Source of the DNA: Flavobacteria bacterium GWA2_35_26
GTDB lineage: Bacteria; Bacteroidota; Bacteroidia; Flavobacteriales; Flavobacteriaceae
Assembly (NCBI GenBank): GCA_001800905.1
Contig: MGWH01000005.1
Location: 56,303-120,302 of the forward strand
Reading direction: 5' to 3'
DNA: 64,000 bases
Shown here: positions 1-64,000 of the stretch, in pieces
Layout of the letters: each line of letters begins with the position of its first letter
How positions within the stretch are numbered: position 1 is the stretch's first letter
The notes under the pieces: model-generated
Seen by the model: the letters and a program-made list of their open reading frames with translations, nothing else
The model's database searches: none
Told to the model about the DNA's origin: nothing
Made by a program: the position numbers and the translations under genes

Positions 1-185
1 CTTTTTATTGATTTCCATAAAGAAGCGGTAACATCAAATTGGAAGGTTGATTTTTCTCCAATACTAGTTTCTACGCCTACATTTGGAATAGTCAATAGTG
101 TGGTCAATACGTTTCCTTTTAAATACGTTTGAGCATGGGTATAACCACAGATAAATACTGATAAGAAGATTAAAATTTTCTTCAT
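1..185 (-). CDS. Partial secreted/outer-membrane protein, DUF3575-like (5' part; runs off the left edge)
   Basis: Manual translation from ATG at 185: MKKILIFLSVFICGYTHAQTYLKGNVLTTLLTIPNVGVETSIGEKSTFQFDVTASLWKSIK; signal peptide then an xPNxGxE beta-strand pattern recalled for DUF3575. Not in the ORF track. Confidence 0.6.
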   Translation of the reverse strand, partial: MKKILIFLSVFICGYTHAQTYLKGNVLTTLLTIPNVGVETSIGEKSTFQFDVTASLWKSIK

Positions 186-210
186 TTAAAGGGAATAGTT
201 TTTTATTTTA

Positions 211-1035
211 TTATTTCCTGCTTAACCTTTTTCGGAACCAAAAAATAATATGGTTATTGATTTCCATCAATTGTTGTATTAAAACCGATTTTGATTTGTT
301 TTTTTCTGCTACAAAATGAACAGGTACGTATTTTACTTTTAATTGATGATGATCGACAAAAACGTTAAGTAATCGTTCAGACATAAAGCCTAATACTCTT
401 TCTTGATAAGGATTACTAGAAATAGTTATTTCCTGTTCCACTTTTTCAAGTATGGAAAACAACCAACTTGTGTAGTTTGAAGTTAATTCTTTACTTGCCA
501 CAAACATATTAAAGGGAGAGAATGAATTGGTTTCAAATAGTGTTTTTTTAAATGAAGCTTCATACTCAGGATATAAGGCAATTACCGTTTTTTCTAAGAC
601 ATCAAAATCTTCAGGTAAATGGGATAACGAATAGTGACTGTACAAAGATCGTGTTTTGACTATTTTTTTTGGTAAAATGATGTCATAGCCTTCTAAATTA
701 TTTTCATTATAACAATAATTTTGAAAATGATTCGAAAAGTACTCTTCGGTTATATTTATGATTTTATTAGCGGTTTTTGTCCCTGAAAAATCAAAAAAAC
801 GTCGGTAATGGCAAAGACCAATAGTAGATACTTTATCTAGATTTTTCCATGCCCAATACAGTGCGGTTAGTTCGCAATAGTTTTTGTTTTTAGAACTTAT
901 GTTAGTACCAGTATTGTCTAATTGATAGGGAAGATCAACTGCACTAATTTCTTTACCTACATGAATTGGCAGAAAAGAATTGTCAGGAATATAATTGAAT
1001 TCTTTGTGGGTGCAAATAAGAATTTTGGTACTCAT
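211..1035 (-). CDS. DUF4422-family glycosyltransferase (probable galactofuranosyltransferase, GT111-like)
   Basis: KILICTHK, PIHVGK, DNTGTNISSKNKNYCELTALYWAWKN, IGLCHYRRFF and ERVLGFMSERLLNVF motifs; adjacent to glf. Confidence 0.8.
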   Translation of the reverse strand: MSTKILICTHKEFNYIPDNSFLPIHVGKEISAVDLPYQLDNTGTNISSKNKNYCELTALYWAWKNLDKVSTIGLCHYRRFFDFSGTKTANKIINITEEYFSNHFQNYCYNENNLEGYDIILPKKIVKTRSLYSHYSLSHLPEDFDVLEKTVIALYPEYEASFKKTLFETNSFSPFNMFVASKELTSNYTSWLFSILEKVEQEITISSNPYQERVLGFMSERLLNVFVDHHQLKVKYVPVHFVAEKNKSKSVLIQQLMEINNHIIFWFRKRLSRK

Positions 1036-1047
1036 AATAGAGAAGAA

Positions 1048-2148
1048 TTATAAAGAATCTTTACTTTTTTTCAAGGCTGATCCAATTATTTGATGCATAT
1101 CATAGTATTTATATTCGGCCAATCGTCCCCCAAAAATGACATTTTTATCTTTTTCAGCCAAACTTTTATATTGGTTATAAATAGCGTTATTCTTATCGTC
1201 ATTGACTGGGTAATAGGACTCTTTACCTAAACTCCATTCGTCTGGATATTCATAAGTAATTACCGTTTTCTTTTGGGTACCAAATTCAAAATGTTTGTGT
1301 TCGATGATTCGAGTATATGGAATTTTACTTTCAGTATAATTGATTACAGCATTACCTTGAAAATTAGCTTGATCCAGTGTTTTGGACTCAAATTTCAAAC
1401 TTCGGTATTCTAGGCTGCCAAATTGGTTGTTGTAAAACTCATCAATTTTTCCTGTAAATACTATTTTGTCGGCTATTTGAGTGAACTCTTCGCGTTGTAC
1501 AAAAAAATCAACTTCTAGTCGGACTTCAATCCCGTCTAATAATCCCTCAATTAATTTATTATAACCACCAATTGGAATGCCTTGGTATTTATCATTAAAA
1601 TAGTTGTTGTCATAGGTAAATCGAACAGGTAATCGTTTGATAATAAAGGCAGGTAATTCGGTCGCTTTGCGGCCCCATTGTTTTTCTGTATATCCTTTGA
1701 TTAATTTTTCATAAATATCAATTCCAACTAAAGATATCGCTTGTTCTTCTAAGTTTTTAGGATCCTTTATACCAGATGCTTTAACTTGTTCCTCAATTTT
1801 ATTTTGTGCCTCTTCTGGAGTCCTTACACCCCACAATTGCTGAAAGGTGTTCATGTTGAATGGCAAGTTATACACTTCATCTTTGTAGAAGGCAACAGGC
1901 GAGTTTGTATATCTATTGAACTCAACAAATTGGTTGACATAGTCCCAAATCTCTTTGTCGTTTGTGTGGAAGATATGGGCTCCGTATTTATGAACGTTAA
2001 TGCCCTCCACTTGCTCACAATAGACATTTCCTCCTTGATGGTTTCTTTTATCAATGACTAAACATTTCTTTCCTTTTTTCTTTGCTTCGTGAGCGAAAAC
2101 AGCTCCAAAGAGTCCAGAACCTACTATTAAATAATCGTATTGAGACAT
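1048..2148 (-). CDS. glf: UDP-galactopyranose mutase
   Basis: FAD-binding GSGLFG, HKYGAHIFHT, YQGIPIGGY, TRIIEHKHF, YYPVND, GRLAEYKYYDMHQ. Confidence 0.97.
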   Translation of the reverse strand: MSQYDYLIVGSGLFGAVFAHEAKKKGKKCLVIDKRNHQGGNVYCEQVEGINVHKYGAHIFHTNDKEIWDYVNQFVEFNRYTNSPVAFYKDEVYNLPFNMNTFQQLWGVRTPEEAQNKIEEQVKASGIKDPKNLEEQAISLVGIDIYEKLIKGYTEKQWGRKATELPAFIIKRLPVRFTYDNNYFNDKYQGIPIGGYNKLIEGLLDGIEVRLEVDFFVQREEFTQIADKIVFTGKIDEFYNNQFGSLEYRSLKFESKTLDQANFQGNAVINYTESKIPYTRIIEHKHFEFGTQKKTVITYEYPDEWSLGKESYYPVNDDKNNAIYNQYKSLAEKDKNVIFGGRLAEYKYYDMHQIIGSALKKSKDSL

Positions 2149-2191
2149 TTTAACTGGTATTAATTTGAGGTCAAATATAATTTAGATTTAA

Positions 2192-3781
2192 TTATAAATG
2201 GTACTGTAGGGCAACTTGTAACTGATAATTGTTTTTATTGTTGGGGATTTGCCACTGATAATGTCGATTTATACTTGTTCCAATTTTTCCATTCACAGTA
2301 AATTTCCCGAAATTTTTATATCCATAGGCAGAAAATAATAACTCTACCCATTTTCTATTGTATTCTCCAATACTGTAATCGGTATAAACATCATATGCAA
2401 AATCAAGGTTGTGCGAAAATCGTTCACATTGTATTCCCCATACTTCATTTTTTTTCCAAAGACTAAAATCTAAGGTTTGTGAATTACTACCAGGTCCAAT
2501 ACCGGCTCCAATAACTTGACTCATTTGGGTATAGCCATGTCTAACATAGCCATGCATATACCAAGCGCCAGCAGGCCTGGCTATTCGATCAGCGCTTTGT
2601 TGTAATTGTGTGTGTTCAAAATTAAATTTTAAATAGCTGTCTGAAGAAGCATTATTTTTGAAAATTTTTGCTAAACCAAATGTTAGTGCTCTTGCATGAG
2701 ATGGATCTTGAAATAAATCCCATAAATCTTCTTTATGATCATTCCATCCATTTTCAAAGTAAATTTCAGAGTTAGATTCCTTGAATACCCATCTTAAAAA
2801 TAAAGAAACAATTTGATCGCGTTGTTTGGCATCTTCATTTTTCAAATTTTTCTTTTGGAAAGGCGTGATTACAGGAAAGTAATCGGTAAAACTTTTTCCT
2901 AGTTCATTATTGTATATTTGAAAAATTCGGTTCATTCCAAGGTACAAACCAGGTATCCATTTGGGTTGGTAATTGATTGTTAAACCTGATAAATACCGCC
3001 ATTCTTTGGACTTGGTGTTTTTGTAATTGGTTCCATTTACGATATAATTTTCAATTGGAATATCCAATCCAGATTCGACTAATTTTCCTGAAATGAGTTG
3101 CCATTCAAACGATCCAATTGGTGTTTGTACGGGTTTAACAGAATTGAATGTAAAATGTACAAAACCAGGAGCATTATTACTCATAATAAGCGAATTGTAT
3201 TTACCAGGCCCCCACCAAAGATTTTCATTGGACATACCAAAGTTTACTTTCCCAATAGAATAGTTTAGGGCAGACTGTCCCCAAAATATTTTTTTATATG
3301 CTGAAACCCCCAATCGCTCAGGAATATCATAGTTGTTTAAATAATTGAGATAACCCAATCTGACGCGACTGACAACATAGGTTGGAAACAACTCAAAGGC
3401 TAGGTTTTCGGCAAACACATATTCAGGATTAAATCGAAAATTAAAATGGTTGTATTTTACTGTAAATCCGGCATTTAATTTCATTTGATATCCTTTTGCA
3501 GGAATCATTGCACCATCATTTCTTCCAAAAGGTGCTAGTGTGTTGTATTGTTGGTTTAAAGTTATTGGCAAGTAACTCAATTGAATTTTGTTACTTTTTA
3601 TGGAATCGTTTTCAATTAATAAAGGTCTAATTGTAAACGAGTTTTCGGATTTATTTTTACCAAGTAATTGCTCGTTACGTAATCGTTCATCCTTAAAATC
3701 TATTGATCCTAATGGTATTGATTGCGCTTTTAAATTTTTTGAAAATAAGAATAGAACGAATAGGAATACGACTTTTTTCAT
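2192..3781 (-). CDS. Capsule assembly Wzi-family outer-membrane beta-barrel protein
   Basis: Signal peptide; SNENLWWGPG, SLIMSNNAPGF, GAGIGPGSNSQ motifs; C-terminal LQYHL barrel signal. Confidence 0.75.
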   Translation of the reverse strand: MKKVVFLFVLFLFSKNLKAQSIPLGSIDFKDERLRNEQLLGKNKSENSFTIRPLLIENDSIKSNKIQLSYLPITLNQQYNTLAPFGRNDGAMIPAKGYQMKLNAGFTVKYNHFNFRFNPEYVFAENLAFELFPTYVVSRVRLGYLNYLNNYDIPERLGVSAYKKIFWGQSALNYSIGKVNFGMSNENLWWGPGKYNSLIMSNNAPGFVHFTFNSVKPVQTPIGSFEWQLISGKLVESGLDIPIENYIVNGTNYKNTKSKEWRYLSGLTINYQPKWIPGLYLGMNRIFQIYNNELGKSFTDYFPVITPFQKKNLKNEDAKQRDQIVSLFLRWVFKESNSEIYFENGWNDHKEDLWDLFQDPSHARALTFGLAKIFKNNASSDSYLKFNFEHTQLQQSADRIARPAGAWYMHGYVRHGYTQMSQVIGAGIGPGSNSQTLDFSLWKKNEVWGIQCERFSHNLDFAYDVYTDYSIGEYNRKWVELLFSAYGYKNFGKFTVNGKIGTSINRHYQWQIPNNKNNYQLQVALQYHL

Positions 3782-3791
3782 GGTTTTTTAT

Positions 3792-4784
3792 TTACAATAC
3801 TTTTTTCTTTCTGAAAATGAATTTTGAAACTTTTCTTAGCTTGTAACGGTACCAACTATTTTCTCGTAATTTTTTTTCAGCTTTTTTGTGAAGCGCAAGG
3901 TTTTCTAAAGCAATTTGGTTTAAATCTACAGGAGATTGTTTGTCAGTATATAATAAGGCAAGCGTATTGAATTTTTTATAGCAATTGTAATAAATACGAC
4001 TGATTCTTCTGCACTGTGTAAAACTGTTTGGAAAATATTTTTTTGTTATTTGTAACGTATAAATTAAATGTGGATGAGGAACAATGATATCATCAAGTTT
4101 TTGTCTATTTACTCCAATTTGTTGACTGGAATGTATTCTATACGAAATTAGGTGTTCATTAATATAATCCAAACTGTTTCTAGAGGCTAATATAAGTGCG
4201 ATCCATTCATCATGATAAAATTTTTTTTTGGTCAAATCAGGAAAAGGCAAAATAAGATTTACTATGGATTTCTTGATGCATAAAGTAGCCCCTGTAACCA
4301 TATTCGCATGATGTTTTAATAAACACAATAAGTCAACAGGTTTTTCTAAATTCTTTTCGAAGAAATAAAAGGAATCCCACATATCTGTATTTGGTATAGT
4401 TTCATTGAAGTCATTAATCAATTTTCCGTTGGTAAATATGCCTTCTAATGTCTCGTTTCCTTCAAATTTTGCAATTATTTTTTCTACTTTGTAATAATCC
4501 CAAACATCATCTTGATCTGCTAAAAAAATATACTCTCCGGTGCATTGAGAAATTGCATTTTCAAAATTCTTTGTACTCTTAAGGTTTTTTTTGTTTTGAA
4601 AAAGTTGGATTAAACCGGGATATTTTTCAATATACTCATTTATGATTGCTACAGTAGCATCAGTAGAACAGTCATCATAAATAATAATTTCATCAATTAG
4701 TCGCGATTGATTGATAATACTATTTAATTGATCTTTGATGAATTTGGAACCATTATAGGTGCACATTGCTACTGATAACGTCAT
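3792..4784 (-). CDS. Glycosyltransferase family 2
   Basis: SVAMCTYNG, DDCSTD, FLADQDDVW (DxD), VTGAT, HDEW, YRIHSSQQIG. Confidence 0.9.
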   Translation of the reverse strand: MTLSVAMCTYNGSKFIKDQLNSIINQSRLIDEIIIYDDCSTDATVAIINEYIEKYPGLIQLFQNKKNLKSTKNFENAISQCTGEYIFLADQDDVWDYYKVEKIIAKFEGNETLEGIFTNGKLINDFNETIPNTDMWDSFYFFEKNLEKPVDLLCLLKHHANMVTGATLCIKKSIVNLILPFPDLTKKKFYHDEWIALILASRNSLDYINEHLISYRIHSSQQIGVNRQKLDDIIVPHPHLIYTLQITKKYFPNSFTQCRRISRIYYNCYKKFNTLALLYTDKQSPVDLNQIALENLALHKKAEKKLRENSWYRYKLRKVSKFIFRKKKVL

Positions 4785-4810
4785 GGTTTGCGGTTTAATT
4801 TACTCTAGAT

Positions 4811-5803
4811 TTACACCCATTTAATGGATTTGTTTTGTAATGAATTTTTAAAAATAGTTAAAATAGTGTCAACTTCTATAGTACTATTAAATTCATGTTG
4901 CAATTTACTTATTTGAACAATTGATTTTTGAATTTGCTTTTTGTGTTTAATAAAATCAAACAAACTTTTTAGGATCCAAAATTCTCCTTTGATGAGATGC
5001 CATAATAAAGTTGTTGTAACTAATTGTGAATACCATGCTAATTTTCGAAATCCTTTTAAATGTATAGCATGCAAAATAAAACTATTTCTGTAATATGTTT
5101 TTTTTACAAGATTTGATTTGTCTATTTTGATTGTGGAGGCACTTACTTTATGAAAGCAAATAGATTGGTGTTCATAGAATAGTTTCCAACCCATTTTCCA
5201 AGCTCGTAATCCTAAATCAAAATCTTCAAAATAAAAGGGAGAGTAAATCTCATCAAATCCTTTTAATAATTTTAATTTTTGAGTGCAAATTAATGCATTT
5301 GCCCCCGAAAGATAGGTTGTAAATACGGCGTCAGTTAACTTAGTTGAATAATAAAATTTAGTTGCTTTAAGTTTGACTCCTTTAAATCGGGGAAACCTAG
5401 CGTAATCCTCAGTTTGTAAACTTTGATAATTTTTTATTTGTCCCATGACACCAAAAGTATCATTGGTGTCAAAATAATTCAATTGGTTTTCAAAATAATT
5501 GATTGAAAGTTTGACATCGGAGTTGACTAGAAAAACAAGATCTTTAGTAGCTTTTTCAATTCCTTTATTGCAGGAGTAGGAAAAACCTTTGTTGTTCTTA
5601 TTTTCAATTATGTTAATAAAAGGAAATTGTTGCTGTAAATATGCAACTGAATTATCTGTTGAATGATCGTCAATAACGATAAATTCATATTCTAAATTCG
5701 AAAAGTGAAGCGCTTCAATAATTGACGGAATAAATTCCTCTAAAAGGTCTTTACCATTAAAATTTGGTAAAATAACAGAGATTGATTTTTTTGAAACAGT
5801 CAC
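4811..5803 (-). CDS. Glycosyltransferase family 2 (GTG start)
   Basis: SVILPNFNG, DDHSTD, GFSYSCN, VNSDV, GFDE, YFEDFDLGLR. Confidence 0.9.
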   Translation of the reverse strand: MTVSKKSISVILPNFNGKDLLEEFIPSIIEALHFSNLEYEFIVIDDHSTDNSVAYLQQQFPFINIIENKNNKGFSYSCNKGIEKATKDLVFLVNSDVKLSINYFENQLNYFDTNDTFGVMGQIKNYQSLQTEDYARFPRFKGVKLKATKFYYSTKLTDAVFTTYLSGANALICTQKLKLLKGFDEIYSPFYFEDFDLGLRAWKMGWKLFYEHQSICFHKVSASTIKIDKSNLVKKTYYRNSFILHAIHLKGFRKLAWYSQLVTTTLLWHLIKGEFWILKSLFDFIKHKKQIQKSIVQISKLQHEFNSTIEVDTILTIFKNSLQNKSIKWV

Positions 5804-6912
5804 TACAACAAGGATTTGTATACGTTGTAAATGTTTGACGCAATCTGTTCGTCATTAAATTTTTGGACAAAATCATATCCTTTGTCAGCCATTTCTTTTC
5901 TTAATTCAAAATTAGTCAACAGTAGGTTTATGGAATTAGTAATCTCGTCTATATTGTTAGTGTCAATGTATAAAGTATTTGGCCCTCCAGATTCGTGAAA
6001 TACACCGCCTTTGGTTGTAATTACTGGAGTTTTTGAGAATAAAGATTCGATGATTGGAATTCCGAATCCTTCATACAAAGACGGATAAATAAATAAGGTT
6101 GCCAATTGATACAAGATAGCTAGTTCTTCAACCTCTACATCGTTTAAAAATAGAATTTTATGTTCTAGATTGTTTTGTTCAATATAGGATTCAATTTTTT
6201 TCTTATAAGCAGTAGGTGTGCCAATAATTACTAGATAGGTGTCAATATTTTGTATTGCTTGAACAGCAGATAATATATTTTTTCTGGACTCTACTGTGCC
6301 AACATTTAAAATGAAATTTGCAGGCAGCTTATATTTTTCAATGATGTTTTTTTTACGTTCTGAAGAATATTCTTTTTTGAATGCAGGATTACAACCTTGA
6401 TAAACAACCTTTATTTTCCGCGACGGTACATTAAAGTATTTAATAAGATCCGATTTAGTTTGCTCACTTATGGCAATAACCAAATCCGATTTAGTAGTAG
6501 ACTTTCTAAATTTATAGAAATAAATTGCGCGATCTAAAAATGAATAATATTGAGGTAAACTCATGAAAATTAAGTCGTGTACTGTTACAATACTTTTAAT
6601 TTTATTCAGTCCACTAGGTATTTCACCTGATAACCCATGAAATAACTTAATTTCATCTGAAACCAAATCTTTTACAACCCCTTTTTGTCTCCATAAATTA
6701 TAAAACTTTGAATAAAAAGTGGAAGTAGGTTTTTTCTCAATTACATTACTTTCGTTAGTTTCAAATAAATTTTCATTAGTAGGTATTGGATTATAAAGCA
6801 AATAGTTGTTTTCAGGAAAGTAGTGACTAAGAATTCTTACCAAATCTCGGCTATAATTGCCAAGACCAGTTTTATTGTGAAAGATTCTTTTTGCCTCAAA
6901 ACCTATATTCAT
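5803..6912 (-). CDS. Glycosyltransferase family 4 (GT-B fold)
   Basis: TGLGNYS, VTVHDLIF, VGTVESRKN, FIYPSLYEGFGIPIIES. Confidence 0.92.
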   Translation of the reverse strand: MNIGFEAKRIFHNKTGLGNYSRDLVRILSHYFPENNYLLYNPIPTNENLFETNESNVIEKKPTSTFYSKFYNLWRQKGVVKDLVSDEIKLFHGLSGEIPSGLNKIKSIVTVHDLIFMSLPQYYSFLDRAIYFYKFRKSTTKSDLVIAISEQTKSDLIKYFNVPSRKIKVVYQGCNPAFKKEYSSERKKNIIEKYKLPANFILNVGTVESRKNILSAVQAIQNIDTYLVIIGTPTAYKKKIESYIEQNNLEHKILFLNDVEVEELAILYQLATLFIYPSLYEGFGIPIIESLFSKTPVITTKGGVFHESGGPNTLYIDTNNIDEITNSINLLLTNFELRKEMADKGYDFVQKFNDEQIASNIYNVYKSLL

Positions 6913-6984
6913 ATCTAAATTCTAACTTGAGATTTATTATTTTATATGGAACTATTTTTATATAAAACTAATTTTTAAAACATT

Positions 6985-6992
6985 CAAAAGTA
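6985..6992 (-). promoter_or_regulatory. Candidate Bacteroidota -7 promoter element for the GT4-GT2-GT2-wzi-glf run
   Basis: Minus-strand TACTTTTG (TAnnTTTG) in the 103-bp gap upstream of the GT4 gene. Confidence 0.5.
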
Positions 6993-7015
6993 AGTTTTTT
7001 CTTCAAATTTACATC

Positions 7016-7993
7016 TTATTTTTGTAAGTATTTTACTGATCTTGGACTAGTCCATGTTTTTTTAGAAATAGCGTTTCTATAATAGTTGATCAAATTCATA
7101 AAAATATAAGTATTCACTTTTAGCTTTGGAATAAAAAAGAACACTATACCAGTGATTGCTAATAGGCATTTTTCAATAAGAAGCGATAGAATTAACAAAC
7201 TTTGAATTAAATGCTTGTTAAAACCTGATTTATGTTCACTTACAAAAACATGTTTTGAAATAAGAACTTCTGTTTTAGTTAGTGCTTTTGTATTTATATT
7301 AATTCGAGTTGCACCACCATGTTTGTGAAAAATATTTGCTGTTCGAATCAAACAAATTTTCCCATTCTTTTCTTGTATTTTTTTGCAAATATCAACATCT
7401 TCAAAGTATAGCCAGTATTTTTCAGTCCAACCGTTAACAGTATTGAACCATTCTCTACTCATAAATATTGTTGCTCCTGTAACCCAATCTGGGAAAACTT
7501 TTTCTTTGTGAAAATTGAATTTTTTTCGAAGAGAAAAATAATTTACGATTCGGTACAATACTCTTGATAAACCAAAGAGGGTTGATAATTTAGGGAAAAA
7601 TCTAATTTCGGTATATTTATTATTTGACTCATCTGTTTGTAGACAACTCACAATACCATAATCAGGATTTTTATAGGTAGTTTTCCAAAGTTTTAAAACC
7701 GCATCTTTGTTAATAATTGTATCCGGGTTTAAAAAGAATAAATAATTTCCATTTGCATTTGAAGCTCCCAAATTACAACCATTTGCAAAACCATTGTTAC
7801 CTGAATTTTCTATAAATAAAATGGAAGGGAAGAGTGTTTTGAATTCCTCTAGTCTTCCATCATTAGATTGATTGTCGACCACAATTGTTTCCAATGTAAA
7901 TTTTGAACTATTAATAGTAATTATGGACTGTAAACAATCTTTAAGATCGTTCCAGCTTTTATAGTTTACAATGACAATTGAGATATCAACCAT
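7016..7993 (-). CDS. Glycosyltransferase family 2
   Basis: SIVIVNYKS, VVDNQSND, GFANGCNLG, FLNPDT, DWVTGA, LYFEDVD. Confidence 0.9.
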   Translation of the reverse strand: MVDISIVIVNYKSWNDLKDCLQSIITINSSKFTLETIVVDNQSNDGRLEEFKTLFPSILFIENSGNNGFANGCNLGASNANGNYLFFLNPDTIINKDAVLKLWKTTYKNPDYGIVSCLQTDESNNKYTEIRFFPKLSTLFGLSRVLYRIVNYFSLRKKFNFHKEKVFPDWVTGATIFMSREWFNTVNGWTEKYWLYFEDVDICKKIQEKNGKICLIRTANIFHKHGGATRININTKALTKTEVLISKHVFVSEHKSGFNKHLIQSLLILSLLIEKCLLAITGIVFFFIPKLKVNTYIFMNLINYYRNAISKKTWTSPRSVKYLQK

Positions 7994-8005
7994 AAATTTG
8001 GTTTG

Positions 8006-8821
8006 TTAAACAGCTACGTCGTATTCTCTTAACGCATTATTCAGTGACGTTTTTAAATCAGTTGAAGGCTTACGAGTACCAATAATTAATGCGCAAGGCA
8101 CTTGGTATTCTCCGGCAGTGAATTTTTTGGTATAGCTTCCAGGGATCACAACAGAACGCGCAGGCACAAATCCTTTCATTTCAATTGGTTCATCTCCTGT
8201 TACATCAATGATTTTTGTCGAAGCAGTTAAACACACATTAGCCCCAAGAACAGCTTCTTTGCCTACATGAACTCCTTCTACAACAATACAACGCGAACCA
8301 ATAAAAGCTCCGTCTTCAATAATAACCGGTGCCGCTTGTAATGGTTCTAAAACACCACCAATTCCAACTCCACCACTTAAATGAACGTCTTTTCCAATTT
8401 GAGCACAACTTCCAACGGTTGCCCAAGTATCTACCATAGTTCCTTCATCAACATACGCTCCAATATTCACATAACTTGGCATCATGATCACGCCACTAGA
8501 TATATAAGAACCATAACGAGCTGAAGCACCAGGGACAACACGCACTCCTTTTTCGGCATAGTTTCTTTTCAATTCCATTTTGTCATGGTATTCAAAAATT
8601 CCAGCTTCCCAAGTTTCCATTTTTTGAATAGGGAAGTACATTACAACGGCTTTTTTTACCCATTCGTTGACTTGCCATCCATCTCCTTTAGGTTCAGCTA
8701 CACGTAATTTTCCAGCGTCTAATAATTCGATAACTTCTCTGATTGCAGTAGTTGTAGCGGTTTCTTGTAATAAAGCTCTATTCTCCCAAGCTTGTTCTAT
8801 TGTAGTTTGTAATGAATTCAT
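8006..8821 (-). CDS. dapD: 2,3,4,5-tetrahydropyridine-2,6-dicarboxylate N-succinyltransferase
   Basis: WQVNEWVKKAV, RVVPGA, hexapeptide repeats, GGVLEPLQAAPVIIED. Start moved to the ATG at 8821 because a TATCTTTG -7 element (8846-8853) overlaps the track start at 8848. Confidence 0.95.
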   Translation of the reverse strand: MNSLQTTIEQAWENRALLQETATTTAIREVIELLDAGKLRVAEPKGDGWQVNEWVKKAVVMYFPIQKMETWEAGIFEYHDKMELKRNYAEKGVRVVPGASARYGSYISSGVIMMPSYVNIGAYVDEGTMVDTWATVGSCAQIGKDVHLSGGVGIGGVLEPLQAAPVIIEDGAFIGSRCIVVEGVHVGKEAVLGANVCLTASTKIIDVTGDEPIEMKGFVPARSVVIPGSYTKKFTAGEYQVPCALIIGTRKPSTDLKTSLNNALREYDVAV

Positions 8822-8987
8822 TATGTAGTTTGTGTTAATTTTCGACAAAGATAGTTTTTTTGTGCGATTGACAAAAGCCTAATCCAATGATAAAGCGGCG
8901 TTAATGAGTCAATTTATTCTGAATTCAGTTGGGGATTTATTATGAAATTTAAGTAGATTTACCCTTTTAAAATTAAGGGATAAAGTA

Positions 8988-9404
8988 ATGGCAAGAATAC
9001 TCGCTATCGATTACGGACAAAAACGCACAGGAATTGCAGTAACTGATGAGTTGCAAATTATTGCATCGGGACTCACTACGATTCCATCAACAACGGCAAT
9101 CGACTTTTTGAAAGCCTATTTTCAAAAAGAAAAAGTAGAAGCCGTACTTATTGGCGAACCCAAGCAAATGAACGGTCAGCCTTCTGAAAGTGCTCCCATA
9201 ATCAAAGGATTTGTAACACATTTCACCAATCATTTTCCGGAAATGAAAGTCATACGAGTAGATGAACGCTTTACCTCTAAAATGGCATTTCAATCGATGA
9301 TTGATAGTGGATTAAGTAAAAAGAAACGTCAAGATAAAGGTTTGATTGACGAAATTTCAGCCACTATTATGCTGCAAGATTATTTGACAAGAAAAATGTT
9401 CTAA
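8988..9404 (+). CDS. ruvX: YqgF/RuvX-family RNase H-like nuclease
   Basis: LAIDYGQKRTGIA, DERFTS, IDEISATIMLQ. Confidence 0.93.
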   Translation: MARILAIDYGQKRTGIAVTDELQIIASGLTTIPSTTAIDFLKAYFQKEKVEAVLIGEPKQMNGQPSESAPIIKGFVTHFTNHFPEMKVIRVDERFTSKMAFQSMIDSGLSKKKRQDKGLIDEISATIMLQDYLTRKMF

Positions 9405-9501
9405 TATCCATTTTTTTTAAGCAGTGTATAAGCTGTTTATTTTCTTACTTTTCGATTCAATTTTGTTACAAAATTATACTGATTTTTGCATTTTTAAGGA
9501 G

Positions 9502-9509
9502 TATATTTG
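9502..9509 (+). promoter_or_regulatory. -7 promoter element for mqo
   Basis: TATATTTG ending 19 nt before the ATG at 9529. Confidence 0.65.
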
Positions 9510-9528
9510 CACCTTAAAATTTTGACCC

Positions 9529-11022
9529 ATGTCTGATACTACAATTCGAACCAATCCTGATGTAATTCTTATAGGCGCTGGAATTATGAGCGCTACTCTT
9601 GGAGTGATTTTGAAAGAATTACAACCGAATATTACTATTGAAATTTACGAAAGATTAGATACCGCTGCTTGCGAAAGTTCTGATGCTTGGAACAATGCAG
9701 GAACAGGTCATTCGGCTTTTTGCGAATTGAACTATACTCCTGAAGCTGCTGACGGTACTATTAGCCCTAAAAAAGCCATTAGTATTGCAGAATCTTTTGA
9801 AGTTTCGAGACAATTTTGGGCTTATCTAGTTCAACAAAACAAAATTGTTTCTCCGGAAAAATTCATCAAAAGTGTTCCTCATTTGAGTTTTGTTTGGGGA
9901 GAAAAAAATGTGGAGTTTCTTAAAAAGAGATTCAATGCATTGCAATCGAATCCTTTGTTTAAAGAAATGGATTTCAGTACTGAAATTACTGCTTTACAAG
10001 AATGGATGCCCTTAGTGATGGAAGGAAGAGATTTGTCAGAACCTATGGCAGCTACTAAAATGGACATTGGAACCGATGTAAATTTTGGCGAACTAACACG
10101 AAGTATGTTCCATTACTTACAATCTCTTGAAGGTGTTAGTATGCATTTCAATAATGAAGTTAGAAAATTGAAACAGCGTAATGATGGTTCTTGGCGAATT
10201 AAGGTACGTGATATAACTACGAACCAAAAACGAAGAGTCTACCCCAAATTTATATTTATTGGAGCAGGTGGTGGTTCTTTGCCTTTGTTGGAAAATGCTA
10301 ATATTCAAGAAGGAAAAGGATACGGTGGTTTTCCAGTTAGCGGTCAATGGCTAAGATGTACTAATCCTGAGGTAATTGCTAAACACGATGCTAAAGTATA
10401 TGGAAAAGCTAGCGTGGGCGCTCCACCCATGTCGGTACCACATATTGATTCCCGAATGATTAATGGAGAAAAGCAATTGCTTTTTGGCCCTTTTGCAGGA
10501 TTCTCAACCCGTTTCCTTAAGAATGGTTCGTATTCAGATTTGCCTTTATCTATCAAACCTGATAATATCATTCCGATGGTTATTGCCGGAATTAAAAATA
10601 TTCCTTTGACAAAATATTTGATTGAACAAGTTCGTCAGAAGCCAAAAGACAGAATGAATGCCTTGAGAGAATATGTGCCAAACGCAAGATCGAAAGATTG
10701 GAAATTAGAGCGTGCTGGTCAACGTGTGCAAGTGATAAAGAAAGATGAAAAAGAAGGTGGTATTTTGGAATTTGGAACCGAAGTAATCACGACTAATGAC
10801 GGAACATTGTCAGTATTATTAGGAGCTTCTCCTGGCGCATCAACAGCTGTTTCGGTCATGTTAGATGTAGTACAAAAATGTTTCAAGGACCAAATTCAAT
10901 CTAAAGAATGGCAATCCAAATTAAAAGTGATGATCCCTTCATTTGGCCAGGAATTGAATGCCAATCCGGATTTATTAGTTGAGGTAAGAAAAAGTACAAC
11001 AGAGACTTTGAAGCTGAACTAA
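9529..11022 (+). CDS. mqo: Malate:quinone oxidoreductase
   Basis: LIGAGIMSATL, ESSDAWNNAGTGHSAFCELNYT, GAPPMSVPHID, LLGASPGASTAV. Confidence 0.97.
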   Translation: MSDTTIRTNPDVILIGAGIMSATLGVILKELQPNITIEIYERLDTAACESSDAWNNAGTGHSAFCELNYTPEAADGTISPKKAISIAESFEVSRQFWAYLVQQNKIVSPEKFIKSVPHLSFVWGEKNVEFLKKRFNALQSNPLFKEMDFSTEITALQEWMPLVMEGRDLSEPMAATKMDIGTDVNFGELTRSMFHYLQSLEGVSMHFNNEVRKLKQRNDGSWRIKVRDITTNQKRRVYPKFIFIGAGGGSLPLLENANIQEGKGYGGFPVSGQWLRCTNPEVIAKHDAKVYGKASVGAPPMSVPHIDSRMINGEKQLLFGPFAGFSTRFLKNGSYSDLPLSIKPDNIIPMVIAGIKNIPLTKYLIEQVRQKPKDRMNALREYVPNARSKDWKLERAGQRVQVIKKDEKEGGILEFGTEVITTNDGTLSVLLGASPGASTAVSVMLDVVQKCFKDQIQSKEWQSKLKVMIPSFGQELNANPDLLVEVRKSTTETLKLN

Positions 11023-11042
11023 ATAACAAACATATAAGTAGT

Positions 11043-11071
11043 AAAAGCATCGAAATTCTCGGTGCTTTTTT
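11043..11071 (+). terminator. Rho-independent terminator after mqo
   Basis: AAAAGCATCGA-aattc-TCGGTGCTTTT (11-bp stem, one G:U) followed by a T run. Confidence 0.75.
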
Positions 11072-11234
11072 GTTTTTTATTGGTAGTTTTCGATGGTAAT
11101 TTGTCTTTCATTTTTAATGAAATGTACATAAACCAAATTAATTCTATAATACTATCTATTTTTACTATTTTTGCACTCGAATTTGAGAATTAAAAGAGCT
11201 TTATTCTCATAAGTTAAATCGTAATACGACACTA

Positions 11235-11822
11235 ATGATTTTACCAATTATAGGTTATGGAGATCCTGTTTTAAGGAAGGTTGGAACGGAAATCAATTCC
11301 GATTATCCAAACTTAAAGGAGATTATTGCCAATATGTACGATACCATGTACAATGCTTGTGGAGTTGGTTTAGCTGCTCCTCAAGTAGGAATGCCAATAC
11401 GTTTATTTGTGATTGACACCACACCTTTTAGTGATGATGAGGATCTGTCTGAAGCTGATCAAAAGAAAATGAACGGATTCAAACGCACTTTTATCAATGC
11501 TAAAATTTTGAAAGAAGAAGGCGAGGAGTGGAGTTTTAACGAAGGTTGTTTGAGTATTCCAGATGTACGTGAAGATGTATACCGTAATCCGTTGGTTACC
11601 ATCGAATATTGTGAAGAGGATTTTGTGATGAAAACTGAAGTTTTTGATGGTTTGATTGCAAGAGTAATTCAGCACGAATACGATCACATTGAAGGAATTT
11701 TATTTACCGATAAAATTTCGTCTTTGAAAAAGCGATTGATTCAGAAAAAATTAAAAAACATTATCGAAGGAAAAACATTTCAAGAATATCGAATGAAGTT
11801 CTTTGGTAAAAAAGGAAGATAA
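11235..11822 (+). CDS. def: Peptide deformylase
   Basis: GVGLAAPQ, EGCLS, QHEYDH motifs; TATTTTTG -7 element at 11166-11173. Confidence 0.97.
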   Translation: MILPIIGYGDPVLRKVGTEINSDYPNLKEIIANMYDTMYNACGVGLAAPQVGMPIRLFVIDTTPFSDDEDLSEADQKKMNGFKRTFINAKILKEEGEEWSFNEGCLSIPDVREDVYRNPLVTIEYCEEDFVMKTEVFDGLIARVIQHEYDHIEGILFTDKISSLKKRLIQKKLKNIIEGKTFQEYRMKFFGKKGR

Positions 11823-11841
11823 TTTAATAAAAATAGATACA

Positions 11842-12300
11842 ATGAATATCGAAAAAATACTTGCTATTTCTGGTAAACCAGGTTTATACGAATTGAAAAT
11901 CCAAACCCGTACTGGTTTTGTAGCCGAATCTTTATTGGATGGCAAAAAAATTACAGTGAATATGAAAGCCAACGTAAGTTTGTTATCAGAAATTTCAATT
12001 TATACTTATGAGGCTGAAAAGCCTTTGGCTGAAATATTGAATGCCATTGCCAAAAAAGAAAAAAACGGACCTGCTATTTCTCACAAAGAAGATGCAGCTA
12101 CTATGGCCGCTTACTTCAAAGAAATCTTACCTGATTATGATGAAGAAAGAGTTTATGGTTCTGATATCAAAAAAGTTTTGAACTGGTACAATTTGTTACA
12201 ATCTAAAGGAATGGTTAAGGATGAAGCTCCTAAAGCATCTAGCAAAGAAGAATCAGTTACTGAGGAAAAGCCTAAAAAAGCAAAAGCTAAAAAAGCATAA
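11842..12300 (+). CDS. Conserved Bacteroidota protein, DUF5606-like
   Basis: MNIEKILAISGKPGLY, PDYDEERVYGSDIKK; ATG at 11842 preferred over the track start at 11803, which overlaps def. Confidence 0.7.
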   Translation: MNIEKILAISGKPGLYELKIQTRTGFVAESLLDGKKITVNMKANVSLLSEISIYTYEAEKPLAEILNAIAKKEKNGPAISHKEDAATMAAYFKEILPDYDEERVYGSDIKKVLNWYNLLQSKGMVKDEAPKASSKEESVTEEKPKKAKAKKA

Positions 12301-12320
12301 TTGTTTTTAAACAGTTTAAT

Positions 12321-12356
12321 ATCCTGCTGAGATCATTTTCTTAGCAGGATTTTTTT
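12321..12356 (+). terminator. Rho-independent terminator
   Basis: ATCCTGCTGAGA-tcattt-TCTTAGCAGGAT (12-bp stem, one G:U) followed by a T run. Confidence 0.8.
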
Positions 12357-12380
12357 ATTTTTACCAAAACCTATTTCAAA

Positions 12381-13154
12381 ATGAACTCTAGAGAATCACA
12401 ACTTCAAGCTTTCGATCGATTGTTAACTATCATGGACGAATTGCGTGATCAATGTCCTTGGGACAAGAAGCAAACCTTACAAAGTTTACGTCACCTGACT
12501 ATCGAAGAAACCTATGAATTGGGCGATGCAATTTTAGAAAATGATTTGCAAGAAGTCAAAAAAGAATTGGGCGATCTGTTATTACATATTGTTTTTTATG
12601 CCAAAATTGGAAGTGAAACCGAGGATTTCGATATCGCTGATGTTTGTAATTCCATTTGCGATAAGTTGATCCATCGTCATCCTCATATTTATAGTGATGT
12701 GGAAGTAAAAGATGAAGAAGAAGTAAAGCAAAATTGGGAAAAATTGAAATTGAAAGAAGGAAAAAAATCGGTTTTAGAAGGTGTGCCAAAAGGCTTACCG
12801 GCTTTGGTTAAAGCAAGCCGAATTCAAGATAAAGTAAAAGGAGTTGGTTTTGATTGGGAAGAGTCACATCAAGTTTGGGACAAAGTTCAGGAGGAATTAC
12901 ACGAATTACAAGTGGAGGTAGCTGCTGGCGATCAAGATAAAATGGAAGCTGAATTTGGAGATGTCCTTTTTTCTATGATCAATTATGCCCGATTCCTGAA
13001 TATCAATCCCGAGGATGCTTTGGAACGAACCAATAAAAAATTCATTACTAGATTTCAATATTTAGAAAGCAAAACGACCGAAATGGGAAAACCATTGATG
13101 GATATGACTTTGGCCGAGATGGATGTGTTTTGGAACGAGGCGAAGCAATTATAA
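12381..13154 (+). CDS. mazG: Nucleoside triphosphate pyrophosphohydrolase MazG
   Basis: LRDQCPWDKKQT, IEETYEL, ELGDLLLHIVF, KLIHRHPH, second domain EFGDVLF. Confidence 0.95.
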   Translation: MNSRESQLQAFDRLLTIMDELRDQCPWDKKQTLQSLRHLTIEETYELGDAILENDLQEVKKELGDLLLHIVFYAKIGSETEDFDIADVCNSICDKLIHRHPHIYSDVEVKDEEEVKQNWEKLKLKEGKKSVLEGVPKGLPALVKASRIQDKVKGVGFDWEESHQVWDKVQEELHELQVEVAAGDQDKMEAEFGDVLFSMINYARFLNINPEDALERTNKKFITRFQYLESKTTEMGKPLMDMTLAEMDVFWNEAKQL

Positions 13155-13163
13155 TTTTTAATT

Positions 13164-14036
13164 ATGATTTACTTATTACTGTCAGTTGTATTATACGCGT
13201 TGAATAATTTACTTTGGAAAAAGGTTTTACAACAAACAAATAGTTGGTTGGTAATGACTTCAAGGGCTTTTTTGACAGCTAGTATTGGAATCATCGTCAT
13301 CCTTTTTTTTGCTCCAAACATGCTAAATCAAATCAGCTGGAATTCTTTTTGGAGAATTACAATTGCATCTGTATTAGGCGCATTTGGCTTGATTTGTATG
13401 TTATCAGCCCTTCAAAAAGGAACGTTAAGGCAACTAGGTATATTTAATTTATTGACCATTGCCTTTACTGTGACTTATCTATTGCTTTTTGAAAAATTCA
13501 ATGTATTAGATTTTGTTTCTGGAACAAGTTTAATTATAGTAGGATTTAGTATTTATGTTTTTCAAATTCAAAAATTACCTACAAATGAATCCAATAGTAA
13601 AACAGTCATATATTATATTTTAATGTCGTTATTTTTCGCATCCTCTGGATTGGTGCATTGGTATAATTTCAAACAATCTATTTCGCCACTTTTCTCAGTA
13701 GTAAATCAAGAAATAATTGTTTTTTTAGTCGGTGGTATTGGATTAATAGCACAACCTAAATCAGAAAAAGAACATTGGTTTCAATCAATGATAAAATCAG
13801 CTAATTTAGTATTCATCATGGCAGTATTGATTTTTGCTGCTGTTTGGACTGGTTTTTTAGGATTGAAGATTACCAATCCATTATTAGCATCGCTTTTACC
13901 ATTGGCAACTCCTATTTTAACAATCCTTTTTGGAGCTTTATTTTTTAAAGAAAAATGGAATAAAAAAATAGGTTTGGCACTATTTATTATAGCTATTGGT
14001 GCTTATGTATTGCATCTTAATCTAAAACATCAATAG
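13164..14036 (+). CDS. EamA/DMT-family membrane transporter
   Basis: About 10 hydrophobic segments in two halves; C-terminal LFGALFFKEKWNKK..GLALFII signature. Confidence 0.7.
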   Translation: MIYLLLSVVLYALNNLLWKKVLQQTNSWLVMTSRAFLTASIGIIVILFFAPNMLNQISWNSFWRITIASVLGAFGLICMLSALQKGTLRQLGIFNLLTIAFTVTYLLLFEKFNVLDFVSGTSLIIVGFSIYVFQIQKLPTNESNSKTVIYYILMSLFFASSGLVHWYNFKQSISPLFSVVNQEIIVFLVGGIGLIAQPKSEKEHWFQSMIKSANLVFIMAVLIFAAVWTGFLGLKITNPLLASLLPLATPILTILFGALFFKEKWNKKIGLALFIIAIGAYVLHLNLKHQ

Positions 14037-15330
14037 TTAAAAATTGGGTTAAAAATTCAATTGAAAATCTCTTGAATCCAGTTTGAATAGCTATTGATTC
14101 ATATTCGTTTTGAATTTTAAATAACTCTTCTTCATTTGACGACAATGCTGTGGCCAGATGGTACTTTGTAATCAAATAAAAAAGTTTAATATAATCAGAA
14201 TACGACAAACTAAATTTAGAAAGATCTATCAAATCAAACCCGATTTTAGCTTCTTTAATTTTAGCTTCTTTAATTAAATGTAATGTTTGAGTAATTAATA
14301 TCATTGCTTGTGACGGGTAACCGCTCCAGTTCGCTATTGTTAACAGTTCTTCGTAATAATTTTGAATTAGATAATTCGTTTTTTCAAAGTCTTTTATAAA
14401 TAGTAAAGCGGGAAATAATTCTATAGTTAACAAATTGACTTGATCTGATTTATTGAGTAGTATTAAAAATTGATTCCATGTTTTTTCATACTCTAGTTTA
14501 TTTTCTTGCTCATTGAAATAGAGTAAGTTGTATGCAAAACACCGACCTTTTAATACAATAAAAAAATCAGGTTGTAATCGGTTTAAATCGACAGGTTTTA
14601 AATTAGAACTATTGGACAAATAACAATTGTAATTTAAAATTAAATCGTAAAATAAAGCTTCATGGCTATCCGCTAAAGCATGTTTTTTTGCCTCTCCAAT
14701 AAAATCTCCATAATACCCATTAAAAAAGGAATAGTCTATAAACCAGTGCAATATGTTTTCTCTGAATAATTGATTAGGAGTGATTTTTTGTATTATTTGT
14801 GTTATATCATCCTTGTTTAAACTTCTAAAAAGTAAACAGATGTTTGCTGCTAATTTTAATTGATTAGCTTCTTCAAACTTGAAAATTCTCGCATCAAAAA
14901 ATTGATTTAGTACCGAATATTTTTTCTTATAAATAAACGTTTTAATTATAGAGGCAACTTTTAAGTGGTAATCAGTTGTGTCTTGTTGCGATTCCAACCA
15001 TTGAACATCAATTTCATTAATCGTTTCACTTAATTCAATTTTAATCGTTTGTGTCCATACAAACCAGTCATTGTCTTTTAAATATTTCTTTTGATAAGCA
15101 CTAAAATTTTCATAGCCTATATAGTGACTTAGAGTATTTAAAGTATTTAAATTGGGAGTAGTTCCTTTTAAAAAACCAAAAAAACGCCGTAATGTATTAT
15201 ATCCAATTTTTTTCTTGGTTTTCCATTCAATCGCTTCATGCACCATTTTTAATTCGGTACTATTTTCAATTCGGAAACCAATTTGTTTCTGTATATCGAT
15301 ACGTAATTGACTATATGTTTCTGGATTCAT
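14017..15330 (-). CDS. Hypothetical protein with an N-terminal HTH-like domain and a helical C-terminal region
   Basis: 437-aa ORF; GYNTLRRFFG...PNLNTLNTLSHYIGY resembles XRE-type HTH segments; no transmembrane segment seen. Confidence 0.6.
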   Translation of the reverse strand: MNPETYSQLRIDIQKQIGFRIENSTELKMVHEAIEWKTKKKIGYNTLRRFFGFLKGTTPNLNTLNTLSHYIGYENFSAYQKKYLKDNDWFVWTQTIKIELSETINEIDVQWLESQQDTTDYHLKVASIIKTFIYKKKYSVLNQFFDARIFKFEEANQLKLAANICLLFRSLNKDDITQIIQKITPNQLFRENILHWFIDYSFFNGYYGDFIGEAKKHALADSHEALFYDLILNYNCYLSNSSNLKPVDLNRLQPDFFIVLKGRCFAYNLLYFNEQENKLEYEKTWNQFLILLNKSDQVNLLTIELFPALLFIKDFEKTNYLIQNYYEELLTIANWSGYPSQAMILITQTLHLIKEAKIKEAKIGFDLIDLSKFSLSYSDYIKLFYLITKYHLATALSSNEEELFKIQNEYESIAIQTGFKRFSIEFLTQFLTIDVLD

Positions 15331-15343
15331 CGTTTTTAAATAT

Positions 15344-15365
15344 TTATGGGCTAATTATGGGCTAA
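15344..15365. repeat. Perfect tandem 11-bp direct repeat (TTATGGGCTAA x2)
   Basis: 15344-15354 and 15355-15365, 14-35 nt upstream of the 437-aa gene. Confidence 0.85.
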
Positions 15366-15457
15366 ATATACATTTTTTGCGATTTATATTTGTTATGTAT
15401 TTTAATTTATTGTTTTGAAAATTAGGAATCTTGTAATTCCCTTTAATTGGAAAAGAT

Positions 15458-15847
15458 ATGTTGTTTAATAATAGTATAGACCGAATCCAGGTAGTCGAAA
15501 CAGAATTGTTGATTAATGTTAATTTAATTAATCAAAAAAAAATCCCTTTGGAAGAGATTAAAAAAGTATTTGTTTCAGTAAAGAAAATTCCTGTAATCTA
15601 TGAAATTGTATATATACTTATGGGCGGAATTTTTATTGGATTAAATTTTAGTTTTTATCCAATTGGATTCTATTTTTGGTTGGTTTCTGGAATCTATTTG
15701 TTGGGAGAATTTATCGTACATAATTATAAAAGTTGTACTTTAAACGTAGAACTTCAAAATGAAAAAGTACAGATTCGTTTCATACCCTATGAACTTAAAT
15801 ACCAATTAGTTCATAAGATTAACGAAATTAAATTTAGAATTAGGTAA
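15458..15847 (+). CDS. Hypothetical membrane protein (two TM segments)
   Basis: 129-aa ORF with a central hydrophobic hairpin; TATATTTG -7 element at 15385-15392. Confidence 0.55.
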   Translation: MLFNNSIDRIQVVETELLINVNLINQKKIPLEEIKKVFVSVKKIPVIYEIVYILMGGIFIGLNFSFYPIGFYFWLVSGIYLLGEFIVHNYKSCTLNVELQNEKVQIRFIPYELKYQLVHKINEIKFRIR

Positions 15848-15867
15848 TGGGATTTGAATAGTGATTT

Positions 15868-16548
15868 CTATTCAGCCATTTTCTTTAGTTTGCCAATTTC
15901 TTTGAGCGTAATCTTTTTACCAGTCAATTCGATTAACCCCAATTTATTAAAATCAGAAAGTAAACGAATACAACTTTCGGTTGCTGTACCAATCATACTG
16001 GCTAATTCTTCTCTTGACAATTGCACTTTCAAACTGTTATCTTCATTTTTTCCAAAGGTGTCTGCCAAATATAATAGAGTCTCGGCTAAACGTTCTTTTA
16101 CCGTTTTTTGTGCCATATTTACCGAATGAAGATCGGCTTCTTTTAAGTCACCACAAATCGTTTTCATGACATTCATAGAAAACTGATTGTTTTTGTCAAA
16201 AAATCCCATGATTTCTGTTTTTGGAATGAAGCATACTTCCATATCTTCTAAAGCAACGGCACTTAAGTTGACCGGTTCATCGCTTATGATGGAACGTTGT
16301 CCTAACAATTCTCCCTTGGAAATTAATTTTACAATATGATCTTTACCATTAGCACTTAATTTGGACATTTTGCAAACGCCATCTTTTATACAGTAAATGC
16401 CATTAATGGTGTCTCCTTCTTCAAAGATCATCTCACCTTTTTTGATGGTGTACGACTCTTTGCAGTCAGAAAGATGTAGAAGTTCTTCTTTGTTTAGTGC
16501 TTTCAAAGAGCTGAATTCTCTAACGATACATTGTTCACATTTACTCAT
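15868..16548 (-). CDS. Crp/Fnr-family transcriptional regulator (Fnr-like, N-terminal CxxC)
   Basis: MSKCEQC N-terminus, cNMP-type beta-roll, HTH SREELASMIGTATESCIRLL; adjacent to cco genes. Start 16548 preferred because a TAAATTTG -7 element (16576-16583) overlaps the track start. Confidence 0.9.
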   Translation of the reverse strand: MSKCEQCIVREFSSLKALNKEELLHLSDCKESYTIKKGEMIFEEGDTINGIYCIKDGVCKMSKLSANGKDHIVKLISKGELLGQRSIISDEPVNLSAVALEDMEVCFIPKTEIMGFFDKNNQFSMNVMKTICGDLKEADLHSVNMAQKTVKERLAETLLYLADTFGKNEDNSLKVQLSREELASMIGTATESCIRLLSDFNKLGLIELTGKKITLKEIGKLKKMAE

Positions 16549-16592
16549 ACTACCAATTGGGACTTTATTGAAAAACAAATTTAGTGATTATT

Positions 16593-16606
16593 ATGACAAA
16601 TGTCAT
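16593..16606. promoter_or_regulatory. Candidate Fnr-type box 1 (ATGAC-N4-GTCAT) between the regulator and ccoI
   Basis: ATGACAAATGTCAT palindrome; 22 nt from AACCTTTG (-7-like, 16629-16636). Confidence 0.75.
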
Positions 16607-16660
16607 ATTTTAAGTTGTAACTATTGGTAACCTTTGTCACAGGTAAATTGAGCAAAGAGT

Positions 16661-19039
16661 ATGGATACAAAAAACTGTTTCCATTGTGGTTTGGATATTG
16701 TAGAAAAAGAAGAGATTATTTTTGATGACAAATCATTTTGTTGCACGGGTTGTATGACCGTCTACGAAATATTTAGTCTCAACGATATGACTTGTTACTA
16801 TGATTTTGAAAAATCACCTGGAGCAACTCCGCAAGATATTAATGGTAAATATGATTTCTTAGATAATGAAAGTATTGTGTCAAAATTGTTGGATTTCGAA
16901 GAAAATGCAACCGCTATTGTTTCACTTAGCATTCCTCATATACATTGTAGTTCATGTATTTGGATTTTGGAAAATTTACAACGTCTTAAAAAGGGAATAA
17001 GTACGTCTCAAGTTAATTTTCCTGAGAAAAAAGTCCGTATTACCTTCCATCCAGCAGAAGTTTCTTTAAAAGAGATTGTCTATTTATTGAGTGGTATTGG
17101 GTACGAACCTTATATAAGTTTGGAAAATTATGAAGCGGGTTCAAATACTGTTGATAGAAGTTTAACCTACAAATTAGGTGTAGCGTTTTTTTGTTTCGGT
17201 AACATTATGTTACTTTCTTTTCCAGAATATTTTGAAGTCAAAGAATATTGGTTGGATCAATACCGCGGCTTTTTCCGTTGGTTGATTTTTGCCTTATCCT
17301 TACCAAGTTTTTTCTATTCTGCTAGCGGTTATTATGTTTCGGCCTACAAAAGCATCAGATCCAAAATGCTTAATATCGATATTCCAATTGCCTTGGGAAT
17401 TATTGTGATGTTTGTGCGAAGTACCGTTGATATTGTAATGGACTATGGATCGGGTTTTTTTGATAGTTTAACCGGATTGGTTTTCTTCATGCTTTTAGGA
17501 AAAATGTTCCAAATCAAAACCTATAGTTTTTTAAGCTTTGAGCGTGATTTCAAATCCTATTTTCCAATTGCAATTACGCGTATCCAAGGAAATCTGGAAG
17601 AAAGTGTTCCCATTTATGATATCCAAAAAGGAGATCGATTGTTGATTCGAAATCAAGAATTAATTCCGGTAGATGGAATTTTGATTACCGAAACGGCTGA
17701 TATTGATTATAGTTTTGTAACCGGAGAAGCGATTCCAATTACTAAAAAATCAGGCGATAAAGTATTTGCAGGAGGGAAGCAGATAGGAAAAATGATTGAA
17801 ATGGAAGTCTTGTATTCGGTATCCCAAAGTTATTTGACGCAACTATGGAGCAACGATGTTTTTCAAAAAAATGTGGAGCAAAAACACAAAACCATTACCG
17901 ATCAGATTTCGCGTTATTTTACCCCTATTTTACTTTTAATTGCATTTTTGAGTTTTGGCTATTGGATTTTGAAAGATACCAATACCGCATTTAATGTGTT
18001 TACTGCCGTATTAATTGTTGCCTGTCCATGTGCTTTAGCATTGACCGCCCCTTTTACTTTTGGTAATATTTTACGAATATTGGGCAAGAAAAAATTCTAT
18101 CTTAAAAACGCTTTGGTTATTGAACAATTAGCTAAAGTAGATACAATCGTGTTTGACAAAACAGGAACCATTACGACCAATAAAAAATCCAATATTGCAT
18201 TTCAGGGAAATTCACTATCAGAAGCTGATCTTGTTTTAATTAAAAATGTACTTCGCGCTTCCAATCATCCTTTGAGCCGAATGTTGTATGATTTTTTACC
18301 AGAAACTCAGAAACTGAAATTGGATCATTTTGCAGAAATAACTGGTAAAGGGATTCAGGCAACTCTAAACGGAACAACGATTCAATTGGGTTCGGCTTCG
18401 TTTGTAGGTGCCAATGAAGAAAATGCTATCCAACAAACTTCGGTTCATATCACAATCAATGAAAATTATATTGGGAAATATGTCTTTAACAATCAATATA
18501 GAGAAGGCTTGTCTTCCCTTTTTGCACATTTAAGTCAAGGGTACCAACTAAAAATTTTATCGGGTGATAATGAAGGTGAACAAAAAGCTTTGGAACAATT
18601 ATTACCACCGGGCACCGAATTGATTTTCAATCAGAAACCAGAACAGAAATTAGAGTTTATTAAAAACTTACAAGAAAAAGGCCAAAATGTAATGATGGTA
18701 GGTGATGGGCTAAATGATGCTGGCGCTTTGGCTCAAAGTAATGTTGGGATTTCTATTGCAGAAAATGTTAATGTTTTTTCACCGGCTTGCGATGCTATTT
18801 TGGATGCTAATGTTTTTGATCAACTGGATTCATTTATGGCACTTTCAAAAAAAGCAATCACGACAATTAAAATGAGTTTTACAGTCTCTTTGTTGTACAA
18901 TGTGGTTGGGCTATCCTTTGCAATTACGGGTAATTTATTGCCTTTAGTGGCAGCGATAATTATGCCTTTGAGTACGATTACAATTGTCAGTTTTGTAACT
19001 GTAATGAGTAATTATTATTCCAGAAGAAGATTGCAATAA
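16661..19039 (+). CDS. ccoI: Heavy-metal (Cu) P1B-type ATPase for cbb3 assembly, CcoI/FixI
   Basis: N-terminal CFHCG/FCCTGC, HMA HCSSC, TGE, CPC, DKTGT, HPL, GDGLND, YN and MPLS membrane motifs. Confidence 0.93.
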   Translation: MDTKNCFHCGLDIVEKEEIIFDDKSFCCTGCMTVYEIFSLNDMTCYYDFEKSPGATPQDINGKYDFLDNESIVSKLLDFEENATAIVSLSIPHIHCSSCIWILENLQRLKKGISTSQVNFPEKKVRITFHPAEVSLKEIVYLLSGIGYEPYISLENYEAGSNTVDRSLTYKLGVAFFCFGNIMLLSFPEYFEVKEYWLDQYRGFFRWLIFALSLPSFFYSASGYYVSAYKSIRSKMLNIDIPIALGIIVMFVRSTVDIVMDYGSGFFDSLTGLVFFMLLGKMFQIKTYSFLSFERDFKSYFPIAITRIQGNLEESVPIYDIQKGDRLLIRNQELIPVDGILITETADIDYSFVTGEAIPITKKSGDKVFAGGKQIGKMIEMEVLYSVSQSYLTQLWSNDVFQKNVEQKHKTITDQISRYFTPILLLIAFLSFGYWILKDTNTAFNVFTAVLIVACPCALALTAPFTFGNILRILGKKKFYLKNALVIEQLAKVDTIVFDKTGTITTNKKSNIAFQGNSLSEADLVLIKNVLRASNHPLSRMLYDFLPETQKLKLDHFAEITGKGIQATLNGTTIQLGSASFVGANEENAIQQTSVHITINENYIGKYVFNNQYREGLSSLFAHLSQGYQLKILSGDNEGEQKALEQLLPPGTELIFNQKPEQKLEFIKNLQEKGQNVMMVGDGLNDAGALAQSNVGISIAENVNVFSPACDAILDANVFDQLDSFMALSKKAITTIKMSFTVSLLYNVVGLSFAITGNLLPLVAAIIMPLSTITIVSFVTVMSNYYSRRRLQ

Positions 19040-19068
19040 TTGTGTATTTGTTATGTATTTACTACGGC

Positions 19069-19082
19069 ATGACAAATGTCAT
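19069..19082. promoter_or_regulatory. Candidate Fnr-type box 2 upstream of ccoS-NO-Q-P
   Basis: ATGACAAATGTCAT, identical to box 1 (19-nt identity including ATTTT); 22 nt from TAATTTTG (19105-19112). Confidence 0.8.
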
Positions 19083-19130
19083 ATTTTTTGAGAATCACGA
19101 GTCTTAATTTTGTTAACATAAATGTAAGTT

Positions 19131-19322
19131 ATGAGTGTAATTTATTTATTGATCTCCATTAGTATCCTTGTCGCCATTGGGTTTTTTATTGCTTTTATAC
19201 GAGCAGTTAAAACGGGACAATACGACGATGATTACACGCCATCAGTGCGAATGCTTTTTGACGACGAGCTTAGAATAACCCCAAATAAATCAGTACAAAC
19301 AACAGAAGAAAAACAAATTTAA
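19131..19322 (+). CDS. ccoS: cbb3-type cytochrome oxidase maturation protein CcoS/FixS
   Basis: One N-terminal TM then GQYDD...RMLFDD. Confidence 0.9.
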   Translation: MSVIYLLISISILVAIGFFIAFIRAVKTGQYDDDYTPSVRMLFDDELRITPNKSVQTTEEKQI

Positions 19323-19324
19323 TT

Positions 19325-21502
19325 ATGGAAATGCAACAATTTTATTACGACAACAAAATTGTAAAGAAATTCATTTACGCCACCATTGTTTTTGGTGTTG
19401 TAGGAATGTTAGTTGGCCTTATTTTGGCTTTTATGTTTCTTTTTCCAAACGTTACCGACGGTATCTCGTGGTTGAGTTTTGGTAGATTGAGACCTTTACA
19501 TACGAATGCGGTTATTTTTGCTTTTGTGGGTAATGCCATGTTTGCTGGGGTTTATTATTCATTACAACGATTGTTAAAGGCAAGAATGTTTAGTGATTTT
19601 TTGAGTAACTTAAACTTTTGGGGTTGGCAATTAATTATTGTTGCGGCTGCCATTTCTTTACCTTTAGGATATAGTACTTCAAAAGAATATGCCGAATTAG
19701 AATGGCCAATTGATATTGCCATTGCTTTGATTTGGGTTGCTTTTGGTATCAACATGATTGGAACAATTATTAAAAGAAGAGAGCGTCATTTGTATGTTGC
19801 CATTTGGTTTTATTTGGCCACATTTGTTACAGTAGCGGTCTTACACATCTTTAATAGTTTAGAGTTGCCCATTTCGGCTTTAAAAAGTTACTCTGTTTAT
19901 GCCGGGGTACAAGATGCCTTAGTGCAATGGTGGTACGGCCACAATGCAGTAGCTTTCTTTTTGACGACACCTTTCTTAGGTTTGATGTATTACTTTGTAC
20001 CTAAAGCAGCCAATCGTCCAGTGTATTCATACCGACTTTCAATTGTTCACTTTTGGTCTTTAATTTTTATCTATATCTGGGCAGGACCGCATCACTTATT
20101 GTATTCGGCTTTACCTACATGGGCGCAAAACTTAGGAGTTGTGTTCTCCGTAATGTTAATTGCTCCTTCTTGGGGAGGGATGATCAACGGATTGTTAACC
20201 TTAAGAGGAGTTTGGGACAAAGTACGTGTAGAACCTGTATTGAAATTTTTCGTAGTAGCCATTACTGGTTATGGGATGGCCACTTTTGAAGGACCTATGT
20301 TGTCACTAAAAAATGTAAATGCTATAGCACATTATACGGATTGGATTATTGCTCACGTACACGTTGGTGCTCTGGCTTGGAATGGTTTCATGGCCTTTGG
20401 TATGATCTATTGGTTGATTCCAAGAATGACAAAAACACCTTTGTATTCTACTAAATTGGCTAATTTCCATTTTTGGATTGGAACTTTAGGAATTATATTA
20501 TATGCTCTTCCTATGTATGTTGCCGGTTTCTTACAAGCGTCTATGTGGAAACAGTTTAATCCTGATGGTACTTTAACCTATGGTAACTTCCTAGAAACAG
20601 TGACTCAAATTATGCCAATGTATTTAATGAGAGCAGTTGGAGGTACCATGTATCTTACCGGAATGTTAGTGTTAGTATATAACATCATTCAAACGGTAAG
20701 AGTAGGGCAATCTATCGAAGATGAATTGGCCGAAGCTCCGGAGTTACAACCCATCAGTAGCGGAAGATTGAAAGGTGAAAAATTCCACCCTTGGTTGGAA
20801 CGAAAACCGATTCAGTTGACCATTTTGGCTACCGTTGCGATTTTAATTGGAGGGATTATTCAAATCGTTCCAACGATTATGGTAAAATCAAATATTCCAA
20901 CTATTACAAGTGTAAAACCCTATTCTCCATTGGAGTTAGAAGGTCGTGATTTATACATTCGCGAAGGATGTGTGGGTTGTCACTCTCAATCTGTTAGACC
21001 TTTCCGTAGTGAGGTAGAACGTTATGGACCGCAATCTAAAGCAGGTGAGTTTGTTTACGATCATCCATTCCTTTGGGGTTCAAAACGTACAGGTCCCGAT
21101 TTGTTACGAGTAGGTGGGAAGTACAATGACAACTGGCATTTCAATCACTTTTGGAACCCACAAAGTATTTCAGCAGGTTCAATAATGCCAGGTTATAAAT
21201 GGTTGTTTGCCAATGAACCAATGGATATTTCATTAACTCAAAAGAAAATGGAAGCCATGGTAACACTTGGGGTTCCTTATACAAAAGAACAAGTTACCAA
21301 TGCGCAAAAAGATTTAAGAGCCCAAGCAATTAAAATTGAAGAAAGCTTGAAGAACGATCCTGACTTTGTAAAAAGTTATGAAGAAAGCAAGAAAAAAGCA
21401 GCAGCCAAAGGAGAAAAATTCGTACCGATGAACGAAAGAGAAATCATTGCTTTGATTGCGTATATGCAACGACTAGGAACAGATATTAAAGTTAAAAAAT
21501 AA
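19325..21502 (+). CDS. ccoN: cbb3-type cytochrome c oxidase fused subunits I/II (CcoN-CcoO)
   Basis: RLRPLHTNAVIF, WWYGHNAV, GPHHLLY, HVHVGAL; C-terminal GCVGCHSQ heme c motif and WGSKRTGPDL. Confidence 0.97.
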   Translation: MEMQQFYYDNKIVKKFIYATIVFGVVGMLVGLILAFMFLFPNVTDGISWLSFGRLRPLHTNAVIFAFVGNAMFAGVYYSLQRLLKARMFSDFLSNLNFWGWQLIIVAAAISLPLGYSTSKEYAELEWPIDIAIALIWVAFGINMIGTIIKRRERHLYVAIWFYLATFVTVAVLHIFNSLELPISALKSYSVYAGVQDALVQWWYGHNAVAFFLTTPFLGLMYYFVPKAANRPVYSYRLSIVHFWSLIFIYIWAGPHHLLYSALPTWAQNLGVVFSVMLIAPSWGGMINGLLTLRGVWDKVRVEPVLKFFVVAITGYGMATFEGPMLSLKNVNAIAHYTDWIIAHVHVGALAWNGFMAFGMIYWLIPRMTKTPLYSTKLANFHFWIGTLGIILYALPMYVAGFLQASMWKQFNPDGTLTYGNFLETVTQIMPMYLMRAVGGTMYLTGMLVLVYNIIQTVRVGQSIEDELAEAPELQPISSGRLKGEKFHPWLERKPIQLTILATVAILIGGIIQIVPTIMVKSNIPTITSVKPYSPLELEGRDLYIREGCVGCHSQSVRPFRSEVERYGPQSKAGEFVYDHPFLWGSKRTGPDLLRVGGKYNDNWHFNHFWNPQSISAGSIMPGYKWLFANEPMDISLTQKKMEAMVTLGVPYTKEQVTNAQKDLRAQAIKIEESLKNDPDFVKSYEESKKKAAAKGEKFVPMNEREIIALIAYMQRLGTDIKVKK

Positions 21503-21511
21503 ATAGAAATT

Positions 21512-21691
21512 ATGTTTGAACAAATAAAACACAATATGGAAACTATCGCTGGAGTTGCGATCTATCCCATTCTATCGTTATTAATTTTCTTTTTATTCTT
21601 TGTTGGATTGGCACTCTGGGTATTCTCGTATAAAAAAGAAAAAATAGAGGAGTTGAGCCAGATTCCATTGAAAGACAATCCTACATTATAA
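21512..21691 (+). CDS. ccoQ: cbb3-type oxidase subunit CcoQ (59 aa, missing from the ORF track)
   Basis: Manual translation MFEQIKHNMETIAGVAIYPILSLLIFFLFFVGLALWVFSYKKEKIEELSQIPLKDNPTL; single TM, C-terminal S.IPL motif; lies between ccoO and ccoP. Confidence 0.9.
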   Translation: MFEQIKHNMETIAGVAIYPILSLLIFFLFFVGLALWVFSYKKEKIEELSQIPLKDNPTL

Positions 21692-21708
21692 TTTTAAAAC
21701 TGCTTAAA

Positions 21709-22608
21709 ATGAAAAAATTAATCCCTGTATATGTAAGAGTTCCGATTATATTCTTCGCTGTTTTTGGCGCTATGGAATTTTTTATTGACTCTGGCGACCG
21801 ACCTGCTTTTCTTAAGTTTCCGATGGTCTCTGTTTTCTTATTTGTTTTTCTGTTTCTATTGATTGCAATAGAAATTACTGTTAGTGCTATCGATAAAATT
21901 ACCTATCAATTATTGACTGAGGAACAGAAAGCAAAGTTGGAAGAAGTGTCACAAATAAGTTTCAAAGAAAGCCAATGGTATACTAAACTGGTAAAAGCAT
22001 TGACGAAGTCTGAACCAATTGAAAATGAAGGACAACTTTTATTGGATCACGATTATGACGGAATCAAAGAATTAGATAATAATTTACCACCTTGGTGGAT
22101 TTATTTATTCTATGCTTGTATTGCTTTCGCAGCGATTTATTTGGTTCGTTTTGAAATCATGGGAGCTGATGACCAAGAGATGGAATTGAAAAAAGAAATG
22201 GCACAAGCCAAAATTGAAGTGGCCGAGTACATGAAAACGGCTCCTGATTTAATGGATGAAAAAACGGTGACTTTGTTAACGGATGCTCCTTCATTAGCGG
22301 AAGGTAAAACCATATTTACAACCAATTGTGCAGCTTGTCACAGAGCTGATGCTGGTGGGCAAATTGGACCTAACTTAACAGATGACCTGTGGATTTTAGG
22401 TGGAGGAATCAAAAATATTTTCCATACTCTTGTCAATGGCGGAAGAGATGGAAAAGGGATGATTTCTTGGAAAGGAACTTTAAAACCAAAAGAAATGCAA
22501 AAAGTGGCTAGTTATATTATTTCTTTGAAAGGAAGTAATCCTAAAGATCCAAAAGCTCCAGAAGGAGAAGTTTGGGTTGAGGAAGCTACAGCAACACCTG
22601 CAAAATAA
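21709..22608 (+). CDS. ccoP: cbb3-type oxidase subunit III CcoP (single heme c)
   Basis: DHDYDGIKELDNNLPPWW, one CAACH, IGPNLTD, GMISW. Confidence 0.95.
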   Translation: MKKLIPVYVRVPIIFFAVFGAMEFFIDSGDRPAFLKFPMVSVFLFVFLFLLIAIEITVSAIDKITYQLLTEEQKAKLEEVSQISFKESQWYTKLVKALTKSEPIENEGQLLLDHDYDGIKELDNNLPPWWIYLFYACIAFAAIYLVRFEIMGADDQEMELKKEMAQAKIEVAEYMKTAPDLMDEKTVTLLTDAPSLAEGKTIFTTNCAACHRADAGGQIGPNLTDDLWILGGGIKNIFHTLVNGGRDGKGMISWKGTLKPKEMQKVASYIISLKGSNPKDPKAPEGEVWVEEATATPAK

Positions 22609-22620
22609 GCCAACTAACTA

Positions 22621-22652
22621 AAAGACCAATTTCAAATTCGAAATTGGTCTTT
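22621..22652 (+). terminator. Intra-operon hairpin/terminator between ccoP and ccoG
   Basis: Perfect 13-bp stem AAAGACCAATTTC-aaattc-GAAATTGGTCTTT followed by T. Confidence 0.65.
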
Positions 22653-22667
22653 TAAAATTACAATACC

Positions 22668-24086
22668 ATGTCAAATTTACAAGACGAATCATTTAGAGAC
22701 AGCATTGGCACCATTGATGAAACCGGGCATAGAAAATATATTTTTCCAAAGAAACCTTCCGGGAAGTTATATGAATACCGTAAAATAGTAAGTTATTTTT
22801 TATTAGCCATTTTAATTTCGAATCCATTCCTTAAAATCAATGGCAATCAATTCATGATGTTCAATGTTTTGGAACGTCGTTTTAATATTTTTGGTTTTCC
22901 ATTTTGGCCTCAAGATTTTTACTTGTTTGTTTTGTTTATGATTTTGGGAGTGGTATTCGTCATTCTCTTTACGGTTATTTTTGGGCGAATATTCTGTGGA
23001 TGGATTTGTCCGCAAACTATTTTTCTAGAAATGGTTTTCCGCCGAATAGAATATTGGATAGAGGGAGATAGAGGTGCTCAAATCCGATTAGCTAAACAAG
23101 AATGGAATGCTGAGAAAATCATAAATAAAGGATTGAAATGGTCGGTATTTTTGGTCATTTCTTTTTTCATTGCCAATGTATTTTTAGCCTATTTAATTAG
23201 TAGTGACGAACTATTTAAAATGATCGAAGACGGACCTGAAAGTCATTTAAGTACTTTGATAGCATTGTTGATTTTTACCGGAGTTTTCTATTTTGTATTC
23301 GTTTGGTTCAGGGAACAAGTGTGTATTATTGCTTGTCCTTATGGAAGATTGCAAGGGGTACTTTTGGATAACAAATCGATTAACGTAGCTTACGATTTTG
23401 TTCGTGGCGAAAAAGAATCGGGTAGAGCTAAATTAAATAAAAATGAAGATCGTGCCGCTTCTGGAAAAGGAGATTGTATTGATTGTCATCAATGTGTACA
23501 TGTTTGCCCCACTGGGATTGACATTCGAAACGGAACACAATTGGAATGTGTCAACTGTACCGCTTGTATCGATGAATGTGATTCGATTATGGAAACGGTG
23601 GGTTTACCTAAAGGATTGATTCGCTATGCTTCAGAAGACGAAATAGAAAAGAAATCCAAATTTCAGTTTACAGCCAGAATGAAAGGCTATACTGCGGTTT
23701 TGGTAATTTTAATTGGAGTTTTGACAGGACTTTTGTTTTTAAGAACCGATGTAGAAGCTTCTATTTTACGATTGCCAGGACAATTGTTCCAACACAAAGG
23801 GGACAATATTAGTAATGTATATACCTTTAAAATAATTAATAAAACGAATGACGAATTTAAAGATATTCACTTCAAATTGGTTGGAATTAAAGGAACATTA
23901 AATGTAGTAGGACATCAGGATTTTAAAGTACCAAAACAAGGGATGAATAGCGGGACTTTGTTTATTGAAATCAATCAGTTTTTATTGGAAACCGATAAAA
24001 CAAAGTTGGAAATAGAAGTCTATAACGGAAATAAAAAAATTGAAACTGCAACGACTAATTTTCTTAGTCCAAGAAGTTTCGATTAA
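22668..24086 (+). CDS. ccoG: Cytochrome c oxidase accessory protein CcoG/FixG (4Fe-4S, cupric reductase-like)
   Basis: GRIFCGWICPQT, CIIACPYGR, CIDCHQCVHVCPTGIDIR, CVNCTACIDEC. Confidence 0.96.
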   Translation: MSNLQDESFRDSIGTIDETGHRKYIFPKKPSGKLYEYRKIVSYFLLAILISNPFLKINGNQFMMFNVLERRFNIFGFPFWPQDFYLFVLFMILGVVFVILFTVIFGRIFCGWICPQTIFLEMVFRRIEYWIEGDRGAQIRLAKQEWNAEKIINKGLKWSVFLVISFFIANVFLAYLISSDELFKMIEDGPESHLSTLIALLIFTGVFYFVFVWFREQVCIIACPYGRLQGVLLDNKSINVAYDFVRGEKESGRAKLNKNEDRAASGKGDCIDCHQCVHVCPTGIDIRNGTQLECVNCTACIDECDSIMETVGLPKGLIRYASEDEIEKKSKFQFTARMKGYTAVLVILIGVLTGLLFLRTDVEASILRLPGQLFQHKGDNISNVYTFKIINKTNDEFKDIHFKLVGIKGTLNVVGHQDFKVPKQGMNSGTLFIEINQFLLETDKTKLEIEVYNGNKKIETATTNFLSPRSFD

Positions 24087-24101
24087 TTAAATAAATAGTA
24101 T

Positions 24102-24557
24102 ATGAAAATTAAATTCAATTGGGGAACAGGTATAGTAATAGCATTTGGCTTATTCATGACCTTCATTTTGTATTTTGTTGTTGAGGTGCAATCCAATTCC
24201 AAATACGATAATGATTTGGTAGTAGACGAATACTATAAACACGATGCCCGTTTTGGTGAAGAAATGAAACGTACCCAAAATGCGCAGGATTTGGGCGAAA
24301 AACCAAAGGTAGTAGTAACCCAAAGTGGAGTTCAAATCATTTTTCCTTCCGCTTTTGTACCTAATAAAATTAAAGGAATAGTATCCCTCTATAGGCCATC
24401 TAACAAGAAATTAGATTTTGAAATTCCGATTTCAATTTCTGAACCAACTTTGCTCATACCTAATAAAAGTTTGGTAGGTGGCCGCTGGGATATTAATATG
24501 GAATGGCAATACGATGGCAAATCGTATTTAACCAAAGAAACTATTTATATTCGTTAG
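24102..24557 (+). CDS. ccoH: FixH/CcoH-family protein
   Basis: NWGTGIVIAF TM, DLVVDEYY, LYRPSN; follows ccoG. Confidence 0.85.
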   Translation: MKIKFNWGTGIVIAFGLFMTFILYFVVEVQSNSKYDNDLVVDEYYKHDARFGEEMKRTQNAQDLGEKPKVVVTQSGVQIIFPSAFVPNKIKGIVSLYRPSNKKLDFEIPISISEPTLLIPNKSLVGGRWDINMEWQYDGKSYLTKETIYIR

Positions 24558-24563
24558 ACAAGT

Positions 24564-25265
24564 ATGTTGTATTCTGCTTTCATCTTTGGCTTAATTAGTA
24601 GTCTGCATTGTATAGGTATGTGCGGACCAATTGCCTTGATGATTCCCGTAGACAGAACAAATCCAACTAAAAAAGCGACTCAAATTATTACCTATCATCT
24701 GGGGAGATTATCTGCCTATGCGTGTATTGGTTTTATTTTTGGCTTAGTCGGAAAAGGTTTTTTTCTGGCTGGAATTCAACAACGATTGTCTATATTCATT
24801 GGAGTTGCCATGATTATTACGATGCTAACTCCCGAAAGAGTTTTGGCTAATTATAATTTTTCAAAACCTGTTTATCGTCTGATTTCTAAAATTAAATCGT
24901 CTTTAGGAAAGCAATTTAAAAACAAAAGTTATAAATCCTTATTTACTATTGGACTCCTCAATGGTTTCTTGCCATGTGGAATGGTCTATGTAGCGTTATT
25001 TGGCGCTATTGCTATGCAAAATGTTCCTTTTGGAATTCTGTATATGCTACTTTTTGGTATTGGAACCATTCCAATGATGAGTAGTGTTACGTATTTGAAT
25101 TCGATAATGACAGTTTCATTTCGAAACAAAATTCAAAAATTGATTCCTTATGTAGGAGTTGTTATCGGTGTTTTGTTTATTCTACGCGGATTAGGATTGG
25201 GTATCCCATACGTTTCACCAGCCAATATGAGTTTGTTTGTTCAAGAAACACCCAACTGTCATTAG
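24564..25265 (+). CDS. DsbD_2/TauE-like membrane protein of cco loci
   Basis: SLHCIGMCGP and GFLPCGMVY motifs; six TM segments. Confidence 0.8.
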   Translation: MLYSAFIFGLISSLHCIGMCGPIALMIPVDRTNPTKKATQIITYHLGRLSAYACIGFIFGLVGKGFFLAGIQQRLSIFIGVAMIITMLTPERVLANYNFSKPVYRLISKIKSSLGKQFKNKSYKSLFTIGLLNGFLPCGMVYVALFGAIAMQNVPFGILYMLLFGIGTIPMMSSVTYLNSIMTVSFRNKIQKLIPYVGVVIGVLFILRGLGLGIPYVSPANMSLFVQETPNCH

Positions 25266-25268
25266 CAA

Positions 25269-26633
25269 TTAAACGGTCATAGAAAACAAAGCTGTGTCGG
25301 GCGCTTTTCGTTTTAGTAGTAAGTCAAAAGCCATACAAATATTGCGAACAAATGGTTTGCCATCTTCAGTAACTTGTATCCCGTTGGGAATGAAATGAAT
25401 CAAGCCATCTTTTTCCATTTCTTTTAATTGTACCATAACTTCCGGAATTTCTTTGAAGTAGTACTTTGATTCTGTCCATGAAGTTTCAAATTGGCACATT
25501 AAATTCAAAATATGTCTTCGAATGATTAAATCTTCCTCCGTCAAAAGATGACCTCTAATAACAGGAATAGTATTCGCATCCAATAGTTGGTAATACTCTT
25601 CAATCGATTTTACATTTTGAGCAAAACTGTACCAACTGTCACTAATAGAAGATACTCCTAAGCCAATCATCAATTGTGTTTTTGAAGAACTATATCCCAT
25701 AAAATTTCGGTGTAATTTACCTATTTCAAAGGATTCAAATAAACTATCGGTTGTTAAGGCAAAGTGATCCATCCCAATTTCGTGATAGTCATTTTTGTAT
25801 AATAGCTCTTTGCCCGTTTCATATAATTCTCGTTTGGCGGCATCTTTGGGAATGTCCTCGTCATTAAATCCGCGCTGACCATTTCCTTTGATCCAAGGCA
25901 CGTGGGCGTAACTATAAAAAGCCAATCGATCGGGTTGTAATGATTTGGTTTTTTCAATAGTATCAATTACATCTTCTTTTTCTTGAAACGGCAAGCCAAA
26001 AATAATATCGTGACCGATTGAGGTATATCCAATCTCTCTGGCCCATAAAGTAACTTTGGCCACATTGATAAAAGGTTGAATACGATGAATGGCCTTTTGA
26101 ACTTTTTCAGAATAATCTTGAACACCAAAACTCACACGTCTAAATCCTAGATCGTATAGTTTTTGCAACTGCTCACGAGTCGTATTATTGGGATGTCCTT
26201 CAAAACTAAATTCATGTCCTTCAGCTTTATCGGCTTTGGCAAAAATTCCGTGGATCAGGGCTTCTAAATTTTCAGAAGAGAAGAATGTAGGGGTTCCGCC
26301 ACCCAAATGAATTTCCTTAATTTTGGGTCTCTCGCCCAAAAGGGTGCAATACAATTCCCATTCTTTCAGTACGGCTTGAATGTAAGGATGTTCTACTTCG
26401 TGATTCTTGGTAATTCGTTTATTACAGCCACAAAAAGTGCACATGCTTTCGCAAAAGGGTAGATGGACGTACAAACTGATTCCTTCCGAAATATTGCTTT
26501 CTATAAATGATTTTTTAAGAGTAGCTAACCAAATTTCATAGGAAAAATCAAGTTCATTCCAATAGGGCACCGTTGGATAACTGGTGTATCTTGGCCCTGG
26601 AACATTGTATTTTTGGATTAGCGAATGAGTCAT
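25269..26633 (-). CDS. hemN: Oxygen-independent coproporphyrinogen III oxidase (radical SAM)
   Basis: PGPRYTSYPT, HLPFCESMCTFCGC (CxxxCxxC), HLGGGTP, IGMDHFA, LHRNFMGY. Confidence 0.96.
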   Translation of the reverse strand: MTHSLIQKYNVPGPRYTSYPTVPYWNELDFSYEIWLATLKKSFIESNISEGISLYVHLPFCESMCTFCGCNKRITKNHEVEHPYIQAVLKEWELYCTLLGERPKIKEIHLGGGTPTFFSSENLEALIHGIFAKADKAEGHEFSFEGHPNNTTREQLQKLYDLGFRRVSFGVQDYSEKVQKAIHRIQPFINVAKVTLWAREIGYTSIGHDIIFGLPFQEKEDVIDTIEKTKSLQPDRLAFYSYAHVPWIKGNGQRGFNDEDIPKDAAKRELYETGKELLYKNDYHEIGMDHFALTTDSLFESFEIGKLHRNFMGYSSSKTQLMIGLGVSSISDSWYSFAQNVKSIEEYYQLLDANTIPVIRGHLLTEEDLIIRRHILNLMCQFETSWTESKYYFKEIPEVMVQLKEMEKDGLIHFIPNGIQVTEDGKPFVRNICMAFDLLLKRKAPDTALFSMTV

Positions 26634-26683
26634 AACAAAATCATTTGAATGATCAAAAGTAAGTCCGCTTTACACCAATTAAA

Positions 26684-26697
26684 ATGATATTTATCAT
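26684..26697. promoter_or_regulatory. Candidate Fnr-type box 3 upstream of hemN
   Basis: ATGATATTTATCAT (ATGAT-N4-ATCAT); 22 nt from minus-strand TACTTTTG (26654-26661). Confidence 0.75.
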
Positions 26698-26719
26698 CCC
26701 TTCAATTTATTGCATAAAA

Positions 26720-26748
26720 AAAACCTCAATCTTTCGAATTGAGGTTTT
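26720..26748 (-). terminator. Terminator after the DUF349 gene
   Basis: AAAACCTCAAT-ctttcga-ATTGAGGTTTT (11-bp stem) with an A run on the left (U tract on the minus strand). Confidence 0.75.
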
Positions 26749-26765
26749 GTAGGGAGTTTAGTAAA

Positions 26766-28709
26766 CTATTCTTGTTTCAAATTGCGCAATTGCTTCAATT
26801 TTTCTTTCCAAACTTCTAAACTTTCTTTGTGTATAGAGATGTTTTTTCGAACTTCTAACACAATTGAATTTTCTTTTTTAGCGTTTTTAGTATTGGTAAA
26901 AAATTGAATGTTATTTTCTAATTGGAAAATTTCGTTTTGAACTTCTTCAATTTTACGAATTAAGAATATTTTCTCGTTTTCTAATTTTCTTGAATCATTA
27001 CTTTCAGACAATTGATCCATACGATTTGCAAAACGCATCATGTCGGAATCTTTTTTACTTAAGCTTAACTTTTCAAAAAGGGCATCCAATATTTTGTTGA
27101 ACTTTCCTTCGATGTGACGTCTAGCAAAAGGAACTTTACCAAACGCTTTCCAGTTTTGGATATGCAATTTGATTCCGTCTAAATCCGTTTTGTGATCACC
27201 TACTAATTGGAAGGCGCGTAGGGTTTCCAAATAGGCCTTTTTGTTTTCAAAAGCAGCTACTTCTTCGCTATTGTCTTCATTTTTTTGCTCCTTTAATTGG
27301 TCAAAATAATGATTACAAGCTTCTCTGAATTCTTTCCAAATACTATCAGAATATTTTCTTGGAACGTGACCAATTTTCTTCCATTCCTCCTGAATTTGTT
27401 TCATGATTGGAGTAGAAGTAGCAAAATCAGTACTTGTTTGTAATTCTTTGGCTTTAGCCACCAAAGCTTGTTTTTTACTCAAGTTCTCGTTCTGGTCTTT
27501 CTTGATATCTTTATAAAACGAATTCTTAAACGAATTGAAATTACGAACAGCTGTTTTAAAGGCAGCCCATGTTGCTTCATTGACTTCAGTGGGAACTTTT
27601 CCTGCTGCAAAAAAAGCGGCTCTCAAAGCTTCTACTTTTTCTATTTGTACTAACCATTGTGTATGAGCGTTAACCTTTTCAGTGGCTAATACTTCAATTT
27701 GAGCAATGATTTCTTGTTTTTTAGCCAAGTTATCTACTTCGGCACCTTTTAGTTTTTCAAATAACAATTCACGTTTGTCGTGCATTTGTTTGGTTAAATC
27801 GCTAAATCGATTCCAGATTTCTTCGCGGTGTTCTCTAGAAACAGGTCCAATTTCTTCTTTCCAAATGCGGTGTAAATCTTGCAATTCACGAAATGCTTTG
27901 TTGATGTCTTCTTCTTGAACTAATTCTTCTACACGAGCTACAATTTTTTGTTTTTGCTCTAAATTGTGTTTAAAATCAATATCTCTTGCCTCACGGTCTA
28001 GATGCAAATAATCGTAGAAATTTTCAACATGAAAATGATAATTGTTCCAAACGTGGTTGTATTTGTCTTTTGGAATTGGCCCCGCATTTTTCCAACGTTC
28101 TCTTAATTCATTAAAATGCTTTAAGATGTCTTTGATGTTGGCCTGCGGATTAATTAATTCTTTTAACTCTTCCACAATGGCTAAACGATTTTCTAAATTG
28201 TTTTTTAGACTCGTTTGTAAGCTTTTGAAGTGTTCGTTTTTATGGTTTCTGTAAACAGAATAAATGGTGTCAAATTTGGATTTTAATGGGAAATGGTACT
28301 GAAAATCTTCATTTGGATCTTGATTTTCAGCAAGAAATTCTTCTTTTTTTTCCTCAATCAGGTGGTTGTATTTGGCTAAAAAGGCTTTTTTAATTTCTTC
28401 TACATGCTCTTTTATCGATGCTACTTTTTCGTTGGAGACCAAAGTATTTAATTCTTCAACTAGAGATTCCATCGATAAGGCGTCATAGTCTTGCATCGGA
28501 ATATCGTGGCGTTCTTTTACACTTTCATCTTCACTTTCTTCGGCATTACTATCGGCAATCGCCTCAATGATAGTCTGATTTTCATCTATTTCAGCAGATG
28601 CTACTGCAGTTAATTCAACTTCATTCGGTGAAGTTGTTGGTGTTGATTCTACTGAATCTGTCGTGTTTCCGTCTGCATGTTGCAGGTTATCATTCTTTTC
28701 TTCTAACAT
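26766..28709 (-). CDS. DUF349 domain-containing protein
   Basis: Repeated W..IGPV...(S/W).F units: WKNAGPIP, WKEEIGPV, WKKIGHVP, WKAFGKVP. Confidence 0.85.
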   Translation of the reverse strand: MLEEKNDNLQHADGNTTDSVESTPTTSPNEVELTAVASAEIDENQTIIEAIADSNAEESEDESVKERHDIPMQDYDALSMESLVEELNTLVSNEKVASIKEHVEEIKKAFLAKYNHLIEEKKEEFLAENQDPNEDFQYHFPLKSKFDTIYSVYRNHKNEHFKSLQTSLKNNLENRLAIVEELKELINPQANIKDILKHFNELRERWKNAGPIPKDKYNHVWNNYHFHVENFYDYLHLDREARDIDFKHNLEQKQKIVARVEELVQEEDINKAFRELQDLHRIWKEEIGPVSREHREEIWNRFSDLTKQMHDKRELLFEKLKGAEVDNLAKKQEIIAQIEVLATEKVNAHTQWLVQIEKVEALRAAFFAAGKVPTEVNEATWAAFKTAVRNFNSFKNSFYKDIKKDQNENLSKKQALVAKAKELQTSTDFATSTPIMKQIQEEWKKIGHVPRKYSDSIWKEFREACNHYFDQLKEQKNEDNSEEVAAFENKKAYLETLRAFQLVGDHKTDLDGIKLHIQNWKAFGKVPFARRHIEGKFNKILDALFEKLSLSKKDSDMMRFANRMDQLSESNDSRKLENEKIFLIRKIEEVQNEIFQLENNIQFFTNTKNAKKENSIVLEVRKNISIHKESLEVWKEKLKQLRNLKQE

Positions 28710-28922
28710 TTTTTCAATGTATAAGGTTGCTAATTATTCAAGTCGAAAGATAGTAAACCCCAATTGAATAGCAAAATAAATCCCTTATTTATCATCGTTT
28801 TACGTTAAAAATGAGGTGATTTAAGTTTATTATTTTGGATGGTTAAAACCTATAAAGTAAAAGAATTGAGATCTTATGGAATTTAGCAAAGGCTTCAAAA
28901 GTTTTGCAGAATGGGTCGTACA

Positions 28923-29669
28923 TTATTTATTCCAAATGGTCCAAGCTTTCTCTGCTTGAAAAATAAGCATGTCTAATCCGTTTTTAGTTTTGGCACCTTG
29001 AAGCTGCGCTTTTTTTAAAAACTGTGTTTCAGCAGGATTATAGATTAAGTCGTAAGCAATGTGCTTTTTGGTAAAAAATTTGTACGGAATCTCTGGATAA
29101 GCTGCTGTATTTGGGCTAGTTCCAACAGGAGTGGAGTTGATTATAATTTGGTATTCGTCAAAGAGAAGATCAGTGATTTGATTGTAACCTAAAGTAGTTT
29201 CATTGGCTTGTCTTGAAACGAATTGATATTCAATTCCCAATTCTTCTAAGGCAAAAGCCACGCCTTTTGAAGCGCCACCAGTTCCAAGAATTAAGGCTTT
29301 CTTGTGGTGCGATTCCAATAAAGGTTCTAAGGATTTTTGGAAACCATAATAATCAGTATTGTATCCTTTTAGTTTGCCTTTTTTGGTAAATTTAATGGTG
29401 TTAACTGCGCCAATTTTTTGCGCCTTCTTTGATAATTTATCTAGAAAAGGGATTACTTCTTCTTTGTAGGGTATGGTGACATTCATCCCGCTAAGGTGAT
29501 CGTTGTTTTTAATCACGTCTAAGAAAGAGGCGATAGTAGGAATATCAAAATTCTCGTAGGTATATCCTTCTAGATTTTCTTTTTCAAATTTCTCTGTAAA
29601 ATAACCTCTAGAAAACGAATAATTGATATTGCGTCCCAGTAAACCGAAGCGCTTTTGTATAGTTGTCAT
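28923..29669 (-). CDS. aroE: Shikimate dehydrogenase
   Basis: YSFSR, GMNVTIPYKE, IGAVNT, NTDYYGF, LGTGGAS, DLIYNP, NGLDMLIFQA. Confidence 0.93.
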   Translation of the reverse strand: MTTIQKRFGLLGRNINYSFSRGYFTEKFEKENLEGYTYENFDIPTIASFLDVIKNNDHLSGMNVTIPYKEEVIPFLDKLSKKAQKIGAVNTIKFTKKGKLKGYNTDYYGFQKSLEPLLESHHKKALILGTGGASKGVAFALEELGIEYQFVSRQANETTLGYNQITDLLFDEYQIIINSTPVGTSPNTAAYPEIPYKFFTKKHIAYDLIYNPAETQFLKKAQLQGAKTKNGLDMLIFQAEKAWTIWNK

Positions 29670-29671
29670 GC

Positions 29672-31066
29672 TTATTTTTTATGTTTTGCAACGTAGTTTT
29701 GAACTGTTTTTTCTTCCCAAATCATGGGAAATAAATCTTCAATTAAAATGTAATTGTCAAAGTTCAATCGCAAGCCATTACTCAAATGGAATTTTGCTTT
29801 TGTTTTGTCTTGAATCATAAAATACAATCCAGCCAAACGGTATTCAATTTCGTTTTCTTCAGGAAAATATTCAGTAGCTTGTAACAAGGTTTGAATAGCA
29901 CTATCAAACTCACCTAAGAACTGCAAAATATCGACCCAAAACAACCAGGTGTCTAATTGGTAATCACCAAATTCAACTGCTTTACGATACCCAAATTCAG
30001 CTTCTTCAAAGAAATTCATTTGTTTATTAATCGTAGCATAGCGTTTCCAATACAATTGATTTTGGTTGTCAATGGCTAGCGCTTTGTTCACATAAAACAG
30101 TGCTTTTTGGTAGTTATTTTCACGAACGTAAAAGTCGGTAATCGCAATCCAACCTTTATCCAATAATGGGTCTTCGTGTACGGTTTGGTTATAGTATTTA
30201 ATAGCCAAAGCGGTATTACCTAATCGTTCGTGGCATTTACCAATACGAAGTAAAGCATAGGAAGTAGCATCGTCTAATTCGATGGTTCTTTCGTAGCTTT
30301 CAATAGCTTCGGCATACTGTTTTAAACGCTCCAAGGCTTTGGCTTTTTCCATAAAAGCACCCATGAATTCGTCGTCAATTAATGTAGCATAATTGAAAGC
30401 ACGAATGGCATCTTCGTATTCTTTTAAACCATAATGTAAGCGACCCACTTGGTGCCAAGCAATTTCGCTGTATGGATTTTTATCGATGTATTGATTCAAA
30501 TAAGTAATCGCTTCTTTGTTTTGGTCCAAAAACTCAAAACAGTAGACAACATTGTATAAGGCTGATTGATCTTCCAAATCTTCTTCCAAACATTTGATGA
30601 AGCTGTCTTTTGCCATTTCTAAATTGTCCATAAAAAGATATTCCATCCCAATTAAATTATAGACATCGGCATAATCATCGGTATATTGTAGGGCAATTTT
30701 AAGGAGTTCAACTGCTTTTTCGTGTTGATCTCTTTTGGAACAAATATTGGCTTTTTGAATGTAAATTTCTTCGTTGTTCGGCTCAATAGCATACAACTCA
30801 TTTAACATTTTGTCAGCCAAATCCAATTGGTCTTCATACACTAGCATTTCTACTTGAACTAGTTTTAAACCAGTTGATTTTGGATGTTGTTCCAAAGCTA
30901 ATTTAAGCGCCTTTTTGGCCAAAGATGTTTTACCAGAATCAATATAGTGCAGGATGATTTCTTCGAATTCCTCGGAGTCAAAAAACAAGACTTTATTGGT
31001 CTTTAACATCGACTCAAATTTGGAAAGAGATAAGTTGTACTCTTCTTCTTCGTTGCTTAATTGCAT
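29672..31066 (-). CDS. Tetratricopeptide-repeat protein
   Basis: Multiple 34-aa TPR-like units (A..Y..A...D/P patterns). Confidence 0.85.
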   Translation of the reverse strand: MQLSNEEEEYNLSLSKFESMLKTNKVLFFDSEEFEEIILHYIDSGKTSLAKKALKLALEQHPKSTGLKLVQVEMLVYEDQLDLADKMLNELYAIEPNNEEIYIQKANICSKRDQHEKAVELLKIALQYTDDYADVYNLIGMEYLFMDNLEMAKDSFIKCLEEDLEDQSALYNVVYCFEFLDQNKEAITYLNQYIDKNPYSEIAWHQVGRLHYGLKEYEDAIRAFNYATLIDDEFMGAFMEKAKALERLKQYAEAIESYERTIELDDATSYALLRIGKCHERLGNTALAIKYYNQTVHEDPLLDKGWIAITDFYVRENNYQKALFYVNKALAIDNQNQLYWKRYATINKQMNFFEEAEFGYRKAVEFGDYQLDTWLFWVDILQFLGEFDSAIQTLLQATEYFPEENEIEYRLAGLYFMIQDKTKAKFHLSNGLRLNFDNYILIEDLFPMIWEEKTVQNYVAKHKK

Positions 31067-31181
31067 GCTGTTTTGTTTATGATTTTGGCCTAAATAAAAT
31101 TAGGGAAATAGATCCCTGATCGAAGAAAAAGTAATAATTGTTGTGAACAATTTAATTAACAAAAAGCAAGATGAAAATTCG

Positions 31182-32369
31182 CTATTGCTTTTGAATTATT
31201 TCGTCCATAACTTTAAGAATAATGGCGCATCCTTCACGAATTTCTTCTTCAGAAATAGTGAGTGGTGGTGTAATTCGAATGGCACATCCTTCAAAAAGTA
31301 ACCAAAACAAAATCAAGCCTTTGTCTTGACATTTTAAAATTACTTCATTGGTAATTTCTGGGGTTTTGGTCATCGCAGCCAACATTAATCCTTTTCCTCT
31401 AACTTCTTCAATTAAAGGATGGACTAAGAGCGATCTAAAGAGTTTTTCTTTGGCTATAGCCTCCGCCATCAACGTAGTTTCAGTAATTTCTTTTAAGGTA
31501 GCCAAACAGGCTGCCGCTATGACTGGATGTCCTCCAAAAGTAGTAATATGTCCTAGTTTTGGATTATGACTTAACAAATCCATCATGGCTGAAGATGCAG
31601 TAAAAGCGCCCACAGGCATTCCGCCTCCCATGCCTTTTCCCATCACGACTACGTCAGGAACAACATCGTAATTTTGGAAGCCAAAAAGTTTTCCAGTGCG
31701 TCCAAAACCCGGTTGGATTTCGTCTAATATCATTATTGCACCAACTTCGTCGCAACGTTGTCGTACTTTTTTCAAAAAATCATTTTCGGGTTGGATAAAT
31801 CCTGCCCCACCTTGAATGGTTTCTAGTAATATACCGGCTGTTTTTGTTGTAATTTTTTCTAAATCTGCTTCGTTGTTGAACGTAATGAATTCAACATCTG
31901 GAATTAAAGGGCGAAAAACTTGCTTGCGTTCTTCAAAACCCATCACACTTAACGATCCCATCGTGTTGCCATGATAGGAATTGTGACAAGAAATCAATTG
32001 GCTACGACCCGTAACACGGCGCGCTAATTTTAAGGCTCCCTCAATCGCTTCGGTACCCGAATTAACTAAATAGGTTTTGTCTAAAGGAGCGGGCAGGAGC
32101 GAAGCCATTAATTTGCAGTATTCTACTGCAGGACTTTGCGAATACTCACCATACACCATGACATGCGAATACAAATCCAATTGGTCTTTAATGGCTTGAT
32201 TCACTCTAGGATGTTGATGTCCTAATGCACAAGCCGAAACACCGGCTACAAAATCCAAATAACGATTGTTATTGGTGTCGTAAATGTATGATCCTACAGC
32301 ATGCGATACCTCCATTCCTAGAGGGTATGGAGAGGTCTGTGCTTGGTATTGTATAAAATCGGTATTCAC
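31182..32369 (-). CDS. Class III PLP aminotransferase (ArgD/ornithine aminotransferase-like)
   Basis: YLDFVAG, NSGTEAIEGA, SYHGNTMG, ETIQGGAG, DEIQPGFGRTG, VMGKGMGGG, TTFGGHP. Confidence 0.9.
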   Translation of the reverse strand: MNTDFIQYQAQTSPYPLGMEVSHAVGSYIYDTNNNRYLDFVAGVSACALGHQHPRVNQAIKDQLDLYSHVMVYGEYSQSPAVEYCKLMASLLPAPLDKTYLVNSGTEAIEGALKLARRVTGRSQLISCHNSYHGNTMGSLSVMGFEERKQVFRPLIPDVEFITFNNEADLEKITTKTAGILLETIQGGAGFIQPENDFLKKVRQRCDEVGAIMILDEIQPGFGRTGKLFGFQNYDVVPDVVVMGKGMGGGMPVGAFTASSAMMDLLSHNPKLGHITTFGGHPVIAAACLATLKEITETTLMAEAIAKEKLFRSLLVHPLIEEVRGKGLMLAAMTKTPEITNEVILKCQDKGLILFWLLFEGCAIRITPPLTISEEEIREGCAIILKVMDEIIQKQ

Positions 32370-32408
32370 TTTATTTTTTATTGAAATTGAATTTTGCTAT
32401 TTCTTCTT

Positions 32409-34025
32409 TTATTTATCGTAGTCCAAAGTTTCCTTTCGTACTTTCATTGGTACATTTTTCTTGTCTTTTTGTGCTTTGGCTTGTTTGGCTATTTTTTCAT
32501 TATCCTGATTTTCTTCGGGTGGAAAGATGTCGTCTTTAGAAAGAATTCGTTCCTCTTCACGCCAAATAAAGCCTTTTAATTTTCTGTCATTTTCGGGTAA
32601 ATCCTTTTCAGGAAATAAATCGCCATCCACTTGCTTAAAAAAGGTAATTTCATCTACCTCGTTTTTATTAAACAAAATATTGATTTTACTGCTTTTATTT
32701 TTGTTGATGCCAATGAGTTCCTTCGCATCATTTCGCATATAATAAATGACTTCGGTGTTTTTGATGATATCCACATCGTGCAGTTTTCCTTCAATCAATT
32801 TACCCAAGAGATTATGTCCTTTAATTTGATTATACCCTGTTCCGAGAGTATCTTTTGAGACGAGAAAGGTGTTGTTCAATACTTTGAGCGAGTCTAATTT
32901 CTGTGTCGTGTTGTTGCCAATAAGATGCATGATGTCACCTGTTATTTGGCTTTGACCGTTCCAAAGAATGGGTTTTCCAATTAATTTGGTTAACGCAATT
33001 TTGGAACTGGAATGAATGGAATCACATTTGCCACTCATGTCTTTTTTGAAAAAACGCACATTATTAAACGCGCGAATAATTCGATTGCCCTCTTTTCCAG
33101 TTACCATTAATTTTTTTCCATGAATGTAAACTGAATCATTTTCGACAAAGTTGATGGCAACGGCTCTTTTGGTTACAAAAAGGGAATCTTTTTTCTTGTA
33201 CATTTCGGCATAATGGCCTTTTATTATACCACGATTAATGGAATCGGTAATTTTTACATTGCGAGATGCTGTAGCAAATTCTTTGTTTCGATCGTAATAC
33301 AAACTGTCGCCACGTATGATTCTATCATCGTATTTGATATAAGATTTATTCAAAAAATGCGCTTTGTTTTTCTTAGTGTCATAAAAGCCTTTTTCAGTGT
33401 AAATATAATTGGCTTTACTGGTAATGGTTGATGGTCCCAATAAATACGAGTGCCCCGAATTACTGTAGTAATCCAAATGATTGGACTTGATCACATAAGT
33501 AGGATTAGTGATGGTTACTTCAGTTAGAAACTGGAATTTTTTTTGAGGCACAAAGTATTTTCCAGATTTACTTACTAAAGTATTTTGTAGGTTGGTTATC
33601 GTGCCTTTAGTTTTGTAAAAAACCTCTTGAGTGTTTCGATCAAAATTAATAGTATCAGTTACCAAAGTTGCTTCGGGCGAACTCATTACGGCATCGCCAG
33701 TAGCAAATGCTTTTTTGACATTGCCACTGTATTCAGCATATTTGCTATTCAAAAATAAAGTATCACCTTGTACTAATTGGACATTACCAAAAGCTTTGAT
33801 GTAATTTTCTTTTTGAAAATAGTAGGCTTTGTTACAGGTTAAAACCACGCCGTCATGGTTGACACGCACATTGCCTGTTAGTAAAAAAGCATCTGGGATT
33901 TCTACTTGGTTCACATCAGCAAAATCAGAATGTTCTACGATGATTTTTTTAGGAGCCTGTCCCAATACTTTTGGTACCACTACTAAAAACAAAGCAAAAA
34001 AGAATACAATTTGGATTTTTTTCAA
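32409..34025 (-). CDS. OstA/LptA-like beta-jellyroll protein (LPS transport related)
   Basis: Signal peptide; LTGNVRVNHDG, GNVQLVQGDT and repeated beta-strand units. Confidence 0.75.
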   Translation of the reverse strand: MKKIQIVFFFALFLVVVPKVLGQAPKKIIVEHSDFADVNQVEIPDAFLLTGNVRVNHDGVVLTCNKAYYFQKENYIKAFGNVQLVQGDTLFLNSKYAEYSGNVKKAFATGDAVMSSPEATLVTDTINFDRNTQEVFYKTKGTITNLQNTLVSKSGKYFVPQKKFQFLTEVTITNPTYVIKSNHLDYYSNSGHSYLLGPSTITSKANYIYTEKGFYDTKKNKAHFLNKSYIKYDDRIIRGDSLYYDRNKEFATASRNVKITDSINRGIIKGHYAEMYKKKDSLFVTKRAVAINFVENDSVYIHGKKLMVTGKEGNRIIRAFNNVRFFKKDMSGKCDSIHSSSKIALTKLIGKPILWNGQSQITGDIMHLIGNNTTQKLDSLKVLNNTFLVSKDTLGTGYNQIKGHNLLGKLIEGKLHDVDIIKNTEVIYYMRNDAKELIGINKNKSSKINILFNKNEVDEITFFKQVDGDLFPEKDLPENDRKLKGFIWREEERILSKDDIFPPEENQDNEKIAKQAKAQKDKKNVPMKVRKETLDYDK

Positions 34026-34187
34026 GTCTAAATATTTTGGGTATAAAATTAATCAAATTGTATGAAGAGCAAGTGGATTTAATAAATAATTATAAAGCAT
34101 TTAATAGGTTTACATATTGATTCGATTTCAAAACTTGACTATACTTAAAATAATTTATATTTGTTCTTCTTTTCAATATAGAATTTT

Positions 34188-36050
34188 ATGAAATCACTTT
34201 TTCTTTCGGTTACTCTTTTTACTACTTTTTTTGCTGTAGCTCAGTCGAATACGGCTAATAAACAGAATTCAATCACTACGAATACACAACATAAAGCAGT
34301 TGTATATCAGGTTTTTACACGTTTATTTGGAAATACAAATACCACTAACAAACCTTGGGGAACAATCGAAGAAAATGGAGTTGGAAAGTTCAATGATTTT
34401 ACTGACAAAGCCTTGAAGGAAATTAAAGATTTAGGGGTAAGTCATATCTGGTATACAGGAGTTCCACATCATGCAGTTATTCGAGATTATACGCAATTTG
34501 GAATTTCAAATGATGATCCCGAAGTGGTGAAAGGAAGAGCGGGTTCGCCATATGCCGTAAAAGATTATTATAATGTGAATCCCGATTTGGCAGTAAATCC
34601 GGCCAATCGATTGCAAGAATTTGAAGACTTGATAGCACGTACACACAAAGCAGGCTTAAAGTTAATCATAGATATCGTGCCTAATCATGTGGCACGAAAA
34701 TATGAAGGAAAGAATAATCCAAATGGAGTGAGAGACTTTGGTGCGGATGATGATGTTAGCTTAGAGTATCATAGAGATAATAATTTCTATTACATTCCCA
34801 ATACTCGTTTTGAAATTCCTGAGGGAATTACTCCTTTGAATGGAGAACCGAATCCATTGATTGATGGTAAATTTGATGAATTTCCAGCTAAATGGACTGG
34901 TAATGGCTCTCGTTTGGCTCAACCAGACAAAAACGATTGGTATGAAACGGTTAAAGTAAATTATGGTGTTCGTCCTGATGGAACTAAAGATTTCGCTTCT
35001 CTACCGTCAGGTTTTGAAACCAAAAGTTGTCAAGAACATTTCGATTTTTGGAAAGATAAAGAAGTACCGAGTTCTTGGAAAAAATTCCGAGCTATTGCAG
35101 AATATTGGTTGGCCATAGGAGTTGATGGTTTTCGATACGATATGGCCGAAATGGTGCCCTATGAGTTTTGGAGCTACATGAATTCAGCAATTAAAGTACA
35201 AAGACCGGATGCTTTTTTATTGGCAGAAGTTTACAATCCCAAAGAATACAGAAATTACATTCGTTTAGGTAAAATGGATTATTTGTATGACAAAGTGGAA
35301 TTGTATGACAAGTTGAAAGAAATTGTAAAAGGCAGAAGTAATACAGATCCCATTACGGGTATTCAAAAAGGATTGTCTGATATTGAGCACCATATGTTAC
35401 ATTTCTTGGACAATCATGACGAACAGCGTTTAGCTAGTCCAGAATTTGCAGGTTCGGCTGAAAATGGAAAACCTTTGATGGTAGTTTCGGCTACTATAAG
35501 TACTTCACCAACAATGATTTATTTTGGTCAAGAAGTAGGAGAGGCAGGAAACGAAAACGGTGGTTTTGGTTCCCATTCTAGAACATCCATCTTTGATTAT
35601 GTAGGTGTTCCCAATCACCAACGTTGGATGAACAATGGCAAATTTGACGGTGGTAAATTAACTCCTTCAGAGAAATCGTTGCGTGACTTCTACAAAAGAG
35701 TATTGAATTTTACTTTGAAGAGTTCTGCATTAGTAGGCGATTTTAAAGAAATACATTCCGCAAATACTACTATTACTGGCGGATATTTACCAGAAGTGTA
35801 TTCGTTTGTACGTTGGTCAGATAACCAAAAATTAATTGTAGTCGCTAATTTTTCTTCATCAAAAAAGAGCCGATTCGAATTAATAATTCCAAAGGATATT
35901 GTTCAAAAATGGCATTTGAAAAATGGTAAATACAGAATCGTTGATCAATTGTATCAAAATAGCCAATTAACTTTAAAGGTTATCAATGGTGAAGGAAAAG
36001 TAATTATTGATTTGAAACCTTCAGAATCTTTTGTGTACCAATTACAGTAA
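34188..36050 (+). CDS. Secreted GH13 alpha-amylase-family glycosidase
   Basis: Signal peptide; DIVPNH, GFRYDMAE (nucleophile Asp), LAEVY (acid/base Glu), FLDNHDE; TATATTTG -7 element at 34156-34163. Confidence 0.9.
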   Translation: MKSLFLSVTLFTTFFAVAQSNTANKQNSITTNTQHKAVVYQVFTRLFGNTNTTNKPWGTIEENGVGKFNDFTDKALKEIKDLGVSHIWYTGVPHHAVIRDYTQFGISNDDPEVVKGRAGSPYAVKDYYNVNPDLAVNPANRLQEFEDLIARTHKAGLKLIIDIVPNHVARKYEGKNNPNGVRDFGADDDVSLEYHRDNNFYYIPNTRFEIPEGITPLNGEPNPLIDGKFDEFPAKWTGNGSRLAQPDKNDWYETVKVNYGVRPDGTKDFASLPSGFETKSCQEHFDFWKDKEVPSSWKKFRAIAEYWLAIGVDGFRYDMAEMVPYEFWSYMNSAIKVQRPDAFLLAEVYNPKEYRNYIRLGKMDYLYDKVELYDKLKEIVKGRSNTDPITGIQKGLSDIEHHMLHFLDNHDEQRLASPEFAGSAENGKPLMVVSATISTSPTMIYFGQEVGEAGNENGGFGSHSRTSIFDYVGVPNHQRWMNNGKFDGGKLTPSEKSLRDFYKRVLNFTLKSSALVGDFKEIHSANTTITGGYLPEVYSFVRWSDNQKLIVVANFSSSKKSRFELIIPKDIVQKWHLKNGKYRIVDQLYQNSQLTLKVINGEGKVIIDLKPSESFVYQLQ

Positions 36051-36060
36051 AATTAAAGCA

Positions 36061-36831
36061 CTATTGGGCAATAGCTTCTTCGTAATTTTCTTCTACTTTT
36101 CTCCAGTTGATGACATTAAAGAAAGCGTCAATGTAGTTTTTTCGTTTGTATTGGTAATCCAAATAATAGGCGTGTTCCCAAACGTCTAACGCTAAAATAG
36201 GTTTTCCTTGTACTTTAGCATTTCGCATGAGCGGATTATCCTGATTGGCTGTACTAGTAATTTGTAATTTTCCAGAACGATCTACAATTAACCACACCCA
36301 ACCTGAGCCAAACAATTTGGTCGCTTCGCCTTTAAATTGAGTTGTAAAATTATCAAATGATTCGAAATCTTTTACGATTGCAGATGCCAATGAATCTTTT
36401 GGTTGGCCAGCTGATTTTGCACCAATACATTCAAAATATAAGGAATGATTGTAATAGCCACCGGCATTGTTTTTTTGTTCTTCAATACTGGTATCCAATT
36501 GCGCTAATACTTCCTCTATAGTCAGGTTTTCAAGGTTAGTACCAGTAATTGCTTCGTTCAATTTGTTAGTATACGATAAATAATGTTTAGAATAATGATT
36601 TTCTAAAGTAATTGCGGAGAGTTGGGGTGCCATAGCATCATATCCAAAGGCTAATTTTTCCAATTGAAATGAACCGTCGTTTGCTTTCACATCATCTGGC
36701 ATTCCCATGGTAATTTTTTCTTCTGCACTAGGCAATGGAACTTCGACTACTTCGGTTAATTTTTTCTTGTTGCAAGAGAATAAAATAAAAAAGAATGCTA
36801 CATAAATAACTTTAGAAAAGTGCTTTTTCAT
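36061..36831 (-). CDS. Fe/Mn superoxide dismutase, lipoprotein (Mn-type signature)
   Basis: Lipobox LFSC; HYSKH, NAGGYYNH, FGSGWVWL, STANQDNP, DVWEHAYY. Confidence 0.9.
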   Translation of the reverse strand: MKKHFSKVIYVAFFFILFSCNKKKLTEVVEVPLPSAEEKITMGMPDDVKANDGSFQLEKLAFGYDAMAPQLSAITLENHYSKHYLSYTNKLNEAITGTNLENLTIEEVLAQLDTSIEEQKNNAGGYYNHSLYFECIGAKSAGQPKDSLASAIVKDFESFDNFTTQFKGEATKLFGSGWVWLIVDRSGKLQITSTANQDNPLMRNAKVQGKPILALDVWEHAYYLDYQYKRKNYIDAFFNVINWRKVEENYEEAIAQ

Positions 36832-36838
36832 GACTTGT

Positions 36839-37108
36839 TTATTTTTTCAATAAAGAATTGATAATTTGGATATACTGTTCTTTGGATTCTTCAATGGAAT
36901 AATGACTGATTTGCATCCAAGCGTTGGTTTTAAAAGCATTTCGCAAATCAAAATTTTCAGATTGGTTGTATTCTGCTGAACCAAAGGTAGCTTGCTTATA
37001 AAACGCATACAAACGCAATTGTACATCTTGTGGTAAAGAGGCTTGCGTCATTTTTGAAGCGGCTGCAACAGCTTCTTCAAATCGTTTATCTAAATCGGTT
37101 TCAATCAT
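36839..37108 (-). CDS. Acyl-CoA-binding protein (ACBP domain)
   Basis: LRLYAFYKQAT, KTNAW...SIEESKEQYI match the ACBP four-helix signature. Confidence 0.85.
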   Translation of the reverse strand: MIETDLDKRFEEAVAAASKMTQASLPQDVQLRLYAFYKQATFGSAEYNQSENFDLRNAFKTNAWMQISHYSIEESKEQYIQIINSLLKK

Positions 37109-37761
37109 TACGCTTTGGTTGCAATAACTGTTTTTCCGCCAATGGCTTTTTGATTTAACACAACATTAATTGGAGTACCCAAAGGTAAAAATAAATCCAC
37201 TCTAGATCCAAATTTTATAAATCCAGCATCCGTTCCTTGAATTACTTGCATACCTTCTGTAGCATAGTTTACAATTCGCTTCGCCAAAGCACCAGCAATT
37301 TGTCTGTATAAAACTTCACCGAAAGATTTATTTTCTACAACAATAGTAGTCCTTTCATTTTCTTCGCTTGCTTTTGGATGCCAAGCAACTAGAAATTTGC
37401 CTGGATGGTATTTGCTAAATTTAACTACACCTCCCATAGGATAACGAGTGACATGCACGTTAATAGGCGACATGAAAATAGAAACTTGTAAACGTTTGTC
37501 TTTGAAGTATTCCCCTTCGTACACTTCTTCAATAACGACTACTTTTCCATCTACAGGAGATAAAATTTCATCTTCATTTAAGATAAACGTACGTTTTGGA
37601 TTTCTAAAAAATTGAAGAATAATTATTAAAAAAAGGATGGCTATGATTTTGATTGTCATCTTGATCCAGTCAGTATCGATTAAGCTATCACTTGCTAAAA
37701 CAACAATGGCGGTAATGAATGTACCTAATAAAATTGACGGGGTTCCTTCTTTATGAAACAT
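37108..37761 (-). CDS. psd: Phosphatidylserine decarboxylase proenzyme
   Basis: FFRNPKR, SPVDGKV, IFMSPINVH, ENER, GFIKFGSRVD (GS cleavage site); start MFHKEG at 37761. Confidence 0.93.
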   Translation of the reverse strand: MFHKEGTPSILLGTFITAIVVLASDSLIDTDWIKMTIKIIAILFLIIILQFFRNPKRTFILNEDEILSPVDGKVVVIEEVYEGEYFKDKRLQVSIFMSPINVHVTRYPMGGVVKFSKYHPGKFLVAWHPKASEENERTTIVVENKSFGEVLYRQIAGALAKRIVNYATEGMQVIQGTDAGFIKFGSRVDLFLPLGTPINVVLNQKAIGGKTVIATKA

Positions 37762-38641
37762 AGGATAAAATTTGATAAAATAAATATACAATTGGTGCTA
37801 CAAATATAACACTATCTAGACGATCTAGAATGCCTCCATGTCCGGGCATTATTTTTCCGCTGTCTTTTACTTCAGCAATTCGTTTGAATTTGGATTCAAT
37901 TAAGTCGCCAATAGTTCCAAAAACGCCTACTATCAATGCAATCATTGTCCAGATTAGAATTGAAGTATCACTAAAATTGGGATTGGGTTTGATGTAAAGT
38001 TTTGAAATCAAATAACCAGCAAAAATTGCGAATGCTACACCGCCTAAAAATCCTTCAATAGTTTTTTTAGGGGAAATACGTTCGTATAATTTGTGCTTTC
38101 CAATTGACTTTCCTACCAAATATGCAAAAGTGTCATTGGTCCAAATTAAAATAAAAAGGCCTATGATAATTTTAGGATTGTAATCATTTATTCCGAATGA
38201 GATTTTCACAATAAAGATGAAAGGTAAAAGGATGTATCCAACTAAATACAAATATTTCCAAATAGGAAAAACTATTTGTTCTTTATTGTCAAATAAGAAA
38301 ATCAAACATTTTATAAAAATCAACAAACAAATAGCTAAAAGTACTAGGTTTAGTTGGTCAATATCAATACCGAGTTGGATGGGTTGTTCTCGAAGATTAG
38401 AAAGGTAATTGTCAGTTTCTGTTTTGTAATAACTCAACAGGCTAATTGCTGTATATGAAAGCGATACGAGCGATAGCGGTAAAATTTTGTTTATCTTAAC
38501 TAAGTTGCAAAACTCAAATGTTGCAATGACTAAAAAAATTCCAAATAGTAGAATGAAACTTTCAGTAGAGTAAAGGATAGAGAATAATAAAAGTGTAATG
38601 TAAACTACACCAGAAATTAATCTTTTGAGCGTTTCATTCAT
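37751..38641 (-). CDS. cdsA: Phosphatidate cytidylyltransferase
   Basis: WTNDTFAY, SPKKTIEG, GDLIESKFKR..VKDSG.IMPGHGGILDRLDS. Confidence 0.95.
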   Translation of the reverse strand: MNETLKRLISGVVYITLLLFSILYSTESFILLFGIFLVIATFEFCNLVKINKILPLSLVSLSYTAISLLSYYKTETDNYLSNLREQPIQLGIDIDQLNLVLLAICLLIFIKCLIFLFDNKEQIVFPIWKYLYLVGYILLPFIFIVKISFGINDYNPKIIIGLFILIWTNDTFAYLVGKSIGKHKLYERISPKKTIEGFLGGVAFAIFAGYLISKLYIKPNPNFSDTSILIWTMIALIVGVFGTIGDLIESKFKRIAEVKDSGKIMPGHGGILDRLDSVIFVAPIVYLFYQILSYVS

Positions 38642-38642
38642 T

Positions 38643-39245
38643 TTAAAGATCTTCTAAAAGCAATAAATATAAATTCTTAGCAGAACTTCCGTATTGAGTG
38701 AAGTCTTCTTCTTTTGCTTTTTCGAAATATTTAATGGTAGTAATATTGGTAGGATAGTCTCTCTCGTATTTCTTTTTTATAGCACTAAGACCATCACTTT
38801 TAGCCCCAAGAATTTGACTTGTGGTTGCAATAACTATAATGTTTACAGGTAATTCGAATGGTTTTAATTGTTTGATTTGTTTAGAAGAAAATAAAATAGA
38901 ACCTTCTTCAGCAATTAAATTTTCGCAACTAGCCAATAAAAAAGCAGGGTTTGTTGGTTTGTCAAAAGGTAGTTTGTTTTCTTCTAATAATTCAAAAAGA
39001 GTAGGATCAAAACATAAAACTTCATTTTCAAACCAATCGTTTTCTTCCAGTATATTTTCAAATTGCTCGCTTATCTCTTTTTTGTTCTCACAGTAGATAA
39101 ATTTTCCGCCATTCTTTTTAAAATGATATATAAAAGCTTCATCAACAGCCATAGTTACTTCTGGAAGAAATTGGCTTTGCTCATTATCTTTATCTTCGTC
39201 AGATGCCGATTTATATGAACTGAAAAGTTTTTTAAAAAGACTCAT
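38643..39245 (-). CDS. LUD-domain-like protein
   Basis: FKKNGGKF, CENLIAEEGSILF pattern; TATCTTTG -7 element at 39285-39292. Confidence 0.65.
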   Translation of the reverse strand: MSLFKKLFSSYKSASDEDKDNEQSQFLPEVTMAVDEAFIYHFKKNGGKFIYCENKKEISEQFENILEENDWFENEVLCFDPTLFELLEENKLPFDKPTNPAFLLASCENLIAEEGSILFSSKQIKQLKPFELPVNIIVIATTSQILGAKSDGLSAIKKKYERDYPTNITTIKYFEKAKEEDFTQYGSSAKNLYLLLLEDL

Positions 39246-39294
39246 ATTCTATTTGAACTACTTAAAATATTGTTTGAAAACGTTCAAAGATAAA

Positions 39295-39333
39295 AAAATC
39301 TTAATTCAAAAGTGTTTTTTGAATTAAGATTTT
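39295..39333 (-). terminator. Hairpin after ftsH
   Basis: Perfect 17-bp inverted repeat AAAATCTTAATTCAAAA-gtgtt-TTTTGAATTAAGATTTT. Confidence 0.7.
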
Positions 39334-39355
39334 AATAATTATTACTTTTTTAAAG

Positions 39356-41278
39356 TTACGATACCACTTCTTCCATGTTGGCATCAAAGCTTCTCTTTCC
39401 AAAAATAGCTTCTAAATCGTCTTTAAATATGACTTCTTTCTCAATTAAAATATCAGCCAATTGATTTAGTTTTTCTTTATTTTCTTCTAAAATTTGTATT
39501 GCTCTTTGGTATTGACCCTCAATTAAACTAGAAATTTCTTCATCAATTACTTTTGCAGTTTCATCCGAATAAGGTTTTGAAAAACTGTATTCACTTTGCC
39601 CTGACGAATCGTAGTAAGTAACGTTTCCAATTTTTTCATTCAAACCATAAACGGTTACCATAGCTCTAGCTTGACGCGTTACTTTTTCAAGATCACTTAA
39701 TGCACCTGTAGAAATTCTGTTGAAAATTACTTTTTCAGCAGCTCTTCCTCCCATAGTAGCGCACATTTCGTCTAGCATTTGGTCAGGACGAACGATCAAA
39801 CGTTCTTCCGGCAAGTACCAGGCAGCACCTAAGCTCTGTCCTCTAGGTACAATAGTTACTTTGATTAGTGGCGCAGCATGTTCTAACATCCAACTTACCG
39901 TAGCGTGACCTGCCTCGTGAATAGCAATTGCTTTTTTCTCTTCAGGTGTTACAATTTTATTTTTCTTTTCTAAACCACCAATAATTCGATCGACAGCATC
40001 TAAGAAATCTTGTTTGTCTACAGCAGTTTTATTATTTCTGGCTGCAATTAAAGCCGCCTCGTTACATACATTAGCAATATCTGCTCCCGAAAAACCTGGA
40101 GTTTGTTTGGCTAAAAAGTCAACATCCAATCCTTCAACTTTTTTCAAAGGAGCCAAATGTACTTTAAAGATTTCTCCGCGTTCGCGAATGTCTGGTAAGT
40201 CTACAAAAATTTGTCTATCAAAACGTCCAGCACGCATTAACGCTTTATCTAAAACGTCAGCACGGTTAGTAGCGGCTAGTACGATAACATTCGAATTGGT
40301 TCCAAAACCATCCATCTCAGTTAATAACTGATTCAATGTATTTTCGCGTTCGTCGTTACCGCCTGACATATTGTTTTTTCCTCTCGCTCTTCCCACTGCA
40401 TCAATCTCATCAATGAAGATAATTGCGGGTGCTTTTTCTTTAGCTTGTTTGAACAAATCACGCACTCTAGAAGCACCAACACCTACAAACATTTCCACAA
40501 AATCAGAACCTGATAAAGAGAAAAATGGCACTTGTGCTTCACCAGCAACTGCTTTGGCTAACAACGTTTTACCTGTTCCCGGAGGTCCGACAAGCAATGC
40601 GCCTTTCGGAATTTTACCTCCTAGATTGGTATATTTTTCAGGGTTTTTAAGGAATTCTACAATCTCTTGAATTTCTTCTTTAGCTCCTTCTAAACCGGCT
40701 ACATCTTTGAAAGTAGTTTTGATATCTGTTTTTTCATCAAACAATTTGGCTTTTGACTTTCCAATATTGAAAATTTGTCCGCCACCTCCAGCACCGCCAC
40801 CAGACATTCTTCTCATGATGAAGATCCAAACGGCAATAATTACGATGATTGGTAGTAGACTCACAAAAATATCGGTCCAATTGCTTTTTTGTAAGAAGTT
40901 GAAATCTTTCAATTTTCCTTCTCCCACCGCTTTTTCTAATTTAGTTTGAAAAATTTGGTCGTTACCAATTTCCAAAGTATAATGCGGTCCGGCATTAGGT
41001 CGGTCAAAAACATCTTTCGCTACTTTTGAATTTGATTTGTCTTTTAAAGCCGCTGCTGTTAGGTAAACTTCCGCTTCGCTTTTGTTATATACAATTACTT
41101 TTTCAATTTGCCCTTTTTCTAGAAAGTTATTGAATTTAGACGAGGTTAATTGAGCAGGTTCCTCAAAATTACTTCCGCCAGTTGCAAAACTGATGAAAAG
41201 AAAAATAAGAAGAATTCCCACGTATACTAACCAAGGACTTACTTTAAATTTATTCGGATTCGGATTATTATTCGCCAT
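39356..41278 (-). CDS. ftsH: ATP-dependent zinc metalloprotease FtsH
   Basis: Two TMs, GPPGTGKT (Walker A), IIFIDEID (Walker B), SRH region, HEAGH. Confidence 0.98.
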
Positions 41279-41293
41279 TACTCGTTTTTTTCT

Positions 41294-41665
41294 TTAGTAT
41301 TTGTTTTCTATTGAAGTAATTTTTGCATCTCCCCAAAGGCTTTCAATGTTGTAATACTCACGAATATGTTTTTGAAAAACATGAACTACCACATTGACAT
41401 AATCCATTAATACCCATTCGGCATTATCAGTTCCTTCAACATGCCAAGGTTTATCTTTCAATTCTTTGGATACGGTTTTTTGTACGGAGCTTACGATGGC
41501 GTTAACTTGTGTATTAGAGGTTCCGTTGCAGATGATGAAATAATCGCAAACTGCGGTATCTATTTCTCTTAAATCTAAGATGTCAACATCATTTCCTTTT
41601 ACTTCTTCGATTCCCTTAATGATGTTTGCAATAAGTGCATCATTATTTATAGTCTTTTTCGCCAT
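41294..41665 (-). CDS. rsfS: Ribosomal silencing factor RsfS
   Basis: DYFIICNGTS, WVLMDYVNVVVHVF, YYNIESLWGD. Confidence 0.95.
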   Translation of the reverse strand: MAKKTINNDALIANIIKGIEEVKGNDVDILDLREIDTAVCDYFIICNGTSNTQVNAIVSSVQKTVSKELKDKPWHVEGTDNAEWVLMDYVNVVVHVFQKHIREYYNIESLWGDAKITSIENKY

Positions 41666-41763
41666 GAATTATTTTTAATATAAGTTGGTAAAGTTACCAT
41701 TTTTTGTGATTATTTTTGAACCATTAACAGAATATTAAGTTCTGTCTTGCAAATAATAGTTGT

Positions 41764-42492
41764 ATGAAACTAATCAAACTCGATGCCATTGATTCGACTA
41801 ACGAATTTCTCAAAGGCATATCGACCCAACAAAACACAGAAAATTTTACTGTTGTTACCGCCGAGAACCAAACAAAAGGGAAGGGGCAAAGGGGAGCAGT
41901 TTGGAATTCAGAAATAGGTAAAAATCTAATTATGAGTGTATTGGTTAAGGATTACTTAATACATACCAATGCTATTTTTAACTTAAATATTGCATTCTCA
42001 TTGGCTGTTATTTCGACATTAAAAAAGAAAAATATACCTGATTTAAGCATTAAATGGCCCAACGACATTCTGTCAGCCAATAAAAAAATTGGAGGTATTT
42101 TGATTGAGAATAGCATTAAAAGTGACGGATCAATTCATTCAATTGTCGGATTAGGCTTGAATGTGAACCAAACTAATTTTGACGGATTACCCAAAGCGTC
42201 TTCTTTGGCAGTGGTTACAGGTCTTGAATTTGATAAAGAGGAGTTACTTATTGATGTTATCACCAACTTAGAAAAGAATGTAACCGAGAGCAAAAACAAT
42301 CCGGACGCTTTACGCCAACAATTTGTGGAATTGTTGTATAAAAAAGATATTCCAATGCCATTCATAAATCAAAAGGAAGAAAAATTCATGGGAATTATTC
42401 AGGGGATATCGTCAATTGGTAGGTTGCGAGTTTTGCTGGAGGATGATTCGGTTGCCGAATTTGACATTAAAGAAGTTCAAATGTTATATTAA
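41764..42492 (+). CDS. birA: Biotin-protein ligase (no HTH)
   Basis: DSTN, QTKGKGQRG..W, KWPNDI, KIGGILIE, GLGLNV; TATTTTTG -7 element at 41711-41718. Confidence 0.93.
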   Translation: MKLIKLDAIDSTNEFLKGISTQQNTENFTVVTAENQTKGKGQRGAVWNSEIGKNLIMSVLVKDYLIHTNAIFNLNIAFSLAVISTLKKKNIPDLSIKWPNDILSANKKIGGILIENSIKSDGSIHSIVGLGLNVNQTNFDGLPKASSLAVVTGLEFDKEELLIDVITNLEKNVTESKNNPDALRQQFVELLYKKDIPMPFINQKEEKFMGIIQGISSIGRLRVLLEDDSVAEFDIKEVQMLY

Positions 42493-42494
42493 TA

Positions 42495-42528
42495 AAAAAG
42501 GGCTGTAATTGAAATTACAGCCCTTTTT
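42495..42528. terminator. Bidirectional terminator between convergent genes
   Basis: AAAAAGGGCTGTAAT-tgaa-ATTACAGCCCTTTTT, perfect 15-bp stem. Confidence 0.85.
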
Positions 42529-42544
42529 AAATTTTATTTTATAA

Positions 42545-42937
42545 TTAAATTTTGTGCATGTTTTCAGCCAGTGTTTCGATGAATTTTTGAATTGGCCCTT
42601 TAATCATCATAGCCATCATTGGGTTGAAATCGCCTTCAAAATCTAATTTTACATCAGCGTTATTTACATTAACTGCGTCAATTGAAGCAGTTAATGTAAA
42701 AGGCAGTTTATCACTGGCAGCGCCTAAAACTAGTTTAGTAGGAGCTGTTTTTTCTTTAATGACTAATTTGATTTCAGGCATTCCTTTCAAACCAAAAATG
42801 AAAGCATCAGCACCAATTACTTCAAATTTCGCAATATTTTCAGGCATTAATTGTTCAAAGTTTTTTACATCAGACAGCAATTCAAATAGATTTTGAGCTG
42901 ACTTTTGAACATTTACTTTTGGACTTTCTAAATTCAT
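42545..42937 (-). CDS. SRPBCC/CoxG-like protein
   Basis: 130 aa; LSDVKNFEQLMP, FEGDFNPMMAMMIKGP pattern; directly downstream of pyrE. Confidence 0.65.
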   Translation of the reverse strand: MNLESPKVNVQKSAQNLFELLSDVKNFEQLMPENIAKFEVIGADAFIFGLKGMPEIKLVIKEKTAPTKLVLGAASDKLPFTLTASIDAVNVNNADVKLDFEGDFNPMMAMMIKGPIQKFIETLAENMHKI

Positions 42938-42955
42938 TTGGTTTGTATTAACAAA

Positions 42956-43597
42956 TTAAACATTCCAGGTTGAAGGACTCTGGTTCCATTCACTCAAGGT
43001 TTGTTGTTCTTCTTCTGTGATATAGTTTTTGGCTACAGCCAAATTCAATAAGTTTTCGTAATTGCTTAAAGTGTATAATTCCACATTAGCTTTTTTGAAA
43101 TTTTGCTCAGCTACATCAAATCCATAGGTAAAGATAGCGGCCATTCCCTTAATGTTAGCTCCCGCTTCTTTCAACGCTTCTACAGCAAGTAGGCTACTAT
43201 TTCCAGTACTAATTAAGTCTTCCACCACCACTACATTTTGACCTTTTTGTAAAAAACCTTCCACTTGATTTTGTCTTCCGTGTTTTTTTGGTTCAGGACG
43301 AACATACACAAAAGGTAGTCCCATGCTTTCGGCCACAAGTATACCAATTCCAATGGCACCTGTAGCAACTCCTGCAATAACGTCGGGTTTGCCAAATTGT
43401 TTTTCAATGTTTTTGGCAAATTCATCACGAACATAATTTCGGATAGCTGGAAATGAGAGTATTAGTCGGTTATCACAGTAGATAGGTGATTTCCATCCAG
43501 AAGCCCATGTAAAAGGATTTCTTGGATTCAATTTAATTGCATTTATTTGCAAAAGCAATTCGGCTGTTTTTTCGGCTGTTTCTTTATTAAAAATCAT
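42956..43597 (-). CDS. pyrE: Orotate phosphoribosyltransferase
   Basis: FTWASGWKSPIYCDNR, KKHGR, VVVEDLISTG; ATG at 43597 preferred (the track start at 43630 lies inside the NUDIX gene). Confidence 0.95.
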   Translation of the reverse strand: MIFNKETAEKTAELLLQINAIKLNPRNPFTWASGWKSPIYCDNRLILSFPAIRNYVRDEFAKNIEKQFGKPDVIAGVATGAIGIGILVAESMGLPFVYVRPEPKKHGRQNQVEGFLQKGQNVVVVEDLISTGNSSLLAVEALKEAGANIKGMAAIFTYGFDVAEQNFKKANVELYTLSNYENLLNLAVAKNYITEEEQQTLSEWNQSPSTWNV

Positions 43598-43601
43598 AGC
43601 G

Positions 43602-43609
43602 CAAATGTA
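43602..43609 (-). promoter_or_regulatory. -7 element of pyrE overlapping the NUDIX start codon
   Basis: Minus strand reads TACATTTG-CGCT-ATG(pyrE). Confidence 0.6.
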
Positions 43610-44204
43610 TAAAGTTTTTGTGAACGACAAACCACTTTTTTTAACAAATCATATCTCTAAGGAGACCGATTTTCAATTGTTTTTGTTAGAAAGTATTGAC
43701 ATCGAACAGCTTATTGTAAAAATTTTTCAAAATAAAATTCAAAAAGCCTATTTATACCATCCCGATGAAAAGGAAATTTTGAAAACTTTAAAAGAAAAGA
43801 TCCCTGTAAACAAAGCAGGTGGTGGCTTAGTTTACAATAAAAAAGGTGAGGTGCTCTTTATTTTTAGAAATGGAAAATGGGATTTACCAAAAGGAGGAAC
43901 CAACAAAGGCGAAGAAATTGAAGACACTGCCATGCGTGAAGTGGAAGAAGAAACGGGAGTTGGCTTGTTAGCGGTTACCAAAAAATTACAAAAGACCTAT
44001 CACGTTTTTAAACGGAACGGTAAATACCGACTTAAAATTACGCATTGGTTTGAGATGACCTCTGATTATGAAGGTACTCTTGTAGGTCAAGCCGAAGAAG
44101 GAATTGAAAAAGTCGCTTGGCTAAGTCCGATACAAATTAAAGAAGCATTGAAGAACTCCTATGAGAATATCAAATTATTATTTGAAGATGAAATGCTCCA
44201 TTAA
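43605..44204 (+). CDS. NUDIX hydrolase
   Basis: Nudix box GGTNKGEEIEDTAMREVEEETG preceded by WDLPK. Confidence 0.92.
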   Translation: MYKVFVNDKPLFLTNHISKETDFQLFLLESIDIEQLIVKIFQNKIQKAYLYHPDEKEILKTLKEKIPVNKAGGGLVYNKKGEVLFIFRNGKWDLPKGGTNKGEEIEDTAMREVEEETGVGLLAVTKKLQKTYHVFKRNGKYRLKITHWFEMTSDYEGTLVGQAEEGIEKVAWLSPIQIKEALKNSYENIKLLFEDEMLH

Positions 44205-44275
44205 ATTACAAATGGCTTAAAAAAAATCCTAAAGGGATTCTTTTTAAACCATTATATATTTATGATAAACCAACT

Positions 44276-45496
44276 TTATGAGATGGTTTTTCGTTCTAAT
44301 AGTGCCATATAAAATCCATCAAAACCAGATTCTGAAGCTAATATCTTTCGGTCTTCAATAAATTGAAATTGTTTCCCAATTTCGGTAGTTAAGAAGCGTT
44401 TCACTTGTTCTTGGTTTTCCGAAGGTAAAATAGAGCAAGTTGCATAGACTAACTTTCCGCCAGGTTTTACAATTTTGGAGTAGTTCTCCAATACTTCAGC
44501 TTGAACTTTTCGAATATTATCGATGAATTCAGGTTGTAATTTCCATTTAGCATCTGGATTCCTTTTTAATACACCTAGACCACTACAAGGAGCATCGATC
44601 AATACACGATCTGCTTTTTCATGTAGCTTTTTGATAACTTTAGTAGAGTCAATAATTCGGTATTCAATATTAAAAGCACTATTTCTTTTAGCTCTTAATT
44701 TTAATTGCTTCAATTTACTTTCGTACAAATCCATAGCAATCAATTGCCCTTTATTTTCCATTAAAGAAGCAATGTGCAAGGTTTTTCCTCCAGCACCAGC
44801 ACAAGTATCTACAACACGCATTCCAGGCTTTACATCAAGAAAAGCAGCTACTAATTGTGAATTGGCATCTTGTACTTCAAAGAAACCTTGTTTGAAAGCA
44901 TCGGTTAAGAAAACATTGGCTCTTTCCTTTAAAACTAAAGCATCCGGTTGGTCTTTCAAATACTCGGTTTCAATATTCAAATCCATCAAAATCGCTTTTA
45001 GCTTTTCTTTGGTGGTTTTTAGCGTATTAACACGAAGAATCACTTTAGCCGGTTGGTTCTGAGCAGTAATTTCTTTTGACCAAACTTTCTCGCCTAATTC
45101 TTTTACCCCTATTTCGTCCATCCAATCTGGAATAGATTCTTTGAAGGTTCTAATTTTAGATAATTCATCAAAACGACCTTTGATTTTTCGTTCAGGAGTA
45201 CCATCTAATTGGCGCCAATCCGGAATAGGATATCCTCTTAATACAGCCCAAACCGCAAAAATGCGCCATAAATTATCTCTATCAAAAGGTTCTTTAACTT
45301 CGGCTATTTCAGAGTACAATCGTTTCCAGCGTACAATTTCATAGATGGTTTCTGCAACAAATTTTCTGTCAGAACTTCCCCAACGTTTGTCTTTTTTTAA
45401 GGAACGTGCTACCACTTTGTCTGCATATTCTCCTTCGTTGAAAATGGCATTTAATGCGTCAATGGTAGTATAAACTAAATTTCTATGTAATCTCAT
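44276..45496 (-). CDS. RsmB/NOP-family RNA C5-cytosine methyltransferase
   Basis: FEVQD, DTCAGAGGKT, VLIDAPCSGLG, LVYATCS (two catalytic Cys). Confidence 0.92.
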   Translation of the reverse strand: MRLHRNLVYTTIDALNAIFNEGEYADKVVARSLKKDKRWGSSDRKFVAETIYEIVRWKRLYSEIAEVKEPFDRDNLWRIFAVWAVLRGYPIPDWRQLDGTPERKIKGRFDELSKIRTFKESIPDWMDEIGVKELGEKVWSKEITAQNQPAKVILRVNTLKTTKEKLKAILMDLNIETEYLKDQPDALVLKERANVFLTDAFKQGFFEVQDANSQLVAAFLDVKPGMRVVDTCAGAGGKTLHIASLMENKGQLIAMDLYESKLKQLKLRAKRNSAFNIEYRIIDSTKVIKKLHEKADRVLIDAPCSGLGVLKRNPDAKWKLQPEFIDNIRKVQAEVLENYSKIVKPGGKLVYATCSILPSENQEQVKRFLTTEIGKQFQFIEDRKILASESGFDGFYMALLERKTIS

Positions 45497-45561
45497 TTTA
45501 AATAATTGAATTGCAAAGGTACTATTTAATGATTGGAAAGCTAAATTTTAATGTTCTAAAT

Positions 45562-45593
45562 AAAAAGACACTGTCGCTAAACAGTGTCTTTTT
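45562..45593 (-). terminator. Terminator after kup
   Basis: AAAAAGACACTGT-cgctaa-ACAGTGTCTTTTT, perfect 13-bp stem. Confidence 0.85.
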
Positions 45594-45612
45594 GTATATT
45601 AAAACAAGAAAT

Positions 45613-47574
45613 CTATTTCACTCTTGTTAATCCTATATTTTCTGGTGCGTGAAGTACCATTGGGAATTTTTCAATTTTCACAGAACTACTGTCTAATCCG
45701 AAGGCTCTTTCTTCCGATAAACTAAGTTTTTTGATTAAGAAGTAAGAATTCATAACTAATTTTTCATGCCATAATAAATCACTATCATTTGATAGGAATT
45801 TTTCAGATAATACAAATTTGAAGTCCCCTAGGATGTTATTTTTATTTAGAGATTCGTAACGACTTGTGATATCTACCTCACCCTTTTTAACCATGTCTTT
45901 CAATACCTCGCGGAACATCAAGTTGATTTTAGTAGGTTCTCTAAATCCTAAATTGAAATCAATTCGGTAAATATCATCTTTTAAAATCTCAGTTACTTTA
46001 TATTCAGTTTTATAAGGCTCTGATAAAATGTTAACGTGAACAAACCAGTAGATATCGGCTCTTTTTGGTCTTTTTTGAAGAATTGAATACATTACTTTTT
46101 CTTCAATTTCATCCACTCTACCTGCATTGGTCATGTATACCAAGTGGGTTGCGTATTTTGGGATTGTTAGATCGGCACTTAATTCGCCCAAGACTTTTTT
46201 GTAATCTTCAATTTTAACAATTTTGGTGTATGCTTTATTAATTTTCTTAGCTAAATACCAAATAGTCATAATTGAAATTAAAGTAAGAGCGATGCACAAT
46301 GTTACATAACCCCCTTCGGCAAATTTGGTAATATTAGCAGCTAAGAAGCTAAATTCAATTATTAAATAAATACTAATTAAAGGCACATATAAGAACCATT
46401 TCACTCGTTTCATTATCAAATAAAAATTCAATAAAATGGTAGTCATAATCATACAAAGGATAATAGCTAAGCCATAGGCGTGTTCCATATTGCTTGATTC
46501 CTCGAAGTGTAAAACAATTCCAACACAACCAATAAAAAGCAACCAGTTAATGGAAGAAATGTATAATTGTCCTTTCAATTCAGTTGGGTATTTTATTTTG
46601 GCTTTAGGCCAAAAGTTCAATCGCATGGCTTCGTTAATTAATGTAAACGAACCGCTAATCAAAGCTTGTGATGCAATTACGGCAGCCAATGTTGCTACTA
46701 CGATTCCAATAGGTTGGAACCAATCGGCCATGATTAAATAAAATGGGTTTCCGTTTTTACCACCTAAACTAGCTAAAGTTTCTCCTTCGTGATGAATTAA
46801 GTATGCACCTTGTCCAAAGTAGTTTAGTAGCAATGCTATTTTTACGAAAATCCAACTGATTCGAATGTTTTTTCTTCCACAATGACCCATGTCTGAATAC
46901 AAGGCTTCAGCTCCTGTTGTACATAAAAATACAAACCCAAGAACGAAGAAACCGTCCGGATGTATAGAAAGTAATTTGTAAGCATAGTAGGGGTTTATTG
47001 CTTGGAGAACTTCAGTATGTTTTGCAATTTGAATTCCTCCCAAAACAGCTAACATAGTAAACCAAATTAACATCATAGGAGCAAAAAACTTCCCGACTAA
47101 CTTGGTTCCAAATTGCTGAATTGTAAACAATATGAACAAAATTCCAATTACAATCGGAATGGTATTGATTTCAGGATAAAAAGTTCTTACTCCTTCTACG
47201 GCAGACGATACAGAGATAGGAGGGGTTATAATACCGTCGGCTAGCAAAGCACTTCCTCCAATAATAGCGGGTACTATTAGCCATCGTATTTTGGTTTTTT
47301 TGACCAAAGCGTATAAAGCAAAAATTCCACCTTCACCATGGTTGTCAGCACTTAAAGTGATGAGAACATATTTAATTGTAGTTTGCAGAGTCAGTGTCCA
47401 AAAAACACATGATATTCCTCCTAAAACAATATCGGCATTAATAATATGGTCACCCAAAATGGCTTTCATTACATACAAAGGAGAAGTTCCGATGTCACCA
47501 TAAATAATACCTAAAGAAACTAATAGACCACCAAGTGTTAATTTACTATGAAGATCTTTGTGCGCTACGCTCAT
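45613..47574 (-). CDS. kup: KUP/HAK/KT potassium uptake transporter
   Basis: GIIYGDIGTSPLY, DNHGEGG, TGAEALYSDMGH, ASQALISG, YISSINW. Confidence 0.96.
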   Translation of the reverse strand: MSVAHKDLHSKLTLGGLLVSLGIIYGDIGTSPLYVMKAILGDHIINADIVLGGISCVFWTLTLQTTIKYVLITLSADNHGEGGIFALYALVKKTKIRWLIVPAIIGGSALLADGIITPPISVSSAVEGVRTFYPEINTIPIVIGILFILFTIQQFGTKLVGKFFAPMMLIWFTMLAVLGGIQIAKHTEVLQAINPYYAYKLLSIHPDGFFVLGFVFLCTTGAEALYSDMGHCGRKNIRISWIFVKIALLLNYFGQGAYLIHHEGETLASLGGKNGNPFYLIMADWFQPIGIVVATLAAVIASQALISGSFTLINEAMRLNFWPKAKIKYPTELKGQLYISSINWLLFIGCVGIVLHFEESSNMEHAYGLAIILCMIMTTILLNFYLIMKRVKWFLYVPLISIYLIIEFSFLAANITKFAEGGYVTLCIALTLISIMTIWYLAKKINKAYTKIVKIEDYKKVLGELSADLTIPKYATHLVYMTNAGRVDEIEEKVMYSILQKRPKRADIYWFVHVNILSEPYKTEYKVTEILKDDIYRIDFNLGFREPTKINLMFREVLKDMVKKGEVDITSRYESLNKNNILGDFKFVLSEKFLSNDSDLLWHEKLVMNSYFLIKKLSLSEERAFGLDSSSVKIEKFPMVLHAPENIGLTRVK

Positions 47575-47781
47575 GATATTTGATTAAAAAGTGGGCAAAT
47601 TTACTCTTTTTAAATATATTAGGATAAAAAATTCAAAAAAATCACAATGGTAGGTGTGAATTACTATCTTATAGAATTCCAGTAGTTTAATTATTTAAAT
47701 TTAATTTTGAGTTTCGGCAGAGTTTCTAAATATTAATTGCATTTTAAATAATTGTATTTTAGCATTCTTAATTGATTTTTT

Positions 47782-48825
47782 ATGAATAAACTAGTTCTTA
47801 TTGTTGTCAGTATTGTATTTTTTTCTTGTAAATCAATTCATTCTGTCGACAACCGAAATGCCGTTACCGTCACTATAGATACTTTATTACAAGATAAAAT
47901 CAGTATTCGTGCTTTGGCATTGGATCATGATAAAGTTTGGTATGCAGCGGATCAATCTAGATTTGGCTTCATAGATGTGAAGACAAATCAGAAGAAAGAA
48001 ATTAAATTGCCTTCTGAAAAAAATGCCGAGTTTAGGAGTATTGCCCAAACGGAAAAATATGTTTTTATTTTAAACGTGGGTAATCCTGCTTTGCTATATA
48101 AATTTTCAAAAGAGGATTTGAGTTATGAATTGGTTTACCAAGAAAATCACGAAAAAGTATTTTACGACAGTATGCAATTTTGGAATGATAAAAAAGGTAT
48201 TGCTATTGGTGATCCAATAGAAGGTAGTTTTTCTATGATTACCACCCGAGATGGGGGAGTTTCATGGCAAAAAATGCCTTCAGATCGATTACCTCATTTA
48301 GTTGATGGCGAAGCTGCTTTTGCGGCAAGTAATACCAATATTGTAATTAAAGGCAATGCTACTTGGCTTGTATCTGGCGGAAAAAAAGCACGAGTATTCC
48401 ATTCTATAAATAAAGGTAATAGTTGGTCAGTAGTGGAAACACCAATAGTTCAAGGAAAGCAAATGACAGGAATTTTTACAGCTGATTTTTACAATTCATC
48501 AGTTGGTTTCATATCGGGTGGAAATTATGAAGTACTGAATCAAAACTTTGATAATAAAGCAGTAACGCATGATGGTGGAAAAACCTGGAAATTAGTAGCG
48601 CAGAATCAGGGTTTTGGGTATGCTTCTTGTGTGCAATATATTCCCAATAGTCATGGAAAAGAATTGATTAGCGTAGGTGCTTCAGGAATTTATTACTCTA
48701 ATGATGGTGGTAGTAGTTGGAATCAATGGAGTACAGATTCTAGTTTGTATACTATCAGATTTTTGAATAACAACACAGCTATCGCAGCAGGTAAAAATAA
48801 AGTGATTCGTATTCGATTTAAATAA
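47782..48825 (+). CDS. BNR/Asp-box repeat beta-propeller lipoprotein (Ycf48-like)
   Basis: Lipobox FFSC; Asp boxes TRDGGVSW, SINKGNSW, THDGGKTW, SNDGGSSW. Confidence 0.8.
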   Translation: MNKLVLIVVSIVFFSCKSIHSVDNRNAVTVTIDTLLQDKISIRALALDHDKVWYAADQSRFGFIDVKTNQKKEIKLPSEKNAEFRSIAQTEKYVFILNVGNPALLYKFSKEDLSYELVYQENHEKVFYDSMQFWNDKKGIAIGDPIEGSFSMITTRDGGVSWQKMPSDRLPHLVDGEAAFAASNTNIVIKGNATWLVSGGKKARVFHSINKGNSWSVVETPIVQGKQMTGIFTADFYNSSVGFISGGNYEVLNQNFDNKAVTHDGGKTWKLVAQNQGFGYASCVQYIPNSHGKELISVGASGIYYSNDGGSSWNQWSTDSSLYTIRFLNNNTAIAAGKNKVIRIRFK

Positions 48826-48826
48826 T

Positions 48827-48852
48827 AAAGCCATCCCTATGGAATGGCTTTT
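48827..48852. terminator. Terminator between convergent genes
   Basis: AAAGCCATCC-ctat-GGAATGGCTTTT (one bulge). Confidence 0.6.
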
Positions 48853-48872
48853 GGGGGGTATATTATATGAAT

Positions 48873-49331
48873 TTAATCTTTTCTTTGTCCTCTATTTCGG
48901 TACTGCAATAACAATTTTCTACTAAAGTCCTCCTCTGATTTTTTAAGTTTAATGATTTTTGACGCAGGAAGAATTCCTTTTAAATTAAGTATGAATTTCT
49001 TTCTCAATACATAAAACTCCTCTTCATTTGTTTCCATTTGACTTAAAAGTACACTGGCTTCTTTCTCAGTCATTTTATCTTTTCCATCACGATATCGTTT
49101 AATAAACGATCTCATTTTTAAATGTTTTAATTCAAATTCTTTTTCTTCGAAGGCATTGTAAATAGGCCAAAATTTTTCTGCTTCGGAACTATTTAAATCT
49201 AACTCTGTAGTTATAAATGCAACTTTCATTGCTTTAATTTGTTCTCTTTTTTCTTTCATATTTTCGCCTTGCGCAAATGAGCTAAACGGGCTAAATAAAA
49301 GTAATGCGAATACTAGGTTAAGAAGTTTCAT
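48873..49331 (-). CDS. Secreted helical protein (Spy/CpxP-like, ECF-associated)
   Basis: Signal peptide; KVAFITTELDL..EAEKFWPIYN motif; last gene of the ECF cluster. Confidence 0.65.
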   Translation of the reverse strand: MKLLNLVFALLLFSPFSSFAQGENMKEKREQIKAMKVAFITTELDLNSSEAEKFWPIYNAFEEKEFELKHLKMRSFIKRYRDGKDKMTEKEASVLLSQMETNEEEFYVLRKKFILNLKGILPASKIIKLKKSEEDFSRKLLLQYRNRGQRKD

Positions 49332-49354
49332 AATTGATTGTATTAATTGATTTT

Positions 49355-49768
49355 TTATTCTGATAAAAGTCTCTCTAAATCGGAATTGATACTTAGATGT
49401 TCTTCAATGATCTCGTCTTTTAGTTGAATTGTCGCTCCCATCTTATTTAAATCGTCTTCGTCTAATTCACTAATTAGATCATATTGATTGATGTTAGTTT
49501 GATAACTTAAATGATTTTCTAAAGTAGTTAGATCTAATTCCTCTGCAGGTTTTGAAAGTTGATTAAAAATTGGGATAAATAATCCAATGACTAATATGGC
49601 TGCTACTGCCATAAGTAGTTTGCTTTTTTGTTTATACAATGGAATCACCCTATTTGTTTCATCGGGAAATTGAGAAAGAACCTTTTTTGAAAAATCTTCA
49701 AAGTAGTTGTCTGGAACTATAAATCCAGAGGTAGTTTTCGGTATATTTTCTAAATTAAATTTTTTCAT
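49355..49768 (-). CDS. Putative anti-sigma-type single-TM protein
   Basis: N-terminal GFIVPDNYFEDF, one TM, acidic C-terminus; directly downstream of the ECF sigma gene. Confidence 0.65.
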   Translation of the reverse strand: MKKFNLENIPKTTSGFIVPDNYFEDFSKKVLSQFPDETNRVIPLYKQKSKLLMAVAAILVIGLFIPIFNQLSKPAEELDLTTLENHLSYQTNINQYDLISELDEDDLNKMGATIQLKDEIIEEHLSINSDLERLLSE

Positions 49769-49775
49769 GGCAAGG

Positions 49776-49805
49776 TTTTGACTAAAAAGAGTTTAAAAGG
49801 TTTAA
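49776..49805 (-). promoter_or_regulatory. Candidate ECF promoter (internal, before the anti-sigma gene)
   Basis: Minus strand TTAAACC-TTTTAAACTCTTTTTA-GTCAAAA; the -35-like part overlaps the sigma stop codon. Confidence 0.5.
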
Positions 49806-50344
49806 TTTGAAGTGACATAGGCTTCTATTTTTTTTACTGCATGGTGATAGGAGGCTTTTAATGCGCCAACTGAAGTGTCTAAAATAGTTGCGATTTCTTC
49901 ATATTTTAATTCTTCAAAATATTTCATTTTGAAAACCAATTGTTGTTTAGTGGGTAATAAAGCTATGGCTTTTTGTAGTTTGATCTGAATTTCATTACCA
50001 TCAAAAAAAACATCCGATTGCAGATTATCAATTATTTTGGCATTTATTTCTTCCGTAGAAGTATTATTTTTTTTGGCTTTTTGTTTGATAAACGTTAGCG
50101 ACTCATTAGTAGCTATTCGGTACATCCATGAAAAAAGTTTACTTTCTCCTTTGAAGTTTTTTAGATTTTGAAATACTTTAATAAATGTATTTTGGAGAAC
50201 ATCGTCAGTATCATCATGGTTCAATACAATATTTCGAATATGATGATACAAAGGTCTTTGATAGGTATGCAAGAGTTTTTGAAACGCTTCATTTTGCGTT
50301 TTAGGATCCAATAATTCTTGAATAAATTCTTTTTCTTCTTGCAA
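49802..50344 (-). CDS. ECF-subfamily RNA polymerase sigma factor (TTG start)
   Basis: DDVLQNTF, LFSWMYRIATN (region 2), LP..QQLVF, YEEIA..L..SVGALKASYH (region 4.2). Confidence 0.93.
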   Translation of the reverse strand: MQEEKEFIQELLDPKTQNEAFQKLLHTYQRPLYHHIRNIVLNHDDTDDVLQNTFIKVFQNLKNFKGESKLFSWMYRIATNESLTFIKQKAKKNNTSTEEINAKIIDNLQSDVFFDGNEIQIKLQKAIALLPTKQQLVFKMKYFEELKYEEIATILDTSVGALKASYHHAVKKIEAYVTSN

Positions 50345-50361
50345 AATTTTTGTTTAACTGA

Positions 50362-50390
50362 TTAGAATAGAAGGGATCCAAAAGGTTTAA
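50362..50390 (-). promoter_or_regulatory. Candidate autoregulatory ECF promoter
   Basis: Minus strand TTAAACC-TTTTGGATCCCTTCTA-TTCTAA; same 16-nt spacer as the copy at 49776-49805. Confidence 0.5.
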
Positions 50391-50398
50391 TCAAACGA

Positions 50399-51493
50399 TT
50401 AAATTTCTGATGGATTGGTTTCTGTTTCTGAATCTGGAGTATTTTCAGTTTCTGGAACTATTTTGGGTGTTTCTTTTTTGGGTTTAACCCGAAAGTAAAA
50501 TTCAGTTTTCCATTTAGAGGGTTTTTTTATATCACTTTTACTGATGGTAAATATTGCTATATGTGAAAATGGAGAATCAGGTGTAATTACTTTTTGATTA
50601 ATATACGATTTCGATTTTTTCAGGGCTTCTTTGGTATGCGAATAGTCCCCGTAAAGAGAAGTTTTAATGGCTGAAAATGATTCTAATTCATCCGCTAAAA
50701 TATCACTTCCTTCACTCGTAATAATGGCTTCTTTAATAGGAATACAAAGCGAAATTTTTGCTAATCCACTTTTTTCATCATAGGTGTGGTAAATAATGAA
50801 GGGTTTGCCATTGCGTTCAATTTCATTTTGCTCACAAAAAGCAATTATTTTTGGAAAAACAATTCTCGAATTTCGTACTACCTTACTAATTTTACTGGTA
50901 AAACTTTGATAAAGGTATGGGGTTCTCAATTTTTGAACTAATCCATTTACTTTGATTTTGTAAGTGTTGATTTCATATACCAAACTACGATCTAGGTTAA
51001 CCAAACTTTTATCAAAAAGGTCACCAATAATTTTGCGGGCTCCACCATGTAAAGCAGTGTAAATTTTATAAGAGAAACTCATTTCTCCTACCGATTTTAC
51101 AGTAACTTTTGTTCCGCCTAAAGTATCTTTGAATATCCAAGTGATTTTGAATTTGGAATCATCCCAATCCATTTTTTGATGAATACTATCATTTTCTTTT
51201 AGCGATAAAGTTTGAATTGTTCCAGTACCTTCAGAGCCTTCCCAGGTGAATTTGGCCCCTTTGCCTAAAGTATTTTTGTAGAATTGCCCTTTTAATGAAG
51301 TATCTCCCAACATATAATACATAAAATCTTGCCAGTTTTCAGCATCATTTACGTAATTGTACACGTTTGATTTTGAAGTATGAATAATTTTACTTTTTTC
51401 GATGGAAAAATTACCTTTTTGTGTTGCTATAAAAACAGAAAAAGATATAAAACTAAGCAAAAGTAAAAGGAAGAAATATTTTAAGATTTTCAT
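50399..51493 (-). CDS. Membrane-anchored SRPBCC + GyrI-like small-molecule-binding protein
   Basis: N-terminal TM; GKGAKFTW and TKVT (SRPBCC); GKPFIIYH and GDYS (GyrI-like). Confidence 0.7.
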   Translation of the reverse strand: MKILKYFFLLLLLSFISFSVFIATQKGNFSIEKSKIIHTSKSNVYNYVNDAENWQDFMYYMLGDTSLKGQFYKNTLGKGAKFTWEGSEGTGTIQTLSLKENDSIHQKMDWDDSKFKITWIFKDTLGGTKVTVKSVGEMSFSYKIYTALHGGARKIIGDLFDKSLVNLDRSLVYEINTYKIKVNGLVQKLRTPYLYQSFTSKISKVVRNSRIVFPKIIAFCEQNEIERNGKPFIIYHTYDEKSGLAKISLCIPIKEAIITSEGSDILADELESFSAIKTSLYGDYSHTKEALKKSKSYINQKVITPDSPFSHIAIFTISKSDIKKPSKWKTEFYFRVKPKKETPKIVPETENTPDSETETNPSEI

Positions 51494-51566
51494 ATTGACT
51501 GTAAAAGGGTTGCTTACGTAAAGTTACGTTATTTTATTTCACAATATCTGTTGAAAAAAAAATATA

Positions 51567-51755
51567 CTAGCGCTTAAAGAAAATCTTGATTACAAAAAGT
51601 AATCCTATAAATACTAAAAAACCGATCAATATTTTATAATTCCCTTTGTAAAAAATTTGGTGCAATCGCGCATCTTTTCGATAAGAAAAAAACATTGCAA
51701 TTACAAAAGCTATAAAAAAAAGGAGTCCGAAGATTAATTGTCCTGTACTAAACAT
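51567..51755 (-). CDS. Small two-TM conserved hypothetical protein
   Basis: 62 aa with two hydrophobic helices; TAAATTTG -7 element at 51774-51781. Confidence 0.65.
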   Translation of the reverse strand: MFSTGQLIFGLLFFIAFVIAMFFSYRKDARLHQIFYKGNYKILIGFLVFIGLLFVIKIFFKR

Positions 51756-51823
51756 CTGTTGAAAATTTTAAAGCAAATTTAGGCATTTATTCAAGAATAG
51801 TTGTTAATTTTCCAATCCAATTA

Positions 51824-52222
51824 ATGAATCCATTTATGCAAAAACAAATTAAAGCGGTTAAGGAATTTCACACCGCATTTCGAATAGGACATAGTGAGTC
51901 ACCCGTTGCCGATTTGGGCGAAACCAAAAAGCATCTTCGTTATAATTTAATGAAAGAAGAGAATGAAGAGTATTTAGAAGCCGTTTTAAACAATGACTTG
52001 GTTGAAATAGCAGATGCATTAGGCGATATGCTGTATATACTTTGTGGGACAATTATCGAACACGGTTTGCAACATAAAATCGAGGAAGTGTTTGATGAAA
52101 TTCAGCGCTCAAACATGAGTAAATTAGGAGAAGATGGTAATCCAATTTATCGTGAGGACGGAAAAGTAATGAAAGGGCCGAATTATTTTAGACCTGATTT
52201 TTCTAAAATTTTAGGAGAATAA
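51824..52222 (+). CDS. MazG-like/PRA-PH all-alpha NTP pyrophosphohydrolase
   Basis: KEENEEYLEA, EIADALGDMLY, SNMSKL, DGKVMKGPNY; alternative start at 51836. Confidence 0.85.
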   Translation: MNPFMQKQIKAVKEFHTAFRIGHSESPVADLGETKKHLRYNLMKEENEEYLEAVLNNDLVEIADALGDMLYILCGTIIEHGLQHKIEEVFDEIQRSNMSKLGEDGNPIYREDGKVMKGPNYFRPDFSKILGE

Positions 52223-52242
52223 ACTAAATTAATTTTAATATA

Positions 52243-52276
52243 AAAAAAGCGATTTTCATCTGAAAATCGCTTTTTT
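52243..52276. terminator. Bidirectional terminator
   Basis: AAAAAAGCGATTTTC-atct-GAAAATCGCTTTTTT, perfect 15-bp stem. Confidence 0.85.
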
Positions 52277-52294
52277 GTATTTAATAAGTATTGG

Positions 52295-53362
52295 TTATAC
52301 TTTGACAGTCCAACCAAAAGTATCTTCAGCTACTTTATTTTGAATATTAGTTAGTTTTAATTTTAAATCGGCAGCCACTGAATTATCTAATTTAGGTAAT
52401 TCGTAGTAGTGGTCTTTGTATGAGAATCCCGCAATTGGGCTAATTACGGCAGCTGTTCCAGCACCGAAAATTTCTTTTAGACTTCCGTTTTTAGCAGCTT
52501 CTACTAATTCGTCTACTAATACAGAACGTACTTCAACTTGGATACCTTCTCTTTTAGCTAAATCAATAAGTGTTTTTCTAGTAACTCCATCCAAAATACG
52601 CTCACTTGTAGGTGCTGTATATAAAGTATCATTGATTCTGAAAAACACGTTCATCGTACCCGCTTCTTCTAGTTTCGTATGGGTTGCATCATCGGTCCAA
52701 ATCACTTGTTGGAATCCTTCTTTGTTAGCCAAATTAGTTGGGTAAAATTGCCCCGCATAATTGCCAGCTGCTTTTGCTGCACCAATTCCGCCATTTGCAG
52801 CTCTACTGTAATGTTCAGCTACAATTACTTTAACTTCACCTGCATAATACGATTTAACAGGAGATAGGATAATCATGAATTTATAGTTGTCTGAAGGATT
52901 GGCGATTACACCGGTTCCAGTTCCAATCATAAATGGTCTTATGTACATAGAGTTTCCGTCGCCTTTTTTTACCCAAGCTTGGTCTATTTTAAGTAATTCT
53001 TTCAAACCATCCATAAAAATAGTTTCAGGAACTTCAGGCATTGCCATTCTAACCGCTGATTTATTGAAACGTTTGTAGTTCTCATCAGGTCGGAATAACC
53101 AAATTGCATCTTGCTCGTCTTTGTAGGCTTTCATTCCTTCAAAAATTGCTTGACCATAATGAAAAACACGAGTCGAAGGATCTACTAAGAAAGGAGCGTA
53201 GGGTTTGACAGTTGGAGTTTGCCATTCGCCATTTATAAAATCACATTCAAATAAGTGATCTGTAAAAACGGCTCCAAAACTTAGGTTATCAAAATCTACC
53301 TCATTAATTTTAGAAGTAGCAGATGGTATAATTTCAATTTTTTTGGTTTGAGTTGCACTCAT
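52295..53362 (-). CDS. ilvE: Branched-chain amino acid aminotransferase
   Basis: FHYGQAIFEGMKAY, LFRP, YIRPF, AKAAGNY (PLP Lys), EEAGTMN, ILDGVTR, GAGTAA. Confidence 0.95.
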   Translation of the reverse strand: MSATQTKKIEIIPSATSKINEVDFDNLSFGAVFTDHLFECDFINGEWQTPTVKPYAPFLVDPSTRVFHYGQAIFEGMKAYKDEQDAIWLFRPDENYKRFNKSAVRMAMPEVPETIFMDGLKELLKIDQAWVKKGDGNSMYIRPFMIGTGTGVIANPSDNYKFMIILSPVKSYYAGEVKVIVAEHYSRAANGGIGAAKAAGNYAGQFYPTNLANKEGFQQVIWTDDATHTKLEEAGTMNVFFRINDTLYTAPTSERILDGVTRKTLIDLAKREGIQVEVRSVLVDELVEAAKNGSLKEIFGAGTAAVISPIAGFSYKDHYYELPKLDNSVAADLKLKLTNIQNKVAEDTFGWTVKV

Positions 53363-53641
53363 AATAAAGAATAATTTTTATTGTATAAATGAAAAGCAAT
53401 TGCTCCTATTTTTTAACGATTACAAAATTAAATAAAAATCGGCAAAATACTTATGAAAATACTATTAATTAAAGCATTTATCTGTGATTTATGTATATTT
53501 AAAAATAATCATTCAATTAAGGTTGATTTATGGGAATTATATAATAAATATCATTTTTTTTCGAATGAAACGTTTTTGTTTTAACTAATTTTGGGCATAA
53601 AATAAAACGCCTTAGGTAGTATAAATTTCAAATAAAAGGTA

Positions 53642-54316
53642 TTGGAAAGAGAAATTATTCAAACGCTCGATGGTTCTACAACAATTCATCTCAAAGAATG
53701 GGATGAATGTTATCATTCCAAACACGGTGCTATTCAGGAAGCGCAACATGTTTTTATTAAAAATGGACTTTCCTTATTTCCAAATCAAGCAGTATCTATT
53801 TTAGAGATAGGATTTGGTACAGGGTTAAATGCTTTTATTACTTTATTGGAATCTAAAAAATTCCATCAATCGATACATTATGTTGGAGTAGAAGCTTATC
53901 CTGTGAATGCAGCTGAAGTTATAGCAATGAATTATGTGACCGAGTTAAATGCAATTTCAGATGAAGCTCTATTTAAAAAAATGCACGAAAGTAACTGGGA
54001 TGAAAAAGTTTTTTTACATCCTGAATTTGAGTTAACCAAACGAAAGCAGTTTTTTGACGAAATTGATGCAGTCGAAGAATTTGATTTGATTTACTTTGAT
54101 GCTTTTGGCTATCGAGTGCAACCGGAACTATGGAGTACAGCGATTTTTAAAAAAATGTTTACTGCTCTTCGGCCAGGTGGTAAATTAGTTACTTATGCTG
54201 CGCGAGGAGTAGTTAAAAGAAGCATGATTGAGGTTGGATTTACAGTTGAAAAGTTAGCTGGACCACCGGGAAAAAGAGAAATGTTTCGTGCAAGTAAAGC
54301 TATTGAGTCAGTTTAA
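53642..54316 (+). CDS. mnmD: tRNA mnm5s2U34 methyltransferase (MnmC N-terminal-type; TTG start)
   Basis: DGS.T, YHSKHGAIQEAQHVF, ILEIGFGTGLN, IYFDAF, GPPGKREM. Confidence 0.85.
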   Translation: MEREIIQTLDGSTTIHLKEWDECYHSKHGAIQEAQHVFIKNGLSLFPNQAVSILEIGFGTGLNAFITLLESKKFHQSIHYVGVEAYPVNAAEVIAMNYVTELNAISDEALFKKMHESNWDEKVFLHPEFELTKRKQFFDEIDAVEEFDLIYFDAFGYRVQPELWSTAIFKKMFTALRPGGKLVTYAARGVVKRSMIEVGFTVEKLAGPPGKREMFRASKAIESV

Positions 54317-54429
54317 TTTCGGGAATAAAATAAATTACTTAAAACTTCGTTAAAATAACACTATGTCATTTACTATTGATGTAATTTTATACAGCGAAAT
54401 TTAAAGTTTAACCCAAAATTGAATTCATT

Positions 54430-54627
54430 ATGACAAAAGTAATGCTTGACTACACCAAATCTATTCTAGAGAGAGTCAGTTTTGATCCTGCACTTTTTTA
54501 CAAAGAATTACAAAAAGCGATTAAAACTTTATTGCCCCATGAAATGGTCCAATTAAAAGAATGGTTATATAGATTTACAAATGAAAAACCAGAACTAAAA
54601 CCCTGTTTGTTAGTTATTAATTCATAA
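54430..54627 (+). CDS. Small conserved hypothetical protein (65 aa)
   Basis: YTKSILERVSFD..LF.KEL.KA..LLP.E...L..W helical pattern; followed by a terminator. Confidence 0.65.
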   Translation: MTKVMLDYTKSILERVSFDPALFYKELQKAIKTLLPHEMVQLKEWLYRFTNEKPELKPCLLVINS

Positions 54628-54658
54628 AAAAAAGGAACCAATTTGGTTCCTTTTTTTT
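54626..54658. terminator. Bidirectional terminator
   Basis: A8-GGAACCAA-t-TTGGTTCC-T8. Confidence 0.85.
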
Positions 54659-55598
54659 ATTTTTTGTTTAATGGGCTAATGATTTCTACATTTTGAAATG
54701 CAATGGCTCCTTTAATTATTCCGGAAATAGTATTCCGTAGCGCGTCGATGATATGAATTTTCAGTTCGCTTTTTGGATAAATTATGCTGACTTCACGAGC
54801 AGGTTTCGGCTCTTTAAAATGGCGTAGTTTATTTTTATCCGATTCATTTAAGTCTAAAGTATGTAAAAAAGGCAATAAGGTGGTACCTAGTCCCTCATTG
54901 GCTAACTTAATCAAAGTTTCAAAACTACCACTTTCTATTTGAAAATGATTGATTTCATTTCTGGTATTATTTCTACATAAATTAAGGATACCATCTCTAA
55001 AACAATGTCCGTCTTGTAGTAATAGAATTTCGTCCAAATTCAAATCGGCAACTTCAATTTCTTTTTTCTGGTAATGTTGATGTCCCTCAGGAATATAGGC
55101 CATAAATGGCTCATAGTAAAGCACAATCTCTTTGATTTTTTCTTCTTGGAGCGGAGTTGCAGCAATCGCCGCATCCAAATGGCCGTTGTTTAATTTTGTA
55201 ATTATTTCAGCAGTATTGAGCTCTTCAATAATCAATTTTACTTTTGGATATTTTTTGATAAAATTTTTCAAAAACATCGGAAGCAAAGTAGGCATAATGG
55301 TAGGGATAATACCTAATCTAAATTCACCACCTATAAATCCTTTTTGTTGTTCAACAATATCTTGAATTCGATCAGCTTCATTAACAATACTTTTAGCTTG
55401 AGTTACAATTTTTTGACCTATATCGGTCAATTGTATGGGTTTTTTGGTGCGATCAAAAATTTGGATATTAAGTTCCTCTTCAATTTTTTGAATTTGCATA
55501 CTCAAAGTAGGTTGAGTTACAAAACATTTGTCTGCAGCTAGCGTAAAATTTTTGTATTCAGCTACTGCAAGTACATATTTAAGTTGAGTAATAGTCAT
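54657..55598 (-). CDS. oxyR: Hydrogen peroxide-inducible genes activator OxyR (LysR family)
   Basis: LysR HTH, GIIPTIMPTLLP, redox pair GHCFRDGILNLC (C199/C208 equivalents), SFETL. Confidence 0.93.
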   Translation of the reverse strand: MTITQLKYVLAVAEYKNFTLAADKCFVTQPTLSMQIQKIEEELNIQIFDRTKKPIQLTDIGQKIVTQAKSIVNEADRIQDIVEQQKGFIGGEFRLGIIPTIMPTLLPMFLKNFIKKYPKVKLIIEELNTAEIITKLNNGHLDAAIAATPLQEEKIKEIVLYYEPFMAYIPEGHQHYQKKEIEVADLNLDEILLLQDGHCFRDGILNLCRNNTRNEINHFQIESGSFETLIKLANEGLGTTLLPFLHTLDLNESDKNKLRHFKEPKPAREVSIIYPKSELKIHIIDALRNTISGIIKGAIAFQNVEIISPLNKK

Positions 55599-55618
55599 AA
55601 GAATAGTTTATATTGATG

Positions 55619-55712
55619 CAAATATAAAAACAATAAGTTAAACTTATAGACTGTCTTCAACTTTTAAATTGCTTATAACTCATTACTATAAATAGTTATA
55701 CCATGACGCTAT
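55619..55712. promoter_or_regulatory. oxyR promoter and candidate OxyR boxes
   Basis: Minus-strand TATATTTG (55619-55626); palindrome ATAAGTTAAACTTAT (55633-55647); ATAA-N7-CTAT (55675-55689) and ATAC-N7-CTAT (55698-55712). Confidence 0.55.
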
Positions 55713-55724
55713 AACAAATTAGTA

Positions 55725-56690
55725 CTACGATGTGCAATTAATTATTGATAAATATATTGGCATGCCAATGGTTATATTCACTGGAAATGTTATGGCTAAA
55801 GCCATAGGTAAGTAAAGTCCAGGATTTGCTTTTGGAACTGTAATTTTCATTGTAGCTGGAACTGCTATATATGATGCACTTGCGGCTAATACTGAAAAAA
55901 TAAATCGGTTTGAAATATCATCGGTTACAACGGAACTTAATATTGCAAATAAACACCCATTTACAATTGGGATTGCCACTGCAAAAACTAATGGAAACCA
56001 TCCACTGCTAAAGAAGGATTTTAATTTTTTCCCACTCGTGATTCCCATATCTAATAAAAATATTGCAAGAAAGCCTTTGAATAAATCATTTGTGAACGGC
56101 TTTATTCCTTGAGCTTGTTCTGCATTAGCTAGATAGCCAATAACTAAACTTCCAAGGATAAGCAGAACGCTACCATTCGTTAGCGAATGTTTTACAATAG
56201 ATTTTTTTTGGAATTTAGTATTATCTCCTTTGTAAAAAATCGAAATAAGCATTAATCCAATAATTATGGAAGGCGATTCCATTATTGCCATAACTGCAAC
56301 CATATGCCCGTGTAATTGCAACTGATGCGCCTCTAAATAAGATACTGCGGTAACAAATGTAACGGCACTTACAGATCCATATGCTGCTGCAATAGCCCCT
56401 GAATCAAAGAGGTTTAATTTTCTTTTCAGAATAAAAAAGGTATATACTGGAATTATTGCCGAAATACCAATACCAAATAATAAAGACCATATAATTTCAG
56501 TTGAAAAGGTTTCGTGGGATAATTCTTGCCCCCCCTTAAAACCGATGGCAAATAAAAGATATAAGGAGATAAATTTTGAGGAATTTTCAGGAATTTCTAA
56601 ATCACTTTTCAAATACACTGCAATGATTCCAAGTACGAAAAAGAGAAGAGCTGGATTTGTTAAGTTTTCAATGAGCAAGTTTACATTCAT
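55725..56690 (-). CDS. sbtA: SbtA-family sodium-dependent bicarbonate permease
   Basis: LFFVLG...KSDLEIP, LYLLFAIGFKGG, AAAYGSVSAVTF, ESPSII, LLILGSL, FLLDMG, AASASYIAVPA, ITFPVNI.IGMP. Confidence 0.88.
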   Translation of the reverse strand: MNVNLLIENLTNPALLFFVLGIIAVYLKSDLEIPENSSKFISLYLLFAIGFKGGQELSHETFSTEIIWSLLFGIGISAIIPVYTFFILKRKLNLFDSGAIAAAYGSVSAVTFVTAVSYLEAHQLQLHGHMVAVMAIMESPSIIIGLMLISIFYKGDNTKFQKKSIVKHSLTNGSVLLILGSLVIGYLANAEQAQGIKPFTNDLFKGFLAIFLLDMGITSGKKLKSFFSSGWFPLVFAVAIPIVNGCLFAILSSVVTDDISNRFIFSVLAASASYIAVPATMKITVPKANPGLYLPMALAITFPVNITIGMPIYLSIINCTS

Positions 56691-56718
56691 AATTATTTAT
56701 ATCAAGTTTAGGTTTTAT

Positions 56719-58071
56719 TTATCGAATTTTTGAGAATTGTAGTCTCATTCCTTTTGGGGAATAATCAAATACTCCGTTAGTATATACTATATTTCCGTTT
56801 ACAATAGTTGTCATAATTTTACTTTGGAAAACTTGTTCTTCAAAAGGAGACCATTTGCATTTATATAAAATATTTTCTTTTGTCACTTTCCATGATTGGT
56901 TTATATCAACTAATACTAAATCAGCATAATAACCTTCTCTTATATAACCGCGCTCTTTTAGCTTATAAATTTCAGCAACATAATGAGCCGTTTTTTCAAC
57001 AATCATTTCTAATGTCAATTTATTTTGATGATACATTTCTAGCAATGCAGGAAGAGCATGCTGTACTAATGGACCTCCGGACATGGCTTGAAAATAGGTT
57101 CCTGTTTTTTCTTCTATGGTATGGGGAGCATGATCTGTAGCAATTATGTCTAATTTTCCGCTATGTAATGCATCAAATAAACCCTTTTGATTCATTTCTG
57201 ATTTGATTGCAGGATTCCATTTTATTTTGGCTCCTAATTTTTTGTAATCTTGGTCTGAAAACCACAAATGATGAACGCAGGCCTCGGCAGTAATTCGTTT
57301 TTTATGTAAAGGTGTTTTGCAATCAAATAATTCGGTTTCAGCTAGAGTTGAAATATGAAATAAATGCAATCTATTTCCGTATTTTTTTGCAATATCAATT
57401 AATTCTTTCGTGGTGGAGTAACATGCTTCTTCGTTTCGTATTATGGGGTGGTATTCAAAAGGAATATCTGAATTGAATTGAAGTTGTAACGTTTCAGTAT
57501 TCTTCTTGATAATAGCATCGTTTTCGCTATGTAACGCTATTAAAGTATTGGAATTGGCAAATATTTTTTCGATATATTCTGGGTAATTGGCTATAATCCC
57601 ATCCTCTTTAGAAAAATACAATCCGTCATCTGTAACCCCACAAACATTTTCCGTATCTGTTTTTAAAGTTTCCTCCCAATTATCTTTGGTAAGCCCCATA
57701 AAAAAAGAATAATTGGCTAATGATTTTTCATCTGCTAACGAATATTTTTGTTCAAGTAATTCATTAGTAAGTGTATTAGGTAACGTATTTGGCATGTCCA
57801 TAAATGAGGTAATACCTCCAGCAACAGCTGCTATAGATTCGGTGAATAGGTCAGCTTTGTGGGTAAGTCCGGGTTCTCTAAAATGAACTTGATCGTCAAT
57901 AAATCCGGGAAGTAGGTATAAGCCTTCTGCATTAATTTCATTGCAAACAAGTTCTTTGTGTATCGCAATTGAATGATCAATTTTCTCGATTCGATTTTTG
58001 TTAATTAAGACATCTTTGGTAACAATTCTCCCTTCGTTAACAATCTGTGCATTTCGTATTATTAGTCTCAT
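56719..58071 (-). CDS. pyrC: Dihydroorotase (Bacteroidota long-type scaffold) with a TDDG motif at the usual carbamylated-Lys position
   Basis: IDDQVHFREPG, DMPNT, HLFHIST, EACVHHL, IKWNP, IATDHAPH, SGGPLVQH, WSPFE; residues 143-150 read VCGVTDDG. Confidence 0.85.
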   Translation of the reverse strand: MRLIIRNAQIVNEGRIVTKDVLINKNRIEKIDHSIAIHKELVCNEINAEGLYLLPGFIDDQVHFREPGLTHKADLFTESIAAVAGGITSFMDMPNTLPNTLTNELLEQKYSLADEKSLANYSFFMGLTKDNWEETLKTDTENVCGVTDDGLYFSKEDGIIANYPEYIEKIFANSNTLIALHSENDAIIKKNTETLQLQFNSDIPFEYHPIIRNEEACYSTTKELIDIAKKYGNRLHLFHISTLAETELFDCKTPLHKKRITAEACVHHLWFSDQDYKKLGAKIKWNPAIKSEMNQKGLFDALHSGKLDIIATDHAPHTIEEKTGTYFQAMSGGPLVQHALPALLEMYHQNKLTLEMIVEKTAHYVAEIYKLKERGYIREGYYADLVLVDINQSWKVTKENILYKCKWSPFEEQVFQSKIMTTIVNGNIVYTNGVFDYSPKGMRLQFSKIR

Positions 58072-59030
58072 AATTCAGCTACTGCTCTGTTTAATCTATC
58101 GTTTATAGATTTTCCTAGATTAATATTGGGTAATTTTTCAATTAAGAGTACGTCTAGACCTAGAGCATCCAATTCATGTAAATAAGAATATAAATTTTTT
58201 GAAGCTTCCTTAAAATCTCCTGTTGGAGATAAAATGTACTGTACAATTGGCTTAGTTGTATTTACCTTATTTTGAAATTGAAGTACCCCAATTTTTTCAG
58301 ATGAGATAGACTCTAATTCTTTTTCAATATCCTCAACTAGAAAAGATTTTGTTTTTGGAGCATAATGTTTAGTAAACATTCCAGGCGCACTTGGGGCAAT
58401 AGAATCTTTATTGTGGACCTTTATTGGGCCTACAATTTTTTCAATTTCTTCGATCGGAATAGCACCATATCTATAAAGTACAGGTAGTTCTCCTTCAAAT
58501 CCGATAATGGTTGATTCAATTCCATTTTGACAATTTCCTCCATCTAAAACAACGTCTATATCATTCTTAAAATAGTCAAAAACATGTTGCGCATTTGTTG
58601 GGCTAATTGACCCAAAAGGATTGGCGCTTGGTGCAGCTAAGGGGAAGTTTAAATGATGTAATAGCTTCAAAGTCAAAGGATGATTAGGAACTCTAACAGC
58701 AACAGTATTCTTTCCTGAAGTTACCCAATCGGAAATACAATCTTGTTTTTTTAGTACTAAGGTTAATGCACCTGGCCAAAATTGAGCCGCTAATTGAGTT
58801 GCTAAATGAGGTATTTCTTTGGCGACTTCTTTCAGTTGTTCAGTTGACTTAAGATGAACGATTAGCGGATTATTATTGGGTCTTTTTTTTATTTCGAATA
58901 TTTTCTTAACTGCGGATTCGTTATAAATATTGGCAGCCAAGCCATAAACTGTTTCAGTTGGAATTGCAACTACCTTGCCTTCATTTAGGGTATGGATTGC
59001 GAAAGAAATATCTTTAGTTATTACTGTCAT
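58068..59030 (-). CDS. sua5: Sua5-type L-threonylcarbamoyladenylate synthase (YrdC domain + Sua5 domain)
   Basis: PTETVYGL, KKRP..NPLIVH, FWPGALT, AVRVP.HP, LAAPSAN, GIESTII, linker APGM..KHYAP, C-terminal LYSYLHELD...INDRLNRA. Confidence 0.92.
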   Translation of the reverse strand: MTVITKDISFAIHTLNEGKVVAIPTETVYGLAANIYNESAVKKIFEIKKRPNNNPLIVHLKSTEQLKEVAKEIPHLATQLAAQFWPGALTLVLKKQDCISDWVTSGKNTVAVRVPNHPLTLKLLHHLNFPLAAPSANPFGSISPTNAQHVFDYFKNDIDVVLDGGNCQNGIESTIIGFEGELPVLYRYGAIPIEEIEKIVGPIKVHNKDSIAPSAPGMFTKHYAPKTKSFLVEDIEKELESISSEKIGVLQFQNKVNTTKPIVQYILSPTGDFKEASKNLYSYLHELDALGLDVLLIEKLPNINLGKSINDRLNRAVAEL

Positions 59031-59036
59031 AATTAA

Positions 59037-59873
59037 TTAAGGATTACAATAGTCGCAGTACATTGGATCTTCATACTTTTTAGTGTTAGGAAACATTTTA
59101 GTCTCTTGATGTAAACATTTTTTGCATTGATAATTAACGCTTAAAGCTGATTGTGTAGGGGAGTTGCATAAATTACATGGTAATCCTCGAGTCACTTCTT
59201 TAATTTCAAAGCCCGGGGTATCGCATCTGGGACATTTGGTATTCATCTTTTCAACTAATTTATGAGCGGTTTTTTCAATAACTTTCATTCTAGTTGGATT
59301 GAAACAAGCTCTCATATCGGTTTCAACAAATACTTTTCCGAACATTTTTTGGATTTGGTTGAATTGAATAAGTAGTTCTTTTTCATTCGTAATCCCTTTA
59401 TAACATATAGAAAAATTACTGTCATCTGATTTAAGAATTAATCCGTGGGAAGGGAATTGAATATTGGATGAAAATTCTAATAGGTCTTGTTCTGTAGCGA
59501 CATATGTTCCATTAAAATTTGTCGAAGTGCTTAATTCAGTGGCGATTATTTCTAAATTGTTTTTAATATCCAATAGCATTAAATGTTCTTCATCTGCAGG
59601 TAGAAAAAATACGGATGGATGTGCTCCAAAGGATCCCTCACTGGCAATCACTAAATCGCATTTGTAATGGTCTACTGCTGATAAGCATTTTTGGCGAAGC
59701 GTGGAGATTACATCCTTCTTTCTTTCAATTTCTCCGCTAAATGTGCCTAATGTATCGGTATTAAATAGTTGGTTTACTATGCATGTAACACCAAATTCTT
59801 TTTCAAATATTGGAGCTATTATTTTTTCTTTTCCGTGTTGAGTAGCTATCAGTAAATTTCTTCCTTCAAACAT
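59037..59873 (-). CDS. DUF6671-like protein: ITPase-like N-terminus plus four CxxC motifs
   Basis: ATQHGKE, NTDTLGTFSGEIER, IASEGSFGAHP, ETDMRA..NPTRM, then CPRC, CNLC, CKKC, CDYC. Confidence 0.7.
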   Translation of the reverse strand: MFEGRNLLIATQHGKEKIIAPIFEKEFGVTCIVNQLFNTDTLGTFSGEIERKKDVISTLRQKCLSAVDHYKCDLVIASEGSFGAHPSVFFLPADEEHLMLLDIKNNLEIIATELSTSTNFNGTYVATEQDLLEFSSNIQFPSHGLILKSDDSNFSICYKGITNEKELLIQFNQIQKMFGKVFVETDMRACFNPTRMKVIEKTAHKLVEKMNTKCPRCDTPGFEIKEVTRGLPCNLCNSPTQSALSVNYQCKKCLHQETKMFPNTKKYEDPMYCDYCNP

Positions 59874-60151
59874 TATTTATTTACTGAAATTTTAATCATA
59901 CATTCAATTTCCAATGTATGCTTTTCTTTTTCCGCTAGATGAATCACTTCTTCAATTAAACCCTTCATTTTATTCAGTTCTTCAATCCTTTTTTTGGAAT
60001 GATTAGCATCTTTATTGAAGCGAATTTGACTGCTAAAATCCTCTAAACTATGAAAACTAATCTTGTTGTTAATTAATGAGTTAAGAAGAGTTTTTGCTTC
60101 ATTTGGATCAAAAATACCTTCTATTAATTTGTGTTGTGATTCGTTTTTCAT
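59873..60151 (-). CDS. Conserved hypothetical protein (92 aa, soluble, coiled-coil)
   Basis: LIEGIF.P.EA..LL..LI..KI.FH ... S.KRIEEL; its stop overlaps the next start (TAATG). Confidence 0.7.
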   Translation of the reverse strand: MKNESQHKLIEGIFDPNEAKTLLNSLINNKISFHSLEDFSSQIRFNKDANHSKKRIEELNKMKGLIEEVIHLAEKEKHTLEIECMIKISVNK

Positions 60152-60153
60152 GA

Positions 60154-60360
60154 TTATAATTTGACTTTAGTTATTTTTAATAAATAAGTTGATACAAACA
60201 ATGATACTCCAAGAATTATAGTAGACAAGAATGAAAATTCGGATAGAATATTAAATACCATTGCTACTGACAATAAAATAATTATTGTTTTGTAAATCGT
60301 ATTTTGTGATTTACAGAACATTTTAATTTTGCTTTTCAAAAGGAATCGTATCTTTTGCAT
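60154..60360 (-). CDS. Small membrane protein (68 aa, two TM)
   Basis: Basic N-terminus and two hydrophobic helices; 2 bp from the next gene; TAAATTTG -7 element at 60380-60387. Confidence 0.55.
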   Translation of the reverse strand: MQKIRFLLKSKIKMFCKSQNTIYKTIIILLSVAMVFNILSEFSFLSTIILGVSLFVSTYLLKITKVKL

Positions 60361-60379
60361 CTTTTTTTATTGCAAATTT

Positions 60380-60414
60380 CAAATTTAATAATCATATATT
60401 TTTATTTATATTTG
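60380..60414. promoter_or_regulatory. Back-to-back -7 elements of the divergent operon and lysR promoters
   Basis: Minus-strand TAAATTTG (60380-60387) and plus-strand TATATTTG (60407-60414) in a 78-bp gap. Confidence 0.6.
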
Positions 60415-60438
60415 TTATCATTTATATAAATATATTAT

Positions 60439-61362
60439 ATGAATTATACATTTCATCAATTAAAAGTTTTTTTGAAAGTTTCTCAAACAAAAAGTATTAC
60501 TAAGGCTGCTAATGAGCTACATCTTACACAGCCAGCAGTATCAATACAATTAAAAAATTTTCAAGATCAATTTGAAATCCCACTTACAGAAGTAATAGGG
60601 AGGCAATTGTATGTTACTGATTTCGGAAAAGAAATTGCATCAACTGCCGAACAAATTTTAAGTGAAGTTGAAAAAATCAATTTTAAAACACTTGCCTACA
60701 AAGGAATATTATCAGGGGTGTTAAAAGTATCTGTTGTATCGACAGGGAAATATGTGATGCCTTATTTTTTGAGTGATTTTCTAAATTCAAACAATGGTAT
60801 TGAGCTTGATATGGATGTTACCAATAAATCAAAAGTGATTAAAGCTTTAAGAAATAATGAAGTTGATTTTGCATTAGTTTCTAATCTTCCTGGAGAAATC
60901 AATGTTGAATCTGAAACATTAATGCAAAATAAATTGTTTTTGGTAAGTAATAAACAGTATTTGAATGATTCAAAATTATCAAGTAATGATGCTTTAATTG
61001 ATGTTCCTTTGATTTATAGAGAAGAAGGTTCTGCTACAAGATTACATATGGAAAATTATTTTTCAAAAAAAGGATATATCATTAAAAGCAAACTGCAATT
61101 AACTTCTAATGAAGCAGTTAAACAGGCAGTAATATCAGGAATTGGTCTATCAATCATGCCGTTAATTGGTTTGAAAAACGAATTGGAAAAGGGGGATTTA
61201 AAGATTATTCCTGCCAAAGGATTACCCATTGTGACCAATTGGAAATTAGTGTGGTTAAAAGGCAAGAAAATGAGTCCGGTAGCAGCAGCTTATTTAGAGT
61301 ATATCAGACAACAAAAAACTGTAATTAATGAAAATCAATTTTCATGGATTAATAATTATTAA
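60439..61362 (+). CDS. LysR-family regulator, CbbR/CmpR-like
   Basis: YTFHQLKVF, SITKAANELHLTQPAVSIQLK, STGKYVMP, REEGSATR, SNEAVKQAV.SGIG motifs typical of the CbbR-like effector domain. Confidence 0.8.
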   Translation: MNYTFHQLKVFLKVSQTKSITKAANELHLTQPAVSIQLKNFQDQFEIPLTEVIGRQLYVTDFGKEIASTAEQILSEVEKINFKTLAYKGILSGVLKVSVVSTGKYVMPYFLSDFLNSNNGIELDMDVTNKSKVIKALRNNEVDFALVSNLPGEINVESETLMQNKLFLVSNKQYLNDSKLSSNDALIDVPLIYREEGSATRLHMENYFSKKGYIIKSKLQLTSNEAVKQAVISGIGLSIMPLIGLKNELEKGDLKIIPAKGLPIVTNWKLVWLKGKKMSPVAAAYLEYIRQQKTVINENQFSWINNY

Positions 61363-62555
61363 TCATTTAGATTCTCATTAAATGCTGATGGAAGTAGGGT
61401 AGGAATAAACTTGATCAATATGGGTAACAACAAACTTCCTCCAGGCAATAAAAATATGGTTAATGATGGGATAGTTTTACAAATATCAAGTAATTGTTTT
61501 TTTATTTTTTTCTTTTCTTTTTCATCCAAATCCCTGCTTGTTGAATGAGCTAACAATACCATAAGTTCTTTACTTTGAACAATTTCCTTCACTAGGCGTG
61601 TTTTGTTACGTGCAATAAGAGTGACAACACTTTGCGTAGTTTGATCGTAAAAATGTTTAACAGGATTGGAATAATTAAAATAAGGAATTTCCTTTTTATG
61701 TTTGGAAATAAAGAGATTCGTATCGTTGATACTTTGTTTTACAAACTCGTCAGATACAGCAAGAGCTTCGGCCAATTGAAATAAAAAATAGGATTCATTC
61801 GTTTCTAAAACTCCATCGTTCCATAGCGCCATACCAGCAATGTCAATTAGGTAATTCTTTTCTAATTCATTGGTAAAAAAATCCAATTCCAGTGTTTCTA
61901 AACTCAAATTAGAGTTTTTGGAGAATTTACTATAACGTATAGATGCCTCAAAAAGTTTGATTAATAAGTCGTCGTATTGCGATTTATTGGTTTTGATTTT
62001 CAAAGCCAGAGTGACAATATTGACAATCGTTTCTTCTATTTTTTTGAGATATTTTTCCGGGATATTTCCATGCATTAAATATTGGCGAAAGGCCAATACA
62101 TCAATATACAAAAGCGCATTGGTAACTAAATGAGAAAAGTTTTTACTGATGATGTTTTCATTAGTTTGAACTCGTTCGTCAATGAATTTTTCAAGTGTAA
62201 GTGAAGGACTATTCTTTGGGAGTAATTTTTTAAACAAGTTAAATTCTTCTGGATGCATCTCATTATAAAAAGACACCGTTTCGGCAATGAATTCCTCCCA
62301 ATTAAGTTTTTCCTTAGTAACACTATAAACTCCTAAAAGGCTATTCAATAAAGCTACTTTTGACACTTCTTCTTTGAACCAACCAGTAATAGGAATTACC
62401 GATTTTGTATCCAACGAAATGATGTGCCCATAGATAAATCCTGATTTTCTTAATGCTTTATAGAAAGCATCATTTTCAGTGACCAATTCCATCTTTGAAA
62501 TCTGTTGTTCACTGAAAAATTTATCGATCCAACCGGGTACTGAAGGGTTTATCAT
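61359..62555 (-). CDS. LETM1-related protein
   Basis: C-terminal EKKKIKKQLLDICKTIPSLTIFLLPGGSLLLPILIK resembles the LETM1 TM/ribosome-binding segment. Confidence 0.7.
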   Translation of the reverse strand: MINPSVPGWIDKFFSEQQISKMELVTENDAFYKALRKSGFIYGHIISLDTKSVIPITGWFKEEVSKVALLNSLLGVYSVTKEKLNWEEFIAETVSFYNEMHPEEFNLFKKLLPKNSPSLTLEKFIDERVQTNENIISKNFSHLVTNALLYIDVLAFRQYLMHGNIPEKYLKKIEETIVNIVTLALKIKTNKSQYDDLLIKLFEASIRYSKFSKNSNLSLETLELDFFTNELEKNYLIDIAGMALWNDGVLETNESYFLFQLAEALAVSDEFVKQSINDTNLFISKHKKEIPYFNYSNPVKHFYDQTTQSVVTLIARNKTRLVKEIVQSKELMVLLAHSTSRDLDEKEKKKIKKQLLDICKTIPSLTIFLLPGGSLLLPILIKFIPTLLPSAFNENLND

Positions 62556-62672
62556 TAACTTGAATTAAAAGTACAAAGCTAGGTTTTTTTCTGGTTTCAA
62601 AGATGAAATTAAAATTAAAAAACAGTTTTGTAAATGAATACAAAACGGTTTGAATTGCCAAGTAAATAATTG

Positions 62673-63197
62673 TTACTTTATGATTGCTGAGCAGGCTACT
62701 CGAGCTCCAGAATTTCCAGTGGGCTGCGTTACGAAATCATCAGCACCTTGATGCACTATCAATCCTTTTCCTAAAACATCTTTAGCAGGATCTCCACAAC
62801 CTATACACCATTCCTCAGTAGTCAAAGTGATTGTTCCATTTCCATTTTCATCAGCTGTGAAGTTTCCAATATCGCCTTTATGGTATTCTCCTTCTCCCCA
62901 TTTACCGTGTTTTTTAAAGGTAGGATTCCAATGTCCGCCTGCTGAACTTCCATCAGCGGCAGAACAATCTGATTTTTCGTGAATATGAATGGCATGAACA
63001 CCCGGTTTTAGCCCAGTAAGTTTAGCTTCAAAAGTGACTTTTCCTTTTTTCTCTGTAAAGGTTGCAGTTCCTGCAACTGAACTATTACTCTTCGGTTCAA
63101 AATACAGAGCTAGTTTTTTTACATCATTTGAATTGGCAGTTTTACAGCCAATAATAACAGCTACAATAACAAGAATGGATACTACTATTTTTTTCAT
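62673..63197 (-). CDS. sodC: Cu/Zn superoxide dismutase, lipoprotein
   Basis: Lipobox IIGC; HAIHIH, GGHWNP, HGKWG, HKGDIGN, IVHQ..DD, SGARVAC (all metal ligands and the catalytic Arg present). Confidence 0.93.
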   Translation of the reverse strand: MKKIVVSILVIVAVIIGCKTANSNDVKKLALYFEPKSNSSVAGTATFTEKKGKVTFEAKLTGLKPGVHAIHIHEKSDCSAADGSSAGGHWNPTFKKHGKWGEGEYHKGDIGNFTADENGNGTITLTTEEWCIGCGDPAKDVLGKGLIVHQGADDFVTQPTGNSGARVACSAIIK

Positions 63198-63267
63198 TTT
63201 TATGTTTTTTTATTAGGATAAAGTTACATCTATTAGGAGAAATATGTTCAATATAATCTTAAAATAT

Positions 63268-63303
63268 AAAAACCGCTCCGATAAAACAATCAGAACGGTT
63301 TTT
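63268..63303 (-). terminator. Terminator after the acyl-CoA dehydrogenase gene
   Basis: Minus-strand RNA AAAAACCGUUCUGAU/AUCGGAGCGGUUUUU, 15-bp stem with two G:U pairs that form only on this strand. Confidence 0.7.
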
Positions 63304-63341
63304 AAAACAAATTAAATTCAAACTAAAAACTATCTTTCTGC

Positions 63342-64000
63342 TTAAAAGCAATATTTATTTTCGGCAACTAATTTTGCTGTAATGGTTTCTCTTAAACCAA
63401 CTACATTTGGCATGTTAGTGTATTTTGTAAATCGACGTAATCCCATTAACATCATGCGTTGTTCGTCGCCTTCAGCAAAAGAAACGATGCCTTCTTTTCC
63501 TTTTTGAGTTACAATGTCAACCGCTTGATACAAATACAATCGAGCCATTGCAATTTGTTCTTGTACATTTGTTTCGCCCTGTTTTTTGGCTAATTTCTCC
63601 GTACGTAAAACAGTACTTTCTGCCATGTAAATTTCGATTAACATATCTGCAGCAGCCATTAATAATTGTTGGTGCGCTTCTAAATCGGTTCCGAATTTCT
63701 GGATGGCACCACCTGCAACCATTAAAAAGGCTTTTTTCAATTTACCAATCATTTCTTTTTCTTCCGAAAATAATTCAGAATAATCGGGAGTGTCAAAAGA
63801 AGGAATTCCCATTAATTCTTCTTGCACTTTCATGGCTGGACCTAATAAATCTACTTGGCCTTTCATGGCTTTTTTGATTAACATTCCAACAGAAAGCATT
63901 CTGTTAATTTCGTTCGTTCCTTCATATATACGTGCAATACGAGCGTCTCTCCATGCCGATTCCATCGGTGTATCTTCAGAGAATCCCATTCCGCCATACA
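63342..64000 (-). CDS. Acyl-CoA dehydrogenase (3' part; starts beyond the window)
   Basis: YGGMGFSEDTPMESAWRDARIARIYEGTNEINR (frame stays open to the window edge). Confidence 0.92.
   Translation of the reverse strand, partial: YGGMGFSEDTPMESAWRDARIARIYEGTNEINRMLSVGMLIKKAMKGQVDLLGPAMKVQEELMGIPSFDTPDYSELFSEEKEMIGKLKKAFLMVAGGAIQKFGTDLEAHQQLLMAAADMLIEIYMAESTVLRTEKLAKKQGETNVQEQIAMARLYLYQAVDIVTQKGKEGIVSFAEGDEQRMMLMGLRRFTKYTNMPNVVGLRETITAKLVAENKYCF

Follow-up and report, generated by a model that had tools for sequence, protein, structure and literature searches.

An accessory Sua5-type threonylcarbamoyl-AMP synthase within a recurrent Sbt permease cassette of Bacteroidota

The gene at 58068-59030 on the minus strand of the window (the whole stretch of DNA that was analysed, 64,000 nucleotides from Flavobacteria bacterium GWA2_35_26) encodes a Sua5/TsaC2-type L-threonylcarbamoyl-AMP (TC-AMP) synthase of 320 aa with an ATG start, as assigned by Pfam, NCBIfam and structure alignment. 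It is an extra copy, and it lies in a gene cassette that recurs in Bacteroidota next to an Sbt_1-family permease. The reading that we favour, to which we give a little less than an even chance, is that an ordinary Sua5 makes TC-AMP for t6A37 as an accessory isoform in a low-inorganic-carbon cassette.

Pfam placed PF01300 (Sua5_yciO_yrdC) on residues 14-189 (6e-62) and PF03481 (Sua5_C) on residues 191-316 (7.5e-25, profile positions 1-134 of 136), and the NCBIfam model TIGR00057 scored 199.7 bits against a cut-off of 123.2. Over its full length the protein also matched the Sua5 structures 6F87 of P. abyssi (2.6e-71; residues 10-316 on 17-331) and 2EQA of S. tokodaii (1.5e-63); the family matches of Sua5 and its neighbours exceed chance by far. 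Reading of the DNA together with the structure alignment located both halves of the KRSN tetrad, KxR as K48-K-R50 (58881-58889, minus strand) and SxN as S135-A-N137 (58620-58628, minus strand), while the linker motif PGMxxxHY was read from the DNA as P216-G-M-F-T-K-H-Y223 (58362-58385, minus strand). Within it, P216-G-M218 and H222-Y223 align to P228-G229-M230 and H234-Y235 of the P. abyssi enzyme (Pa-Sua5), in which the PGM and HY motifs of the linker, about 40 residues long, are essential (PMC6004061). R187 is the equivalent of Pa-Sua5 R195, which holds HCO3-, the backbone of S143 also contacting bicarbonate (PMC6004061). The interdomain arginine R328 of Pa-Sua5 is kept as R312, and the "arm" residue R301 is a histidine in every Bacteroidota Sua5 aligned, Sbt-linked or unlinked.

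The catalytic and linker residues, including R187, S135 and the tetrad, were invariant across 52 Bacteroidota Sua5s, and at a threshold of 85% no residue separated cassette-linked from unlinked proteins, so that the sequence gives no pointer to an altered bicarbonate affinity. Judged by its residues, the product is a canonical and catalytically ordinary TC-AMP synthase. It is like known Sua5/TsaC2 proteins (6F87; 2EQA/4E1B; B. subtilis YwlC; EC 2.7.7.87 type 2) in its two-domain architecture, KxR/SxN tetrad, HCO3- arginine, PGM/HY linker and interdomain arginine, and unlike them in being accessory beside a short TsaC and inside a transporter cassette. Pfam, TIGR00057, 6F87 and the DNA reading thus confirm the intact YrdC motifs, the PGMxxxHY linker and the C-terminal Sua5 domain described in the first-pass annotation. 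Its further statement that linker gating sets Sua5 apart from short TsaC holds in part: it agrees with the lid model of Pa-Sua5, but E. coli TsaC has likewise been suggested to be gated by a flexible loop at its C-terminus (cited in PMC6004061).

Three genes of the YrdC fold are present in the genome. Besides the 320-aa Sua5 there is a TsaC of 188 aa, whose gene lies 0.4 kb beyond the window and whose KxR/SxN tetrad is complete (KKR/SAN), and a 206-aa protein that is a full-length YciO orthologue (1K7J, 4.7e-47) and reads KGV/SIH at the tetrad positions, the R and the N being absent. YciO is a single domain of about 206 aa without the KRSN tetrad, whereas the 320-aa Sua5 has the tetrad and two domains. 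Since the genome also holds a tetrad-complete TsaC and a YciO orthologue, Sua5 is an extra copy; the earlier proposal of a second isoform was borne out by this search for short homologues, and the refuting case named there, a sole t6A synthase in the genome, does not hold in view of the 188-aa TsaC. TsaD and TsaB are encoded by one gene each. The housekeeping TC-AMP synthase of the host's bacterial family is the 188-aa TsaC: with one genome per genus, the short pair alone, TsaC and YciO, was found in about 85% of 121 genera. In the same family, about 11 of 19 genera have an unlinked Sua5 in place of TsaC, and both TsaC and YciO are retained in 20 of the 22 other genomes with an Sbt-linked Sua5.

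Both TsaC and TsaC2 occur in 9% of 9176 bacterial genomes, for example as VC0054 and VC1079 in Vibrio cholerae; the two forms swap freely in evolution, and reviews describe no known lifestyle or phylogenetic pattern or functional difference between them (PMC4615747, PMC10321239). The present genome is like those genomes in having two predicted-competent TC-AMP synthases plus YciO, and unlike them in that its second copy is tied to a constant genomic neighbour, the Sbt cassette.

Upstream of Sua5 on the same strand lie a DUF6671 protein (59037-59873; 278 aa, four C-terminal CxxC pairs; PF20376, 4.8e-89), the conserved 92-aa protein orf92 (59873-60151), which has no Pfam or NCBIfam match, and a hydrophobic ORF of 68 aa that heads the gene string (60154-60360) and was found by tblastn only in the closest relatives, L028 and L030. 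A LysR-type regulator (PF00126, PF03466) is divergently encoded at 60439-61362 on the plus strand. Downstream, the stop TGA of Sua5 (58068-58070) and the start ATG of the dihydroorotase paralogue PyrC2 (58069-58071) form the 4-bp ATGA overlap already noted for this gene, at 58068-58071 on the minus strand, and the Sbt permease gene begins 28 bp after PyrC2. Past the gene string, a strong hairpin with a T-run at 54624-54660 is the first site that resembles a terminator, in a scan that gave none between orf92 and Sbt. From gene spacing and conservation we infer the translational coupling and the operon of the first-pass annotation.

We then looked at the cassette from the Sbt side, where a search over 80 Sbt loci revealed its recurrence. 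The order in Bacteroidota is a divergent LysR, then (IDH)-orf92-DUF6671-Sua5-(PyrC2)-Sbt, and Sua5 stands directly upstream of Sbt or PyrC2-Sbt on the same strand in 27 of 59 complete cassettes; their hosts belong to Flavobacteriaceae, Chitinophagaceae, Sphingobacteriaceae, Spirosomataceae and Flectobacillaceae. Cultured carriers of the cassette include Flavobacterium cheniae DSM 22462 (locus L072), F. cucumis DSM 18830 (L095), F. sasangense DSM 21067 (L088), F. tibetense (L070) and F. aquaticum (L093). A CO2-releasing NADP-IDH is likewise present in 27 of the 59, orf92, usually the first or second cassette gene, in 42, and the divergent LysR upstream of Sbt in about 60 of the 80 loci. Median gaps were 5.5 bp for DUF6671-Sua5 (3-14 bp in most loci), -4 bp for Sua5-PyrC2 (-4 to +3 bp in 9 related loci) and 22 bp for Sua5-Sbt. 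Among 25 genomes of the same genus as the host, Sua5 and Sbt occurred together in 9, always adjacent, neither in 15, and Sua5 alone in none; the one remaining genome had Sbt only, at a contig break. On the Sua5 tree the linked and unlinked labels require 3 changes against 14.7 in shuffles (0 of 500 as low), and cassette Sua5s form clusters apart from unlinked flavobacterial ones. The proposed link to the Sbt permease is therefore no local accident, tight spacing being kept across Bacteroidota and Sua5 being found only beside Sbt in the genus sample. The cassette is a modular, horizontally shared Bacteroidota block with few-base junctions, and its phylogeny cuts across taxonomic families. A reading of the synteny as not conserved, with 1 of 18 other long Sua5 genes near Sbt in one genome per genus, was rejected as a sampling effect, because those long Sua5s are a separate, unlinked clade. 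A literature search for a link between Sua5 and SbtA returned nothing relevant.

The permease (55725-56690, minus strand; 321 aa, single copy in the genome) belongs to the Sbt_1 family (PF05982, 7.5e-114) and is 72-97% identical across the 80 loci. It is only distantly related to SbtA, the Na+/HCO3- symporter of cyanobacteria, matching Synechocystis SbtA (7CYE) in two halves at 2.2e-22. In the alignment the Na+-site segments are kept; of the HCO3- contacts proposed from a docking model (PMC8352866), the equivalents of S114 and S324 are kept, and Y140 and S327 are replaced by M and A. The SbtB-binding cytoplasmic loop (166-212 of SbtA) is absent from the permease alignment, and no SbtB/PII-like gene was found among the recurrent neighbours in the 80 loci. 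The name SbtA given earlier hence stands for the family and not for the orthologue: for the Bacteroidota permease it is a family-level label only, and bicarbonate transport is putative.

PyrC2 (56719-58071, minus strand; 450 aa) is a type III dihydroorotase paralogue by NF006688, which gives it 619.8 bits (cut-off 535); the canonical copy, encoded on contig C2, reaches 737 bits, and the two proteins are 51% identical. At the position of the carbamylated lysine (KCX) PyrC2 carries CG[IV]TDDGLYF, and the TDDG motif is kept in 15 of 15 orthologues. KCX is invariant in type III dihydroorotases, and an Asp stands there in type I (PMC9771888). By its sequence PyrC2 is a third, divergent paralogue and not the housekeeping dihydroorotase, so that the earlier label pyrC was right as to the enzyme class and wrong if taken for the housekeeping gene.

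These genes share an inorganic-carbon theme, namely the Sbt_1 permease, PyrC2 with TDDG for KCX, NADP-IDH, a Sua5 that uses HCO3-/CO2 and a regulator whose best model is CbbR (NF045990, 181 bits, below its cut-off of 450). The cassette is probably an inorganic-carbon-responsive operon, as far as gene content and order allow to say. The gene string would form one transcript under LysR control and be induced by a shortage of inorganic carbon; bicarbonate would then enter through the permease, and the lid-gated Sua5 may sustain the bicarbonate-dependent first step of t6A synthesis, converting threonine, ATP and HCO3-/CO2 to TC-AMP that would feed the single TsaD/TsaB system for t6A37. HCO3-/CO2 is the known Sua5 substrate, and in the lid model proposed for Pa-Sua5, from a study in which HCO3- was not varied, the linker acts as a cover over threonine and HCO3-, whose local concentration rises on closure (PMC6004061). 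The first-pass idea of an isoform that keeps t6A synthesis going at low inorganic carbon is supported in part, by the second copy and its conserved linkage to Sbt. PyrC2, lacking the lysine carbamate, might make pyrimidine synthesis independent of CO2. Counting against the accessory-isoform reading are, besides the absence of a cassette-specific residue, the distance of the permease from SbtA and the many cassettes without Sua5, a beta-carbonic anhydrase encoded in the genome and the pairing of Sua5 with DUF6671, which a t6A back-up leaves unexplained.

Nutrient-sparing back-up isozymes are familiar from the zinc-free paralogues regulated by Zur. The cassette resembles this type of sparing in bundling an uptake system with paralogues of nutrient-dependent housekeeping enzymes, PyrC2 dropping the CO2-derived carbamate, and differs from it in that for Sua5 the scarce nutrient is an indispensable substrate; any benefit would therefore be kinetic or come through local supply. 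As in the cyanobacterial low-CO2 regulon (sbtA-sbtB, cmp and ndh-I3 under NdhR(CcmR)/CmpR), a LysR gene, here with CbbR as its best model, adjoins an Sbt-family gene, but here the host is a heterotroph without SbtB, carboxysome or Rubisco context, the LysR falls below the CbbR cut-off, and the cassette carries Sua5, PyrC2 and IDH. A broader and distinctly more tentative proposal, for which we see perhaps one chance in three, is that Bacteroidota own a heterotrophic inorganic-carbon limitation regulon, in which a CbbR-like LysR would control a bicarbonate importer, a lid-gated TsaC2 that does better than TsaC when HCO3- is low, a carbamate-free dihydroorotase and often IDH.

Other explanations have to be weighed against the accessory isoform. 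The strongest of them, though unlikely, dispenses with the carbon logic and takes Sua5 as a redundant passenger on a mobile cassette, en route to replacing TsaC or to being lost, with a gene order that is conserved because the block is inherited and passed on horizontally as a whole. The free interchange of TsaC and TsaC2 and the genomes with both, for which no reason is known (PMC4615747, PMC10321239), would fit such a passenger, and so would the unlinked Sua5s in TsaC's place and a cassette phylogeny that crosses families. Half of the cassettes have no Sua5, and its presence on the Sbt tree calls for at least 9 gains or losses, which together indicate that Sua5 is dispensable for the cassette. 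Cassette Sua5s are, however, only about 50-58% identical and yet keep their functional residues, position and few-base junctions, which argues for long purifying selection in place; moreover, TsaC persists in 20 of 22 cassette genomes, unlike in those with unlinked Sua5s, and Sbt, PyrC2 and IDH are each independently tied to CO2/HCO3-.

Somewhat less probable again is that t6A is left to the short TsaC, Sua5 and DUF6671 acting together on something other than tRNA; Sua5 might, for instance, make a carbamoyl- or N-carboxy-aminoacyl-adenylate that DUF6671, with its nucleotide fold and zinc ribbons, would bind, transfer or hydrolyse; the product could report bicarbonate availability or serve a small-molecule pathway. 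This would account for the presence of DUF6671 in 26 of the 27 cassettes with Sua5, mostly across the 3-14 bp junction, and in 12 without it, an association for which the Sbt tree offered too few supported pairs for a test on phylogenetically independent pairs. YrdC-like domains do perform non-tRNA carbamoylation in HypF and TobZ (PMC6004061), and a HypF model match was seen in NCBIfam. The AlphaFold model of DUF6671 (pLDDT 93), on which a literature search found nothing relevant, resembles YjjX/ITPase/HcgB nucleotide-binding folds, but weakly (E 4e-4, query TM about 0.3, about 120 of 278 residues aligned); the TC-AMP residues and Sua5 linker motifs are all invariant, with no cassette-specific substitution found, nor was a Kae1-like acceptor-modifying partner found in the cassette. 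We consider it improbable, more so than either of these, that the Bacteroidota Sbt_1 permease carries a solute other than bicarbonate. Its remote match to SbtA, the two changed contacts among four, the missing SbtB loop and gene (PMC8352866) and a literature in which we found no transport data for Bacteroidota members would allow this, but the Na+-site segments and the S114/S324 equivalents are kept, CO2/HCO3- is the sole obvious common factor of the accompanying genes, and CbbR is the best regulator model. Flavobacterial literature also treats sbtA as an anaplerotic inorganic-carbon gene, by annotation only (PMC5932025).

TsaC and Sua5/TsaC2 represent one universal enzyme in two forms, and what sets the two apart in function is a recognised question (PMC4615747). 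In this cassette the second form stands beside a constant and conserved neighbour, a homologue of bicarbonate transporters accompanied by a CbbR-like regulator, and it travels with a PyrC2 that has lost the CO2-derived cofactor; this turns a vague question into a directly testable one. If the regulon proposal were true, a physiological difference between the two forms of the enzyme that starts t6A synthesis would be known for the first time, and tRNA modification would be a CO2-sensitive process that cells actively protect. The cassette bears as well on the bicarbonate supply for biosynthesis in heterotrophs of productive lakes with high pH and depleted CO2, a link suggested by the freshwater origin of most loci, the host being a freshwater Flavobacterium.

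A few features of the locus can be added. This genome lacks the cassette-type IDH (best matches 31% identity), and with 31.5-33.7% GC against 35.1% for the genome the cassette bears no clear GC sign of recent import. An OxyR-like LysR gene (54657-55598, minus strand; NF008361, 222 bits, below cut-off) follows 126 bp downstream of Sbt, outside the conserved cassette, and among the 80 Sbt loci it was found in this position only in L027, L028 and L030. Promoter scans were uninformative for Bacteroidota with sigma-70 models (43 sites against 38.6 expected) and equally so with the Bacteroidota-style TTTG-N-TAnnTTTG pattern (11 against 7.8). By eye, a single TAAATTTG element can be seen ahead of the first ORF, at 60380-60387 on the minus strand.

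The ORF at 58068-59030 (minus strand, 320 residues) encodes a long, two-domain L-threonylcarbamoyl-AMP (TC-AMP) synthase, Sua5 (TsaC2). Profile searches returned a YrdC/TsaC-like domain (PF01300, 6e-62) and a SUA5 C-terminal domain (PF03481, 7.5e-25), the protein passed the NCBIfam L-threonylcarbamoyladenylate synthase model, and it aligned end to end with the solved Sua5s of Pyrococcus abyssi (6F87, 2.6e-71) and Sulfolobus tokodaii (2EQA, 1.5e-63). Residues read from the DNA (K48-K-R50, S135-A-N137, R187 and P216-G-M-F-T-K-H-Y223) correspond to the KxR/SxN tetrad, the bicarbonate-holding Arg and the PGM and HY linker motifs, each essential or substrate-contacting in P. abyssi Sua5 (Pa-Sua5; PMC6004061). 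The stop codon and the start of the next gene share an ATGA overlap. Therefore, the first-pass annotation, which had reported these motifs, the linker, the C-terminal domain and the overlap, described the ORF correctly. We also compared 36 Sua5s encoded beside an Sbt_1-family permease (linked) with 16 encoded elsewhere (unlinked). Results showed that every residue with a known role in TC-AMP synthesis is invariant across all of them, and that no position separates the two groups. By sequence, this Sua5 looks like a TC-AMP synthase of the ordinary kind that is maintained by purifying selection, rather than a degenerate or obviously re-purposed paralogue; its distinctive feature is its genomic context.

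The 2.1-Mb genome (99.5% complete) contains three YrdC-fold genes. A search for short homologues found a 188-aa TsaC and a 206-aa YciO in addition to Sua5, which is accordingly not the only t6A synthase encoded, and its proposed status as a second isoform held. The 188-aa protein carries KKR and SAN and has TsaC-like domains as best matches. Its gene, located outside the window at 0.4 kb on the upstream side, directly adjoins a 472-aa ORF that by the look of its sequence is a putative CCA-adding/HD-domain enzyme (both within L003:48-2064, contig C5:53.9-55.9 kb); if so, this neighbourhood is tRNA-related, in contrast with the transporter context of Sua5. The 206-aa protein is orthologous to E. 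coli YciO over its full length (1K7J, 4.7e-47) and lacks the tetrad R and N, in keeping with YciO having been described as a paralogue that is not equivalent (PMC4615747). TsaD and TsaB are each encoded once. Across 121 sampled genera of Flavobacteriaceae, most genomes had exactly the short pair (TsaC and YciO) and a long Sua5 occurred in only 19; therefore, by elimination, we infer that short TsaC is the housekeeping TC-AMP synthase of the family. Only two YrdC genes were present in 11 of these 19 genera, with an unlinked Sua5 often replacing TsaC, and both short genes were retained in 20 of 22 further genomes carrying a linked Sua5.

Directly downstream of Sua5 lies a dihydroorotase-like gene, PyrC2 (56719-58071), followed by the sole Sbt_1-family permease of the genome (Sbt; PF05982, 7.5e-114). 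Upstream are a DUF6671 protein (59037-59873), a 92-aa protein without family assignment (orf92, 59873-60151) and a 68-aa ORF, with a CbbR-like LysR gene divergently transcribed at the head of the string; successive genes of the string are separated by 2, -1, 6, -4 and 28 bp. In a first sampling of other genera that possess a long Sua5, Sbt was nearby in only 1 of 18. Reading this as a lack of conserved Sua5-Sbt synteny proved misleading, as searching from the permease side revealed 80 loci (Sbt proteins 72-97% identical). These belong to Flavobacterium species and to freshwater MAGs whose labels include Chitinophagaceae, Saprospiraceae, Sphingobacteriaceae and Cytophagales. Family counts from record titles are approximate, since cassette-bearing MAG records at loci L031, L034, L037, L040, L081 and L094 have implausible organism labels (for example 'Chitinophaga pinensis isolate', 'uncultured Bifidobacterium sp.' or 'Candidatus Methylacidiphilales').

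Clustering of the neighbouring ORFs gave only six recurrent partners of Sbt, always in the order LysR<->(IDH)-orf92-DUF6671-Sua5-(PyrC2)-Sbt, where IDH is an NADP-isocitrate dehydrogenase. Among the 59 complete cassettes, meaning loci marked by the divergent LysR, orf92 was the commonest accessory gene (42), followed by DUF6671 (38), Sua5 and IDH (27 each) and PyrC2 (10). Junctions were tight everywhere, with medians of 5.5 bp for DUF6671 to Sua5, -4 bp for Sua5 to PyrC2 and 22 bp for Sua5 to Sbt. Within the genus (25 genomes), Sua5 and Sbt were together and adjacent in 9 and both missing from 15; Sbt stood alone once, at a contig break, and Sua5 never (naive hand-calculated Fisher ~5e-6, inflated by relatedness). 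One of the 9 genomes, G133, has two separate Sua5-Sbt pairs (contigs C12, ~425-427 kb, and C23, ~215-217 kb). In the Sua5 tree, linked copies fell into two or three clades mixing taxonomic families, apart from an unlinked flavobacterial clade, with 3 changes of the linked/unlinked label vs 14.7 in shuffles. When mapped on the Sbt tree, the presence of Sua5 takes 9 changes or more, so the cassette is modular and has moved horizontally. Cassette Sua5 copies are ~50-58% identical to each other, and the gene is a spare copy retained over a long time directly upstream of Sbt. The link to the transporter, already put forward in the first-pass annotation, is borne out by this recurrent order, and comparative evidence for both link and second-isoform status is solid.

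The partners were also characterized. PyrC2 is the third dihydroorotase-like gene of the genome; it scores 620 bits with NF006688, against 737 bits for the canonical type III copy on another contig, to which it is 51% identical. In PyrC2 and all 15 Sbt-adjacent orthologues, AGIK---IFLGSSTG is replaced by CG[IV]TDDGLYF, so that a type I-like TDDG motif (~57622-57633) with a 3-residue insertion occupies the place of the carbamylated lysine on a type III scaffold. This lysine is a CO2-derived zinc bridge invariant in type III dihydroorotases, while type I enzymes use Asp (PMC9771888); PyrC2 is thus a probable dihydroorotase that has given up its CO2-derived cofactor. IDH (NADP-dependent, NF006673, 786 bits) is the first gene of the cassettes that carry it (for example L082:1900-3339 and L043:5258-6709), and the cassette type is absent from the window and genome (best matches 31% identity). 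The start of DUF6671 is usually overlapped by orf92 by 1-41 bp. The AlphaFold model of DUF6671 (pLDDT 93) weakly resembles YjjX/ITPase/HcgB-type nucleotide-binding folds in its N-terminal part (E 4e-4), and its C-terminus is a double zinc ribbon with four invariant CxxC pairs.

Sua5 is found with a transporter family named for bicarbonate uptake, a PyrC2 without the CO2-derived cofactor, often a CO2-releasing dehydrogenase and a CbbR-like regulator opposite. Since CO2/HCO3- is the only common factor that we see among them, the best-supported explanation, that of the first-pass annotation in a broader frame, would be that Sua5 serves as an accessory isoform, co-expressed with bicarbonate import under a shortage of inorganic carbon. 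A plausible reason for preferring the long form, by analogy, may be its linker: in the Pa-Sua5 model, this lid closes on threonine and HCO3-, keeps solvent out and raises the local substrate concentration (PMC6004061). Setting this gating apart as unlike TsaC overstated the contrast, because a gating loop has been proposed in E. coli TsaC (PMC6004061). Several points weaken the low-carbon reading. Synechocystis SbtA is only a remote relative of Sbt (E 2.2e-22), 2 of 4 proposed HCO3- contacts are kept (alignment against PMC8352866), the SbtB-binding loop is missing from the alignment and no SbtB gene lies near the permease; moreover, the genome encodes a beta-carbonic anhydrase, and half of the cassettes have no Sua5. 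In a rival reading, the adenylate made by Sua5 would serve something other than tRNA, as Sua5 almost never occurs in a cassette without DUF6671 (26 of 27 have it) and DUF6671 occurs without Sua5 in 12, a dependence that suggests a functional pair. Overall, the interpretation in the first-pass annotation has partial support: the low-CO2 physiology proposed for this isoform is a reasonable hypothesis, and one now easy to test.

A 2015 review of 9176 bacterial genomes counted TsaC in 73% and TsaC2 in 31%, with 9% containing the two, and stated that no phylogenetic or lifestyle pattern was apparent and that functional differences are not understood (PMC4615747). A 2023 study, finding few species with both, argued that having the two together brings no advantage (PMC10321239). 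Our literature search found no paper connecting Sua5 with Sbt transporters and none mentioning DUF6671; sbtA in marine Flavobacteriia has been noted, by annotation only, as an anaplerotic carbon gene (PMC5932025). The protein belongs to a known family, and its constant linkage to an inorganic-carbon cassette appears undescribed.

At the borders of the string, a hairpin at 54624-54660 (17-bp stem, A-run and T-run flanks) resembles a bidirectional terminator and separates an MnmC2 gene from an OxyR-like gene convergent with it. It is the first terminator-like site after the string and lies past the OxyR-like gene, which is found in the closest relatives only. On the regulator side, flanking it, 61359-63197 encodes a biofilm-associated protein related to LETM1 (NF040639, 524 bits) and also an ORF that by the look of its sequence is a putative lipoprotein-type Cu/Zn superoxide dismutase, a context common only to the closest relatives (loci L028 and L030).

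Follow-up and report, generated by a model that had tools for sequence, protein, structure and literature searches.

The window analysed here, a stretch of 64,000 nucleotides from Flavobacteria bacterium GWA2_35_26, carries, together with a divergent LysR-type regulator, a string of genes that ends in a homologue of the bicarbonate transporter SbtA (Table 1). This string includes a gene for a DUF6671 protein. The reading frame had been predicted from the DNA letters and it is real: every motif string quoted in the original prediction is found in its translation. The small gene upstream, here called p92, has no match in Pfam or NCBIfam. Downstream follow a Sua5-type threonylcarbamoyl-AMP synthase and a dihydroorotase paralogue; the housekeeping dihydroorotase of this genome, which has the GIK motif, is located on another contig (C2:661812-663143). 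The genome encodes a single copy of DUF6671 and, separately, canonical Ham1 and Maf proteins.

Table 1. Genes of the locus and segments of the DUF6671 protein, in window positions and residue numbers.
Feature	Position	Strand	Residues	Remarks
LysR-type regulator	60439..61362	+		divergent
p92	59873..60151	-		92-aa ORF; stop codon overlaps DUF6671 start by 1 bp
DUF6671 gene	59037..59873	-	1-278	ATG start, 278 aa plus stop codon; from the ORF list
N-terminal alpha/beta domain	59244..59873	-	1-210	distantly ITPase-like (YjjX/ITPA/Ham1/Maf superfamily), from AF2, Foldseek and hhalign
Strand beta1 and loop LLIATQHGKEKII	59817..59855	-	7-19	invariant T11, H13, K15
Loop TDTLGTFSGEIER	59721..59759	-	39-51	invariant T39, D40, G43, T44, F45, R51
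LVIASEGSFG			74-83	quoted motif
ASEGSFG	59625..59645	-	77-83	E79 invariant across phyla
ETDMRACFNPTR	59289..59324	-	184-195	invariant D186, R188, A189, N192, P193, R195
ETDMRACFNPTRMKVIEKTAHKL			184-206	quoted motif
Double Cys4 ribbon	59040..59240	-	212-278	eight Cys and N277-P278 invariant
CxxC knuckle CPRC	59223-59234	-	214-217
CxxC knuckle CNLC	59166-59177	-	233-236
CxxC knuckle CKKC	59115-59126	-	250-253
CxxC knuckle CDYC	59046-59057	-	273-276
Sua5-type threonylcarbamoyl-AMP synthase	58068..59030	-		6 bp downstream of DUF6671
Dihydroorotase paralogue	56719..58071	-		TDDG replaces carbamylated-lysine motif
SbtA-family bicarbonate transporter homologue	55725..56690	-		final gene of the string; PF05982 E=7.5e-114

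We first place the protein in its family. Residues 62-278 match PF20376 (DUF6671) over the full profile (1-217 of 217) with E=4.8e-89 and 298.3 bits (gathering cut-off 23.8), and all of 40 diverse relatives match it as well. The Pfam model begins only after the first 61 residues of the protein. Clustering of the homologues gives 2,419 groups at 90% identity and, at 50%, 1,698 representatives; the members listed are nearly all 256-306 residues long (range 214-336). Identity is 56-60% across Bacteroidota orders and 30-36% to Proteobacteria and Actinobacteria. We aligned 15 sequences from these three groups with pairwise identities of 29-55% and found T11, H13, K15, T39, D40, G43, T44, F45, R51, K62, E79 and P86 invariant in the N-terminal part, E96, D102, K159, D186, R188, A189, N192, P193, R195 and L231 further on, and all eight cysteines and the terminal N277-P278 in the C-terminal ribbon. 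Invariance across sequences this divergent indicates that the motifs are not due to chance. All the family-wide invariant columns, the four CxxC pairs and the CNP terminus are present in the protein encoded in the window. DUF6671 is a soluble two-domain protein, in which an alpha/beta domain (residues 1-210) is followed by two tandem Cys4 ribbons (residues 212-278). Our literature search returned no paper mentioning DUF6671 or PF20376.

The original prediction had tentatively assigned the N-terminal domain to the ITPase/Ham1 fold. Two independent AF2 models of DUF6671 (pLDDT 87.1 and 93.6) were compared with the PDB using Foldseek, and in both searches the ITPase-like superfamily made up the bulk of the top matches (prob 0.9-1.0, E 3e-4 to 5e-2). 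The matches from both models comprise ITPA (2j4e), YjjX (1u14/1u5w), PH1917, TM0159, KomC, Maf, PfHam1 and Mj0226, with E=3.4e-4 and prob 1.0 for human ITPA. More than 14 ITPase-like members were matched, yet TM scores reach only 0.33-0.57 and about 140 of the 210 residues superpose. The lowest E-value in both searches belongs to the unrelated lipoprotein GNA1162, at an rmsd of 11.5-11.6 A. Matches to this protein and to the lipoproteins PelC and CT253 (rmsd 6-12 A, TM 0.2-0.4) were taken as generic alpha/beta similarity, and those to CinA-C/PncC and ATP-grasp proteins were set aside for their lower probability and poor geometry. As judged from the predicted models, ITPase-like nucleotide phosphohydrolases (YjjX, ITPA/Ham1/RdgB and Maf) are the only consistent structural relatives of the N-terminal domain. 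Given the low TM scores and the partial superposition, DUF6671 is probably a distant relative of the Ham1, RdgB and YjjX families and not a member of any of them.

Profile comparisons point weakly in the same direction for one of these families. In hhalign, a 40-member DUF6671 profile aligned with a YjjX profile over 66 colinear columns with a score of 25.1 (P=0.006, prob 6%); all 30 column-shuffled controls scored lower. Ham1 and Maf, whose relationship is accepted, gave a worse P of 0.13 when compared through the same kind of profiles. The YjjX profile was assembled from six genomes of the phylum Bacteroidota and five enterobacterial sequences, because a homologue search with E. coli YjjX had returned only near-identical enterobacterial proteins; the Ham1 and Maf profiles were built from relatives' genomes. 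Alignments of DUF6671 to these two were null: Ham1 gave prob 0.6% over 27 columns and Maf prob 0.6%, the latter with an aligned stretch that falls within the zinc-ribbon region. Neither PF01725, PF02545 nor PF01931 matches any of the 40 diverse DUF6671 members even at E<=10, and a six-frame search of the genome with PF01931 found nothing at E<=0.01. When the PDB was searched by sequence, neither the protein itself nor two profiles returned an enzyme relative, only Cys-rich noise. The DDSG, FGYDP and SHR motifs are absent from the protein and from the family consensus, whereas the genome's own Ham1 has them. The predicted fold is partly supported by the structural models of DUF6671, and membership in the Ham1, Maf or YjjX families is not.

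Comparison with the individual families sharpens this picture. YjjX (PF01931; the E. coli inosine/xanthosine triphosphatase, 1u14 and 1u5w) has the best geometry in the fold searches (TM 0.45-0.57 of the target, prob 1.0) and is the sole family whose profile alignment rises above the controls. DUF6671 differs from it in a catalytic domain about 40 residues longer, in having H13 where YjjX has Asn or Pro, in its additional 67-residue double zinc ribbon and in a genomic context of inorganic-carbon uptake rather than nucleotide sanitation. Ham1/RdgB/ITPA proteins (PF01725; 2j4e, 1vp2, 2e5x and 1b78) resemble DUF6671 in their overall alpha/beta architecture, and about 140 residues can be superposed at 4-5 A, but they lack the sequence relationship outlined above. 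Maf proteins (PF02545; 1ex2, 2amh and 4jhc) match at the level of the superfamily fold (prob 0.5-0.9), with weaker geometry (rmsd 7-16 A). The Ham1-like sensor KomC of the Kongming defence system (9v0g, 8zsg and 9xvc) also contains an ITPase-like domain (Foldseek prob 1.0) and exemplifies how this fold can sense nucleotides as part of a larger assembly. DUF6671 shares neither sequence similarity nor defence context with KomC, and it keeps many invariant acidic residues.

The alignment to YjjX allows a putative active site to be outlined. Three elements of DUF6671 had been proposed to echo, in order, the ATxNxGKxxE, LADDSG and SHRxxAxxKL elements of the superfamily. The first two are in register with YjjX in the hhalign alignment, and the SHRxxAxxKL counterpart is found in no confident alignment. 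Here, LLIATQHGKEKII is matched to the YjjX phosphate-binding loop, (S/T)xNxxK, K15 pairing with the lysine of NxxK (K13 in YjjX). E79-G80 pairs with the I-E-(A/G)-G motif, with E79 as its glutamate. Probable sequence counterparts of the phosphate-binding lysine and of the acidic metal ligand of the superfamily, K15 and E79, are thus present and invariant across phyla. In loop TDTLGTFSGEIER, G47 and R51 pair with the conserved glycine and arginine of the YjjX 'GAxxR' motif. Residues 41-50 form the lowest-confidence stretch of the full-length model (pLDDT 59), as would be expected of a substrate lid. By sequence reading, the order and spacing of K15-E48-K62-E79 resemble those of K13-E41-K53-D69 in the genome's Ham1; E48 is acidic but not invariant, being Glu or Asp across phyla. 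The predicted cleft of the N-terminal domain would be lined by six invariant cationic residues (K15, R51, K62, K159, R188 and R195) and five invariant acidic ones (D40, E79, E96, D102 and D186). Such a cleft may bind a nucleotide-type phosphoanhydride together with Mg2+/Mn2+ and either hydrolyze or sense it. We also considered a zinc site formed by H13, H85 and H143, which would have amounted to a new carbonic-anhydrase-like center, and abandoned it, since Proteobacteria and Actinobacteria do not conserve H85 and H143.

For the cysteine motifs, two zinc or Fe-S centers had been suggested. Zinc-ribbon Pfam families (zf_Rg, Zn_ribbon_8 and DZR) match weakly in up to 14 of the 40 members, and the AF2 model places beta-hairpins between the CxxC knuckles; the cysteine spacing and the predicted strands fit a zinc ribbon. 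Zinc ribbons are for these reasons the better fit, with zinc as the predicted metal and rubredoxin-type iron as a possible alternative. The C terminus of the family always reads ...CxxCNP. The ribbons would provide stability, oligomerization or docking. A known parallel is the zinc finger of HypF (PF07503), which likewise has two CxxC...CxxC ribbons in tandem, their knuckles reading CPxC and CxxC(G/N)P, and a YrdC/Sua5-type domain or gene adjacent. In hhalign, residues 212-278 align to residues 107-186 of E. coli HypF with all eight cysteines and the CxxC(G/N)P knuckles in register (P ~5e-4 to 7e-4). The spacers differ, however, with 15/13/19 residues in DUF6671 and 18/24/18 in HypF, and a six-frame search of the genome with PF07503 (zf-HYPF) gave no match to the DUF6671 gene even at E<=10. 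Homology to the HypF zinc finger is thus not backed by the Pfam model and was rejected, and the resemblance may be one of zinc ribbons in general.

We assessed the genomic context of DUF6671 in 76 Bacteroidota loci (up to 6 genes away), 11 plasmid loci of Proteobacteria and Actinobacteria, and 80 metagenome loci, of which 33 were adequately flanked. Co-occurrence with inorganic-carbon genes had been named beforehand as one point on which the original prediction should stand or fall, and it was found in all three independent data sets. A linked carbon-uptake gene (SbtA, DabBA or SulP/carbonic anhydrase) and/or a CO2- or bicarbonate-dependent enzyme (Sua5, dihydroorotase, IlvD, BioD or PEP carboxylase) is present in 62/76 Bacteroidota, 11/11 plasmid and 26/33 adequately flanked metagenome loci. 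Counting carbon-uptake genes alone, SbtA, carbonic anhydrase or SulP occurs in 35/76 Bacteroidota loci, DabBA or SbtA in 9/11 plasmid loci, and an uptake gene in 32/80 metagenome loci. Within 6 genes of DUF6671 in the Bacteroidota set we found SbtA 33 times, Sua5 34, dihydroorotase 34, IDH 19, beta-carbonic anhydrase 15 and LysR 41 times; a LysR relative also stands beside DUF6671 in 29/80 metagenome loci. A relative of p92 or p80 lies at most 6 genes away in 38/76 Bacteroidota loci, in 36 of them immediately upstream, and Sua5 is the immediate downstream gene in 32/76. In 18 Bacteroidota loci DUF6671 shares a two-gene operon with a dihydroorotase, and neither a transporter nor Sua5 is nearby. 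All 35 assessable dihydroorotases in the Bacteroidota gene strings are of the lysine-free (T/S)DDG type ((T/S)DDGLYF versus GIK).

The plasmid loci contain DabBA in seven cases, SbtA in two and pyrC in two; at three DabBA loci, on Ideonella, Aminobacter and Fuscovulum plasmids, the DabA stop and the DUF6671 start overlap by 4 bp. In about 20 metagenome loci DUF6671 is the gene right after SbtA, and arrangements in the metagenome set include LysR|SbtA-DUF6671, RaiA-TerC-DUF6671-pyrC-ilvD-Sua5, SulP-CA-DUF6671-CysD-BioD and PEPC-DUF6671. CysD is a recurrent neighbor, and we know of no CO2 link for this enzyme. In Actinobacteria, DUF6671 occupies a separate divergent unit, and a PII-like gene is present as well. 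Among 101 genomes sampled from the phylum, DUF6671 is found in four, all of which have SbtA, against a background of 29/101; at the genus level, three genomes have both genes and three have neither. Fourteen Bacteroidota loci (~18%) are without a carbon-related neighbor, and reading them by eye revealed no recurring theme. Together, the gene context shows DUF6671 to be a near-constant soluble member of LysR-controlled gene sets that probably serve a low-CO2 response. These sets combine the uptake systems SbtA, DabB-DabA and SulP plus beta-carbonic anhydrase with spare bicarbonate/CO2-consuming or carbamylated-lysine enzymes, namely Sua5, dihydroorotase, IlvD, BioD, PEP carboxylase, acyl-CoA carboxylase and an FwdA-like amidohydrolase.

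Gene context argues from association, and it is equally compatible with a regulator, a maturation factor and an enzyme. Our tentative proposal, which we rate slightly below even odds, is that DUF6671 is an Mg-dependent nucleotide/phosphoanhydride hydrolase or a nucleotide binder serving the low-CO2 response. It could instead be an accessory or regulatory subunit gated by nucleotides, whose domain senses an adenine nucleotide or second messenger and whose ribbons dock on a pump (DabA, SbtA) or on client enzymes and tune their activity, a role that we consider unlikely. The model for such a subunit is SbtB, the small soluble nucleotide-binding PII-like partner of SbtA that is encoded with the bicarbonate transporter in low-CO2 regulons. 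The overlaps with the DabA stop codon and the position immediately behind SbtA speak for a subunit of this kind, as do the pure sensor function that Ham1-like domains can have (KomC) and the frequent involvement of zinc ribbons in protein contacts. The fold is unrelated to that of SbtB, however, and the likeness is one of functional analogy only; several loci have both DUF6671 and PII-like genes, which argues against a simple replacement of SbtB. The docking partners DabA, SbtA and dihydroorotase are structurally unrelated to one another, the separate actinobacterial units and the 18 dihydroorotase operons without a nearby transporter fit poorly, and the five invariant acidic residues look, from the sequence, catalytic rather than purely ligand-binding. 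An NTP-dependent maturation factor, which would load zinc or build the carbamylated-lysine metal center of dihydroorotase, IlvD or FwdA-type enzymes when CO2 is scarce, has in our view a low probability. Metal- or carbamate-dependent enzymes are very often immediate neighbors: a type II pyrC that has the lysine adjoins DUF6671 in Pseudomonas and Methylocystis, four plasmids and 6 metagenome loci have ilvD adjacent or a few genes away, and an FwdA-like gene follows in locus L225. The carbamylated lysine is conserved in IlvD/EDD enzymes (PMC5770437). Eight cysteines and an NTPase-like domain may also loosely recall the logic of HypA/HypB or UreG. Against this, all the assessable Bacteroidota partner dihydroorotases have lost the lysine, so that its carbamylation cannot be the shared task of the family, and we discarded a lysine-carbamylation 'activase' for dihydroorotase as the common function. 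In addition, Cys4 ribbons are structural sites and not of the labile kind typical of metal transfer, the known G3E metallochaperones have an unrelated fold, and DUF6671 also occurs with a pump only and no such client.

The frequent position of Sua5 directly downstream would fit the adenylate proofreading or salvage function suggested in the original prediction, in which threonylcarbamoyl-AMP or a similar AMP mixed anhydride would be hydrolyzed or sensed by DUF6671. Sua5 also turns up close to DUF6671 in Nocardia and at 8 metagenome loci; CysD, which makes the AMP mixed anhydride APS, adjoins DUF6671 in two Mesorhizobium plasmids and at 6 metagenome loci is encoded between a few hundred bp and a few kb downstream, and the attack of ITPase-fold enzymes on the alpha-phosphate would be chemically analogous to AMP-X cleavage. 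Most non-Bacteroidota loci and the 18 Bacteroidota dihydroorotase pairs have no Sua5 nearby, however, which weakens a specific link, and threonylcarbamoyl-AMP is already short-lived; we regard this function as quite unlikely. It is very improbable that DUF6671 is an ordinary house-cleaning pyrophosphatase for ITP/XTP (or a pyrimidine NTP) that merely happens to reside in these operons. The modeled fold does resemble ITPA, YjjX and Maf, but the genome already has its own Ham1 and Maf, all three family HMMs fail, an invariant zinc-ribbon domain has been added, and the patchy distribution, which tracks carbon-uptake genes across phyla, is unlike that of a general sanitizing enzyme. Equally remote is a split analogue of the N-terminal module of HypF (phosphatase plus zinc fingers), which would hydrolyze an activated one-carbon donor such as carbamoyl phosphate and pass carbamate/CO2 to the YrdC-type Sua5 or to other clients. 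The zinc fingers of HypF directly precede its YrdC/Sua5-like domain, and the DUF6671 gene, whose tail aligns with them, is followed here by Sua5, but the alignment scores are inflated by Cys-rich sequences, the HypF Pfam model is without a match, the N-terminal domain is not acylphosphatase-like, and many loci are missing Sua5.

Returning to a Mg-dependent hydrolase or nucleotide binder, we consider ITP/XTP less likely as its ligand than a nucleotide metabolite or signal linked to the supply of inorganic carbon; an AMP mixed anhydride or an adenine-nucleotide signal would be candidates. The stronger claim that DUF6671 is a new, widespread enzyme of bacterial inorganic-carbon homeostasis, coupling nucleotide-dependent chemistry directly to CO2/bicarbonate use, is one that we put forward only as a less probable extension. 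If true, DUF6671 may for example turn over a nucleotide signal of carbon supply or an activated one-carbon species linked to AMP or phosphate, and it would be required for growth at air-level or lower CO2 in heterotrophs that have SbtA, DAB or SulP/carbonic anhydrase.

Apart from carbonic anhydrase and the DAB pumps described recently, little is understood of the ways in which non-photosynthetic bacteria sense a shortage of CO2 and survive it. Three unrelated carbon-uptake systems and a varying set of CO2-dependent enzymes have DUF6671 in their company, and this conservation makes it a marker for a 'low-CO2 regulon' of heterotrophs. Found beside CO2/bicarbonate uptake genes and duplicate CO2-dependent enzymes in at least three phyla, it is a promising candidate for a component that helps ordinary bacteria to cope with a lack of CO2, and it could bring to light a function still missing from carbon-concentrating physiology. 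The ITPase-like superfamily would in addition gain a new functional branch with a zinc-ribbon tail.

A Pfam search with the DUF6671 protein returned a full-length match to PF20376 (DUF6671; E = 4.8e-89); no NCBIfam model covers the protein, and PDB sequence searches with it found no relative. The motif strings quoted in the original prediction were all located (residues 7-19, 74-83 and 184-206), as were its four CxxC pairs (214-217, 233-236, 250-253 and 273-276). The PF20376 model starts at residue 62 and thus misses an N-terminal stretch containing T11, H13, K15, D40, G43-F45 and R51, which are among the most conserved residues of the protein. The true DUF6671 domain begins at residue 1, not 62. 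Across sequences from Bacteroidota, Proteobacteria and Actinobacteria sharing 29-55% identity, the invariant residues are T11, H13, K15, T39, D40, G43, T44, F45, R51 and K62 in the N-terminal part, E79, P86, E96, D102 and K159 in the middle, D186, R188, A189, N192, P193 and R195 further on, and L231, all eight cysteines, N277 and P278 in the tail; invariance of H85 and H143 is limited to Bacteroidota. The family comprises 2,419 clusters at 90% identity (1,698 representatives at 50%), almost all members listed have 256-306 residues, and CxxCNP is the C-terminus of every member aligned.

Features with coordinates in the window, in other contigs of the source genome (C2, C6) and in fetched DUF6671 loci (L-numbers)
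Feature	Position	Strand	Remark
Dihydroorotase of the DUF6671 string	56719-58071	-	(T/S)DDGLYF-type
DUF6671 gene	59037-59873	-	ORF, 278 aa
Stretch outside PF20376	59691-59873	-	residues 1-61, strand-loop-helix
p92	59873-60151	-	soluble 92-aa ORF, operon head
Small membrane ORF	60154-60360	-	68 aa, two TM, operon head
LETM1-RBD-like protein (398 aa) and periplasmic Cu/Zn superoxide dismutase-like lipoprotein	61359-63197	-	flank the LysR gene
Canonical Ham1	C2:188376-188927
Maf	C6:120615-121160
CysD	L125:6075-6980; L128:5036-5932		also in L178, L181, L182, L183, L187, L225
BioD (TIGR00347), PEP carboxylase (PF00311), FwdA-like amidohydrolase (TIGR03121)	L182:9898-10641; L178:8-1138; L183:53-2149; L225:8964-10625		in DUF6671 operons

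We compared predicted structures of the protein with known folds. AlphaFold2 was run on the full-length protein (27-sequence alignment; pLDDT 87.1, pTM 0.79) and, independently, on residues 1-210 (36 sequences from fetched loci; pLDDT 93.6, pTM 0.88). The two models agree in secondary structure, and in Foldseek searches of the PDB both retrieved the same relatives: human ITPA (2j4e; E = 3.4e-4 to 1e-3, probability 1.0), YjjX (1u14 and 1u5w; TM 0.45-0.57 of target), P. horikoshii PH1917, the Ham1-like domain of KomC, T. maritima TM0159, Plasmodium Ham1, Mj0226 and several Maf proteins. The TM-scores are modest (0.33-0.57), with ~140 of 210 residues superposing at 4-5 A; the lipoproteins GNA1162, PelC and CT253 reached similar E-values but with much worse geometry. 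At a cut-off as loose as E <= 10, the Pfam models of Ham1, Maf and YjjX matched none of 40 members, and hhalign against Ham1 and Maf profiles built from related genomes was null. A YjjX profile gave a score of 25.1 (P = 0.006, probability 6%) over 66 colinear columns, placing K15 opposite the (S/T)xNxxK lysine, G47/R51 opposite the GAxxR glycine and arginine, and E79-G80 opposite I-E-(A/G)-G; none of 30 column-shuffled YjjX profiles reached this score (maximum 21.5). With equally shallow profiles, Ham1 and Maf, whose kinship is accepted, found each other only at P = 0.13. The sequence-level link is faint. We conclude from models and profiles that the N-domain is probably a new, remote branch within the ITPase-like superfamily, nearest to YjjX. 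It belongs to none of the three described families Ham1, Maf and YjjX; of the ITPase/Ham1-type fold originally proposed, a distant superfamily likeness is partly supported and Ham1 membership is not.

Residues 212-278 carry four invariant CxxC knuckles with predicted beta-hairpins between them. Zinc-ribbon Pfam matches are weak (zf_Rg in 14 of 40 members; also Zn_ribbon_8 and DZR). In hhalign the E. coli HypF tandem zinc fingers align with the tail at all eight cysteines, the CPxC / CxxC(G/N)P knuckles included (P ~5e-4). This is suggestive because the HypF fingers precede a YrdC/Sua5-like domain; since the zf-HYPF HMM does not match the DUF6671 gene and alignments of Cys-rich sequence are unreliable, we treat the apparent likeness as a lead only.

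We next consider gene neighbourhoods. Genes were called in 80 Bacteroidota genome loci, clustered and labelled with Pfam; the DUF6671 gene was called in 76. Within six genes of it lie a divergent LysR regulator (41/76), the small protein p92 or its shorter relative p80 (38, directly upstream in 36), Sua5 (34, directly downstream in 32), dihydroorotase (34), SbtA (33), NAD-type isocitrate dehydrogenase (IDH; PF00180+PF18324; 19), beta-carbonic anhydrase (CA; 15), SulP (6) and a CutA1-like protein (4). Of the 76, 62 have one or more genes for carbon uptake or for a CO2-linked enzyme. One dominant layout is divergent LysR, then (IDH)-(p80)-p92-DUF6671-Sua5-(DHOase)-SbtA-(CA-SulP), where DHOase is dihydroorotase; the other, seen in 18 loci without a transporter close by, is an operon of just DHOase and DUF6671, in which the gap between the two genes runs from -46 to +23 bp, L031 excepted (called gap 381 bp). 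In a phylum sample, 4 of 101 genomes carry DUF6671 and all four carry SbtA, versus a background of 29/101; within the genus, both genes occur together in three genomes and neither in three. The p92/p80 relatives often overlap the DUF6671 gene, small TM proteins (clusters f77 and f91) recur before p92, and neither p92 nor the small TM ORFs upstream match Pfam or NCBIfam. IDH, which releases CO2, comes first after the divergent LysR in its 19 loci (e.g. L006, L008, L011, L014, L116-L118) and also adjoins DUF6671 in metagenome loci L170 and L200. The 103-aa CutA1-like protein (PF03091, a PII-like fold) lies between p92/IDH and DUF6671 in L013, L018, L027 and L033, where it may have an SbtB-like role. 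A LETM1-like gene accompanies LysR in nine Flavobacterium-type loci.

Outside Bacteroidota, tblastn found 12 full-length plasmid relatives (30-36% identity) in Pseudomonas, Ideonella, Mesorhizobium, Aminobacter, Methylocystis, Fuscovulum, Arthrobacter, Nocardia and Mycolicibacterium. Eleven loci were inspected. Ideonella, Aminobacter and, with ilvD, Fuscovulum have DabB-DabA-DUF6671 with 4-bp overlaps and divergent LysR, and two Mesorhizobium plasmids have DabB-DabA-CysD-DUF6671. In Nocardia, HTH-Sua5-wHTH-DUF6671 is transcribed away from DabBA; in Mycolicibacterium, DUF6671-CBS-TerC is likewise divergent from DabBA-(regulator)-CA. The Arthrobacter DUF6671 genes diverge from SbtA and occur with or without ilvD. 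Pseudomonas has divergent NhaR with RaiA-x-TerC-DUF6671-pyrC, and Methylocystis has ilvD-pyrC-DUF6671-acyl-CoA carboxylase beta. Eighty metagenome loci, picked around the proteobacterial type, repeat and widen this pattern: SbtA-DUF6671 with divergent LysR (~20 loci), DabBA-DUF6671 (at least nine), RaiA-TerC-DUF6671-pyrC-ilvD-Sua5, SulP-CA-DUF6671-CysD-BioD, PEP carboxylase-DUF6671-CysD-CysN, SulP-lipoprotein-DUF6671-FwdA-like-CysD and IDH-DUF6671. A carbon-uptake or CO2-linked neighbour lies within 6 kb in 26 of the 33 whose flanks reach 2 kb or more on either side. The co-occurrence with inorganic-carbon genes anticipated by the original prediction was thus seen in Bacteroidota, plasmid and metagenome loci, and DUF6671 is linked across phyla to carbon uptake and CO2-dependent enzymes. 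TerC-family membrane proteins recur in proteobacterial and actinobacterial loci (L121, L122, L130, L161), which also hold RaiA, a CBS-domain protein, universal stress protein and NhaR-type LysR regulators; these genes hint that the regulon answers alkaline or stationary-phase stress too.

BioD uses CO2, Sua5 bicarbonate/CO2, PEP carboxylase and acyl-CoA carboxylases bicarbonate, and dihydroorotase and FwdA-type amidohydrolases a carbamylated lysine. The neighbours therefore share the theme of inorganic-carbon supply and dependence on inorganic carbon. CysD (sulfate adenylyltransferase small subunit), scoring at or near the equivalog cut-off, also lies 3' of DUF6671 in six metagenome loci, at distances from a few hundred bp to a few kb, and in some of them CysN or BioD comes next; CysD has no known tie to CO2, and it is the sole recurrent neighbour that this theme leaves unexplained. 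Extra ilvD copies adjoin or lie near DUF6671 in Proteobacteria and Actinobacteria (L122, L123, L131, L156, L159, L161, L165, L171, L176). Like the pyrC copies, they may serve as spares that depend on CO2, because IlvD/EDD enzymes carry a conserved carbamylated lysine (PMC5770437).

The N-domain's putative cleft (invariant residues: six cationic, five acidic) would bind a phosphoanhydride or nucleotide with a divalent metal and hydrolyse or sense it, and the ribbons would be structural or docking elements. Our preferred reading is a soluble enzyme that would act on a single small molecule connected with carbon supply, because length and residue set stay constant while the neighbours change (DabA, SbtA, DHOase, Sua5, PEP carboxylase). 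A docking subunit would need to fit many different partners and is rated lower, a regulator remaining a serious rival. Many loci lack Sua5, which weakens the case for a Sua5-specific adenylate hydrolase. A plain house-cleaning ITPase is contradicted by the patchy distribution, which follows carbon-uptake genes; the source genome has its own Ham1 and Maf, and DUF6671 is therefore not its housekeeping sanitising enzyme.

A lysine-carbamylation factor is contradicted by the partner dihydroorotases in Bacteroidota. In housekeeping enzymes the K of the GIK motif is the carbamylated lysine; (T/S)DDGLYF replaces GIK in 35 of 35 assessable dihydroorotases of Bacteroidota DUF6671 strings. Two subtypes occur: SbtA operons have TDDG...NNDEG, and the two-gene operons with DUF6671 have SDDG...TKKGN. 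The window genome's housekeeping copy is on a different contig; in L043 a GIK-type copy lies directly upstream of the SDDG-type gene that adjoins DUF6671. The pyrC genes at the plasmid loci are genuine type II and keep the lysine.

Our literature search found no mention of DUF6671 or PF20376. The ITPase-like fold class was already known; the probable placement of DUF6671 in it is new, as are the fusion to putative zinc ribbons and the low-CO2 association. With the BioD, PEP carboxylase and FwdA-like genes, DUF6671 operons hold a wider range of "spare parts" that depend on CO2 or bicarbonate, and there is a real chance that DUF6671 has a new function.
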